From NCBI RefSeq assembly GCF_902652985.1, contig NC_047020.1, positions 12,648,001 to 12,712,000 of the forward strand: DNA of 64,000 bases. The letters are read 5' to 3'. The notes under the pieces were generated by a model. That model saw only the letters and a list, made by a program, of their open reading frames with translations, did no database searches and had not been told where the DNA came from. The stretch is from Pecten maximus (lineage: Eukaryota). Positions 1 to 64,000 of the stretch are shown here, piece after piece (the stretch's first letter is position 1; each line of letters begins with the position of its first letter). The position numbers and the translations under genes were made by a program.

Positions 1-210
1 TATTAACAAGAATGTGAAATTTGATGAAAATCACATTTGTCCAAGATATTAAGATTCTAAATAAGAGTCTGAAGTTTGATGAAAATCCCTTACATAAAGC
101 CAAACAACCCTGAAACTTATCCCCGATATTATGGACCTTTATGATCAATTAAAGTTTGATCAAATATCTCACAGAATAAAGCCACTAGGTTACTGACAAA
201 CTTTTGTGTA

Positions 211-356
211 TTAACCTACATACATACGGACGTTCTCAACCTCGGGGTTCACCCGTAGAGGACTAAAAGATATTGTATATGATTAACCTACATACATACG
301 GACGCTCTCAACCTCTGGGTTCACCCGTAGAGGACTAAAACATATTGTATATGATT
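211..356 (-). repeat. 72-bp tandem duplication, possibly the degenerate 5' end of a non-autonomous Helentron/HINE on the minus strand
   Basis: TTAACCTACATACATACGGACG...GGACTAAAA.ATATTGTATATGATT occurs at 211 and 283. The minus strand reads TTTTAGTCCTCTACGGGTGAACC followed by a GTCC/GTAT microsatellite, a HINE-like layout. The duplication is seen; the family is inferred. Confidence 0.5.
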
Positions 357-3300
357 GGTCGCTGATTAGATTGTAACTGTTATATATCTATGTAAAGAGA
401 AAGAGGATTACAGGACTACGGCTTATCCATCACATTGCTTGAAAAATATCACTATCTCAATTCATGTATATAAATCTGTAAAGCATTCTGTTCTGTCATC
501 CCACTACATGCAGAGTTATGGCCCTTTGCTTGCAATGTACATGATGTACAAAAGGACATCACTGGATGGCAGTGTTTCAAATAGAAATATGGCCCTTTTT
601 CAATTTTGATTGAAGATTTCTCGGAATATTTATCCTGATAGAGCAGCACAACATAAACTCATCATAGCATGGTACAGGATAGCAGAATGATTTAGCTTTA
701 TGGTTCTGTAGAAGAAATGATTCAAAATAAAAACTTGTGATAGAAGCCGCAATGATTGTATTTAAAACTAGTTAAGCTAATGAATTCTTTACTGCAACAA
801 AGACAAAATTCCATAAACATAAGTTCATAACCATGAAATAAGTTGCAGCTAAGTATTTCATGATTAACTGGATATGTTCAAGTCCTAGCCATGATAGGTA
901 ATGAAATGTAAGACCACAAGTAAAACATGACCAAAAACAATAGCAGGGTAACATAACCGCTCACTCTGAATAATTGTATTATCATATTAGTATACATGTA
1001 CTACCAATTAGCTTAAGCAGAATTAACTGTCCTCATTAATTTACTGTATTTCAGATAATCACATCCATCTGATTACAATTACATGTATATGCGACTAAAG
1101 TGCTTTGTATTACATGTATATCTAAAATCAATCAAGGATTTAACTTAGTAAGCTTTCATAAAGAGTTCCTTCCATTTACTAAGTGTCCATGAATGGAAGG
1201 AACCTTTTATTTACAATGGTACATCACATTCTGTCAGGATTAACAACTCCTTTAGTTTCAAACTTTAGTAAAATTAGCATTTTTTACAAATTCAAACTGG
1301 ATTTCAGGCTTTATAACATGCACATAGCTAACATTTTATGAAAATCAGTATTTTGATAATTATGATTAATGATTTGAAATTAAAATATCATATTGCAGTT
1401 TTGGTTTCAGACTTTTAGAAATTTGACTGCAACAGTTTCACATTCCATGGTAGTTGATAAGTAAATCTGGCTAGAGCTATGACCTTGTTTGTGAGACTGA
1501 AATTATAAAAAAAAAAACAAGCAACAAAAAGCACAATAATCAGAAACATGAACATAAAATACACTCATATCGAATAACAAAACAACTTTTCATCAAAAAA
1601 CAGTATTTTTACATTACCTTGCATAAATTGATTTATTTCTTTTTAATGAAAATTACTGTTATCTGATGTCAAATTTCCAGTTATAACCATCTAAAACTTA
1701 ACACTGTTATCATGCAGAGGCTGTTTCTTCAAGAACTCTTCAGGAATTAAAAATCAGAATTGTATTCAATAGAATTTGTTCATTTTTTCATATGTATATA
1801 ATAATTACACTTCACAGTATTAAAATGAGATTCTAAATATTATATGATGTATTCCCAAACATTTTAAAACGAAATCAAAACAAAAAAATATACAAGTACA
1901 TAATGATGTAAATAATTTCTTTTCCATTATCAAATGTTAACTATATGGTATAATTTAAAGAAGTTTTTCTTGTAGCAGGAATTCTATCAGATGATCAGCA
2001 CCAAATTCTCACCCATGATAAAATATATGTAGACATTTGGAAGGTTTAATGATCAGTTGTATAGTAAAGTACTTTTGATAAATTTTTTAACAATTTACAA
2101 AAATGTTTTATTTATATTCATAGATACATTTTGTATAACAAAATAGTTGTTTTTGTCACCTATCAAAAACGAGATATTTATTATTAGTGCTTGCATTTGG
2201 ATGAAAGAATTTCTAAAAAAAATTCATTTAAGCTACATTTTTACATGTAGAAATTGTAAAATAACCTTTTTATTGCACTGGTCAATGATACAAATCAAAA
2301 CTTGTACATTTATAATTTATCATGCATCAACTGTAACAATATACATGTACACAATAAGGTATGGAAAAATAGCAGGAAAAAATCAACTACTAATTGGACT
2401 TACGTAAACACAGGAAACTAATTTCTGTTGCCATCTTCATTGCATACTAGGTATTTACCATTGAAGTAGGATTTTCTTAATGTCTTGTTTATTTTACTAA
2501 TATAACTACAAGCCATTTCATAATTATAATGCCAAAATAATTAACAAAAGCTTGCATATCAATACATCAGAGCAACTGGCATCTAATTTTAATAAAATTT
2601 TGTAACTTGCCATCATAAAATTATGTTTTGTGAATATGGCAAAACATGGTATAGATTGTTTTCAAATGGCACTCCATGGCAGACAGGTCTAGACGTTGAA
2701 TATAAAATCTACTTTATGTTAATTATTCCTCCAAACAAATCATCTTTTCTAGTGTTTTTTTTAGCTTACCCCATATGTAAATTGATTGCATAATGACATG
2801 ATTCCACTAAAGCAAAAAGTAATATTCAAACTTCATAAATGACATGGGTCAAAACCAAAATATAACTGAAAATGAGCTTGCAAAATCATATTTTAATCTA
2901 AATTTTTCAACTTCGTCTACCAACCTCGAATAAAGGGGTAGAGGGTAACATCACAATATCGTTCACAAAATAGAATGTAAAATTTCCCAAAATACATTGT
3001 GAAAAACATACAAAATTTCACGAAATAATCCACTTAGATACTCTTCGGGTTGACGAAATGTCTAATACATATGACGTATAAACAAAACTTTCTTAAAATT
3101 GAAAAATTGTATTACGGGTATGTGATGTGTGGAGTTTTCATTTTTAATAATACTACCAATAATGTTTCACTCATTATTTTTTCACAGTAAAATATTTGTT
3201 TTCGTCGTAAATATAGAACTCATATTCTTTAATTTTTCTTAATTATCCAATTAATGTAGAAATACAAGAGACCCTATCTGAAATTCAATACAAAAATATC

Positions 3301-3461
3301 AACAATACCATGAACATTGGAAGACCAGACCATACAGATAGCCTAGTAGATTTGACAGTAGAGATTTGTGTTAGGTGAATGACTTAATATATATTTCATT
3401 TTATACTACTCACTGACCACAGATTGATAAGTACATTATGTATTTGATATCGAACCAATCA

Positions 3462-6386
3462 TTACTGGTTTGGATTTTGGTACTGAAGCGGGTTATAGTT
3501 CTGGTGCATATACAGGTAAGGAAATGGTGGAACAGACCATTGCCCTGGAGTTTTATTGTCGTACTGTCTCTGGTTAGAGTCATGGACTTGTTGCTGCATG
3601 TCTGTGAAGGTGTGGTCAGAAGTTTGGCCATCACGACTGTCTTTTCTCCGCAGATCAGAATAACTATCAGGCCCAGCACCAGACATATAAGCCACAGACT
3701 GGTGAGACAAATGGGTAACCTGATCAATGCTAGCTGTGGTTGGATCTACTGTATAGGGAAGATGGGGCAGTTGCATTGTTGAATGACTTTGCCCTTGGGA
3801 CTGTCCTTGATTCTGAGCTTGAACTTGCTCCTGATGATGCATGGTACTGACTGCTTGGAGAAGAGCTTGTTTACGTAGATATTCGGCAGTCGCCGCTGCC
3901 ATTTGTTCATCTTGTGGGGAAAGGCCATGAGCTGAGGCAGCTGTCACATGATCGAGTGTCCTCGACAAGGGTCGTACTGTAGTCACAGGTGGTAGTGGCT
4001 GCTGTTGCTGCTGATCTTGGTGAGACATATAATTGTCAACTGGTTCTGATGTTGAATCAACACTATCTAAATGATGATCTATTTTTTCTGAACTTTGTCC
4101 AGTTAGATGTTCACTAGAAGCACCAATGATTCGTTCTACTATGTTACTGAACACTGCCCTGTTGTCAGTCTCGGGACTCGACATTATTTCTGATGTCTGA
4201 CTTTCCGTATTGTTGGAAATTGTTTGTTCATTAGACAAGTCTTTATCCTGGTTTTCTAAATCTGTTGATGGATCTGGCCCACTAGTCATAATAGGCCTGC
4301 CTCCTCTTCTAACTGTACCATCAAAACTCTCAATAAAATAACCTTCCTTTCCCTTCAGATCTGATATAACACCGTCTCTCCATTTCTTTGGATCTCTCTT
4401 GTGGACCAAGATCATATGACGTCTAATAATGGAAGTATCACTGAATTTTCTTGCACAGAGGCCACAAGAAAATGGTTTATCACCATTGTGAATTCGTTCA
4501 TGTCTATACAGAGCCTGCTTTTGTGTGAAACCTTTACCACACACTCCACAGAGATGATCTTTCCCTCCTTTGTGTACTTTCATATGAATGGCAAGGGCTG
4601 AAGATTGTCGGAATAGTTTGTCGCATACCTCACATTTAAATCTTTTTACCTCATCATGTGTATATTTGTGTTCTTTTAGAGACTTTTCATAGGCAAATGA
4701 CTTGTTACACACCTTACAAATATGAGGTCGCAGCCCCATATGTACATTTGCATGTTGAATGTATGAGTTTTTCTGGGTGAAACTTTTGCCACATGTTGGA
4801 CACAAAAAGCTTTTCCTGATGCCCATGTGTTCAGCTTTGATATGGTAGTTCAATACATATTTAGTACTGAACCTTTTATCACATTGATCACATGGGTATT
4901 CAGGCTTTTCATAATCATCTTCGTGAATTTTCTTGTGTTTGATGAATGTCCGAAGAGATTTATACATTTTACCACAGGTGTCACAGCAATGTTGAGGTTC
5001 AACATGGGTCATCACATGTCGTTTCAAATCCTTATGAATACCAAATGTTCTATCACAGTGTTCACACTTCCATTTTTTCATTCTGTGGTTCCTTCTGTAG
5101 TGTTCACCTAGTTGACTTCTTTTTTTTGCCACATAGGAACAAGAAGGACAAGGATAATCACATGCTTTCCCTACATTTTGGGACCTTTTCCCTCTGGATT
5201 TCTTAATTTGTCCTGCTCTAGCTTTCCTTGTTTGTCTCCTACCAGCTTTCCTTTCAAATTTTATTTTTAAACCTTCAGCTTTGTCATTGAAGGTTTTATC
5301 AGGAAGCCATTCTTGATCGTTGGCATCCTGCTTTTCCTCATCTTTTTCTTCATCTTCACCATCCTCTTCATCATCTACATCAAATTCAGGCTCCTGCACA
5401 CCATCTGCCTCATCATCTACTTCTTCAGATATCTCCACCGTTTCTATTGGACCTTCATCCCCTTCCTCTTGTTTGATTTCTACAGATTCTGTACACATTT
5501 TTATATCTAATTTTGGACTTGTTTTGAGGAGTTTCACTGGAACACCTTTCCTTTTATGTTTCTTTTTCGGTGGTGATAATTTACTTATTTTCTTTGCTAT
5601 ATTGTCAACACGTAGAGTTTGTTTAGTTTTTGTTCTAGTAACAGTGTGCTCTGGTTGACTAAACTCAGATTTGATGTCTTTGTTTCTATTGACTACTTCA
5701 CGATTAGCTTGTTGTTTCTTATGCACATAATTTATAGAAGTGTCCTCCTCGTCTAAGTCAAGCATAATATTGTCTTTATCATCCTCCTCACTACTATTTG
5801 CGACGTTTTCTGTGGTTGAAATACTGTCATCCTCCCCTTCCTCTTCTTCTGTCTCTCCATCATACATTGGATCTGTATCAGACATCTTCTCGTTGTCTGT
5901 ATTTCGATCAGACATAAAGTCTTTAGATGAAAATGTTAATACGATTGGTTCTGGAACCTTACTCTTCACTGGGGTAAGTTTCGACGTGAGTTCTCGGTTT
6001 TCCTGTTGTTTAGCCATGTATATTGGTGCTGGTTGTTTATTTATGCTGTTTGTATGAACACTTTCGGGAGTGTGATTCGAGAAAGTCGACTGTACAATAC
6101 TGTCGTCGTAATCTAGAGAAGTGGATACCGGCGGAATACCATAAACGGAATTGAGTAGCTCTATCAAAAGTCTATATGCAGACATCATTGAGTTCCAATC
6201 CCCCGCCATGCTAAATTTACCACCGTCTTCATATAGGTCAACGCCTGCTTCCCGACTGATTTCTGTAAGCTGAACATTCGATAATGGAGTAGAAACATCC
6301 TCGAAATTCTTCAAGAAATCTGACGAAAGTTCGGCAGATGTATGTGCAAATACTTTCTTCATTACTCTATGCATCGACATATCCAT
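3462..6386 (-). CDS. C2H2 zinc-finger transcription factor (9 tandem fingers, acidic N-terminal half, Q/S-rich C-terminus), single coding exon
   Basis: Uninterrupted 974-aa ORF. Nine CxxC-x12-HxxxH/HxxxxH units run from YPCPSCSYVAKKRSQLGEHYRRNH to FSCGLCARKFSDTSIIRRHMILVH, with Kruppel-type linkers HMGLRPH and HNGDKPF. Basic NLS-like stretch PPKKKHKRK. Confidence 0.95.
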   Translation of the reverse strand: MDMSMHRVMKKVFAHTSAELSSDFLKNFEDVSTPLSNVQLTEISREAGVDLYEDGGKFSMAGDWNSMMSAYRLLIELLNSVYGIPPVSTSLDYDDSIVQSTFSNHTPESVHTNSINKQPAPIYMAKQQENRELTSKLTPVKSKVPEPIVLTFSSKDFMSDRNTDNEKMSDTDPMYDGETEEEEGEDDSISTTENVANSSEEDDKDNIMLDLDEEDTSINYVHKKQQANREVVNRNKDIKSEFSQPEHTVTRTKTKQTLRVDNIAKKISKLSPPKKKHKRKGVPVKLLKTSPKLDIKMCTESVEIKQEEGDEGPIETVEISEEVDDEADGVQEPEFDVDDEEDGEDEEKDEEKQDANDQEWLPDKTFNDKAEGLKIKFERKAGRRQTRKARAGQIKKSRGKRSQNVGKACDYPCPSCSYVAKKRSQLGEHYRRNHRMKKWKCEHCDRTFGIHKDLKRHVMTHVEPQHCCDTCGKMYKSLRTFIKHKKIHEDDYEKPEYPCDQCDKRFSTKYVLNYHIKAEHMGIRKSFLCPTCGKSFTQKNSYIQHANVHMGLRPHICKVCNKSFAYEKSLKEHKYTHDEVKRFKCEVCDKLFRQSSALAIHMKVHKGGKDHLCGVCGKGFTQKQALYRHERIHNGDKPFSCGLCARKFSDTSIIRRHMILVHKRDPKKWRDGVISDLKGKEGYFIESFDGTVRRGGRPIMTSGPDPSTDLENQDKDLSNEQTISNNTESQTSEIMSSPETDNRAVFSNIVERIIGASSEHLTGQSSEKIDHHLDSVDSTSEPVDNYMSHQDQQQQQPLPPVTTVRPLSRTLDHVTAASAHGLSPQDEQMAAATAEYLRKQALLQAVSTMHHQEQVQAQNQGQSQGQSHSTMQLPHLPYTVDPTTASIDQVTHLSHQSVAYMSGAGPDSYSDLRRKDSRDGQTSDHTFTDMQQQVHDSNQRQYDNKTPGQWSVPPFPYLYMHQNYNPLQYQNPNQ

Positions 6387-6454
6387 GTTGACTTATATAT
6401 GCATTATTGTATTACATTGAACAGTTGACTTTTTACACTATTTTCTTTAGAAAT

Positions 6455-6550
6455 TTCGTCCATTTTGCAAACCGGAAGTTGATACCTATGATGCGCTGAA
6501 AGAGAGTACCTGTCAAGAGAGATAACTGTGCATACGTCATGACGTCGTTG
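6455..6550 (-). promoter_or_regulatory. Candidate promoter of the zinc-finger gene
   Basis: ETS motif ACCGGAAGT (6471-6479) and a CRE-like palindrome ACGTCATGACGT (6534-6545), 85-160 bp upstream of the ATG. Confidence 0.45.
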
Positions 6551-6989
6551 TGGCTTCAGGAGTTTGACGTTATATCATTTTTTTTTACTGAACAGCCAAC
6601 TCTTGCCTGTTCGGATTACAAGATTATAATCCTTTGGCATTCAGCTCATAATGCAAAATATGCATCATCATATGATGTTTTTATATTTTATAGCTCTCTT
6701 TCTTTGAAAACTTTGGTAAAGTACAAGTGTTCACCTATCTAGAGTTCATACTCAAATTGTTTTACTGTGCAGATTTGTTGATATTAATGTATTAACGTTG
6801 CTCTGTATTGGTAATGAATTTCGAAAGTAGCAATCAATCTGAATTAAAATGCTGATTTTAATTAATTCCCAAATAACTTTGCAAAACGTGAGATAAAAAG
6901 TGAAAATTAATTTTTGAAAATTTTCGTTTTATACCTGCGTTGAAAAAAGATTGATTAGCAGTTTTCTCAACTTCATGCAACCGGTAAAC

Positions 6990-7292
6990 GTGGTTTCCAA
7001 TTACTTAGATATCATGATTTCCTATTGGTTAGATCTCAGAGTTTCCAATTAGTTAGATCTCAGGGTTTCCAATTATAGTTAGATCTCATGGTTTCCAATT
7101 ATAGTTAGATCTCAGGGTTTCCAATTATAGTTAAATCTCATGGTTTCCAATTATAGTTAGATCTCAGGGTTTCCAATTATAGTTATATCTCAGGGTTTCC
7201 AATTATAGTTAGATCTCAGGGTTTCCAATTATAGTTAGATCTCAGGGTTTCCAATTAGTTAGATCTCAGGGTTTCTAATTAGTTAAATCTCA
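6990..7292. repeat. 26/28-bp minisatellite (TAGTTAGATCTCAGGGTTTCCAATTA)
   Basis: About 10 tandem units visible. Confidence 0.9.
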
Positions 7293-7745
7293 GCTACAGG
7301 TAAACGGGGGTTCCCAAGAAGTTATACCTCAACTACATGTAACCGGTAAATTGAGTTCCCAAGTAGTTAGACATCTACAGGTAACAGGTAAACGGTGTTC
7401 CAAAGTAGTTATAGACATCAACTACATGTAACCAGTAAATGAAGTTCCTAAGTAGTTATATACATCAACTACAGGTAACAGGTAAATGAAGTTCCTTAGT
7501 AGTTATATACATCAACTACATGTAACCAGTAAATGAAGTTCCTTAGTAGTTATATACATCAACTACATGTAACAGGTAAACGGATTTCCCAAGTAGTTAG
7601 ACCTCAGCTATTACCTAGACCTCAGCTACAGGTAATCGATAACCGGGATTCCCAAGTATTTAGACCTCATCTACAGGTAACCCTTTAAAGGAGTTCCCAA
7701 GTATCAGGGTCTCAATTAAAGGTAACCGGTAAACGGGAATCCCAG
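7293..7745. repeat. Diverged ~50-bp minisatellite related to the adjacent 26/28-mer
   Basis: Units like TAGTTATATACATCAACTACATGTAACCAGTAAATGAAGTTCC share the TAGTTAGA..TCA and GTT(T)CC motifs with the left array. Confidence 0.8.
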
Positions 7746-7809
7746 CTCACAAGGCTTTAAATCTTGTAACCCAAGTTCGAATTCCGACATCGGTAAATGT
7801 ATAGAAGAT

Positions 7810-8550
7810 TAAGGTCAACTGAGACGAAGTAAGTCTCAGTTGACCTATTGGAGACGAAGTAAGTCTCAGTTGACCTATTGCGATCGCCCTTTTTCCGGCA
7901 TCGTGCGTCGTCCGTCGTAAACAATTTATATTTTCGGCTTCTTCTCTGAAACACATGAACAAATTTTAATGAAATTTTGCAGAAATCTTCCATGGCCCAA
8001 GGACAACCAAAATTTTGAGATGATATGGTCCCCACCCCCAAGGGGACTGAGTGCCAAAAAGGGTGAAATTGACTTACTTTTCCAAAATCTTCTTCTCAAG
8101 ACCCAAATAAGGTAGAACCAAATACTCTTCATATATGGAAGGGTCTTAAGGTGCTTTACCAAAATTTTGAAATTTATTACCCTGGGAAGGGGGGGGGGGG
8201 TCAAATTAATTGAAATTTCAAAAATCTTCCTCTCAAGATTAAAATAAGGTAGAAGTAGATACTCTTCATAGAAGGAAAGGTCTGAAGGTGCTTTACCAAA
8301 ATTGTGAATTTCATGACCCAGGAAATTCACATTTGCCCCTGGGGAGGGAGTAAACTTTACTATAGTTTAAAGAGGGAAACAACATTTTTGAAAATCATTT
8401 GTTTGATTTTATATTGGAATTCATTCTAACTTGATTAACAGTATCAGCATGGGATGACAGTTTGATGGTATGCACTTGTTGGCCCTAACTGACCCCCAGG
8501 GGCTGATGGGCGGAACCAAAAAGGGTCAAATTAACTGAAATATTTCAAAA
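7810..8550 (+). mobile_element. Non-autonomous Helentron/HINE-type element, 3'-truncated
   Basis: 5' hairpin AGGTCAACTGAGAC-gaagtaa-GTCTCAGTTGACCT (7812-7846), then GCGATCGC, a short (CGTC/GTCC) microsatellite, and internal core repeats (AAAATCTTC.TCTCAAGA...AAATAAGGTAGAA at ~8084 and ~8221). The family call rests on known HINE architecture. Confidence 0.7.
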
Positions 8551-8724
8551 CTCGATGCCCCAGACCTCATTACGATATGACCACCGCGTGAATTCTCATT
8601 TCGTTCATACGGCGATTAATCACAGAAACTTCAATATTTTTACAATCGTTAGGGTGTTCCCCATGGCAAAGATATTTTTAGTTTTACAAAGAAGAACACA
8701 AAAAAACCCAGCATGCAGCTAATG

Positions 8725-8943
8725 TTTGTTTGTTTTTGTTTAACGTCCTATTAACAGCCAGGGTCATTTAAGGACGTGCCAGGTTTTGGAGGTGGAGGAA
8801 AGCCGGAGTACCCGGAGAAAAAACCACCGGCCTACGGTCAGTACCTGGCAACTGCCCCACGTAGGTTTCGAACTCGCAACCCAGAGATGGAGGGCTAGTG
8901 TTAAAGTGTCGGGACACCTTAACCACTCGGCCACCGCGGCCCC
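8725..8943 (-). mobile_element. Full-length tRNA-derived V-domain SINE with 13-bp TSD
   Basis: Minus strand has A box TGGCCGAGTGG, B box GTTCGAAAC, V-domain-like TTTTCTCCGGGTACTCCGGCTTTCCTCC and an (AAAC)n tail. Perfect TSD CATGCAGCTAATG at 8712-8724 and 8944-8956. Confidence 0.9.
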
Positions 8944-9224
8944 CATGCAGCTAATGAAAATCATTCTTTTTTATATGATTACATAGAACATTGAATCTGT
9001 ATTTTTAATTTCACAACAAATGCGAAACAAGAGATATCAACTTATATAATTGAAATTAAAATAAGATCTCTCATTACACTATAACGTAGTAATGAGATTT
9101 GATTTAAATTAGATGAAACTTATATTTACCTAATATTGTGTCTGTGTATTATCTTGTACATATATCACTCTTGTTTTCTCAGATGGAGGTGCGCTCGAGG
9201 TGTATACGTATCGCTGTTTGAAAA

Positions 9225-9305
9225 AGGCCCAGATAAATCCCACGTGGTCGGGCAGGTGACCCCATATCTGTCCATGTCCGATCGGGGAATCGAACCCCGG
9301 TTGCG
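9225..9305 (-). mobile_element. Degenerate tRNA-derived SINE fragment
   Basis: Minus strand CCGGGGTTCGATTCCCCG (T-arm/B box), followed by CCGACCACGTGGGATTTATCTGGG resembling a decayed V domain. No A box or TSD. Confidence 0.45.
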
Positions 9306-9459
9306 TTTTTACAATCTCACGTCCTTTTAAGTCAGAGTGAGAATGTGAGACGGTCCTTACCGGTCACCATAGATAGGGTGGTAGTTTTGTTTAGTACAAA
9401 TGAAATTTGTTAGGTATTCTCCCTTGTTTTAGTAATATAATATAATGTTTTGTTTCTAG

Positions 9460-9503
9460 CAGAGACTTGTATATCTGATATATATCTGATATACAAGTCT
9501 CTA
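9460..9503. mobile_element. Putative DNA-transposon (P-like) excision footprint 1
   Basis: CAGAGACTTGTATATC (16 bp) + 11-nt filler + TGATATACAAGTCTCTA (17 bp), flanked by TTTCTAG at 9453-9459 and 9504-9510. Confidence 0.65.
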
Positions 9504-11880
9504 TTTCTAGTAATAACGACTAATTACGAGAACGATTGTTTTATTGTATTTCTATTTGGTCCTATCCGGCTTCCGTATAGTGGTACCATATTTTTCAATG
9601 GCTTTTAAACTTGGAAGTATATTGATCAGTACATCAGCGAGGGTTGCATGGTTTCTCGTGAGGTTGGGTCGTCATCACGACATCAGGGGTAATTACGGAA
9701 CTGACGTCACTGTTCCAGCCAGACTTGGTTAGTCCAATCTATCAGAGTCACTTAATTCCCTTCGTTTCACGTAAGATAGAATTAATGGCCTATAGGTGTA
9801 GGCGTCACCATTTCCTCTCAAATTTGTAACAGATACAGTGCATACAGTCAAAATGACTTGGTGCAATTTCGTTTTTATAGATATGAGAGATATAGGCCTA
9901 AGTAGATAAGTATACATGTGATAATAATGGTTTACACTATATATCAATAAAGTAAACAAAAACAGGTTTATAACAGTTTATTCGACAAAAATATATCAGC
10001 ATTTTTAAACACCGTAAAAACAAAGAATAAAAGGATGAACAAGCCCGTGAGTTCAATACATTGGCTTTGATAAAAATGGAGTACATGCTATGTGACAATG
10101 TCAGCATTTGAAAGGAATTACAAGTATTTTAGATTGGCTGTGAGTTAATATGAAATACTTCTGACTGCTGTATGGCGTTAATGTGCAGGAAGAATTCTGT
10201 CACACCTCAAACTGTAGGCATTTGAATGAAAAATAAGTTTGAAATGTTGCACACCGATGATGGAGACATCCGTGAAATCTGTGTTTTAACCGTTTACACA
10301 GATATCCATTGGGTGTGTGTTTTAACCGTTGCATTTATTCATCTAGCCTAGCCCGAATTTCCTCCGGGTCCAGTCCATACCAGACTTTCCACATTTAAAA
10401 AAAAAAACTAGTCTACATTTGTTCTGAACTGGATTTTATCATCAGTATCAGGGATATCATGGTACAACATTAGGGTGGCATGTTGAGGTAAGTATACCCG
10501 TCTCATATAGTATGTACAATACCATATGTGTCTTAGGTATGTACACGTGTAAGGCGTGCCAAAAAAAGTGTGTTGGGTTTTAAACCATACAGATACACGA
10601 TGTGACGTTGCTGCCTGAAGAACGGACTTCAAATTATAAAAATAATGCATTACCGGACAACAATATTAATCCCGAATTCATCATCTATAAATTACAAATT
10701 TCAATAAATAAATCGCAGATTTAATGAATGTGAAAAATACACAAATTTAATTTACAATTACTAAATTAAGTCACTTTCTATTATCAAGATAGTGTAACAT
10801 GGAATGAGGTTAAATATATAAATACAGCTGCTATTGGTTAATCAATACATCCATATAGTTGAAATATAATAAATTATTTTAAAATTTAGCTAAAAATATA
10901 TATCAGATTTTATATCCAAAAATATTCCTAGATCTGTATTTCTATATAACACATTTGCCCTTTGAATATAAATTTCCGTATCATAATTTTGATAGATTTT
11001 AAAATAAATCATTATACTTCATTCGTCTCTTTAAATTCTAAAATAATTTATTATATTTCATAGACTCATAGTTTCTGATTAAATTAAGTTAAACGGATCA
11101 AACAGTCTATTGATCACAGTTCTAAGTAATCAGATTATGACAGGTTTGCATATTGATTCTTAAGACATGAAATGTCTTAATGAAGAGAAGATTGAGAACC
11201 TTAAAAAAACAAGGACCCTTCACATCTTATAGTGAATCTCTGTACCTCAACGGGATCACAGCAGGGACAGACAATAAAATAGCATCAACATATCATTTAA
11301 TATTGTTTGATGCCCAATTACACGAATCAAAAGAAAAAACGTAACTGGGCAGAGTTGTCTCCCCTTGTTTCTTTATCAGTTTTTTTAAAACAGAGTTCGG
11401 ACTAAGTCTTAAGTACTATAAAAGATTTTCCTGGAGAATGGCTTGATATTAAAACAACATTTGAGGAATTTTTTCTGTCCCTGTCATGATAGGATTCGTT
11501 TGCATACCTGAATACACATGTATATAAATACCATAAATTATTGTTTACAACATTTGGAATAAATAACTTTTAAAATCAAATAAAAATACATACATTTACA
11601 TGCAAGTAAAATATCCGTAGTTAACAAACATAAAGATAACCCTTACTGTCTTTTTACCAGAAAAAAAGTTCAATATGTACACAACGAATGGGTTATAGAT
11701 GTATTATATACATTAAATTTGCTTCTTAAATAGATATTAAATAATTATAGTTTAAAACTGATACCACATCAAATAAATAATAATTTAAAAATAAAAATCG
11801 ACCTCCTTTCAGTTCAAAATGATATTTGAGAACTACATTAGTGACGACGTCACGATACATGTAGATATGATAGAACGCAA

Positions 11881-11904
11881 AATGATGATGATGATGGTGG
11901 TGGT

Positions 11905-11939
<35 letters not shown>

Positions 11940-11965
11940 TGATGATGATGATGATGATGATGACG
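11881..11965. repeat. Compound trinucleotide microsatellite (GAT)n(GGT)n(GAC)n(GAT)n, probably in the 3' UTR of the SOCS-box gene
   Basis: Directly visible, ~340 bp downstream of the stop codon. Confidence 0.9.
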
Positions 11966-12301
11966 AATTTAGTTATAATATAAATACTGGCAATTATTGC
12001 TATCTGCTGCTGTTTGCATATGCGTTTTGCATAGAATAGATGGACCATTGTTTAGTTCTGGTGTAAGGTCAGCTGCTTAAAGAATATTAAAAAATAAATA
12101 GTTTTCAAGATATCACTTGTTTACAATATTGACACATGTTTATGCTAGATGAGTTTTATTTCTATGTGATACAAATAACATAGTATCTGATAAAATCCAT
12201 ATAAACATATTTTGAATGAAATAATTTAAATTTGATTTGTGAAAAATCAAAGGCTGTATAAAACATATATTTAACTCGTCTTGGTTAAGTATCTTATGTT
12301 C

Positions 12302-13327
12302 CTAATCAATCTGTAGGTCTAGATACTGCTTCATTACAGAAGGGACAGGCAGGCTGGAAATAGCCACAGGATTGTGACCAATACTCTCCCGAATGGTCAA
12401 TCGACAGAGATGTTGTAAATTTCTCACACCCGAGAATTTCTCTGTGTCGATCATTGCCGCGAGACGTGGATGAAGATTATACACTTTCTTTTTCTCTGTC
12501 AGCTCCTCGTCTATTTGTGTTTCAAAGTGTTTATTGTGTGAAAATGAAATATTTTTGACAGCCCTGAAAATCAAATGTAAACAAAGCATGCCCTTTGATT
12601 CCTCTGCCGTTAGTGCTGCCCGTGTTTCTACGTCTACGGAACTGTTTTTGAACAAGATCACACTATTCAGACCGGAGATGAGAGTGTCGATGGGGTCCAA
12701 GGGAGGATCTTTATCAATGGTTGCGCAAAAAGGGTCAGCGCCATATCTCAGTAGTACCAGTATGAGGGACGGTTCTCTCCTCATACAGGCAGCGATAAGG
12801 GGTGTAAAACTGTCGCAGTTGTCAAATTCAGTGTTAATTACACGTTTGCCATTTTTCGTTAGGTATTCCAACTCACAGACATTGTGCAAATAAAACTCAA
12901 AAGCATCTGTCGCTTCTTTATGAAAGATTCTTGTTGAAAATCGTGGATACAACGTGTGAATGTTGATGTTTACGTTTGACTTAATCACGTGACCAGGAAG
13001 AAGAATGCTAAAAATAGGTTGAAGGCCACCCTCACAGTGCAGAATTTCGTTCAGTATATCTGCTGCAGCACATCGAAGAGCTTGCCTGTTTTCAAAACAA
13101 AGCCGCAGAGCAGAATAAAGACAATGGTGCTCGACACACAGGTGTTCTCGCTCTCGTTTTGTCTTGTGAGAACATACAACTTCAGTGATCGACAAGCGCA
13201 GTCGGAACAAGGCCTTTTGTGATCGCAAGGGTTTCCCCGGTTTCCACAGTAAAATAAATTTCTCGGCTGTCACTTGCGAGGCTGACTTGTGATTGGATCT
13301 TCGAGATACTAAGTCAACGAGACCCAT
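12302..13327 (-). CDS. Ankyrin repeat and SOCS box protein (ASB17-like architecture; putative Elongin BC-Cul5 substrate receptor), single coding exon
   Basis: 341-aa ORF with one ankyrin repeat (FTPLIAACMRREPSLILVLLRYGADP). C-terminal SOCS box has BC box RNLQHLCRLTIR and Cul5 box LPVP followed by MKQYL. Confidence 0.88.
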   Translation of the reverse strand: MGLVDLVSRRSNHKSASQVTAEKFILLWKPGKPLRSQKALFRLRLSITEVVCSHKTKREREHLCVEHHCLYSALRLCFENRQALRCAAADILNEILHCEGGLQPIFSILLPGHVIKSNVNINIHTLYPRFSTRIFHKEATDAFEFYLHNVCELEYLTKNGKRVINTEFDNCDSFTPLIAACMRREPSLILVLLRYGADPFCATIDKDPPLDPIDTLISGLNSVILFKNSSVDVETRAALTAEESKGMLCLHLIFRAVKNISFSHNKHFETQIDEELTEKKKVYNLHPRLAAMIDTEKFSGVRNLQHLCRLTIRESIGHNPVAISSLPVPSVMKQYLDLQID

Positions 13328-13599
13328 TTTAAAAGGAAAGATCAGGATTTTAGCAATAAAACATTATTTTCGCCTGGAGGAATGGAAATTTCTACAGTAC
13401 ACAGCGTCCTTGATTCTAAATATGGCAACAAACTCGACTGCCGTCTGCTGTCGTTCCTTTTTCGCTCTATCACACAACATAGGAAATATTTATTTATGGT
13501 CATCGGTCTGTCCAAAAATAGTTGTCGTGTACTCACTTCTGAAGTTTTTCTTATTTCTTCGTGTCTCCTATCATTGGATATATAGTTTTTGTCCGGACG

Positions 13600-13690
13600 A
13601 TGGACTCTCAGATGACGTTTGTTTTGATACGTTACACGCTCAAGCATGTTGTCTGCGCATGCTCAAGGGGAATCCCGAACTACAGGAAAT
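13600..13690 (-). promoter_or_regulatory. Candidate promoter of the SOCS-box gene
   Basis: NRF1-like TGCGCATGCTCA (~13654-13665) and CRE half-site TGACGT (~13613), about 300 bp upstream of the ATG. Confidence 0.4.
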
Positions 13691-13769
13691 AGACTTACAC
13701 AAGTCCATGTGTACAAATATACGTAACAGTAATTGATTAATTACCAACTATGTTCAACCTCCATACAAT

Positions 13770-13807
13770 CAGAGACTTGTATATCACATGTGATATACAA
13801 GTCTCTG
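13770..13807. mobile_element. Putative DNA-transposon (P-like) excision footprint 2
   Basis: Perfect palindrome CAGAGACTTGTATATCA-CATG-TGATATACAAGTCTCTG, flanked by ATACAAT at 13763-13769 and 13808-13814. Confidence 0.7.
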
Positions 13808-14501
13808 ATACAATCAATATTTGAGTGATAGTTGGACATTGAGAGAGGACACAATAAAAAACAACTAAATCTTAAATCAGACTTAATATAGTTTAGCCGA
13901 AATTCGCTGAGTCTTGGTAACTGCATGGAAAGTATTTTTATGAACATTTTCCCATAGTTATCGAAATGACATGCTAATTAAGCAAATTATCAATATATAT
14001 TTTTAAAGCTGTTGTTGTAATTTGTTTCAATTACTATTTGCTTTGAATTATGACAATAAAAATGTGTTTAAATCAACTAAAATGTATTCGGTGTTTTACG
14101 TAGGTTTTAATTTATGCAAACAGAGTTAATGGAATGATGTTAGCTGCCTTTTAATTAAGTTTTCTTCTGAAACTGTAGGGTTTGTTCATACATCGATCTA
14201 TTTTCAAGCAATGAAGCTATTAAAGAGATATAAACGAAGTGGTTTTATTTATACGAGGTTTAGGGTTTGATAAAACATGTTATAATTAATCCTAAATGCG
14301 TCGTTTTGTACTTTTATGAAATAAATTATTTTAGGTAGGGCTAGGGTTAAAGGTTATGGTAAGTGTGCAATATTCATTACTTAATTAATTGTGTGTAGAT
14401 CTTGATTAATTCCATAGGATGTATTATACCTATCCCTAGTCAGATATCCTTCGACTCTCCACTGCATATTAACGTAGTCAGACCTTCCTCTGACTCTCCA
14501 C

Positions 14502-15554
14502 TTTAATGTTATTATACAATGTTCAGTGTTTGATACATACATTAATAGTATTTTATGATATGCAAGTGAAATATGGGGGCATCATAAAGCTCCTGTTGTA
14601 GAAAAAGTGCATACAAATTTCTGCAAAAGAATACTAGGGGTAAATAAAACGACAGTTAATGATTTTGTATATTTTGAATTAGGCAGGTTTCCATTATTCG
14701 TAACTAGAACATTAAAAATTTTGAAGTATTGGTTAAAATTGAAAAATACTTCAAATTGTATACTAAAAGCTTGTGTAGAACAAAGAATGGAAATGAATGA
14801 TGAATGGATAATAAGTATTAAAACTGAGCTAGAAAAAATAGGTTTAGCTTATCTATGGCATGAATCTGTCGTTGATTGTTATACTTACAGTATTATTGAG
14901 AATAGGATTAAAGATGTTTATAAACAAGAAATTATTAACAGAATTAAAGATATGTCAAGGGGATCATTATACCAACATTTAGTTGATAACTTTTGTCTGC
15001 AATTTTATCTTACTAGGCCTATCGATGTATAAAAAAGGTATTTCAAGAATAAGACTTTCTTCACATAATTTAAATATAGAATATGGCAGAAAACGAAATA
15101 TACCAAGGTTAAATAGATTATGTTCTTGTTGCCATTTACAAGAAATTGAAGACGAATTTCATTTTTTACTACAGTGTCCATTTTATGCAGAAATTCGTGC
15201 AAAATATATTAAGAAGTATTATTATACAAAACCAAGTGTTTTTAAATTGATAAAATTGTTAAGCGTTAAATACTGTAAAAGAACTGAATAAAATTGGAAA
15301 ATTTATTCAGTTAGCTTTCAGGAAAACGGCAGAAAAACTAAAAGGTTGATTGTATATTATTAAAGTTAGTAACTTATTTTCCATATACAATATGTCTGAA
15401 TTGTCCTGAAAATACCATTATTATTATGATCACTCTCCGTCTGTCATATAGTCATCTAATTGTACGTCCTTGTATGCATTTATATCTACACACATGTTGT
15501 AATTTTCTCTTATGGGCTGAAAGGCCTAAGGAATAAACTTGAATTGAAAAAAAA
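14502..15554 (+). mobile_element. 5'-truncated non-LTR retrotransposon 3' end (RTE-X-like), decayed
   Basis: Post-RT motifs YASEIWG..EKVHTNFCKRILGV..ELGRFP and C-terminal RLCSCC..EDEFHFLLQCPFY. One in-frame stop and a frameshift near 15030. Ends in AATAAACTTGAATTG + A tail. TSD G(A/G)CTCTCCAC at 14492-14501 and 15555-15564. Clade is inferred. Confidence 0.85.
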
Positions 15555-15698
15555 GGCTCTCCACCGCCTATTGATGTAGCCCGACTTTCCTCCGATTCTC
15601 CACCGTTTAATGGCTTAGTCAGGCTTTTCCCAGGCTTTCCGCCTGTTGACGTAGTCAGACTTTTCTCCTACTCTTAACCACCTATTGGCGCGTAGACT

Positions 15699-16458
15699 CT
15701 TTTTTTTTTAATTTTTTTATTCATTTTCGAAATTATTTACACAAGACATACAATACATAAAATCAACACTAAAGGCAAGCAATTCGATTTAAACATATTT
15801 TATTGTATCTTAATATATACATGGGAATTGGGCACAAGTTATCAAACAAGCAATACATCATAAATATTCAGAAATGCAATATACATTGTACTTGAAAATT
15901 AAATTAAGACATAAGCATGGACCAAAAACAGAAACTCACACACAGAACAAGAAAAAAACAAAAACAAAAACAAGAAAAAAAAAAAAAACAAAAACAAACA
16001 AACAGAAATAACACTTACAAAAGAGAAAAGTTTTACATTTATGCACAGAAAAACCATCAAAAGAAAGCACAGACATAAAATGCACTTAAACGAAGAAAAA
16101 AATACATACAAAAAATATATTGTGTAATCCTAGATCAACACTATTTTTATTTTAGTATACTGAGGAGTTCATACAAAAGACGAATGAAAAAAATCCATTA
16201 GTAAAAGGGAAACAGAATTTATCGTATTACAGTATTGTTTTACGAGGAGATTGTTAGAATTCTAACCATTGCAATATTTGTGTGTTTATCTGTTCTTTAT
16301 TTTTGTCTTCACTTTTCAAAATAAGGATTTTATGTGCTTTTAGTTCGAATTTAATATGGTTTTTCAGACTATTCCGATTTAGTTCTAATCCTAAACATTT
16401 ATTTTTGTAAATGTATTGCTTTTTAATCAGTAATATCAAGTTATCTAAGTTAAAATTG
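15699..16458 (-). mobile_element. 5'-truncated L1/Tx1-like retrotransposon 3' end
   Basis: Minus strand encodes NLDNLILLIKKQYIYKNKC...LQWLEF*, resembling an L1/Tx1 ORF2 C-terminus. It is followed by a T-rich 3' UTR, AATAAA (15716-15721) and poly(A). TSD GCGTAGACT at 15690-15698 and 16459-16467. Confidence 0.72.
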
Positions 16459-17053
16459 GCGTAGACTTTACCGACCGACTCTCCGGCGCCTATTGTCATT
16501 GCCATACTTTCTCCGACTCGCCACCGCCTATTGACGTAGTCAGACTTTCCTTGACTCGCCACCGTCTATTGACGTAGTCAGACGTTCTTCCGACTAACCA
16601 ACGCCTATTGAGTTAGACTTTCGTAGTCACACTTTCCTTGACTCGCCACCGCCTATTGACGTAGTCACACTTTCCTTGACTCGCCACCGCCTATTGACGT
16701 AGTCAGACTTTCCTTCGACTCGCCACCGCCTATTGACGTAGTCAGACTTTCCTTCGACTATCCACCGTTAATCGACAAAGTCAGACTTTCATCTTACTCT
16801 ACAGCGTCTATTGATGCAGTCCGACTTTCCTCCGACTCTTCATCACTTAATGACGTAAGCACGCTTTTCCTTGGCTTTCCGCCTATTGACTTAATCAGAC
16901 TGACGGAGTCAGACTTTCCTCCGACTCTCCACCGCCTATTGACGGAACATATGTCGGCTTGAAGAAAGGAGAGACCAGAAGTAAGCTATATTATCCATAA
17001 TGTATGTATATCGGTGATATTTATCTACCCGGCCACCCACTGCATTTCCTTTT

Positions 17054-17195
17054 NNNNNNNNNNNNNNNNNNNNNNNNNNNNNNNNNNNNNNNNNNNNNNN
17101 NNNNNNNNNNNNNNNNNNNNNNNNNNNNNNNNNNNNNNNNNNNNNNNNNNNNNNNNNNNNNNNNNNNNNNNNNNNNNNNNNNNNNNNNNNNNNNN
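17054..17195. other. Assembly gap (N run)
   Basis: Run of N. Confidence 1.
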
Positions 17196-17761
17196 TGATA
17201 CAGTAACGAGCTTGAGTCTGACGTTCCAGACCCGATTTTCAGGACATTGTATCGATCTTTTAGCAAAATGTTTTACTTTTCTATTTCCCGTTAATGCATT
17301 TAAAATAAAATAAGTTTGCTGTCATTCAGAAAATGATACGAATTTAAAGATCATCTTTTCGTTGTTGTGAACAAACCTACCGAATACATTAAACATCGAA
17401 TCGATATTTTTTTAAAGTCTATATATCGGTATTCGAATTGTTAGAATTATTACTCACTTTGTTAGATTTTTTTCTTTGTTGAATTATCTCCCCTCTACCA
17501 TGGTATGCCTTAGAAAACATTAATTTTATTAAAATGATTTTCTAAATGCTTCTATTAATATGACTCGTTGACTGGTGTGGTGTGTGAATGCATAGTTAAT
17601 TTGTAGTCTGGTTTAAGCCAGACATATTTATTACTCAAAATTTCGGTAAAGTGATCAGGCACACTTTAAACCAGCGTATCCTTAAACAGTAACAATGACA
17701 AGAATTACAAAACATAATCCAAACAGAATTAGTGCATTCCTTAATCAAAGGTCTTAATACC

Positions 17762-18181
17762 TCGAACGCGACGACCGTAAACGCGAAGACCGAAAGCGAC
17801 GACCGAAACGCGGACGACGGAAACGGCTACGAACGAATAGCGACTACCGAACGCGCGACTGAAAACTCGACCGAACTACAGCGACGACCGAAACGTCGGA
17901 CGACCGAAACGCGACGGACCGAAACGCGAGACCGAGACGACATAAACGCGACGACCGAAACGCGACGACCGAAACGCGACGGCCTAAAGGACTACCGAAA
18001 GCGACGACATAAACTCTACTACATAAACTCTACTACCTAAACTCTACTACCTAAATCTACTACCTAAACTCTACTACCTAAATCTACTACCTAAACTCTA
18101 CTACCTAAACTCTACTAACTAAATCTACTACCTAAACTCTATTACCTAAATCTACTACCTAAAGTCTACTACCTAAACTCT
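17762..18181. repeat. 14-bp repeat array A: (AAACGCGACGACCG)n switching to (AAACTCTACTACCT)n
   Basis: G-form at ~17762-18010, T-form at ~18011-18181. Confidence 0.9.
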
Positions 18182-18683
18182 CGAGGAACTGAACAGGTGT
18201 ACGTTGGAGCAGCACAACCCTTAGGGTCAGCTCCTTTCCAGGATGACGTGGTCGAAATTCTTAATAAAGGCTTAACTATTTTTATGCAACCTTTGTTGCT
18301 AACGACATTATTTAATAAAATCGTATGATTTATTCATAGAAAATTCAACACAACCACTCTTTTCAACTGATAAATAATTTCACAACTGGTTGGGTATTTT
18401 CATGTTCATTACGCCATGAAAATCACGTCCAAAAGTTGTCTGACCAGAAGTTTCGAATTGTCTACTAATCATTCACTGACAATGCCTACACACATTCAGA
18501 TGATATTTTAAGGAAGAGATTTTAAGAGAGTTATCTAACTTTGAACACGTTTCACGTTGAATGCCCTCCTACAGATGCACACTATCCCCTAGTATCATAG
18601 GACGAACATTTTGGTATTTTCGAAACGTTATAATAAGACCAGATAAAAAATATACGTAGTTTCAAAATATTCGATTCTCTTAG

Positions 18684-20661
18684 AACTCTACTACATAAAC
18701 TCTACTACATAAACTCTACTACCTAAACTCTACTACCTCTACTACATAAACTCTACTACATAAAATCCACTACCTAAACTCTACTACCTGAACTCTACTA
18801 CCTAAACTCTAAACTCCACTACCTGAACTCTACTACCTAAACTCTACCTAAACTCTACTACCTAAACTCTAAACTCTACTACCTAAGTTCTACTACCTAA
18901 GCTCTACTACCTAAACTCTACTACCTAAACTCGACTACATAAACTCTACTACCTAAACTCTACTACCTAAACTCTACTACCTAAACTCTAAACTCTACTA
19001 CATAAACTCTACTACCTAAACTCTAAACTCTACTACTTAAATCTACTACCTAAACTCTACTACCTGAACTCTACTACCTAAACTCTACCTAAACTCTACT
19101 ACCTAAACTCCACTACCTAAACTCTACTACCTAAACTCTAAACTCTACTACCTAAACTCGACTACATAAACTCTACTACCTAAACTCTACTACCTAAACT
19201 ATACTACCTAAACTCTACTTCCTAAACTCTAAACTCTACTACCTAAACTCTACTACCTAAACTCTACTACCTAAACTCTAAATCTAACTAAAAATTACTA
19301 CCAAACTTAAACTTACTACCAAAATCTGTACCAAATCAAACTCTACACAAACTACTACCAAACTCGACACATAAAACTTACACTAAACTCACACCTAAAA
19401 TCTACACCCAAAAAAACAAAAAAAAACCAAAACCAAACCAACAAAACACCAAAACCCACCGGGAACCAAAACCGAACCACCAAAAAACCAAAACCACACC
19501 AAACCAGAAAACCTAAAACCAACAAAACCCACACAAAACCACGACCAAACCAACCAAACAGACACCAAACAGGCCAAAAAAAACCAACCAAAAACCACAC
19601 CAAAAAAGAAAACGCGAAACGCAGCCGAAAAGACAAACGGAAACAACCTAAAACCACACCAAAACCACACCAAACCAAACCAACCAAACCGGGGGACCAA
19701 ACCAAACCCACACGAAAAAAACCAAACCGACGACAAAAGGACACCAAAAGCGACCGAAAAAGCACACCGAAAACCCCCACCAAACCTAAATAAACCTAAA
19801 CTCTACTACCAAACCCCCGGAAACAAAACCACACCAAACCACACCAAACTAACTACCAAAAAAACCAAAGGAAACGGACACCGAAACGCAAAAATCGACA
19901 ACCGAAAATCACACCAAACGCACACAAAACCCCGAAAAAATGAGACCAAGCCACACCCAAACCACACCTAAACGGCGACAAAACGTAACAAAAATTTAAC
20001 AAAACCGACGACCCCCAAAAACCCACCCAAAAGGGAAAAGCGACGAAGAAAACGAACCGAAAAAGCAAAACCACACGGGAAAAAACAAAAACCACACCGG
20101 AAGGGCGACCAAAACCCACCAAACCGGGCACCAAAACCCCCACCAAAAACCAACAAAAACCAACAACCGAAAACCCACACAGAAAACCAGACCAAACCAC
20201 GACCAAACAAGAAAACCAGACCCAAACCAAACCACACCAAAAAAAACGGACACCAAACCGAACCAAACCCAACCCAAACGCTAAACGCGACGACCGAAAC
20301 GCGACGACCGAAACGAGACGACCGAAACGCGAAACGCGACGACCGAAACGCGACGACCTAAACGAGACTACCGAAACGCGAAAACGCTACTACCGAAACG
20401 CTACGACCGAAACTAGACTACCGAAACGCGAAACGCGACTACCTAAACGCTACGACCGAAACTAGACGACCGAAACGCGACTACCTAAACTCTACTACCT
20501 AAACTATACTACCTAAACTCTAAACTCTACTACCTAAACTCTACTACCTAAACTATACTACCTAAACTCTAAACTCTACTACCTAAACTCTACTACCTAA
20601 ACTATACTACCTAAACTCTACTACCTAAACTCTACTACCTAAACTCTACTACCTAAACTCT
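18684..20661. repeat. 14-bp repeat array B with a low-quality A/C-rich core
   Basis: T-form 18684-19280, noisy A/C-rich tract ~19280-20275, G-form ~20276-20480, T-form to 20661. Confidence 0.85.
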
Positions 20662-21449
20662 CGAGGAACTGAACAAGTGTCTCAAGAGTCTGTAATCAGC
20701 GTGTACATTCGATTTTCCGTTTGTCAACCTCTTGAGTTTATTTAAATTTGTTTGTAATTGTAGAAAAACTATCATCTCTCGGATCTAGATAACATGCTTT
20801 TGACAATCCAATAATATTATTCAACCATTTAATCCAGGACTGCTTGTTAAATATTTTTAGTTTAGTAGGTTACATTCAGTGTAACTATAGCACGCTCATT
20901 AGTCAAAGGTGGATAATGATAAAACCATGTCGTTGGAGCAGCACACCTCTTAGGGAAGTTTCGAATTGTCTACTAATCATTCACTGACAATGCCTACATA
21001 CATTCAGATGATACTTCTGTTAGACATTTTAAGGAAGGGATTTTAAGAGAGTTATCTAACTTTGAACACGTTTCACGTTGTCATCGATTGCCCTCCTACA
21101 GATGCACTCTATCCCCTAGTATCATAGGACGAACATTTTGATATTTTCGAAACGTTATAATAAGACCAGATAAAAAAATATACGTAGTTTCAAAATATTC
21201 GATTCTCTTAGAACACCCAAAATATTTAATATGTGTTTAAAAACAGTATTATAAGTCATTATTGTAATGAAATAGTTACACATTCAATCAAGAGAGTTTA
21301 GAGAGGGAACCAGATATAGACTGATACTAAATTGTATTTGATAAGATGGATATGATAAAAATAATTGATGAAAAATGAGACAGTAACATACCTAAAGGAA
21401 GATAATTACCAAAGACGACCTTTTTCGGGATGGACAATTACCAAAACGG

Positions 21450-21960
21450 CAGACAACACAATGGACAGGTTATATGTAACGAATCAAGGAGACAACACAA
21501 TGGACAGGTCAGAGGTCATGAACCAAGGAGACAACACAATGGACAGGTCAGAGGTCATGAAACAAGGAGACAACACAATGGACAGGTCAGAGGTCATGAA
21601 ACAACGAGACAACACAATGAACAGGTCAGAGGTCATGAACCAAGGAGACAACACAATGAACAGGTCAGAGGTCATGAACCAAGGTGACAACACAATGGAC
21701 AGGTCAGAGGTAATGAAACAACGAGACAACACAATGGACAGGTTATATGTAATGAAACAATGAGACAATACAATGGACAGATCAGAGGTCATGAAACAAA
21801 GTTAAGAACCAAGGAGACAACAAAATGGACAAGTCAGGCATAATTAACCAAGGAGACAACAAAATGGAAAAGTCAGACATAATCAACCATGGAGACAAGA
21901 CAATGGGCAGGTCAGAGGTTAAGAACCAAGGAGAAAACACAATGTACAGGTCAGATGTAG
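21450..21960. repeat. 39-bp minisatellite (AACCAAGGAGACAACACAATGGACAGGTCAGAGGTCATG)
   Basis: About 13 units; 13-aa periodicity in the ORF track. Confidence 0.92.
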
Positions 21961-22123
21961 CTAATAAAACAGACATTGTAAAATCTAATGGAGTAAATAA
22001 TTCAGTTTCGTGAAACATGGACACCAGTAATACCACGTAGAGATTAGGAATAGATGTTGGTAGGAAACATGAACTATCAGGTCAGGAACCGAATCTATAC
22101 CACCTATAAGTTATAAAATTATA

Positions 22124-22263
22124 TGTGGAGACGTGAATTCTACATTGTAGAGACATGCATTTTACAATGAAGATACATGCATTCAACATTGCAGAGACGT
22201 GAATTCTATGGTGTAGAGACCAGAATTCTACAATGTAGAGACAGGCATTCTACAATTAGAGAC
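22124..22263. repeat. Diverged 22-bp minisatellite (GTAGAGACATGCATTCTACAAT)
   Basis: About 6 units. Confidence 0.75.
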
Positions 22264-24827
22264 AAAAAACCAATATCAATACAAATTGTTTTATTATTGT
22301 TGCATCGGCTAGCCACAAAAGTTTGGACCTATGAACTAATTTAAAAGATCCAAACAACACTCGAACATTTCATGTTACAGTAGTTTTTTTAAATGCATTT
22401 TAAAGGAATTTTCCTCTCGGATGTTTCAGTTTTTGGAGTTTCATTACATGTTTGAAGCTTAAAAGATGTACTTTTTGGTAAAATATGAAACGGGAAACAC
22501 TTTCCTGTATCAATTTTATTTTCTAGGTACATATTTATTCGATATTTGAATCTATACTCGAAAATGGTAATATATATAGAGCCCTCTGAAATAAAGCCCT
22601 TACAATATCAGCTGATTTGTGTTTGTCTTTGTCAAGATTTACTTTGGTGACCATAATGTCAAAGGCTTATAGTTGTCACTGACATTTTGTTTCACGCATC
22701 TATACCGGCATGTAGAGCCGAGAGCCGATATGAGATAACAACGGAATTAGTTACACAACGCGACAAAAGAAGAGGAATTTAAACATGGAGATTTGGGTTT
22801 AAAAAACAACAGAATATCACCGTTTGATCAGAATTCTAAACTTAGTCATTTATAAAGGGGGGGGGGGGGGGGGGGTATGATCAGAAAAATATTAACACGG
22901 AGAACACTGAAAAACTGAGGAGACCAGAAGATTCGGTAGGGTAAGCGTCTTCCACAGCACGCGCCATACAAATAGAGGTACGGGTTCGCTTCCTGATCCT
23001 CTCTCAGCTAACAGTTAGGATGTCACCTGTATTTTATCTCCTATGACTGATTTCAGGTGAGTTGTTATTTATCCTCCTCCCATCTCATTTCTAAATGCTT
23101 CTTCTACTTAACAGTGGTGATTGGATGTTTTTTCTACAGAGTGATTACACACTCACATGAGAAAATAATTCACAATTACTGTAAAGCTTCTAGCAACTCA
23201 TTAACAGTGGAAATTAGAAAGAAATGTGAGTTGTTTATAACAACACTACATCATTACAATCGTAAATATTAAGAGGTGGAACATGAAGAATGTCCTTGAC
23301 AAGTGACCCCCGACCGTGTTTTCTATTTGAATTTCGTTATCATATCAAGCATGTGAATTATACCTCCTCACACAACAGAGAGTAAAATTGTATTTAAATA
23401 TCGTTACAACTATTTGCAGATGCTAATACAGATCAATTTATGGCTTTCCATTAAATTCCTATTATCGATAATTAATGTATAAATGGACCATTTGATTAAA
23501 ATATGTAATTGGTTTTCTCTGTGTGTTAACATAATTTGGTTTTAACATGATGCCGGTTGAAAGCGCTTACAAACCTTGTACCGTATTTCATCAATTTACG
23601 TCATCCGCTGGCGTGTTACTTACACACATAACAGGTACATTGTGGGACTTTCCATTTGAACATTGATTTTTTATTGTTTTAATTCCCCCGTTTGAAGTAT
23701 ATAAGTTTTACAGAAACTCTCTTTTGCCTTCAATGTTTACCAAAATTCAAATTATCGATTTGAAGAAATAACAACAGTCTTCGTTTTCAGAGCGATGTTT
23801 GGAACTTAATTTAATATATTATTGATGTGTTAGGAAACTAAATTTCACAATTTAATTGATATTTATTTAGAATCTTTTTATCATCCTATATTCTAAATGC
23901 CTCATAAATGTACATTTTTATATATATTTTTGATGAATACTACCTTAGAAGTCAATATATATAATTGTTTACCATACATTAGAAAGTAGACCTTCATTCG
24001 AGTAAAAATGACAACTGTGAAAAAGTATTGACTAGACAGTTAAACAATTACGAGTTTTTATCGAACATGTTTCAGGAGTAGAAATCAGAACAAATCTGAT
24101 GCGGTTATACAAAAACAAGCCAAAACAGCAGAAGAAAAGGTAAGGCATCAAGGACTAGGACGGTATATATATATGTATCTAGTGTTAACATGATCGGTGA
24201 TCTCATAACAGTCATTACGGTAATTATACGGTACAAGTTGAGGATTGCACTGGCTCACCCGTCATCTAAAGAGAGCAGACAGCAAAGCGCCCATGTTTTC
24301 CCATCACAAAATGTCCGCCATGTAGCAATTGTAAGTTTATTGGTTCGAAATCAGAAAAGTTTGACAAGCTGTTTCTACTTATGTAAGAAATATTCTGTAT
24401 GTTAACGAGATTTTCAGCTCTCAAAAGGATTTGCTCAATTGAATCTGGGTTTTACGACTAGGATAGAAACAGTGGGAGACAGAAGTGTGTTTCCCATGTA
24501 GTACTTGAGGGAGATAGAAACCAGCGATTTATTGAAAGAAAACTTAATATTTTACTGTTAAAGAAGATTACCCGTGAACTTGTAATACAACTTTAACTGA
24601 CTATAAGTTCACATCTCCTGTCATCGCAGGAAATGGTTTGTCCAGAACTAGGCCCATAGTATTATAATACATTACTCCTACTGTCAAATCTACAATGCTA
24701 CATTGGTTAGCAAATGTGTTCTATTGTATCTCTGGTTGTGCCCGCCATCGTAGCGGAAACATATATAATGTTTTATTTAAATTGCACACCAAACTTATCG
24801 TTTATTGCCTTCCTTTCCATTCTGCCA

Positions 24828-25681
24828 TCTGGACGAAATGAGGATGTCTACCATTTGTTTGTATCCCTGACTGTTTCTGGAGAAAATGAGGATGTCTACC
24901 ACATGCTTGTATCCTTGGCTGTTGCTGGAGAAAATGAGGATGTATTCCATTGGTTTGTATCCCAGGTTCTTTCTAGACGAAATGAGGATGTCTTCCATTT
25001 GTTTGTATCCCTGGCTGTTTCTGGAGAAAATGAGGATGTATTCCATTGGTTTGTATCCCAGGTTCTTTCTAGACGAAATGAGGATGTCTTCCATTTGTTT
25101 TTATTCTTTGCTGTTTCTGGAGAAAATGAGAATGTATTCCATTGGTTTGTATCCCAGGTTCTTTCTAGACGAAATGAGTATGTCTTCCATTTGTTTATAT
25201 ATCTAGCTGTTTCTGAACGAAATGAGTGTCTTCCAATTCTTAATATCCCTGGCTATTTCTAAACGAAATGAGGATGTATTCCATTTGTTTGTATCCTTAG
25301 CTGTTTCTGGAGAAAATGAGGATGTATTCCATTTGTTTGTATTCTAAGCTGTTTCTGGAGAAAATGAGGATGTCTACCATTTATTTTTATTCTTTGTTGT
25401 TTAAAGAAAATGAGAAAGTTTTTCATTGGTTTGTATCCCTGGTTCTTTCTAGACGAAATGAGGATGTCTTCCATATGTTTGTATCCTTGTCTGTTTCTGG
25501 ACGAAATTAGGATGTCTTCCATTTGTTTGTACCCTTGTCTGTTTCTGGACGAAATGATTATGTCTTCTATTATTTTATATCCCCGGCTGTTTCTGGACCA
25601 AAATGAGGATGTCCTCCATTTGTCTGTATCCCTGGCTGTTTCTGGACGAAATGAGGATGTCTTTGGTTTTTATCCCTGGCT
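24828..25681. repeat. 48-bp minisatellite with local 96-bp dimer structure
   Basis: AAATGAGGATGTC/ATTCCATT... units; 16-aa periodicity in the ORF track; two variants alternate at 24930-25220. Confidence 0.92.
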
Positions 25682-28600
25682 GATTTTGTGTGTTCATAAG
25701 TTGTTTAGTGTGTAGTTTCTTTTGGAATTTGATTGCATGATAGACAATTAACCCAATCCGGTATATCTGGTAGTACTTATACTAATTGATTAATGGTTCA
25801 GTCGTATAGAGCCCTGTCATTACATAATAACAAACCAGTAGTAGATTTCTTGATTTCTCCCCTCAGAATATCAGCCATACGAAGTTTATTTTTTGTCAAT
25901 TATCGTTTTTATGACATTTTTATGGTTTTGTAGACAACTTCCGTGAACGTTTAGTGTTTCATTAACTAACAAAGGACATGTAGACAAACCATGCAATGAT
26001 GTGATAACAACAACCATACCACAAACAAAGTCAGTGTTTCATCCAACGTTCAGCCGGATCCTGTCTGCCAGCATATTTCTATAGAAAAAAAAATGAAATT
26101 TTATTTAGCCTTTATTTATTTGTAAATTTAATATAACAACAAAAACCAAACTTTTGATTTAATAAAAAGACAATTGTATTGAAGTTAAAGTTGTTTTTAA
26201 CCTGTGTTCACGATTTCTTCGCCTCTCCGATTATATAATAAGCAAACTGAGGTTAGCCAAATAAACATCACTGAACTTGGCCTCTTTTGTTTCTTTGTTT
26301 TCAGCGAAATCGAAATAATCTTGTGCGGGACTAGTGTTTATTAAGTCAGGGTCAGAGATCATGGCACGTGATCCATGTGGTTCCCGTCGGGTGGTCAGTA
26401 TGATTGATTTATGAAAATGAAGCATTTAATTCAATTTCGTTTCAAGATAAAGATGACACCTTTTTTCCTCAATTCTGTGCCACTTTTATTAGTATGTGTA
26501 TATAATTTACATCAAAACTACGGTAAAGGAAATCAAACAAAAGGCCGTTACATTGGCCGATCGTCTTGCACTGGGAAACACTGAACGGCTGTGTGAAACT
26601 TATCCGTTTCACTTTTCACAGTTTTCGAGATATGCTTTGAACATCCTTTTGTGTTGTGTATGCTAAGAAACAGACCGATGATTTTATAGCTGTCGGGAAT
26701 CAGACCGCTCTTATCACTGTCCGACTCTACAACCAATTAATAGGAATTGAGAATACCTCGGGTCAGGGGTTAAGTGCCCGCATGCCACGGTTCCGGAGCG
26801 AAGTGCCAATTCGGCCTATGTACCGAGTTAGCCTGAACGGGTCAACACTAACGGCCTATCACCTCTCTTGTTTTTAGTGTAAGGGGTCATTTCAAAACTA
26901 TACAAGGACATTAAAATAAAGGAAAGAAAACAAAACCCCGCCGTCTCTATATAGAAAATATATCGCAATATATAGATATTTCTTTTAGATATTTCAATTC
27001 AAATGTTATTGCACAATTCGAATTACACAAGTAATTTGATAGCAATATATGATGAATATAGACACAATCATTCCGTACATAACGATTCAACAATATAAGT
27101 ATTTAGATTATACCGGATGAATGCCCAGTCTCCTCAGCTTTAATAATTGATATACGGTTTCCAACTTGTGTCTACATATCGTTAAACGAAGCATTTGTTC
27201 TCAAACATAAAAGCATTAAAATTTCTATTATTTACCTTACCAAAAGTTAAAAAAAACTAAACCAAAAAAACAAAAACAAAAACACACAAAAAAAGTTCTG
27301 TTCAAAAATATCCGGCATGCAATGTGTACGTATGGCAACTTTACGCATGGTCCATATGAGAACCATCCCTGTTTTCTGACGGGATCGAGAAACAACAGGA
27401 TTAAAAAGAAAACAATTTGTGGTAGTTATGAGAAATGATGTTATATTTATGTGCGGACGTTAATTGTATACAGACACAGAGATATAAATCGTCAAAAATG
27501 ATTGATTGATTAAATTAACATTATAACCATGACAGTAATTTGGCTGTTTCCCGTACAGATACGGTTCAGCTCGATATTAAATCCACTCCGACATGTGATT
27601 ATAGTCATATAAATATTCCACAGGATGTATAATATCACTGGATGTCGATTTCACTGCAGTTTAGTGCTAACGCGTGTCAAAATGGGTGTTTCTTATATCG
27701 GCTTGAAGTCTGGCGCCTTCTATAAGTAGATAGCTCCTAATTTTTACATTAGTATTTCATTATGTCCGGAATTAAACAAACCCTTTAACGATGACTGACT
27801 ATTCCACGAAATACTGACGTTCCGTGATAAACGCGAGTGATGAAAATGAGTAATGATTTTAACGACCAGAGGTGAGATATATTATTTTTTGCCCCGATTT
27901 GACCGTTCTGCCTACTCCTCTCACCTGCATCCGTTCATACAGTGATGAACGCTCCAGGCAGCTGCCTGGTGAAACACATATACACCCTGCTAATGTAATT
28001 GGTGATGCGTCCTGTCTGTAACAACGTTTTACCGTTCTCCTATTAAAACAAACACAACATGGCGTATAAAGATACCAACAAAGAAGTTAAATTATCCTCT
28101 ATGATATATTATGACGACAAATTATTATATTTCTATCAGAATTGTATGTCTATGATTATGTTCAGCTTTAGCAGGCTAAGTTAACATTGACAATTTATGT
28201 ATTATATTAAAATCTTTGCTTACTAATTCGTTTTCAAAATATTGCACGCCGTCTCTATTGGCAAGTAGCAATGTTCTTTCTTCAAACTTGTGACTAAGCG
28301 TTATAAATACTGTCATTATTGGCGAATACACACCTTATTCTCTTCTTTCTTGAGTCTAATGAGGACAGACTGTCTAGGGATATCAGAAGAAAACATCGGT
28401 AAGAAAGAGTTACAAGGAAAAAGAAATGTCTCTTCAATGAAAACGAATCCACATTAGTCGCCTCCAACCATCACACGAGTCCAATGCTTGATAGATAAGC
28501 TATTCACAAAGAATTCCAAGGGGAGTCGGGGTATATGGGCCGTCTCTGAGGATTGTAGACACCCAACAGTGAATAGCACCTTTATGTTACAGCAAATTCT

Positions 28601-31600
28601 ACTGAATCACGAAGTTACATCATACTGATTCCCCTTCCTTCCTGGGCTCGTCAAAGACACGGGGATTATATTGCATATTTTATTACATTTTATACACATT
28701 TGTATATTTGAGAACTGGTTAATGAGAGCGTGAACATGTATCCCTTTTGATAAGCCGATGTGGGGGTACCTTGCCTTTGATGGTATTACTTTGCAGGAAT
28801 AGCTTTCTTCACTACTGAATAAAGATAACACCCGGATACTTTTGACACATACATGTATTAATAAACGTGAAATCGCAGTTGAAATAATACATTAATTTGC
28901 AGCATAAGAACACTAGTTGAAGCAATACCAATTATATCAATACAGCAACCGGAAATATGTGGTTTTACTTAATCTCTAGATGGACATATACATATACATG
29001 TATATGTTGAGGCTTGCTAGTTCGTGGTGTTGTAACAGACTTAAACGACTGAAAACCATTTAGTTACTTTAGTTACCCGGATAAGAAAAAAAATACATTA
29101 TCCCATGCTTCTTGTATTGTATCAGCCATCTTGGAGGTGTTCTGGATGTAAATGAGAAATAACGAGTATAAGCTGCATATTCAGAAGTATTTTTATTTAT
29201 CTTCATATTATAAATGGACAATCTAATCATTGTTGGTGCAAAGGTAATATTTTCCCGAGCCAAATATACCCTCTCCTAGAATACTTTACAAAATGACCAA
29301 TTGTGATTTCAGATAAATCTGTCAAAACGTTTACCCCATTGCGTCTGTCAACGTCAATGGCAGAGTGGAAATGTATTTAAATAAAGCTTTTAGGAGCTCT
29401 GTTCGGCCTGGGGCCACTTGATGTCACCATCACGTAGGGGTGGGATCAAATGTGTGGACAGAGACATAAAACGAGGAAAAAAGCTTGATAAATCTAATTT
29501 CTCAATGTCTTTTTTAACAAATTAAATGAAGTATCCACACATTAGAGATAACAAATCGCCTTCCTAAGCCAGACCCATTGACGATGTATAATGCTCCAAA
29601 TGCGAGATGACATAAAGCAGCGTAACAGCATCAGTATCCGCACCGCCAGGATAGCTAGCTTTACACGACCGGTTACCACGACGGGTCTTAATGACGTTAA
29701 TATCATTTTGTGATATTCGAACTTTTAATGCAAATAGCCGTCGTTCAATTTGTCGTATTACGACCGCACATTCCGCTCACGGAAAACAACATCACGAAAC
29801 CAAGAAAACCATGGAAGATTGAAATGGTTAGACTTACGAACACCAGGAAGACAATTATATTCTATCAAACCGTCATCTCTATTGCTAATTTATAACTACA
29901 TAATTGTAAAGTACTGCAGAAGCAAAATTATATTCATATACTATGTTGACTACGAGGCTGTTTAGCGTTTTTAGTTAAACCATCCAATAATAAATACAGC
30001 TGGAAGTAAATACAGTTGAGAGTTCTATCTATTCGTGTTTAGATGTTATTGAAACAGACTCACAGATGTGTATCCTCAAAAACAGCGAGGAAATGCGATA
30101 CAGTATCTTAGATTTTAGCACCAGCCATTAAGATATTTTTTAAAAGAAAAAGGCTTTTTTTTTTTTAAAGCGCACCTCTATCAATAAGAAAGAAACAAAT
30201 TACCTTACATTTTGAGGTGTATGGACTCTCGAAAACGTAGAATACTGTGAATTTCTGACCACTAAATTCAAAGCTACAATACTTTTTCGATGACAGTAAA
30301 TAGAAAAACGAAAGAATATAAATATCAAGACTGACTATCTTGTGTGTGTATTAAATGTTATAATGCCTGGAGGTCATCACCACAATGATTCTTTTTTCTC
30401 TTAACAAGGTGACATTACTTAGAGTTAACTTTATTTCCAAAAGATGGATTGTTTCATGTTATCTGTCCTGGGTACCGAATTGTTCATATGGAGAAGTATA
30501 ACGAGATACAATTCCTACATCCGAAGCAAATCTAATGTTTACGGGAATTGAATGGAAAAAAGGAAAATCTTTGAAAAATCAGTGTTTAGTTGAGAGAGAA
30601 ACAGATTGTACAGGTTTTCAAGGAAAGTGTAAGAATGCAGACTGTGGTCACCGTGGAGTAGATCAGACACGTGTTGTGGTAGGATCAGGTTCCATTTGGC
30701 GATTCATATACTATAGTCACAGACATGCGAATATCCTTTTTCATCCTTGTTTATCGTTATCCGCCAAAGTACATTCAACATTCATAGAATGTACTTGCAT
30801 CTTAAAACAAGTTCATATGTCCCATTTCTTCTACCAAACGAGACGTGTTCTAAACAGAGTCTGAGTACACATTCAATTGTTTTATCGCACGGAGTATAAA
30901 TAATTCAAATCTGGAGTCGATGTCGTAAAACGGCATTATATCGGAATCATTCAGGCTTAGTTCTTATAGATCTTACACAATAAAATGGTGTATCTGCCTT
31001 GATTTATGAATGGATAATTCCAGAGCATAAGTAACCAAAATAAAGCACTTCATATTCAACCAGGGCTAGCAGTAAACATGTGAACGTATGTTTTGGACTC
31101 CACAACACAAAACAAAAAACAAAAAACATATCACATGAATATATAGATAGATGGAGGGGAACATTCAAATTTATGAGGAGATCTTTGAGAAATTACAACA
31201 GAGAGACCAGCTGCTCACGAAGGGTAAGCAAGGAAGTCCTCTGCTGTATCTACGAAAACATGAGATTAAACGCGAGAGGTTTTATAGGGACATTCCTATT
31301 TCTCATAGTGGTGCGGCCTTCTAAGAAATGCTTATGTCACTTGCATATCGAGATCAAGTGAAAGTCGTGCTGCAAAGAATGCAAAATGATTTTCTTTGGT
31401 TCCTTAAATGGTAAAGAGTTACAAAACAAAAACCGTAAAGCATAAATTAAGAACATAGTTGTATATATTATGAATAAAACACAAAAGGTTAAAATAACAC
31501 ATATCAAGCAACAAACAATGATAGCCTTGGCGTTCTAGATGCATTTTACCAACATATTCTTTATAGTTTCAACGTAATGACTTACAATGTACTTTATATA

Positions 31601-34600
31601 AAAATTTAATGTTTGTTGTTTGTTAACTCGTTAGACATAAAGTACACCTTCTAATGACGCACTGTGGCGGCAGGTATTAACAAAAACCAAATTCCAACAT
31701 TCAAAAAATCATTAAGCATCATGTCAAGTACAACTTTAGAGAGAAAATCCACTTGATATTAAAAATCAGTGTTGTTATTAGTTTTTTTTCGGGATGAAAT
31801 ATTTATAAACTTCTCATCATATCAGGACAAGCCACCTTTATCAAGCGTCGCTCCTGACTTTGTCTCACCAGGTTTTTGGGTGAACTTTTTTTAATGTTCC
31901 TCGTATGAATAAAATGAAATGGTCGTGTTGTGTTTTTGAATGATTAATTGCTAAAACTGTCGTTTGTATCATGTTCGTACGGTCGTATCGTCTGACGACG
32001 ATCACAGCCATTAGTTAATTATTCCGTCCGATACATGCTGACTGCAAGGATTCATCGTGTGACCGGAAGCGGAAACACCGGGCAGGAATTAATACGAAAA
32101 AGAGAAACGGATACCGGTAAAATTTACTCGGATGTATGTATTTGATATGTTGTGTTTAATCTCCCATTAGACAAGGATGAGCAATCTGCCAATGAGCGCT
32201 TTCTTTTTGCCTATCGTGACACGATATCACTGGCAATGACTAAGTCTTAAAAAGGCCCACAGTTTATTGTACACTTTGTCACAATACGCTCGTAAATTGA
32301 TTTGGATCTAATGGGGTTAACGATGGGGATCCATGAATCAACACAGGTAAAATAACGGATTGGGGACTACTCAACACCTTATGTGCATACTGTGGACATT
32401 CTAATTGACAGGCATATTGAAAATAACACGAAACAAGTTTTAAAAGCACAAGTAATATTTTTGTTTTACAACAGAACGGAGACCTATAGTTTATCAGTTA
32501 ATGGAGATATTGACCTCGAATACGTTCGAGTTTTCTTTATTTTGTAATCGCCTTTATGGCATAAAAGACATTTTACAATTTAAACTTGACATTTCAAGAA
32601 CGAAAACAACATATTTCCAATAAAATGTCATGTACTCGCACGAGAGAAGTAGAATTACAAACACAATGGCCGCCCCTTGTTTATGGGCCTCCGCTAATGT
32701 CGGTTGCTTTAGATGTGGATTATTATTTCTATACCTTCTTGGCTTCTGTATTCTTTATGATTTTTGCTGAAGCAATAACCACTAGATCGTAAAACAGAAA
32801 CTTTTTTCATGTATATCCAGATTTAGCCAGACTTGTATTCTTGTTCGCCTCGTGTTATAGCCTCCAATCACGACAGCAATGATTAAAGATAAATTAATGG
32901 TTAGTGGTGTGCTACGTTGGAGAGAGTCTTAACGTTTTTCAGGTCAGTTCCTATGGCTTTAAAACACAGGAAGGATCCATGTTTTAGTGTATCTCTCCCG
33001 ATACTTGAGTATGACACCGGACGCCCGTTACTTACCGTTTAGATGGACAATCGATTGATATTCAGTCAGTATCCGGAAATCAGATTCCAAGGTCATAAAA
33101 GGCCAACACCAAATCGACATTAAGGAATCACTTATTGTTTCAGATTTTGTAATAATTCGACACGATATATGGACATTTTACCGTGGGAATAAAGGAATCC
33201 TATTAAGGTTCTCTAACCCCCACCCTCCCACCCCAAATATCCATTGGTCACTCACCATGCCAACTGTCAGATTTTCAATTGTGTATTGAATTAGTACCCT
33301 GGTATTAGTACTAAAATGATCCAAATTCATTTTGATTATTAAGGCGTTCAGAATTCCATTAAATTATTAAAGAAGGTCGACATTGTTATGTCAGTCTGTT
33401 TTGCACCCAATGCATTCATTCAATGTAAAACCGGTGATGTAAATTTTGTATCTTTGTCATACAAAGCTTAATTTTGGTATACTGTCCTCATATTGTAAAT
33501 GTGACAAAATTATTTACTGTGTATTGAGTTTAAATAACTCCATAAGCAAGTTCAATATTTTCATATTACCGGGTATATCAAACCTTTAAGACATTATCAC
33601 TATTGCCATATTTGGAGTAAGAAAGCTTATGAGAAAAATACTAGATCTGACTTGTACCTGAGAACGAGATTACTCAACGGCAGTCACATGTTATGTAGGG
33701 CTAAATGAAAAATAGTTTTGCTATGAATGTATACGTTTATAGTTTTTTTCTGAATACATCACGCATCAAGTTGTCTAGGCCATTTATGTAGTTTATATTT
33801 CAATAACAGAATTCACAATCCAGTATTTAATTCACAATCAAATGATTAATTTCACGACAAGGGGTTTCCTGTCAAGGGAATGTGTTAAGTGTGAAGGTAT
33901 TCGATAACAAAGAAATTGTCTCTTTTACAAGCCCTTACATAGCTGTGTCCCTAGCAGCATTTTCACCTGTAGCGATGCCGGATAATTGTACAATAAATTC
34001 CATTTTCTCGGACGTAACCGTCGATTTGACCAGGTAGTATTTCACACTCGCTACACAATGAATTCAATTATACTCTTTGATAATTTGTCAAAATTAAGTT
34101 TTATAATGTATATCTCCTACTCAATCAATAGTCTGTTGCTAATATAGTTACTCATAAATATCCCCGTGTACCTCAGACAGGAGGAAGCATTGGACAGTGT
34201 TATTGGGCTACGATACACGCTAGTTGTCCACCTAGATATTACTTTGCAATTAAACATCATGATCTCCATTTTATTTACACACCTTTAATTAACCGATCGA
34301 GTTTCTGTCAGGTATCACGACCATAGTGTCGTCTGCCCAGGTCTTTATGACAACACCCATTCCGCAGGTCGTGAAACATAAAAACAGAAATAGACAGATT
34401 TAAGTGAAACGAATAACACTTTTATTACCGAAATTGTACCTCAACGAATTTATATAAAGTTGCCCGGAATTCAAACTTCTTTGTTTCCGATAAAGTTCCT
34501 TTGATGTACGAATTACGACTTTCTCTGCCATATCGTTCAATCGAATGTATTGTGTATTTATGGCGGGAAAGATGTCGTCTGCTCCATCTCTATCATTTAC

Positions 34601-35244
34601 CAACAATAAAAAGAACGGAAAACGGTTCTCCTTATTCACTGTGCAAATACTATTTAAATGACACGAATTGGAGGAGAAGATAGCCGTGTAAACGGTGTGG
34701 TTTATCGAAGCTGTTTCTGTTATTTATTAGTCGTCTTATCTGCGGGTAGCTCGAGTGTATCCTCAGATGGCCTTTGATCGTCTCGGGACAATTCGTAAGG
34801 TATCACACCTGTGTTTAAGGAAGCCCACATCAGCAGTGCAAGGTGGGAGGAGTCCATAAGGCAATCCAAGTGAGCTCTTCTTTCATACTGACAACGTTTT
34901 ACTATAATGCTATAGCAAGTCCTGATAATTCTCCAAAGACCCAAATGTGCTTAATATAGTTATGATATTCTACGCATTAGTGTTACATCGCAATGTGTGC
35001 TGTGGATATTTATTATTAAATACCAGCACATTTCAATATGAATTGAGACTTAGATAAAAGAGAGCAAAACATTAATTAAGCTGAATCATACAATTTGTCG
35101 TCCTTTTGGGACTCCAGTGATGCTTAAGGTCTAAAAGTCATACGTAGGAGGCGGCCGACGAAATTCAGAATCTGGAGGGGAGTTGAACTTGCCTCATGTT
35201 TCAATAAATTTTGGTAATTTTCAGTATTGTAATTTTTAGTGCTC

Positions 35245-35835
35245 TGTATGTTATATCGATACTGTATTGTGTATGTTAAATCGATACTGTATTGTGTATG
35301 TTATATCGATACTGTATTGTGTATGTTATATCGATACTGTATTGTGTGTTATATCGATACTGTATTGTGTATGTTATATCGATACTGAATTGTGTGTGTT
35401 ATATCGATACTGTATTGTGTATGTTATATCGATACTGTATTGTGTATGTTATATCGATACTGTATTGTTTATGTTATATCGATACTGTATTGTGTGTGTT
35501 ATATCGATACTGTATTGTATGTTATATCGATACTGTATTGTATGTTATATCGATACTGTATTGTGTATGTTATATCGATATTGTATTGTGTATGTTATAT
35601 CGATACTGTATTGTGTATGTTATATCGATACTGTATTGTGTATGTTATATCGATACTGTATTGTGTATGTTATATCGATACTGTATTGTGTATGTTATAT
35701 CGATACTGTATTGTGTATGTTATATCGATACTGTATTGTGTATGTTATATCGATACTGTATTGTATGTTATATCGATACTGTATTGTGTATGTTATATCG
35801 ATACTGTATTGTGTATGTTATATCGATAATGTATT
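35245..35835. repeat. 25-bp minisatellite (TGTATGTTATATCGATACTGTATTG)
   Basis: About 24 near-identical units with 23-bp variants. Confidence 0.95.
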
Positions 35836-36311
35836 CTGTATACAAAACAAATACAAAGTAGATTGTAGAACTAACAATGACGTCAGCCATACATCTGTTT
35901 CGTCACTGACGCTAAGGTTTTGTGTTACTATCAAGCAACTCAAGTATACCAGATAAATCATTGCTTGATATTTGTTTTATTGGAAAGAAACACGATTCTT
36001 TTATAATCTCCTTGTTTCCAAACGAAAATAAATTAAATATTACAGTGTGATCAATAAAAAGACTCATTGTCACCTAACGGGCCTCCATAGTGTCATCCTA
36101 TCCTCGTGTGACTCTTAATCTCCTCGAAATATATTAATAAAATACACAGTATACGGTCAAGTGACACGAACCACAATAGAAAGCTCGGACATGGTCATCG
36201 TGTTGTCAGGTTTGAAAAGTCCAATCTTGAAGTAACTAAAGAAATCTATTTCAGTGTCCGGGCTGACGGGATATGATATACTGAACAAAATATCTGAAGT
36301 GGAAGGGGGGG

Positions 36312-36352
<41 letters not shown>

Positions 36353-38171
36353 TGATTGGTATTCCTGATGCACTTTTCCCAGACCTAGACAGCACGTATT
36401 CTTCTTAAGTTGATTGGGCATAATGCCACACTGTCGTTAACTTACGGTTATGTAACGCTGGAATATCAAATCAAAAACATAATACCTCGGTAATTCTTAT
36501 CAATATTTCGACTATGTGCAATTTTTTGCGTTCATATTCTTTTTATTGACATACACGGTTTTTAATCTCCTGAAGCATCAATATACTACACATTCGCCCA
36601 GTTTTTAGTAATCTGTCACCGCCTTGTCACATTTCACAACATTAGCACGCGCAGACGTTCTGGTGACCCGTCACTGAAATGACAGGTTCCCTGCCATTTT
36701 GAATTATTATGGTTTCTCAAAACATATTAGAGGTGCATGCCAGGCTCCTTTACAGAATTGGTCTCAGTCTTCGTCATCAATTATTTGTTAGCTAAATCCC
36801 ACAAAATAGATAACAGACAGTTTTACTGAAGTGATTGCAAACCTCTCAAAAACAAGTCTAGGAATTGCAGAAAGTTTACTGAGAAACCAAGAACTACACG
36901 CAACACGAGTATCTCAAAGGCACGCCGACTGTTAGACGGAAATGATTGGAGAGCGACATTTACTGTGCTTGTTTTAAAGCTGACAAGTCTGTGAAGAAAA
37001 TCTAGCTTGATAGCTCGGCAATTGGAATGTGTATGTCTTCAGGAGTTAATGCCATTTGTCCCATTCGATGTGAATTCATCAAAAACAGATATAGGCGTGT
37101 TAGAACCAACACCAAATTATATCAGAAGAATAACTTACTGAGCCGACGAATGGACTAGCAGAAGGCTTTGTAATTCTACTGTTTGATCGTTAATGAGTAT
37201 TATAGATAACTAGATATCAACATTATTGTAGCCTGAATTATTATTTCAGCAAACAATTGGACATGTATTGGATTTGGGTATTAAAGGTGTAAAACGTGTT
37301 AATACATTTCTTTTTAATTGTCAAATAATCTGTTCCGGATTGTGTCCCATTATCTGTAGGGTCGTCTTCCCACGACGTCGAATTTAACACTAACCATCAT
37401 GCAATGTGAGCTACCATAAAGCATTTCAGGAGAAATGTCTGAAACTCTGTGAAAGCTCTCGCCATTTTCTCCTCATTTCTTCATCTCACACCCACAATCA
37501 CAGAAACGCCACCTCCCTGCCATCTCCCCGTATCATTGCCCGGAGGTATCCCGGAGATGCTCCACTCAAACAGTATCAATTATCACACTGCAACACTGTT
37601 AGATATCACAAAGGAATTTGTCGGAAATTTAATAGGCCTAAATCTCAAAATTCAAATGTACCTGACGACATCGGGCATGAATACCACATGAATCGATGTA
37701 AAAGATACTTTTTGTCTAAATAAAGAGAAACAATATCCGGATAAAGGCAGTCCTTGTCTCCCGTGACTGAGGTATACAGGGGAAGTGTAAATGATAACAA
37801 AATATAAAGCTGTCATTTCAGTTTCCTCTGAGATTTAGGAGTAGCCAATCACACGCTAGGAGCTTATATATAGGCAAGGACGAAATTCATGGATCTCAAA
37901 ATGAGGTTACTTTGAAATAGAATAGGGATTAGTGAGTTTACGAATCAGAATTGCTGAACAGATTTTCATATTCCTTAGTTAAGCCTATACTAAAGTTTTA
38001 TTGTATAAATGTCGTGTAGAACACATCGTGACGTCACTATGTTTCTTAGTGAAGTGTCGTGAAGAACACCTGGTGACGTCACTTTTACGTGATATCCATG
38101 TTGCTTTCTGTATTGTTTTGCTTTATCATATTATATTGCTGTCTTTCCAAGCTCTCTATCCCTGATCGTAT

Positions 38172-38470
38172 TAGCGTGATTTCGTGTATTCTCGGATTCT
38201 ATCGGTATCACTAGTACTTTCTCTTGTAATGTTAGTGTCATTTCGTGTATTCTCGGATTCTATCGGTATCACTAGTACTTTCTCTTGTAATGTTAGTGTC
38301 ATTTCGTGTATTCTCGGATTCTATCGGTATCACTAGTACTTTCTCTTGTAATGTTAGTGTCATTTCGTGTATTCTCGGATTCTACCGGTACCACATAGTA
38401 CTTTCTCTTGTAATGTTAGTGTCATTTCGTGTATTCTCGGATTCTATCGGTATCACATAGTAGTTTCTCT
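38172..38470. repeat. 61-bp tandem repeat
   Basis: TTTCGTGTATTCTCGGATTCTATCGGTATCACTAGTACTTTCTCTTGTAATGTTAGTGTCA, about 5 copies. Confidence 0.92.
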
Positions 38471-38904
38471 GGTCGTATTTGTTCAGTTCCCTGTCGGACC
38501 TCATTCTTTTTTGTGTTTATTTTTCTAACATTTTATCTTTGCTGTCGTGTTTGTTCGTGTATATAGACGTTGTGATCTAACTGTGTTTTTTTAACGATTT
38601 TATCATGACCACGCCACGGTGTATGTTGTTTTCTGGAGCTCCTTCTCTCTGACACCATGTCACAAATACTACTTAAATATTACACTGCTTTTCAACACAA
38701 ATATAACTATCATTAGTACAAAGTCATTTGCACCGAATTATTATTGGGATTTGGTGGCCGACATGAGATGCTCCGAACCTTCTTTTCCAGCTGATCCCTA
38801 TCATGGCTACTAATATGAGAGTATCCTCATTGTCTATGTTGTTGTTGCGAGTTTTACTTCCGAAATAATCGGAATGAATTATGCATGATGGTACATATGT
38901 AGAT

Positions 38905-39161
38905 AAACTTCATTGTCCCTGTAAATCATTGCTCTAATAGAGAAACTCCATTTCCCCTGTAAACCATTGCTCTAATAGAGAAACTTCACTGTCCCTGTAA
39001 ACCATTGTCCCTGTAAACCATTGTCCCTGTAAACCATTGCTCTAATAGAGAAATTCCATTTTCCCTGTAAACCATTGCTCTAATAGAGAAACTCCATTGA
39101 CCCTGTAAACCATTGTCCCTGTAAACCATTGTCCCTGTAAACCATTGCTCTAATAGAGAAA
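38905..39161. repeat. 38-bp minisatellite with nested 16-bp subrepeat (TAAACCATTGTCCCTG)
   Basis: Directly visible. Confidence 0.88.
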
Positions 39162-40737
39162 GGTCATAGCTCTATATCTCGGGAAATTTTTTAAGTTCGC
39201 TTAGGAACAGGAAAAATATATTTCATCACTTATTTATCATTGCAATATCATTTTTAAGTTTATAGTCATATTTCTTTATTTAAGAATACATGTTATATCT
39301 CAAAGCATATTTTTCAAATTTAATTGATTTTCTTTTATTTAAAAAGTAATATAAATCGGGATGTAGCATACATTGTACCTATACCCACACTCTTTATACT
39401 TTAATATTGTATGTTAACTCATTATTTCAATCACAATATGTAAAAAAACAATATTTTCAAAACGAAATCTTGTTAACATTACCTTACACGTGTTATAAAT
39501 AAACACCATGTGACCACTCTCAGTATAAACACAATACTATGTAAATCCGATCTTGTGAACATTGAATTTAAAATTAAATAAAATTTAAAAGGGAAATTAA
39601 AAAGCATGTAGACGGAGACAAAAGGTAAGACAATGAACATACCGCCATTGAAAATATCTTCCGTGCATAAATTGAAAATTTTCCATTTAGATTTATCTAT
39701 ATCAGGCGAACCGTTCATGTCATAATCATGATAATTGATTACAGTGAGAACTTTTGAAGAACAAATTGGAATAACTTCGGAACAGCGGTGATGAATGTTT
39801 AACTACTTGTACGCTAAAATGAAGTCTAGTTGAAACGCCACAAAATGACGTCATGCAGAGTTTCAAAATGGCGATAACTGTTTGGAACACAAATCAGTTT
39901 TCAAACATTATTGATTTGGTATATGGAAAACGCCTTATCCTAATATCGTGTCTAAGCGGTGCTTGTATGACAAACGGAAAACACATTTAACAAAAATCTG
40001 ACCAACTTTCAATCCACACACGCGCGTATATATATATACATAAATTATATATATAAATATAGCAATAGTATATTCTCTTATCAAAAGTGAATTAAAAACT
40101 GAAAGACAGTCGGATAGAATTGCGCCTCTCCGACACTCCCTGTATCTACAAAAGCGGGCGAGACCGAGAACATAAACTTCTCCGTCTGTTTTGTTAACGT
40201 TTTTCTCACTTCGGTGCTAGACCATGATGTATCAGAAAGTTTTACTACATCTCATTAAATCATTGTGTTTTTAAGATTCACCGATTTATGACTGTTGTAT
40301 CAACATGTAAATGATTTCGCTGTAGGTTTTTTTTATATTTAACTGAGATTTTGAGTTCTAGATGATGTCGTGTCGCGTCAGCTCCATCATCAAATTACTG
40401 GCAATTTTCTTGCTTTTATTGTTTTGCTGTCAACGTTTCAAACCGAATAAGCTTTTAGCAATATATTCCCAACCCTGCTATAACAACTACAAAAAACAAC
40501 AATTCTGTAGTAATATATATCCCTTTATCACATTAAAATAAGTGTTTTAAGATCAAAATCCTATCAAGAAAAATCTCATTAAGAAAAAATTAATATACTA
40601 ACGAACAAATTGGATATATCATTAAAGAACGAAAGTTCATGTATGAGCACGAAACTATAGGAAATGTTTATCAAACCCACATCTGTATACCTGTGCTCAG
40701 GTAACCGGCTGTCAACAGGGAGATTGGTTCAGCGAAT

Positions 40738-41318
40738 AAGCATGAGATTGGGCTACAGATCTGGAGCCACACGGAAGAAAGACATGAGATTGGGCTACAG
40801 ATCTGGAGCCACACGAAAGGAAGACATGAGATTGGGCTATAGATCTGGAGCCACACGGAAGAAAGACATGAGATTGGGCTACAGATCTGGAGCCACACGG
40901 AAGGAAGACATGATATTGGGCTATAGATCTGGAGCCACACGGAAGGAAGACATGATATTGGGCTACAGACCTGGAGCCACACGGAAGGAAGACATGAGAT
41001 TGGGCTACAGACCTGGAGCCACATGAAAGGAAGACATGAGATTGGGCTACAAACCTGGAGCCACACGATAGGAAGACATGATATTGGGCTATAGATCTGG
41101 AGCCACACGGAAGGAAGACATTAGATTGGGCTACAGATCTGGAGCCACACGGAAGGAAGACATGAGATTGGGCTTCATATCTGGAGCCACACGAAAGGAA
41201 GACATGAGGTTAGACTACAGATGTGGAGCCACACGAAAGAAAGACAAGACATGGCATTGGGCTACAGATCTGGAGCCACACGAAAGGAAGACATGAGGTT
41301 AGACTACAGATCTGGAGC
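40738..41318. repeat. 42-bp minisatellite (GACATGAGATTGGGCTACAGATCTGGAGCCACACGGAAGGAA)
   Basis: About 14 units. Confidence 0.95.
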
Positions 41319-43769
41319 TAGATGCTGTAGTCCTAGGTTTTACAAACATAAACAACGGAATTAGAGATATAATTATAACAGACAGAGCTGCATCATATGT
41401 AGTTGTTTAAGCTAATATATAGTTAGTAAAAGGCATACATTTGTTTCGTCCTCCTAGTAGTGAAAACAGAAAGAGGAGGTCACCTTTCTACATAAGTTAA
41501 TCTGTTAACCATACTTATGGCCCAACATTTACAGTGAATCAGTCGTAGGGATCTCTAATAATTTCCGGACGCTGTATGATATAGTTTAGATAGTTTTAAA
41601 TGTCTCTCAAATATTGACTTGGATAACAAGATTTTACCCAGTACTTCTGAATATAGCGGTAGTCAATTAATCTATAAAGGTTTAATTATTTCCGCATGTA
41701 TACATATAGAAAGGAAATGCAGGTTTTTGTATAGTTTGTACATAGATGAATGAGAAAAAAATACTGTAAAATAAAACAGTAGGATCCAGAAAATAATCGA
41801 AAAGAAAAATATTTCTTGTCTTCTTTTATGATAAATATCACTTCTTGTCAATACTTCTACAAATATTTAAAATAATTACAAACGTCTGATAAAACACTTC
41901 CATCACAAGATCACTTATCAAAGCAATGTTTGGCAAACATTACAGAATGAACGACGCCCTTTTCTACATTTCTCGCTGTTCGACTTTTATCAAAGACATA
42001 ACAGTGTTTCCAAAGACTTGTTCGCTGCCTATGTAGAAATCTTGATAAACAGAGCAAGCACTATCTTAGATAAAGTTGGCATAGCATGGTGAGTGAATAG
42101 GTTTTTCGCCATAGTCTTCCCCGCACGTTGGAGTGTGACAAAGTCACCGAATGCCTGTATATCTAATACCAATAATTCAAGCGATTTTATTTCTTTCCTG
42201 AGTAAAAAAACCATAAAAACGGCACTTGAAAATTTACACTCAAGTATTTTTATTGTAAATTTGGTCGAGATTTTACGAGATCATAAACAAATATATTCAT
42301 ATCGTCTAGATTTAATCATTCAAATTGTATTATCTCGACCCAAAATAAACCATTCCATGAACATAAAATTGATATATTTCATTTGAATGCCTAAGGTTGA
42401 ACGTGTCGTGTTTAAAAATACATTTGCGAAGTTTCTTCTTTGTAAACTAAAATGTTATATTTCATACAGACATGAATTATCCATCTACATTTACAAATTT
42501 ATATAGTTGGGTACATTTCAGCAGTTTATTCGCCTATATGGTTTTATTGGTCGATGACTCTGATAACTCCTCAGATGCTGATGGAGAGATATATACAGAT
42601 GTAAAAATCCATTAACTCGATCTCCGGCGTGAAATACGACACTTTATTTACCCATGCGTATCTAGAAATGACAAAGACTCGCCTTTTTATTCTCTTATCG
42701 TAACAATCGTATTTTAATTTTCAAAATTCAAAATTATGATTTTTTAACTGCATACTATAAACCACCATTGTACAGTTTCATTAACATGCCCGTCACTTTT
42801 GACAAGTAGTGACCAATATGTTTGAAATAACGCCGCGTCTAATCTAAGCTAAATAATTGATGCTGTTTTTCTACAAACTTAAACGATATTAAAAAAAAAG
42901 ACAGTATATTCATGGTGTATAATAAACACCTTATCTACCATTAGTATATCTATTATCAAAATGATATCTAGAGTTGCCATGTGTCCTGTGTACAACAAGC
43001 ATGTACAGCATTACGTATACTGATGACCAACGTAATTTTTACCACATAACGACGGTATCTAGGGATATTGCACGTGTCAATAAACCTGGTATTTACTACG
43101 TCTTTTACGACCTACTGACATGTTATGTGGTGTTGGTAATAATGTAGATACAGACACAGAAAATAATTATAACAACACAAAGAGAAAACAACAGAAAAAA
43201 GGGAGATATCTAAGGGAAGTAATCACCGAAAGGTGGTGCCCTGTAAAATAAGCGATCCACAGACACATAGATATGGCTCATGTAGCAGCGACAGAGGTAT
43301 GTCTTTATACACAGAGGAAACTGGTATGTTACTGCCAAGAAAAGGTGATAGAAATAATCACATGTTCTATTTGATTCTGTTGCTGAACATTGTTTTCATA
43401 ATGTCATGCATTATATTTGTATATAATTTGTGGTTCTGCAGATAGATGCAAGTAATTATTGGACCATTTATCAATGGATAAAAACATGAAAATCAAGATA
43501 AGAAAAATATGATCTTAATGGACCTTCTATCAATCTAAACTGTTCAGTTAGGATAGAGTCGGTTTACACCTGCTATTGTAATATAGATAAACTGTTTCCC
43601 TATCAAATGTGGTCCACTACATTAATGGTTACTCGTTACAATTAAAGAGACACATACACTAATATGGAGACATTCAGTGATTATTCGGAGGAATAGAGTT
43701 CAAGTGCCCCCTGTTCAATCTCAAGCGACGAAAAGCTATTTTTTCTAGCATTGGGGGCTTATATACTTG

Positions 43770-45068
43770 TATACTTGTTACCCTATAAACCTACTGTATA
43801 TATACTTGTTATCCTATAATTCTACTGTAAACTTGTTACCCTATAAACCTACTGTATATATACATGTTACCCTATAAACCTACTGTATATATACTTGTTA
43901 CCCTATAAACCTACTGTATACTTGTTACCCTATAAATCTACTGTATACTTGTTACCCTATAAACCTACTGTATACTTGTTACCCTATAAATCTACTGTAT
44001 ACTTGTTACCCTATAAACCTACTGTATACTTGTTACCCTATAAACCTACTGTATACTTGTTACCCTATAAACCTACTGTATACTTGTTACCCTATAAACC
44101 TACTGTATATATACTTGTTACCCTATAAACCTACTGTATATATACTTGTTACCCTATAAATCTACTGTATATATACTTGTTACCCTATAAATCTACTGTA
44201 TATATACTTGTTACCCTATAAACCTACTGTATATATACTTGTTACCCTATAAATCTACTGTATATATACTTGTTACCCTATAAACCTACTGTATATATAC
44301 TTGTTACCCTATAAATCTACTGTATATATACTTGTTACCCTATAAACCTACTGTATACTTGTTACCCTATAAACCTACTGTATATATACTTGTTACCCTA
44401 TAAATCTACTGTATACTTGTTACCCTATAAACCTACTGTATATATACTTGTTACCCTATAAACCTACTGTATATATATACTTGTTACCCTATAAACCTAC
44501 TGTATACTTGTTACCCTATAAACCTACTGTATATATACTTGTTACCCTATAAACCTACTGTATACTTGTTACCCTATAAACCTACTGTAAACTTGTTACC
44601 CTATAAATCTACTGTATACTTGTTACCCTATAAACCTACTGTATATATACTTGTTACCCTATAAACCTACTGTATACTTGTTACCCTATAAACCTACTGT
44701 ATACTTGTTACCCTATAAACCTACTGTATACTTGTTACCCTATAAACCTACTGTATACTTGTTACCCTATAAACCTACTGTATATATACTTGTTACCCTA
44801 TAAACCTACTGTATACTTGTTACCCTATAAACCTACTGTATACTTGTTACCCTATAAACCTACTGTATACTTGTTACCCTATAAACCTACTGTATATATA
44901 CTTGTTACCCTATAAACCTACTGTATACTTGTAACCCTATAAACCTACTGTATACTTGTTACCCTATAAACCTACTGTATACTTGTTACCCTATAAACCT
45001 ACTGTATATATACTTGTTACCCTATACACCTACTGTATACTTGTTACCCTATAAACCTAATGTATACT
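43770..45068. repeat. 27/31-bp minisatellite (TACTTGTTACCCTATAAACCTACTGTA +/- TATA)
   Basis: About 45 units that differ by a (TA)n length variant. Confidence 0.95.
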
Positions 45069-45399
45069 TTCAAACGAGTATACATTATGTTTATAGGTGC
45101 TACATCATTAAATTCAGTAAATACACTGTGTTTTTTCCATAACATCAAACATTATTCATGTTGAATAATGATATATTGTTGACTCGCAAGAGTTCATCAG
45201 TCATTCAATAAATGACCTTTTAACAACAATATAATTTTTGTTGTCATTGCGAGTCAACTTTTTGCAACAAACAAGCTTCAGTCTTTGAACATGATCCAGG
45301 CTTACACAATATGCATTATGTTTATAGGGTACCAAATATACAGAGTGTTTATAGGGTATCAAGTATATAGAGGGTTTATAGGGTACCAACTGTATAACT

Positions 45400-48032
45400 G
45401 TGTGAGATGACTAGTGACGTGTGAGATGACTAGTGACGTGTGAGATGACTAGTGTCGTGTGAGATGACTAGTGACGTGTGAGATGACTAGTGACGTGTGA
45501 GATGACTAGTGACGTGTGAGATGACTAGTGACGTGTGAGATGACTAGTGTCGTGTGAGATGACTAGTGTCGTGTGAGATGACTAGTGTCGTGTGAGATGA
45601 CTAGGTCATCATACACGTCACACTGGTCATCATACACGTCACAGTGGTCATCATACACGTCACACTGGTCATCATACACGTCACACTGGTCATCATACAC
45701 GTCACACTGGTCATCATACACGTCACACTGGTCATCATACACGTCACACTGGTCATCACACACGACACTAATCATCTCACACGTCACTAGTCATCTCACA
45801 CGACACTAATCATCTCACACGTCACTAGTCATCTCACACGTCACTAGTCATCTCACACGACACTAGTCATCTCACACGTCACACTGGTCATCATACACGT
45901 CACACTAGTCATCACACACGTCACTAGTCATCTCACACGGCACTAGTCATCTTACACGTCACTAGTCATCACATACGTCACTAGTCATCTCACACGACAC
46001 TAGTCATCTCACACGAAACTAGTATTCTCACACGACACTAATCATCTCACACGTCACTAGTCATCTCACACGTCACTAGTCATCTCACACGACACTAGTC
46101 ATCTCACACGTCACACTGGTCATCATACACGTCACACTAGTCATCACACACGTCACTAGTCATCTCACACGAAACTAGTCGTCTCACACGTCACTAGTCA
46201 TCTCACACGTCACTAGTCATCTCCCACGTCACTAGTCATCTCACACGACACTAGTCATCTCACACGTCACTAGTCATCTCCCACGTCACTAGTCATCTCA
46301 CACGAAACTAGTCGTCTCACACGTCACTAGTCATCTCACACGTCACTAGTCATCTCCCACGTCACTAGTCATCTCACACGACACTAGTCATCTCACACGT
46401 CACTAGTCATCTCACACGACACTAGTCATCTCACACGACACTAGTCATCTCACACGCCACTAGTCATCTCACACGTCACTAGTCATCTCACACGTCACTA
46501 GTCATCTCACACGACACTAGTCATCTCACACGACACTAGTCATCTCACACGTCACTAGTCATCTCACACGTCACTAGTCATCTCACACGTCACTAGTCAT
46601 CTCACACGTCACTAGTCATCTCACACGACACTAGTCATCTCACACGTCACTAGTCATCTCACACGTCACTAGTCATCTCACACGTCACTAGTCATCTCAC
46701 ACGTCACTAGTCATCTCACACGTCACTAGTCATCTCACACGACACTAGTCATCTCACACGTCACTAGTCATCTCACACGACACTAGTCATCTCACACGAC
46801 ACTAGTCATCTCACACGACACTAGTCATCTCACACGTCACTAGTCATCTCACACGACACTAGTCATCTCACACGTCACACTGGTCATCATACACGTCACA
46901 CTAGTCATCCTCACACGTCACTAGTCATCTCACACGTCACTAGTCATCTCACACGTCACTAGTCATCTCACACGTCACTAGTCATCTCACACGACACTAG
47001 TCATCTCACACGACACTAGTCATCTCACGCGTCACTAGTCATCTCCCACGTCACTAGTCATCCCACACGTCACTAATCATCTCACACGACACTAGTCATC
47101 TCACACGACACTAGTCATCTCACACGTCACTAGTCATCTCACACGTCACTAGTCATCTCACACGACACTAGTCATCTCACACGTCACACTGGTCATCATA
47201 CACGTCACACTGGTCATCACACACGTCACTCTAGTCATCATACACGTCACACTGTTCATCACACACGTTACTCTAGTCATCACACACGTCACTCTAGTCA
47301 TCACACACGTCACACTGGTCATCTCACACGTCACTCTAGTCATCATACACGTCACACTGGTCATCACACACGTCACTCTTGTCATCACACACGTCACTCT
47401 AGTCACCACACACGTCACACTGGTCATCACACACGTCACACTGGTCATCACACACGGAACTTTAGCCATCATACACGTCACTCTGGTCATCACACACGTC
47501 ACTCTAGTCATCATACACGTCACACTGGTCATCACACACGTCACACTGGTCATCACACACGTCACACTGGTCATCATACACGTCACTCTGGTTATCACAC
47601 ACGTCACTCTAGTCATCATACACGTCACTCTAGTCATCTCACACGTCACACTGGTCATCACACACATCACACTCGTCATCACACAAGTCACACTAGTCAT
47701 CACACACGTCACAATGGTCATCACACACGTCACACTGGTCATCACACACGTCACTCTAGTCATCACACACGTCACTCTAGTCATCACACACGTCACACTG
47801 GTCATCTCACACGTCACTCTAGTCATCATACACGTCACACTGGTCATCTCACACGTCACTCTAGTCATCACACACGTCACTCTAGTCATCACACACGTCA
47901 CACTGGTCATCTCACACGTCACTCTAGTCATCATACACGTCACACTGGTCATCACACACGTCACACTGATCACCATACACGTCATACTGGTCATCACACA
48001 CGTCACACTGGTCATCTCACACGTCACACTGA
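45400..48032. repeat. 19/21-bp satellite (GTCACTAGTCATCTCACAC) with an orientation switch at ~45603
   Basis: 45400-45603 reads (GTGTGAGATGACTAGTGAC)n. From 45604 the sequence is its reverse complement plus a 21-bp variant (GTCACACTGGTCATCA[T/C]ACAC). Confidence 0.95.
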
Positions 48033-50735
48033 TCTTCTCCTTTGTTCATGACGGCATCTAAAGAATGGCAATGGTAATCTAAGAAGATACGATATAATGA
48101 AGGGAGTATCTACCAAAGGATTTTTTTTGGATATTTTTCTTAAAAAGATTGCAATAACTGCAAATATACGGACTAAAAGTATGGTTCGGCTCAGTTCGAA
48201 ATAGAAATATGTTACGTGTCATAGTCAGGCATGCGGTCTGAAGAACAACCTTTTCAGCTAAACATAAACTGAATGGAACATTTTCGTTCAAAGCAGTTTA
48301 ATACCTGGGAACAATACATATGACAGTGATCTATTTTGGTGGCTATTATCTAAAATTCACACATCTGATATGTTAATTCGGGCCCACCGCAAAATGACAC
48401 AAAACAATCAAATGGAACACGTGAAATTGTAAAAACTGTCTTTATTTGGACGGGACAGTACGTTTTTTCGTCACGTGCTTGTAAAACGGGACAATAGCAA
48501 AATTGACGATTATGAGACGATAGTTTGCAAATAATGATAAAATTGACATGAATTTCATGATTTATTTTGTACCGCCTGAATCCATAATACATTAAATTAT
48601 TGTAATTTCTAAATTTTTCTACATATATAACCGTATAAAAATCAGAGAATGGCGATGATCGTATCGCCCTGACAGATGGACGGTAAAATGATGCCTTTTC
48701 ATGTTACAGCGAACTGTAACTCAATATTAGTAATATTAACCAAATATTGAGATCCCGTATCTCACTACAGGCACTTGTTAGATACCCTGGCGCGATATAA
48801 AGGTGCGGTATAATTCGCCATGGAGGGGAAGCATGGTGACCTTCATTTACATTAGGGGTCACAGCTCAGCAGCACTCACACATTTAAATGTGCCATTTCA
48901 TTTTCAAATTCCCATACGTAATAGATATTTGTAATATAGCAATGTAATGCTTAACTATTTGACGTTAATACACATAGTACCAAATGTTTAGGTTGTACAG
49001 CTAGTACTAGTATAGTTTCTTTAAATGTTTCGGGAACATAGCAATTCACCACCATCTTCCTTCAGAATGTCCAAACTTTGTTGTTATATATACAAAGACG
49101 GTTTTCAATTGCCATTTAAGGTTTTTGGGTTTTGATTCTGTAGTTAAAAAAAATGAATACGGGTTTCTTTAAATGCTTACATATTTAGCCTCTGACCAAG
49201 AATATGTATTCCCATTTTTGGCACAGAAAAGTTTTTTTTTTTAGAAAAATAACTCGTTTAAATACTACTAAAATCTCTCTCTCAATCTAGACAACCAATT
49301 CTTTAAGTCAGTGTTGATCCAAGGAAATCTTCGCACACATTTTGTTTGCTTGTGAACTTCAGAACTATCAATACAATATCATTGTAAGCAATAAAACGAT
49401 ATTTTAAGTATGTTTGGTAAACCATATTTGGATTTTTCAAAATCTATAATTATTTTAATCAAAATCAATCCGTGAAAGCTGATCATAATGAATTGTTCAT
49501 AACACAAAAATAAATATCGCATTTAAAATAGATTGTTTTTAAAAATAAGAATAAAATCTAATTATCAATGTATAATTATTCAAAATCTAGGGTTGCCAAG
49601 CGGACAAAAAGTCACCGTACCCATAAAAATCATAGGTTACCAAACAATTTTAGATTTCTAGTTTAAAGAACGCCGATCTAATCTTTGAGTGTCATTTAAA
49701 TATGAAAACGTCGACTAGACGGAGGAAAGATAGCAGCACTGCGATTCTACGCTAGGCCATTAGGATAGCACCAAGATCGCGAACACGAAACGCTTTTGTG
49801 TGTGTTATCAACACATTATGTGGTTTACACCAACATGAAAAAAGTATTATCAAATAATTTGTTCCGATAAAAGAAAAGTAAAGAGCGTATCATTTCCAGA
49901 TATGCGTCGTTCTCTTTTCAGGCGAATTTTTGTCTTCGGTATGTGTTATTTACGTATGTCTGGCGATTGGTTTACTGTATACCTGCCGATCTTAGACTGA
50001 CCTAAATGAATCACTTTTAAACCGTATCATCTGTCGATTTGCCTAACTTATCTACTCGCAAAGGAAGGAATACTTTGATTTGTATAATTAATTAATACAA
50101 AGCATCAGTATATGTGTTGAAATCATCTAAGATGTTTAATTCTAGATTTATAATTCGGCGTGTATGTTGGCTGTTTACGTAGCTAGTTAGAATACCATTA
50201 ATCATCTTAATGACATTGATATCAGACATGGCTAATGGTGTACGGTTCAGAAATCACAGTATTTACGCTGTGTTTTGTTATGTCGAAACTTAACTTCTCA
50301 CAGTAACATGTTTATTAAATTTACCAAATCATTTATCGTTTAATGCATGTGTATTCTTTCAACAGACATATTTGATTTGATTGAATAACTAATTACAAAT
50401 GTACGTTACCTATCAGCAAGACAAAGTACAAAGCAGCCCCTTTGTGTGTAGAAGAGGCAATGCATATTGTTGATCAGAAACTAAACATGTAAGCATGTAA
50501 ACAAACCCGTTAATTCTAACTAAAATCTATAAAACGTGGGGGAAATATGAACAAACATGCACTTAACGAGTACAATAAGAACACGACCTGGCGTTCCGGA
50601 AGGGTACGTTTATGACGAAGATTGTTCGTCGACATCTTTTGACTATATCTTAATACGCATTGCAATGGATATTTCAAAATCTGAATGTAGCGATATCGAT
50701 AGAAAAGCTTTTAATGAAATGCGTTGATGACTCAA

Positions 50736-51473
50736 CGTTACGAGCCTAAACTCACAATCTACTCGTGATTGTGTGAGCTATTATGTTGAGTCACGGGCCT
50801 AAACTCACAATCTACTCGTTATTGAGTGAGCTATTATGTTGAGCCACGAGCCTACACTCACAATCTACTCGTGGTTGTGTGAGCTATTATGTTGAGCCAC
50901 GAGCCTACACTCACAATCTACTCATGATTGTGTGAGCTATTATGTTGAGTCACGGGCCTAAACTCACAATCTACTCGTGGGTGTGTAAGTTATTATGTTG
51001 AGTCACGGGCCTAAACTCACAATCTACTCATGGTTGTGTGAGCTAGTATGTTGAGTCACGGGCCTAAACTCACAATCTACTCGTGGGTGTGTGAGCTATT
51101 ATGTTGAGTCACGGGCCTAAACTCACAATCTACTCATGGTTGTGTGAGTTATTATGTTGAGTCACAGGCCTAAACTTACAATCTACTCATGGTTGTGTGA
51201 GTTATTATGTTGAGTCACAGGCCTAAACTCACAATCTACTCATGGTTGTGTGAGTTATTATGTTGAGTCACAGGCCTAAACTCACAATCTACTCGTGGGT
51301 GTGTGAGTTATTATGTTGAGTCACGGGCCTAAACTCACAATCTACTCGTGGGTGTGTGAGCTATTATGTTGAGTCACGAGCCTACACTCACAATCTACTC
51401 GTGGTTGTGTGAGCTATTATGTTTAGTCACGAGCCTTAACTCACAATCTACTCGTGGGTGTGTGAGCTATTAT
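50736..51473. repeat. 53-bp minisatellite (~14 units) between 13-bp direct repeats
   Basis: Unit TTATGTTGAGTCACGGGCCTAAACTCACAATCTACTCGTGGTTGTGTGAGCTA; GTTGATGACTCAA on both sides. Confidence 0.92.
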
Positions 51474-53369
51474 GTTGATGACTCAATGTCAATGGGACAG
51501 ACCGATCCCCTGATGTCAGCATGTTTTACCCGTCCCTTTCCGTCGTACTCTGCTTCAACTGTAAGAGAACTATACGTATTAAATCAATTCCAATTATGTT
51601 AACAGTTTAATGAAATATCAGTAATAAAACAATTATTCATTTAATGCCTAAACAATGTGGCAGTACTGACCTACATTGGTGTAGAAACAATGCACAGATG
51701 TACGTAACTTAGACCACAAGGAGCACTACAAAACTACAATGTGTGTAGTAAGATGGATTATTGACGAAGGGTCGAGTAGAGTTTAAATCTACCGTGACCG
51801 CAATTTATATATTCTCCTGTATGTTTTCTGTCAGGTTCCGTTTCAACAAATACGCGCATGCGCTAACAAGTCAACCCAGAAAAAAAGCATTTAGTATTGC
51901 AATTTGTGTTTGTTCGTGAAATGATTGTGTAATTTTCTTTTCATGACACAGTTCTCCACGGGTTATAAAGACATAACATTAAAGATTAAATTAAAAGAGA
52001 TACCCCAAGATGATAATGTCGTGAGCTGATGCTGTTCTGCCCAATATTTTGTAAGTGTTAACTATAATAGCAGCGGTGAGGAGGCGCCGGTCCTCCCGTG
52101 TGATTCCTATCACCACAACCTCTAACTGGTGCAGAAATTGAAATTCATTAAAGACAGATATTAACATATGATGGCTAAGTCTATTTCTACTAATATAATA
52201 AAGACAGTTTCTGTTGATATTAATAATATGTTACATTTCACACTCGGCGTGTAAGAACATTTGCGCGAGAGCATTGCCCTTCATCTCAACCATATGCAGT
52301 CGAGATGCTATTTTCGAATTATACTAATCACAGCGTGTCCTGTTGTGAAGAGGAGGCTCCCGAACTCTGGGCCAAATTTACACTCTCGGATTCACAATCA
52401 CAATCCACAGGCTCTCAAACCAAACAGTTATACGTTTCCCCTTCCGTAATAACGGCTATTTCCTGTGAATTTCGACCAGAGAATTTCTGAGGAAACCGGG
52501 CACACTTTCTAATCGAGTTTATATGTCGGGAACGGTCTCAAAGAGCGTGAGAAGTCAAAGACAAAGATCCGCTCGTGCGCTGTTATTGTTATAACTATTC
52601 CGTTATATATTGGTATAAATAGCTATTATTTCGTTTTACGTTTGTGTGAATAGTTCATTTGATCTTTTAGTTCTGATTTCCTTTATTTCCCTTTTTTCTT
52701 CTTGAGAAGATTTTCTGTTAAGTCCAATCACAAATATATGTAGATTATATACAGCGATGGGGCGTTTCATCGTACTGGTTATTAACGCGCCTCTGAACAC
52801 ATTAAGACAACTCCTATATCTTGGAATGTTCATTTGAAAACCATCGCCAGCGAGCGTGTGTTTTAGACCGTGTGTCTCAGTCCATCGTTAATGCAGTAGT
52901 ATGTTCTACATGTCAAACGATTCAAAAAGATACCTTACATTGCATTGTATCAATGGTATTTGTTTAAAACACAGTAACACACCAGAACAAGCTAATTCAC
53001 ATCTATTTCTCTACCAACAAACGGCAGATCGATAAAAAATCAGGTTTCTGCGTTGCCACTCTTGACGGGACAAATTCCAAAGGAGTATTCAGAATCCGTC
53101 TTTTCCGCGTCTGCCGGTGGACTATCCTTGTATATGATGTACAACTTTCATTATTGAGCTTGGCCATACACTTATTGATATCGTTATATTCTCGATTCAG
53201 TTTGATATTTTTCTCTATTTATTCAGAAAATGTTTTAATTGGATTTGCTAGTTTGAAGTAGAGTGCTATATGATTTATACAGCCAGTCCTCTGGGACACT
53301 ATTGTATAACTAAGTGGGCCCTGCAAAGGTGTTATATTTTTAATTAAACCACTAGTTTATTAATCAATT

Positions 53370-53602
53370 GAGCCCATTTGTTCAAAAGGTAATGAGGATA
53401 ATCACAGGTTAACAATAATTTAAAATCCTCATAAAATCATTTCTGGTAGAACTAATTTGACGAAGTTTTATCAAACTCTAATACTCACCGGTTTCTTCCT
53501 ACCTACCTACCTATACACACACTCAGGTTTTGAAGTAGAGGAAACATGATATTTTCACTAGTCCAGTGATTAAGCTAATATAACCTTTTGAACAACTGGG
53601 TC
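53370..53602. mobile_element. Degenerate MITE (~230 bp, PIF/Harbinger-like termini)
   Basis: Left end GAGCCCATTTGTTCAAAAGGTAAT..TAATCACAGG matches the reverse complement of the right end, GACCCAGTTGTTCAAAAGGTTAT..TAATCACTGG. TSD not preserved. Confidence 0.55.
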
Positions 53603-53699
53603 CAGATTTTCATTAAGCGCATCTTTGTCACAATTTTGAGTTCCTTTTTATGTTGCTTTCCACATATCAATATCAGTATTCGCCATTACGCTTCAGACT

Positions 53700-54277
53700 T
53701 TGAAAATATCTGTATTTGAAAAATTTATGTCTGTATTTGAGAATGTCTGTATTTGAGAATGTCTGTATGTGAGAATGTCTGACATGTATGTGAGAATGTC
53801 TGTATGTGAGAGTGTCTGACATGTATGAGAGAATGTCTGATATGTACAGTGTATGTGAGAATGTCTGTATGTGAGAATGTATGATATGTATTTGAGAATG
53901 TCTGTATGTGAGAATGTATGATATGTATTTGAGAATGTCTGTATGTGAGAATGTCTGATATGTATTTGTGAATGTCTGTATGTGAGAATGTCTGTATGTG
54001 CGAATGTCTGTATGTGATAATGTCTGTATGTGAGAATGTCTGTATGTGAGAATGTCTGTATGTGAGAATGTCTGTATGTGAGAATGTCTGTATGTTAGAA
54101 TGTCTGTATGTGAGAATGTCTGTATGTGAGAATGTCTGATATGTATTTGAGAATATCTGTATGTGAGAATGTCTGTATGTGAGAATGTCTGTATGTGTGA
54201 ATGTCTGTATGTGATAATGTCTGTTTGTGAGAATGTCTGATATGTATGTGAGAATGTTTGTATGTGAGAATGTCTGT
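53700..54277. repeat. 16-bp minisatellite (TGTCTGTATGTGAGAA)
   Basis: More than 30 units with 20-22-bp variants. Confidence 0.93.
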
Positions 54278-56868
54278 ACTCCAGAATATTCAACTCATTA
54301 TACAATATCTATATTTATGTTATTTCCGTTTTTATGTTTTGTACAATGCTGTTCGTGGATATTTCTGTTTTAGATTTTTTGTAATTGTAATTATATTTGT
54401 AAATATTTATAGATTACAAATGTCTCTCACTCTGGAGGATCTGGATGTATAGAGATATAGTGTAGATTATGTTTGATTTATTTAAATGTTTGACTTTTGA
54501 CAAGTGTGTTCGACACCAGACAGTCGGGCTCTATAGTCGATCAACTCGCGCCAAGATGGACTGGTGACGCGAAATCCGACACCTCAACATGCCATATAAA
54601 TTGGTTACCAAGTAAGATTGAATCCAAATTGAATATCACAAAATTTAGTATTTATAACTGTTCATAATTACTTGTGGTTTATCTTTATTACTGAGCGTAA
54701 AATATTCAATTTTCTTTTTCCCTTTTTGATTTACATAATTAGTGAGTGATCCATAAATTTGCTTGTCCTGATGAAGACAAGCATTGTACCTAACATTAAG
54801 GAGACAGTCATCGCTTGTAGAAAGGGGGATCGTCCGACAGAATGATCCCTTGGCTTTAAATAACATGCATAAAACAGACTACAAAGATACAATGGCTACT
54901 GGGATGTACCGAGCTGTATTTACACGATTATTAGCCCTTTACACATCTAAGGTGTTAAGTCAAGTTGGATTGGAGAGAGAAAGGCAGGTTATTCATTCAA
55001 ATGAAATGTTTTAGATTTAAAAAATGTTACTCGATATTTCAAAGAACTAATAAAAACGGCGATAAAACATTTTCGATTTTTACACTCTCGATGTGAAAAG
55101 GTAATTTTTTTGATTTAATATCACTGTAGAAACATGACTATACAATTATCACGTAAAATTGTACAATGGTTGCTCACGTCTACAAAAGAGACAGCTCTTT
55201 ATCGGTATGGAGGAGCATGTCGGCTATTTTCATCAAATTAGGGGCTGCATTTTCTAAAGCCTGATCTTTTAACGTCATATTACACATGCAGTGACTATGG
55301 TCATTTTGACCAGACAATAGCGCATGAGTCTGGTCATTTAATTCCCTTACTGGTCAGTTTTTGTTTGTATCGTCCAGCGCCTGTCTATCTCAGAACACGA
55401 GTTGTATTGTGGGATCCCCTTCACACTGTCGTGTATTCTACACAGCATTTAAATTGCCGTTATAAAATGATGTTAACTGCAATTTACGATTTTAAACAGA
55501 AAAACACGCGCATTGTACTACTGCATGTAAAATAAGGGGTCTTTATAACGTGTATCAGCATACAATACAGGCCAGATTTGTATTTGCTGAAATCCAATCT
55601 TCCGCCAACTGCGAGCAAATGCAAGTACCAATTGTTAGTCAAAAAGCAATCGGAGACCAACTGTAACTCTCCTTTGTATTATTCTTAAAAGATGTACAGA
55701 AAGTTTTTTACCGTCAATGAAATACAATAGCATGTTATCAGGAAGAGTGTAGGAGCCTTACAACTGTGTGTCCAAATACCCCAAACTTCACTGATAACAT
55801 TTAAATATTAGCATGTGAAGACCCGAGCACCTGGCTAGGCCAGGACAGCCTAAACATCAGAGGTATTTAGTTTGTTGTAATTCTACGGAATAAATAATGG
55901 GATAAAGATGGGGATATTCCCATGCATTTGAATAGAACCCGATAATGTAGCACCCCCATCCTAACCCATTAATATACAGTCATTTAGCCTGGAAATCATA
56001 CACACGGTGGCTGCCTGCGGTTATGCAGAATTTCTAATGATTAAATCAAACTAAACTGTGAATTGCAATGGATTGTCTGATAAAATATGTGGATCAAATT
56101 GTTAGGAATCTCAAGCTGTTCTTCTTTGACATTGAGACAGTGAAATTGGAAAACGGCGGGAAGGGAAGTTACAAGCGTGGCGCGATTATTGTTTGAATGC
56201 GCACGTCAGTGCACGTGCCTAGATAATGGGCGATTTATTTATCACTATTTGGTTTTTATGCGGTTCCGTACACTTGCCTGGAGTAGATGGTAGTCGTAGC
56301 TATGTAGATATGTTGTAATCGTCCATTTTAAGATACATATAGCGACAAGCTCGATTTCAAACGAAGCATCTACTCACGTGCTCATGTGGAACCGAGAAGC
56401 ACGGATTGACCCCGGGCATGTGTTACCAGGTTTGGTTCTTTATGTTATTGATGTTCCGCTTTCCCGTTCATTCTTTATTTTATTGTTTCTTTTGAAGACC
56501 AGTACTTTCAGAAACGTCTGAAATTAAGGAAAGAATTTATTATTAAGTGTTTTGGTTTAAACACACAGCTAATGATTACTAAAAGATACATATTTGCCAT
56601 TCCTTACAAAGGAAACACAAAACCAAGTAAATGTAGTTCCTGACTGAAAAAAAAACAGAAAAGGAAATTACAACAAATTAGACATATAACTCGGCATCAG
56701 GCATTAGTAATAGGCGGGTATCTCATATCGTCTGACAAATGATGGAGGGTTATTGGGCTCCAACCACGTGGTTTGACGAAGAAATCGCCAAACAAACTTA
56801 ACAGAGTATCCATCGCGTTTTTGGCAATGGTATTGTTATGATGTATCTGTCGTGTTATTTGGTATATA

Positions 56869-57828
56869 ATTAATTTTTCCTTGTTTTCATGGTAAATACT
56901 CAAATGTGATTGGTCGAAAAATTCTTTTCATTTAAGGATTGAATCTTGATTTGGTCGATTTCATGGGGTCATAAATTAAGTTGCTCTTGAGACAAATTTA
57001 ATGAACTGCGAAGTAGTTCATGTTGAATTTGTCTCAAGAGCAACTCGATTCATGACCCCATGAAATCGACCAAATCAAGATTCAATCCTTATATTTCAAT
57101 TGGGTTTTTTTTCGAATAAAAAAAGTCGGTCTAGATATTAATGTCTCGAAGCTTGTGCAAGTCCAAATGGGGAAAAGCCCGAGGAGTTCCGGATTGTGCA
57201 TGTCGAGTTGGTCGAGTAAAATAGTCCGCCATTTTAGGATTAAAAAACAGCATTATTTTGTCAAAATAGAAGTATTAAGCACATCTGGTCTTTCATAAAA
57301 TACAAGAATACATTATGAATTTGATAATTTTAATAATTATTCCATGTTTATAATAACAATGTAGAAAAAGTGAAATCGTTCCGCGGAAGGATTTTGTCTA
57401 GGTATTCATACGCACTTATCAGTGTTAATCTGGTCAAATTCATGGGCAAATGAAACAGATTAAGTTTGGTAGTTTCATTTAGTCCAACTTGAGTAGAAAT
57501 TGAAATATTCTTCTATGAAAGAAATTCCGAGAATGGCGCGAAAAATGTGACGTCACAATACGACAATTGACGTTGCGTATTGATTTGAGAAAAAGAATCC
57601 CATTTAAAACCAGTAAAACTGTACATAAAACATGTTTTAAATTAGAAAATCATTTTCAAAAATTAATTATAAGCGTTGATGTCATTTTTTTTATAGTTTC
57701 ATCGGGGTATGAAACAAATTTTGTTTACAAACTTCTGTAAGAATCCGCTTCGCGGATTCATACAGTTTGCAAACAAAATTTGTTTCATTCCCCGATGAAA
57801 CTAAAAAAAAATGACATCAGTGCTTAAA
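56869..57828. mobile_element. ~960-bp non-coding inserted element with two long subterminal palindromes (Crypton-like non-autonomous element, tentative)
   Basis: Hairpins at 56933-57091 and 57670-57826. The empty site GGTATATATTGACAG is preserved in a neighbouring repeat unit (57874-57888). Only TA/ATA is duplicated, and there are no TIRs. Confidence 0.7.
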
Positions 57829-57925
57829 TATTGACAGTGTGGTAATGTACATGTTGTATCTATCACGTTATTTGGTATATATTGACAGTGTGATAATGTA
57901 TCTATCGTGTTATTTGGTATACACT

Positions 57926-58670
57926 TCAATAACACCATCGTTGACCCCGTGACACCCTCATCTACAATAACACCATCCTTGACACCCTCATCCTCAATAA
58001 CACCATCCTTGACACCCTCGTCCTCAATAACACCATCATTGACACCCTCGTCCTCAATAACACCATCACTGACACCCTCCTCCTCAATAACACCATCATT
58101 GACACCCTCATCCTCAATAACACCATCGTTGACACCCTCCTCCTCAATAACACCATCGTTGACCCAATGACTTCCTCGTCCTCAATTACACTATCGTTGG
58201 CCTGATGACACCCTCATCATCAATAACACCATCATTGACACCCTCGTCCTCAATAACACCATCCTTGACACCCTCATCCTCAATAACACCATCCTTGACA
58301 CCCTCATCCTCAATAACATCATCATTGACACCCTCCTCCTCAATAACACCATTTCACCTGATGACACCTTCATCCTCAATAACACCATTGTTGGTCTGAT
58401 GACACCCTCCTCCTCAATAACACCATCGCTGACCTGATGACACCCTCATCCTCAATAACACCATCGTTGACCCGATGACACCCTCATCCTCAATAACACC
58501 ATCCTTGACACCCTCGTCCTCAATAACACCATCCTTGACACCCTCGTCCTCAATAACACCATCCTTGACACCCTCATCCTCAATAACACCATCCTTGACA
58601 CCCTCATCCTCAATAACACCATCCTTGACACCCTCATCCTCAATAACAACATCGCTTACCTGATGACACC
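57926..58670. repeat. 30-bp minisatellite (ACACCCTCATCCTCAATAACACCATCCTTG) with ~38-bp variants
   Basis: About 23 units; source of the spurious TPSSSITPSL ORFs. Confidence 0.93.
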
Positions 58671-59462
58671 TAATCTGTTTAATAACAGAGGATACATATT
58701 ATCAAAGCTTACACCTTATATGTTATTTGTATAAACATATTGTGGATTCCTTCTGTACTCAGTTCTATCTAATTAAACCTATCAATCATATATTTAAGAA
58801 GTTATTAAGCCAATTTCGTATGCAGTGTCACAGTCTCAATATCGAGTCTGGGCGTTATAATAACATCCCTAGAAATCAGAGGATTTGTACTGTCTGTGAT
58901 AAAAATGACGTAGAGGATGAAGTGCATTTTGTACTTCTCTGTCCGGCATATTCCGAATTAAGGGCGACATACATCAAAAAGTATTTTTATTGTCGACCAA
59001 GTGTGTATAAGTATATTGAATTATTCTCGAGTAAAAGTGTTAAAATTTTGAATATGTTGGGTAAGTATTTGTTTCGTGCTACAGCGAAAAGAAAAGCCCT
59101 GCTTGCAAGTAATTAAATTGATCTTAGTTTGTTGCTATTATTGATTCATCATTTTTCATCAGTGTCACTGTTGCTTCTGTAGCTTTTTATATAGTATGAC
59201 GTCATCCGTTATGACGTGTCGTTACTATGTATGACGTGATGGTTTTGTCATATTAATTCAATAAGTTGAAACTGGTGAGTTTACAGTGTATATTGATAAC
59301 ACAATGTAGTTACAACATGTCTTGTACATCTCATTACAGTAGTATTGATGGTAATATTGTCCTCCGCCATCTTATGCTTGTCTATGTCATGATAATTATG
59401 AAAATGTTTGTACTGTTCCCTATATGCTTGTTTTGCATTTGGATGAAATAAAAACATGAAAA
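58671..59462 (+). mobile_element. 5'-truncated non-LTR retrotransposon 3' end (RTE-X-like), related to but diverged from the element at 14502
   Basis: YKHIVDSFCTQFYLIKP..HSLNIESGRY..RICTVC..VEDEVHFVLLCPAY aligns by eye with the 14607/14983 ORFs. The 3' UTR ends in AATAAAAACATGAAAA. Confidence 0.85.
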
Positions 59463-59981
59463 TATCCTGTCACGCCCAATCATTTTAAAAACGTTTCTTC
59501 CTCTTAATCTTTTATCGTCGATGTCGGCACTGGTCAGTTAGAACTCATATCACTTTCGATATACAAATTCACTAGCAGTTTCTAAGATCGCCTTGGCAGC
59601 ATTTGTCAATATACTGACAGAAGATTGTTTTTAATCTGTTTGGACAACACAGCCACATCGGTACATTGTAAAGCATGTTAAAAATCAGTCAACAGAAATA
59701 GTATACGATACAATGTATTCAGGCAAATCAAACTTGACTTTAAAATAATCATTTAGCCAATGGAGTGTTAGATATCCATCGTGGTTCTTCAGCCTGTCTG
59801 TTTGCCAATGCATCAGGCATCCAAGGTTTTCGTCCAGTAGTGCATAAATATGCGCGTTGTACGCCGGTATAGCTTATATTTCCGTCACAAGTGCACACCT
59901 TATCAATATATCTAGAAATAAATTATAATGAAGGCCCTAATAGAAATATTGATTAAATTACTAAACCGGTAAATATGGAGA

Positions 59982-62900
59982 GTATCTTTATACTGTCTGT
60001 GTAACTTACCAGTAACTTTATACTGTCTGTGTAACATCACCAGTATCTTTATACTGACTGTGTAACTTCACCAGTGTCTTTATACTGTCTGTGTAACTTC
60101 ACCAGTGTCTTTATACTGCCTGTGTTACATCACCAGTATCTTTATACTGACTGTGTAACTTCACCAGTATCTTTATACTGTCTGTGTAACTTCACCGGTG
60201 TCTTTATACTGTCCGTGTAACATCACAAGTGTCTTTATACTGTCTGTGTAACTTCACAAGTGTCTTTATACTGTCGATGTAACTTCACCAGTATCTTTAT
60301 ACTGCCTGTGTAACTTCACCAGTATCCTTATACTGTCTGTGTAACATCACCTCTATCTTTATACTGTCTGTGTAACATCACCAGTATCTTTATACTGTCT
60401 GTGTTACTTCACCAGTATCTTTATACTGTCGATGTAACTTCACCAGTATCTTTATACTGCCTGTGTAACTTCACCAGTATCTTTATACTGCCTGTGTTAC
60501 TTCACCAGTATCTTTATACTGTCTGTGTAACTTCACCAGTATCTTTATACTGTCTGTGTATCTTTATACTGCCTGTGTAACATCACCAGTGTCTTTATAC
60601 TGTCTGTGTAACTTCACCAGTATCTTTATACTGTCTGTGTAACTTCACCAGTGTCTTTATACTGCCTGTGTAACTTCACCAGTATCTTTATACTGCCTGT
60701 GTAACTTCACCAGTGTCTTTATACTGCCTGTGTAACTTCACCAGTGTCTTTATACTGACTGTGTAACTTCACCAGTATCTTTATACTGACTGTGTAACTT
60801 CACCAGTGTCTTTATCCTGTCTGTGTAACTTCACCAGTATCTTTATACTGTCTGTGTAACTTCATCTCTATCTTTATACCGCCTGTGTAACTTCACCTCT
60901 ATCTTTATACTGTCTGTGTAACTTCATCTCTATCTTTATACCGCCTGTGTAACTTCACCTCTATCTTTATACTGTCTGTGTAACTTCACCACTATCTTTA
61001 TACTGCCTGTGTTACTTCACCAGTATCTTTATACTGTCTGTGTAACTTCACCAGTGTCTTTATACTGTCTGTGTAACTTCACCACTATCTTTATACTGCC
61101 TGTGTTACTTCACCAGTATCTTTATACTGTCTGTGTAACTTCACCAGTATCTTTATACTGTCTGTGTAACTTCACCAGTGTCTTTATACTGTCTGTGTAA
61201 CTTCACCAGTATCTTTATACTGTCTGTGTAACTTCACTAGTATCTTTATACTGTCTGTGTAACTTACCAGTGTCTTTATACTGTCTGTGTAACTTCACTA
61301 GTATCTTTATACTGTCTGTGTAACTTCACCAGTATCTTTATACTGTCTGTGTAACTTACCAGTATCTTTATACTGCCTGTGTAACTTCACTAGTGTCTTT
61401 ATACTGTCTGTGTAACTTCACTAGTATCTTTATACTGTCTGTGTAACTTCACCAGTGTCTTTATACTGTCTGTGTAACTTCACCAGTATCTTTATACTGT
61501 CTGTGTAACTTCACTAGTATCTTTATACTGTCTGTGTAACTTACCAGTGTCTTTATACTGTCTGTGTAACTTACCAGTGTCTTTATACTGTCTGTGTAAC
61601 TTCACTAGTATCTTTATACTGTCTGTGTAACTTCACCAGTATCTTTATACTGTCTGTGTAACTTACCAGTATCTTTATACTGTCTGTGTAACTTACCAGT
61701 GTCTTTATACTGTCTGTGTAACTTCACTAGTGTCTTTATACTGTCTGTGTAACTTCACTAGTATCTTTATACTGCCTGTGTAACTTCACAAGTGTCTTTA
61801 TACTGCCTGTGTAACTTCACTAGTATCTTTATACTGTCTGTGTAACTTCACCAGTATCTTTATACTGTCTGTGTAACTTCATCTCTATCTTTATACTGTC
61901 TGTGTAACTTCACCACTATCTTTATACTGCCTGTGTTACTTCACCAGTATCTTTATACTGTCTGTGTAACTTCACCAGTATCTTTATACTGTCTGTGTAA
62001 CTTCACCAGTGTCTTTATACTGCCTGTATAACTTCACCAGTATCTTTATACTGACTGTGTAACTTCACCAGTATCTTTATATTGACTGTGTAACTTCACC
62101 AGTGTCTTTATACTGTCTGTGTAACTTCACCAGTATCTTTATACTGACTATGTAACTTCACCAGTATCTTTATACTGCCTGTGTAACTTCACCGGTATCT
62201 TTATTCTGTCCGTGTAACATCACCAGTGTCTTTATACTGTCTGTGTAACTTCACCAGTATCTTTATACTGCCTGTGTAACTTCACCAGTATCTTTATACT
62301 GCCTGTGTAACTTCACCAGTATCTTTATACTGCCTGTGTAACATCACCAGTATCTTTATACTGTCTGTGTAACTTCACCGGTATCTTTATTCTGTCCGTG
62401 TAACATCACCAGTGTCTTTATACTGTCTGTGTAACTTCACCAGTATCTTTATACTGCCTGTGTAACTTCACCAGTATCTTTATACTGACTGTGTAACTTC
62501 ACCAGTATCTTTATACCGTCTGTGTAACATCACCAGTATCTTTATACTGCCTGTGTAACATCACCAGTGTCTTTATACTGATTGTGTTACTTCACCAGTA
62601 TATTTATACTGTCTGTGTTACTTCACCAGTATCTTTATACTGACTGTGTAACTTCACCAGTATCTTTATACTGTCTGTGTAACTTCACCAGTGTCTTTAT
62701 ACTGTCTGTGTAACATCACCTCTTTCTTTATACTGCCTGTGTAACATCACCAGTATCGTTATACTGCCTGTGTAACTTCACCAGTATCTTTATACTGACT
62801 GTGTAACTTCACCAGTGTCTTTATACTGTCTGTGTAACTTCACCAGTGTCTTTATACTGTCTGTGTAACTTACCAGTGTCTTTATACTGTCTGTGTAACT

Positions 62901-64000
62901 TCACCTCTATCTTTATAGTGCCTGTGTAACATCACCAGTATCTTTATACTGCCTTTGTAACTTCACCAGTATCTTTATACTGTCTGTGTAACTTCACCAG
63001 TATCTTTATACTGCCTGTGTAACTTCACCAGTATCTTTATACTGCCTGTGTAACATCACCAGTATCTTTATACTGTCTGTGTAACTTCACCGGTATCTTT
63101 ATTCTGTCCGTGTAACATCACCAGTATCTTTATACTGTCTGTGTAACCTCACCGGTATCTTTATTCTGTCCGTGTAACATCACCAGTATCTTTATACTGC
63201 CTGTGTAACTTCACCAGTATCTTTATACTGTCTGTGTAACTTCACCAGTATCTTTATACTGTCTGTGTAACTTCACCAGTATCTTTATACTGTCTGTGTA
63301 ACTTCACCTCTATCTTTATACTGTCTGTGTAACTTCACCAGTATCTTTATACTGTCTGTGTAACTTCACCAGTATCTTTATACTGTCTGTGTAACTTCAC
63401 CTCTATCTTTATACTGTCTGTGTAACTTCACCGGTATCTTTATACTGTCTGTGTAACTTCACCAGTATCTTTATACTGCCTGTGTAGCTTCACCAGTATC
63501 TTTATACTGTCTGTGTATCTTTATACTGTCTGTGTAACTTCACCAGTATCTTTATACTGTCTGTGTAACTTCACCTCTATCTTTATACTGTCTGTGTAAC
63601 TTCACCTCTATCTTTATACTGTCTGTGTAACTTCACCAGTATCTTTATACTGCCTGTGTAACTTCACCAGTATCTTTATACTGTCTGTGTAACTTCACCT
63701 CTATCTTTATACTGTCTGTGTAACATCACCAGTATCTTTATACTGTCTGTGTAACTTCACCAGTATCTTTATACTGTCTGTGTAACATCACCAGTATCTT
63801 TATACTGCCTGTGTAACTTCACCAGTATCTTTATACTGCCTGTGTAACTTCACTAGTATCTTTATACTGTCTGTGTAACTTCACCAGTATCTTTATACTG
63901 TCTGTGTAACTTCACCAGTCTCTTTATACTCTCTGTGTAACTTCACCAGTATCTTTATACTGTCTGTGTAACTTCACTAGTATCTTTATACTGCCTGTGT
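59982..64000. repeat. 31-bp satellite (TATCTTTATACTGTCTGTGTAACTTCACCAG), more than 4 kb, runs off the window
   Basis: About 130 tandem units. Confidence 0.97.

Follow-up and report, generated by a model that had tools for sequence, protein, structure and literature searches.

Palindromes in the scallop genome as probable excision scars of a P-superfamily transposon with a likely two-gene enzyme

The stretch of DNA analysed here, called the window, comprises 64,000 nucleotides of the Pecten maximus genome (contig NC_047020.1, positions 12,648,001 to 12,712,000). Two short palindromes lie in it, each between its own pair of 7-bp direct repeats, as a first-pass annotation had reported and as re-reading of the window bore out. 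Site 1 is a 44-bp palindrome at 9460-9503, with A instead of G as its final base, between forward-strand copies of the target-site duplication (TSD) TTTCTAG at 9453-9459 and 9504-9510. Site 2 is a palindrome at 13770-13807 that is perfect over 38 bp, and its 7-bp TSD, ATACAAT, stands on the forward strand at 13763-13769 and 13808-13814. For context only, a 353-codon open frame with a SOCS box at its end occupies 12302-13363 on the reverse strand, its first ATG about 440 bp from scar 2. No other TSD-flanked CA..TG palindrome of 20-61 bp was found in the 64-kb window, and the hairpin z-scores of the two palindromes are -7.2 and -9.1. Allowing up to 3 mismatches, the window contains four matches to the 16-mer arm, against a shuffle mean of 0.64, and none of 100 shuffles reached four.

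Scar 2 equals 19+19 nt of the end of the parent element described below. Its left arm (13770-13788, forward strand) corresponds to bases 1-19 of the 25-bp terminal inverted repeat (TIR) of a putative two-gene P element, and its right arm (13789-13807, reverse strand) to the same 19 bases, the two meeting tip to tip without any filler. The CATG that had earlier been read as filler between 17-nt arms is TIR sequence. At site 1 the earlier suggestion of a filler copied from the arms stood: the left arm of 16 nt and the right arm of 17 nt are both lengthened by bases of the other arm and rejoined through a TA overlap, and a 23+23-2 decomposition reproduces the sequence. TIR bases 18-19 are CA at site 2 and GA at site 1, and because of this difference the two sites are assigned, on sequence, to different subfamilies. 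The proposal of two independent events also held. Scar 1, to which 33-bp scars elsewhere in the genome are related, would come from a sister subfamily, of which a short end in L258 is a candidate parent end.

Sites 1 and 2 belong to a set of hundreds of like remnants in the Pecten maximus genome. When the genome was searched for the arm, as had been proposed, the 16-mer gave 856 exact matches and its reversed control none, and the scars were tabulated by family. A looser census pattern, with 4,203 matches against 415 for its control, was dropped as a scar count, its listing being swamped by satellite. The table for the site-2 family (family P) holds 72 events chosen for one arm of at least 18 nt, scars with both arms of 17 nt or less being uncounted; that for family A holds 95 events and that for family C 28 places out of 582 strand-matches, and in families D and E scars are few or ambiguous. 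Twelve intact ends of the site-2 family were found against 169 scar strand-matches. The longest arm in its table measures 19 nt in 66 of the 72 events, 18 nt in two, 20-21 nt in four and at least 22 nt in none; overlap, templating or mutation each fit the four events that match the TIR to 20-21, none uniquely. The inserted bases required fall from 213 with a 17-nt tail to 85 with a 19-nt tail and reach a plateau beyond, and eight of the 72 events, scar 2 included, are blunt 19+19 joins. Among 46 unselected short scars, 33 are a 27-mer, which corresponds to a 3-nt microhomology from a 19-nt tail, and 3 are a 25-mer, the product favoured by a 17-nt tail. These results run against the Drosophila-like 17-nt cut geometry and the peak of arm lengths at 15-17 bp that had been anticipated, since the ceiling is 19 nt in the site-2 family and 16-18 nt at sister ends. 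Insertions begin with A in 18 of 27 cases, and several continue AG, AGT or AGTC; the first inserted A is the next templated base past the 3-nt microhomology and is thus expected for 3' tails.

Parent elements are present in the genome. They measure 9-14 kb, have scar-type termini and 7-bp TSDs, and encode a P-type transposase; the longer copies that had been sought do exist, and their enzyme is not of hAT type. One copy (G000:C1296:19996-29122; 9,127 bp) has a 25-bp TIR and the TSD GTATAAC, and another (C4:52489941-52500252; 10,312 bp) contains a 973-codon frame. In the C1296, C4 and C5 elements, TIRs matching the scar arms enclose the transposase gene, and at least two distinct autonomous elements have their own TIR types. 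Empty sites with one TSD copy were found as paralogs: an empty paralog of the C1296 element holds a single GTATAAC. Among 30 loci related to the flank of this copy, three occupied and two empty close paralogs were found, and no scar.

The element frames match the Pfam families RNaseH_N, GBD and RNaseH_C (PF21787, PF21788 and PF21789) above cut-off. Drosophila P transposase (6p5a) was the only match of a PDB sequence search with the transposase and the top match of a fold search (Z 33.6, rmsd 4.6 over 426 residues). All 32 homologs compared have the DDE residues unchanged, and 29-32 of them keep the GTP-contact positions, which would fit a GTP requirement. A hAT identity was considered and rejected, the match to P (E 2e-20) being far stronger than that to Hermes (E 4e-5) and the TSDs having 7 bp, not 8. 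This parent, with its scar termini, 7-bp TSD and P-type core, supports the earlier proposal that a genome outside the insects carries excision scars of the P superfamily, which we regard as likely. The assignment to a THAP or THAP9-type family fared otherwise, since neither the parent transposase frames nor the homologs showed a THAP domain. Pfam gave no THAP match in three element frames or in five scanned homologs, and THAP annotation is found in none of 54 homologs; a THAP exon might still lie upstream of the long frame. Four invariant cysteines in the transposase homologs follow a pattern other than that of THAP, and a fold search with the N-terminal region gave weak RWD-like matches (Z about 6), the THAP fold not being listed. 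Several database homologs carry the automatic label THAP9.

The catalytic-Glu motif occurs in 36 of the 54 homologs, all 36 of which stop 61-70 residues beyond the catalytic Glu. Each element contains a second, convergent gene that encodes a C2H2 finger and the fold of the P transposase C-terminal domain (CTD), short of which the catalytic chain ends. In a fold search with the model of the second gene, the Drosophila CTD chain ranked first of 48,161 (Z 8.6, rmsd 3.3, 118 of 118 residues), the Z-score being middling for a helical domain, and Foldseek placed the match at rank 12 (E 0.63, probability 0.97). The helical part was identified solely by fold search; Pfam, atlas and PDB sequence searches with it gave nothing useful. 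The second-gene profile matches none of the 54 transposase homologs, and the catalytic and second genes are convergent in six of six regions tested. Taken with the structural models, a P-type enzyme split over two genes appears likely.

At sister ends the arms reach no further than 16, 17 or 18 nt, in every case up to the edge of an internal repeat of terminal bases 3-7 (the inner box), and the arm bases 18-19 vary by family (CA, GG or GA). The family A element has one 17-type and one 19-type end, and its scars are asymmetric. One is a blunt 17+19 join, and the short end stops at 17 nt in six of nine informative scars other than the 33-bp class. In the 33-mers the centre base comes from the long end in 30 cases versus 7, the dominant 33-mer alone leaving a short end of 17 or 19 nt indistinguishable. 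Exceptions are two 34-mers that match to 20 and one 35-mer to 21 at the long end, and two scars that match to 21-22 at the short end, all readable as overlap, templating or mutation, not uniquely. Family C arms reach 18 nt in 15 of 28 places and at least 19 nt in one, and this family has both 16- and 18-nt stops. The inner box is missing from all scars of the 72- and 95-event tables. For 11 ends the best fold-back registers are 19, 19, 17, 19, 17, 18, 16, 18, 18, 18 and 16, and the register equals the observed arm stop for the P, A, B, C-long and C-short ends and for one family E scar. In ends that start with CAGGGAC the inner box is GGGAT in two of two end types. The inner box itself resembles the tip, and protein recognition could give the same rule without pairing.

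We consider it probable that the palindromes represent the two ends of a P-superfamily element, 16-19 outer bases of each, in a 7-bp TSD, likely as excision scars, with a nick that would be placed by fold-back of the end and with a proposed two-protein enzyme. By analogy with Drosophila, the transposase would nick one strand at the element tip and its partner strand 16-19 nt further in, so that the chromosome retains 3' tails. The arm ceilings and the templated extension of tips indirectly point to such a long staggered cut with TIR tails left at the donor site; they suggest a cut 16-19 nt deep, at a depth likely set by the element's own sequence. The single-stranded tails of both sides would be end-joined, probably in the germ line, to form the palindromic scar. 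Blunt repair would give the 19+19 join of site 2, repair through microhomologies of 1-3 nt the 27-, 29-, 31- and 33-bp classes, and repeated annealing and copying, resembling polymerase-theta joining, site 1. The inner nick may fall directly 5' of the inner box (GAGAY or GGGAT), so that the freed 5' end could base-pair with the transferred strand's 3' tail. A nick at the inner repeat would mean that the stagger is set by the sequence of each end and not by a fixed count. The two working proteins would be a catalytic chain without THAP or CTD and a zinc-finger protein bearing the CTD. Somewhat better than even, in our estimate, is the wider proposal of a widespread marine-invertebrate P branch (molluscs, brittle star, acorn worm) with a two-protein, THAP-less enzyme, the CTD on a zinc-finger gene and a fold-back nick sliding over 16-19 nt. 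If it is true, the fly 17-nt cut would be just one case of a wider stagger rule, of which, as of germ-line end joining, the scallop scars provide a natural saturation map.

A competing account also takes the remnants for excision scars and gives each transposase lineage a fixed stagger, the inner-box match being incidental or a matter of protein recognition. At least two autonomous elements with their own TIR types would supply different enzymes and hence different scar families, and the site-2 family alone has a single length of 19. We nevertheless find this account improbable, in view of the 17- and 19-type ends on the one family A element (with the six of nine stops at 17 and the 30 versus 7 centre bases), the 16- and 18-nt stops within family C, and the co-variation of tip and inner box in CAGGGAC ends. 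Far less credible still is a conserved Drosophila 17-nt cut with bases 18-19 gained in repair from the other tail or the sister chromatid. A 17-nt tail annealing by its final A could template CAAG and yield some junctions, and most repair products in wild-type flies are reported to start by sister synthesis (PMC2895639). The added bases are, however, those of TIR positions 18-19 and family-specific, the GA of family C is without a template in the opposite tail, and the eight 19+19 joins would require exact CA extension on both tails. The 25-mer that such a cut favours is also rare (3 versus 33), and sister copying would run past two bases, whereas none of the 72 events reaches 22. Excision scars also account better for the remnants than tiny MITEs (mobile units of 25-45 bp) or microhomology deletions of an uncut element, which we hold to be just as implausible as the 17-nt cut: junctions do recur (a 27-mer in 15 of 72 events, a 33-mer in 28 of 95 in family A), empty sites show insertion and not its mode, and 37 element flanks compared with all scar flanks gave no element and scar pair as alleles or paralogs, but there are 33 distinct junctions among the 72 events and 54 among the 95, not the one invariant centre of a MITE, every class is predicted from tail microhomology, simple deletion makes neither blunt nor templated joins, the arm ceiling is sharp to one base, and the scars are without the inner box and subterminal sequence that real elements keep.

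Among known systems, the Drosophila melanogaster P element resembles the scallop element in its RNase H core with a GTP-binding insertion, its CA...TG ends and an inner TIR stretch that can pair with the tip (PMC7776569), and also in a donor site that keeps TIR tails with blunt, microhomology and templated-insertion junctions (PMC7776569, PMC2895639). It differs in having 17-nt tails and an 8-bp TSD, whereas the scallop tails are 16-19 nt by end type with a TSD of 7 bp, in an element of 9-14 kb with THAP undetected and the CTD on a separate convergent gene; hundreds of scars are, moreover, kept in a natural scallop genome. Galileo, a Drosophila member of the superfamily, shares a 7-bp TSD (sometimes 8) and a palindromic target, GTANTAC, of which the scallop consensus is a weaker counterpart; it has very long foldback TIRs and THAP (PMC4168063), unlike the scallop element with its TIR of about 25 bp, undetected THAP and second gene. 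Vertebrate THAP9 and zebrafish Pdre2 likewise place P-type transposases beyond insects, but Pdre2 has 13-bp TIRs, 8-bp TSDs and a single-chain THAP enzyme (PMC10983969), in contrast to the 54 homologs, none of which has a THAP annotation. According to the review PMC7776569, how and in what order the P-element strands are cut is not known, and the origin of the folded-back end structure is unclear. Natural ends of varied spacing, with scars recording the cuts, lead to the direct prediction that the position of the inner nick will follow that of the inner repeat. In the fly P transposase structure the CTD contacts the looped single strand; a P transposase in which the CTD forms its own protein would have a novel architecture and offer a simple system for probing the role of this domain. 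The scars would also document hundreds of breaks in a mollusc germ line, each with known ends. As short repeats, they could be missed by annotation or mislabelled as MITEs. Among the literature titles and abstract openings searched, none dealt with a P stagger that varies, with P elements of two genes or with natural P scars in molluscs; Repbase and Dfam, outside this search, may describe the elements.

With up to one mismatch allowed, a 7-bp TSD flanks 69 of 72 events in the site-2 family, 78 of 95 in family A and 27 of 28 in family C, and exact 8-bp TSDs were seen in 2 of 95 family A events and in none of the 72. The target motif is palindromic, R-T-W-W-W-A-Y, with T/A three bases outside. 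Both sites had been placed about 100 bp from promoter-like motif clusters, which is correct for site 2 (13654-13676) and not for site 1, whose cluster (TGACGTCA at 9702, CCAAT at 9734) lies about 200 bp off; the factors named for these motifs are presumed. Of the suggested preference for promoters, a modest rise in CpG o/e stood, the median being 0.88 within 500 bp of scars and 0.78 at 1,000-1,450 bp (p = 0.001; a weak proxy), and motif enrichment did not, none of seven promoter motifs being clearly enriched by counts near 190 scars. The promoter bias of the scars is weak. Other individuals are represented by contigs from samples S1, S2 and S3, the RNA labels of these runs being guesses. Contigs from all three cover site 1, those from S1 and S2 enter the site 2 palindrome from either side, and one S3 contig departs from the window sequence at 13739.

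Both palindromes and the 7-bp repeats around them that the first-pass annotation reported are present in the window. Site 1 is a 44-bp palindrome (9460-9503; 9453-9510 with its TTTCTAG repeats), while site 2 is a perfect 38-bp palindrome (13770-13807; 13763-13814 with its ATACAAT repeats). They are the only TSD-flanked palindromes of such kind in the window, where four arm matches lie beyond chance against a shuffle mean of 0.64. In the 918-Mb genome searched (G000), the 16-mer arm has 856 exact copies and the control none, and both 14-nt arms occur no more than 30 bases apart at 114 places. Site 2 consists of TIR bases 1-19 twice, tip to tip. We regard both palindromes as very probably excision scars of the P superfamily. 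Site 1 is a member of a sister subfamily and not of the site-2 family. According to our model of its formation, each tail would have been extended on the other tail before both were rejoined over TA, and this scheme regenerates all 44 bases. One short end that matches site 1, a candidate for its parent and partnerless within 10 kb, was present in locus L258. Comparison with contigs from other individuals located site 1 in samples S2 and S3, and site 2 is entered by S2 contigs. At window position 13739, 30 bp before scar 2, an S3 contig departs from the window sequence, possibly as another allele. A very high-copy short repeat occupies 8734-8943, where the depth in each of the four runs exceeds that of single-copy sequence by orders of magnitude.

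A genome search for the P-type GTP-binding domain returned 13 matches. The parent element of the site-2 family (contig C1296, 19996-29122; 9,127 bp) contains such a match and has a 25-bp TIR, CAGAGACTTGTATATCACAGAGACT, and a 7-bp TSD; two close paralogous sites are empty, and one of them holds the TSD sequence just once, unaltered. A second copy of the element, 10,312 bp long and on contig C4, shares these ends, sits in a 7-bp TSD of its own and contains a 973-codon frame. The family retains just 12 intact ends, versus 169 strand-matches of scars. Among the sister families, family A is non-autonomous with unequal ends, one two bases shorter than the other. Family C is likewise non-autonomous (0.7-1.35 kb), and its end type bounds a transposase-bearing element of 13,671 bp on contig C5. 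For one family A element (G000:C1:22635-33119; L077, L078), an 8-bp duplication containing one mismatch describes the flanks better than a 7-bp one, and exact 8-bp TSDs also occur in 2 of the 95 family A scars tabulated below.

The parent transposase carries three P-type Pfam domains. Drosophila P transposase was its only match in a PDB sequence search and also its top fold match (E 2e-20; Z 33.6, rmsd 4.6, 426 residues). All 32 aligned homologs share an unchanged DDE triad, and the positions that we equated with the GTP contacts given in PMC7776569 are kept in 29-32 of the 32. The closest database protein (98% identity) carries the label Pecten maximus, which makes a scallop the most likely host, and named homologs come from mussels, oyster, scallops, abalones, limpet, periwinkle, a brittle star and an acorn worm. 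Long copies with the scar termini do encode a P transposase, as the first-pass annotation anticipated, but its expectation of a THAP domain was not borne out, none being detected in the element's own frames or in the homologs. In the transposase at L100:4214-6916 (minus strand), residues 116-275 form a confidently modelled beta-rich domain in THAP's place. The matches of this domain are RWD-like and weak, and four invariant cysteines and a coiled coil come after it. At G000:C6:47239642-47245622 (L097, L098), two inverted P transposase genes lie about 5 kb apart, one of them adjoined by a long coding-like tandem repeat.

To describe cut depth in the site-2 family, the first 100 of 169 matches (80 places) were reduced to 72 events by collapsing copies amplified in carrier repeats. 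These events were pre-selected for having one arm that measures 18 nt or more. Their longest arm measures 19 nt in 66, 18 in 2, 20 in 3, 21 in 1 and 22 or more in none; a 7-bp TSD flanks 69 of them (exact in 64), and 3 have no TSD. A set of 46 short scars taken without arm-length selection contains 33 27-mers, as produced when a 19-nt tail is joined over 3 nt of microhomology, and 3 25-mers, the form favoured by a 17-nt tail. Both distributions speak against the 17-nt cut geometry proposed earlier, and a 19-nt cut is very probable for site 2. Junctions of the 72 events comprise 31 with microhomology, 14 blunt (19+19 in 8) and 27 with insertions. Eighteen of the 27 insertions start with A, the next templated base, and several continue AG, AGT or AGTC; since the insertions extend from the arm tip, the tails would be 3' tails. 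The same three junction classes appear in the fly assay of Drosophila P end joining, as recorded in Table 1 of PMC2895639.

In the fly P element, the tip is able to pair with a stretch farther inside the TIR. Reading scars rather than a mapped cut, we infer that pairing of this kind, between the tip and an inner box, places the inner nick here; a stagger set by sequence is likely. Every end repeats its terminal bases 3-7 farther inside. The best register of this inner copy (G:T allowed) starts after bases 19 and 19 in the site-2 family, 17 and 19 in family A, 17 in L258, 18, 16 and 18 in family C, 18 in a family D variant, and 18 and 16 in family E. For the ends of the site-2 family, family A and family C, and for a single family E scar, this register coincides with the observed arm stop; family D is ambiguous. 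In both of the observed end types that start with CAGGGAC, the inner box reads GGGAT. For family A, the first 100 matches out of 316 yielded 95 tabulated events. A 33-mer is the most frequent scar, and in it long-end bases 18-19 can pair with short-end bases 15-16 across an A:A mismatch; its centre base is that of the long end in 30 and of the short end in 7 (C in 3, G in 1), the expectation if only the long end's tip paired. Nine scars of other lengths are informative: six, including one blunt 17+19 join, have a short arm that ends at 17, two have one that ends at 16, and in one self-copied case it reaches 21. Against the pairing rule, or ambiguous, are two 34-mers and one 35-mer whose match to the long end runs to 20-21, and a 33-bp scar that follows the short end to 22. 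Family C arms, from 28 places of 582 strand-matches with one nested place counted twice, reach 18 in 15 and stop at 16 in 10, exceeding 18 only in a terminal duplication. Among the titles and abstracts listed by literature searches, none dealt with variable stagger or two-gene P elements.

Of 54 transposase homologs, 36 have the catalytic-Glu motif, and every one of these ends 61-70 residues beyond it; the transposase fold match spans fly residues 128-566 only. Six of six regions tested have a second gene pointing towards the transposase gene. This second gene is partly deleted in the C1296 copy; its family is large, with 1,784 representatives at E 0.001, and its relatives show a weak C2H2 finger match. 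The model of a second-gene homolog had the fly C-terminal domain chain as rank 1 of 48,161 (Z 8.6, rmsd 3.3; 118/118 residues aligned, 21% identity). In Foldseek this chain came twelfth (E 0.63, probability 0.97), so the match is good and not overwhelming. Because the two genes share an element and their domains are complementary, the two proteins would act jointly, and the enzyme is probably a two-protein one.

A comparison of fetched loci for empty sites gave candidate empty paralogs at 17 scar sites, some exact over 37 bases and some trivial in tandem repeats. No intact element and scar sharing one site were found in paralog and flank comparisons. The palindromic target motif at the scars resembles that of Galileo, as described in PMC4168063. 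Coding neighbours of the scars are a SOCS-box frame (window 12302-13363, minus strand, 353 codons), which has scar 2 about 440 bp upstream of it, and a long C2H2 zinc-finger frame (3462-6392, minus strand). The suggested preference for promoter regions is weakly supported, because CpG o/e is modestly raised near 190 scars (0.88 vs 0.78, p = 0.001) and promoter motifs show no clear enrichment there.

Units of a minisatellite at G000:C1:5144757-5148767 (L111-L116) resemble the P terminus, which suggests a tandem repeat seeded by a TIR or scar. Family A scars or end 16-mers are tandemly arrayed at G000:C3:42458821-42459158 (L276) and, with a 65-bp period, at G000:C6:46604397-46604867. A family C scar is nested just inside a family A element end (L261:8777-9840), and a family C copy on C5 near 3905519-3906876 has its 14-nt tip duplicated. 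Further scar families, with ends CAGAGACC and CAGGGAC, came up incidentally at no more than 1.5 kb from targeted scars (L205, L213, L027, L071, L304 and others); scars may therefore cluster or far outnumber the present count.
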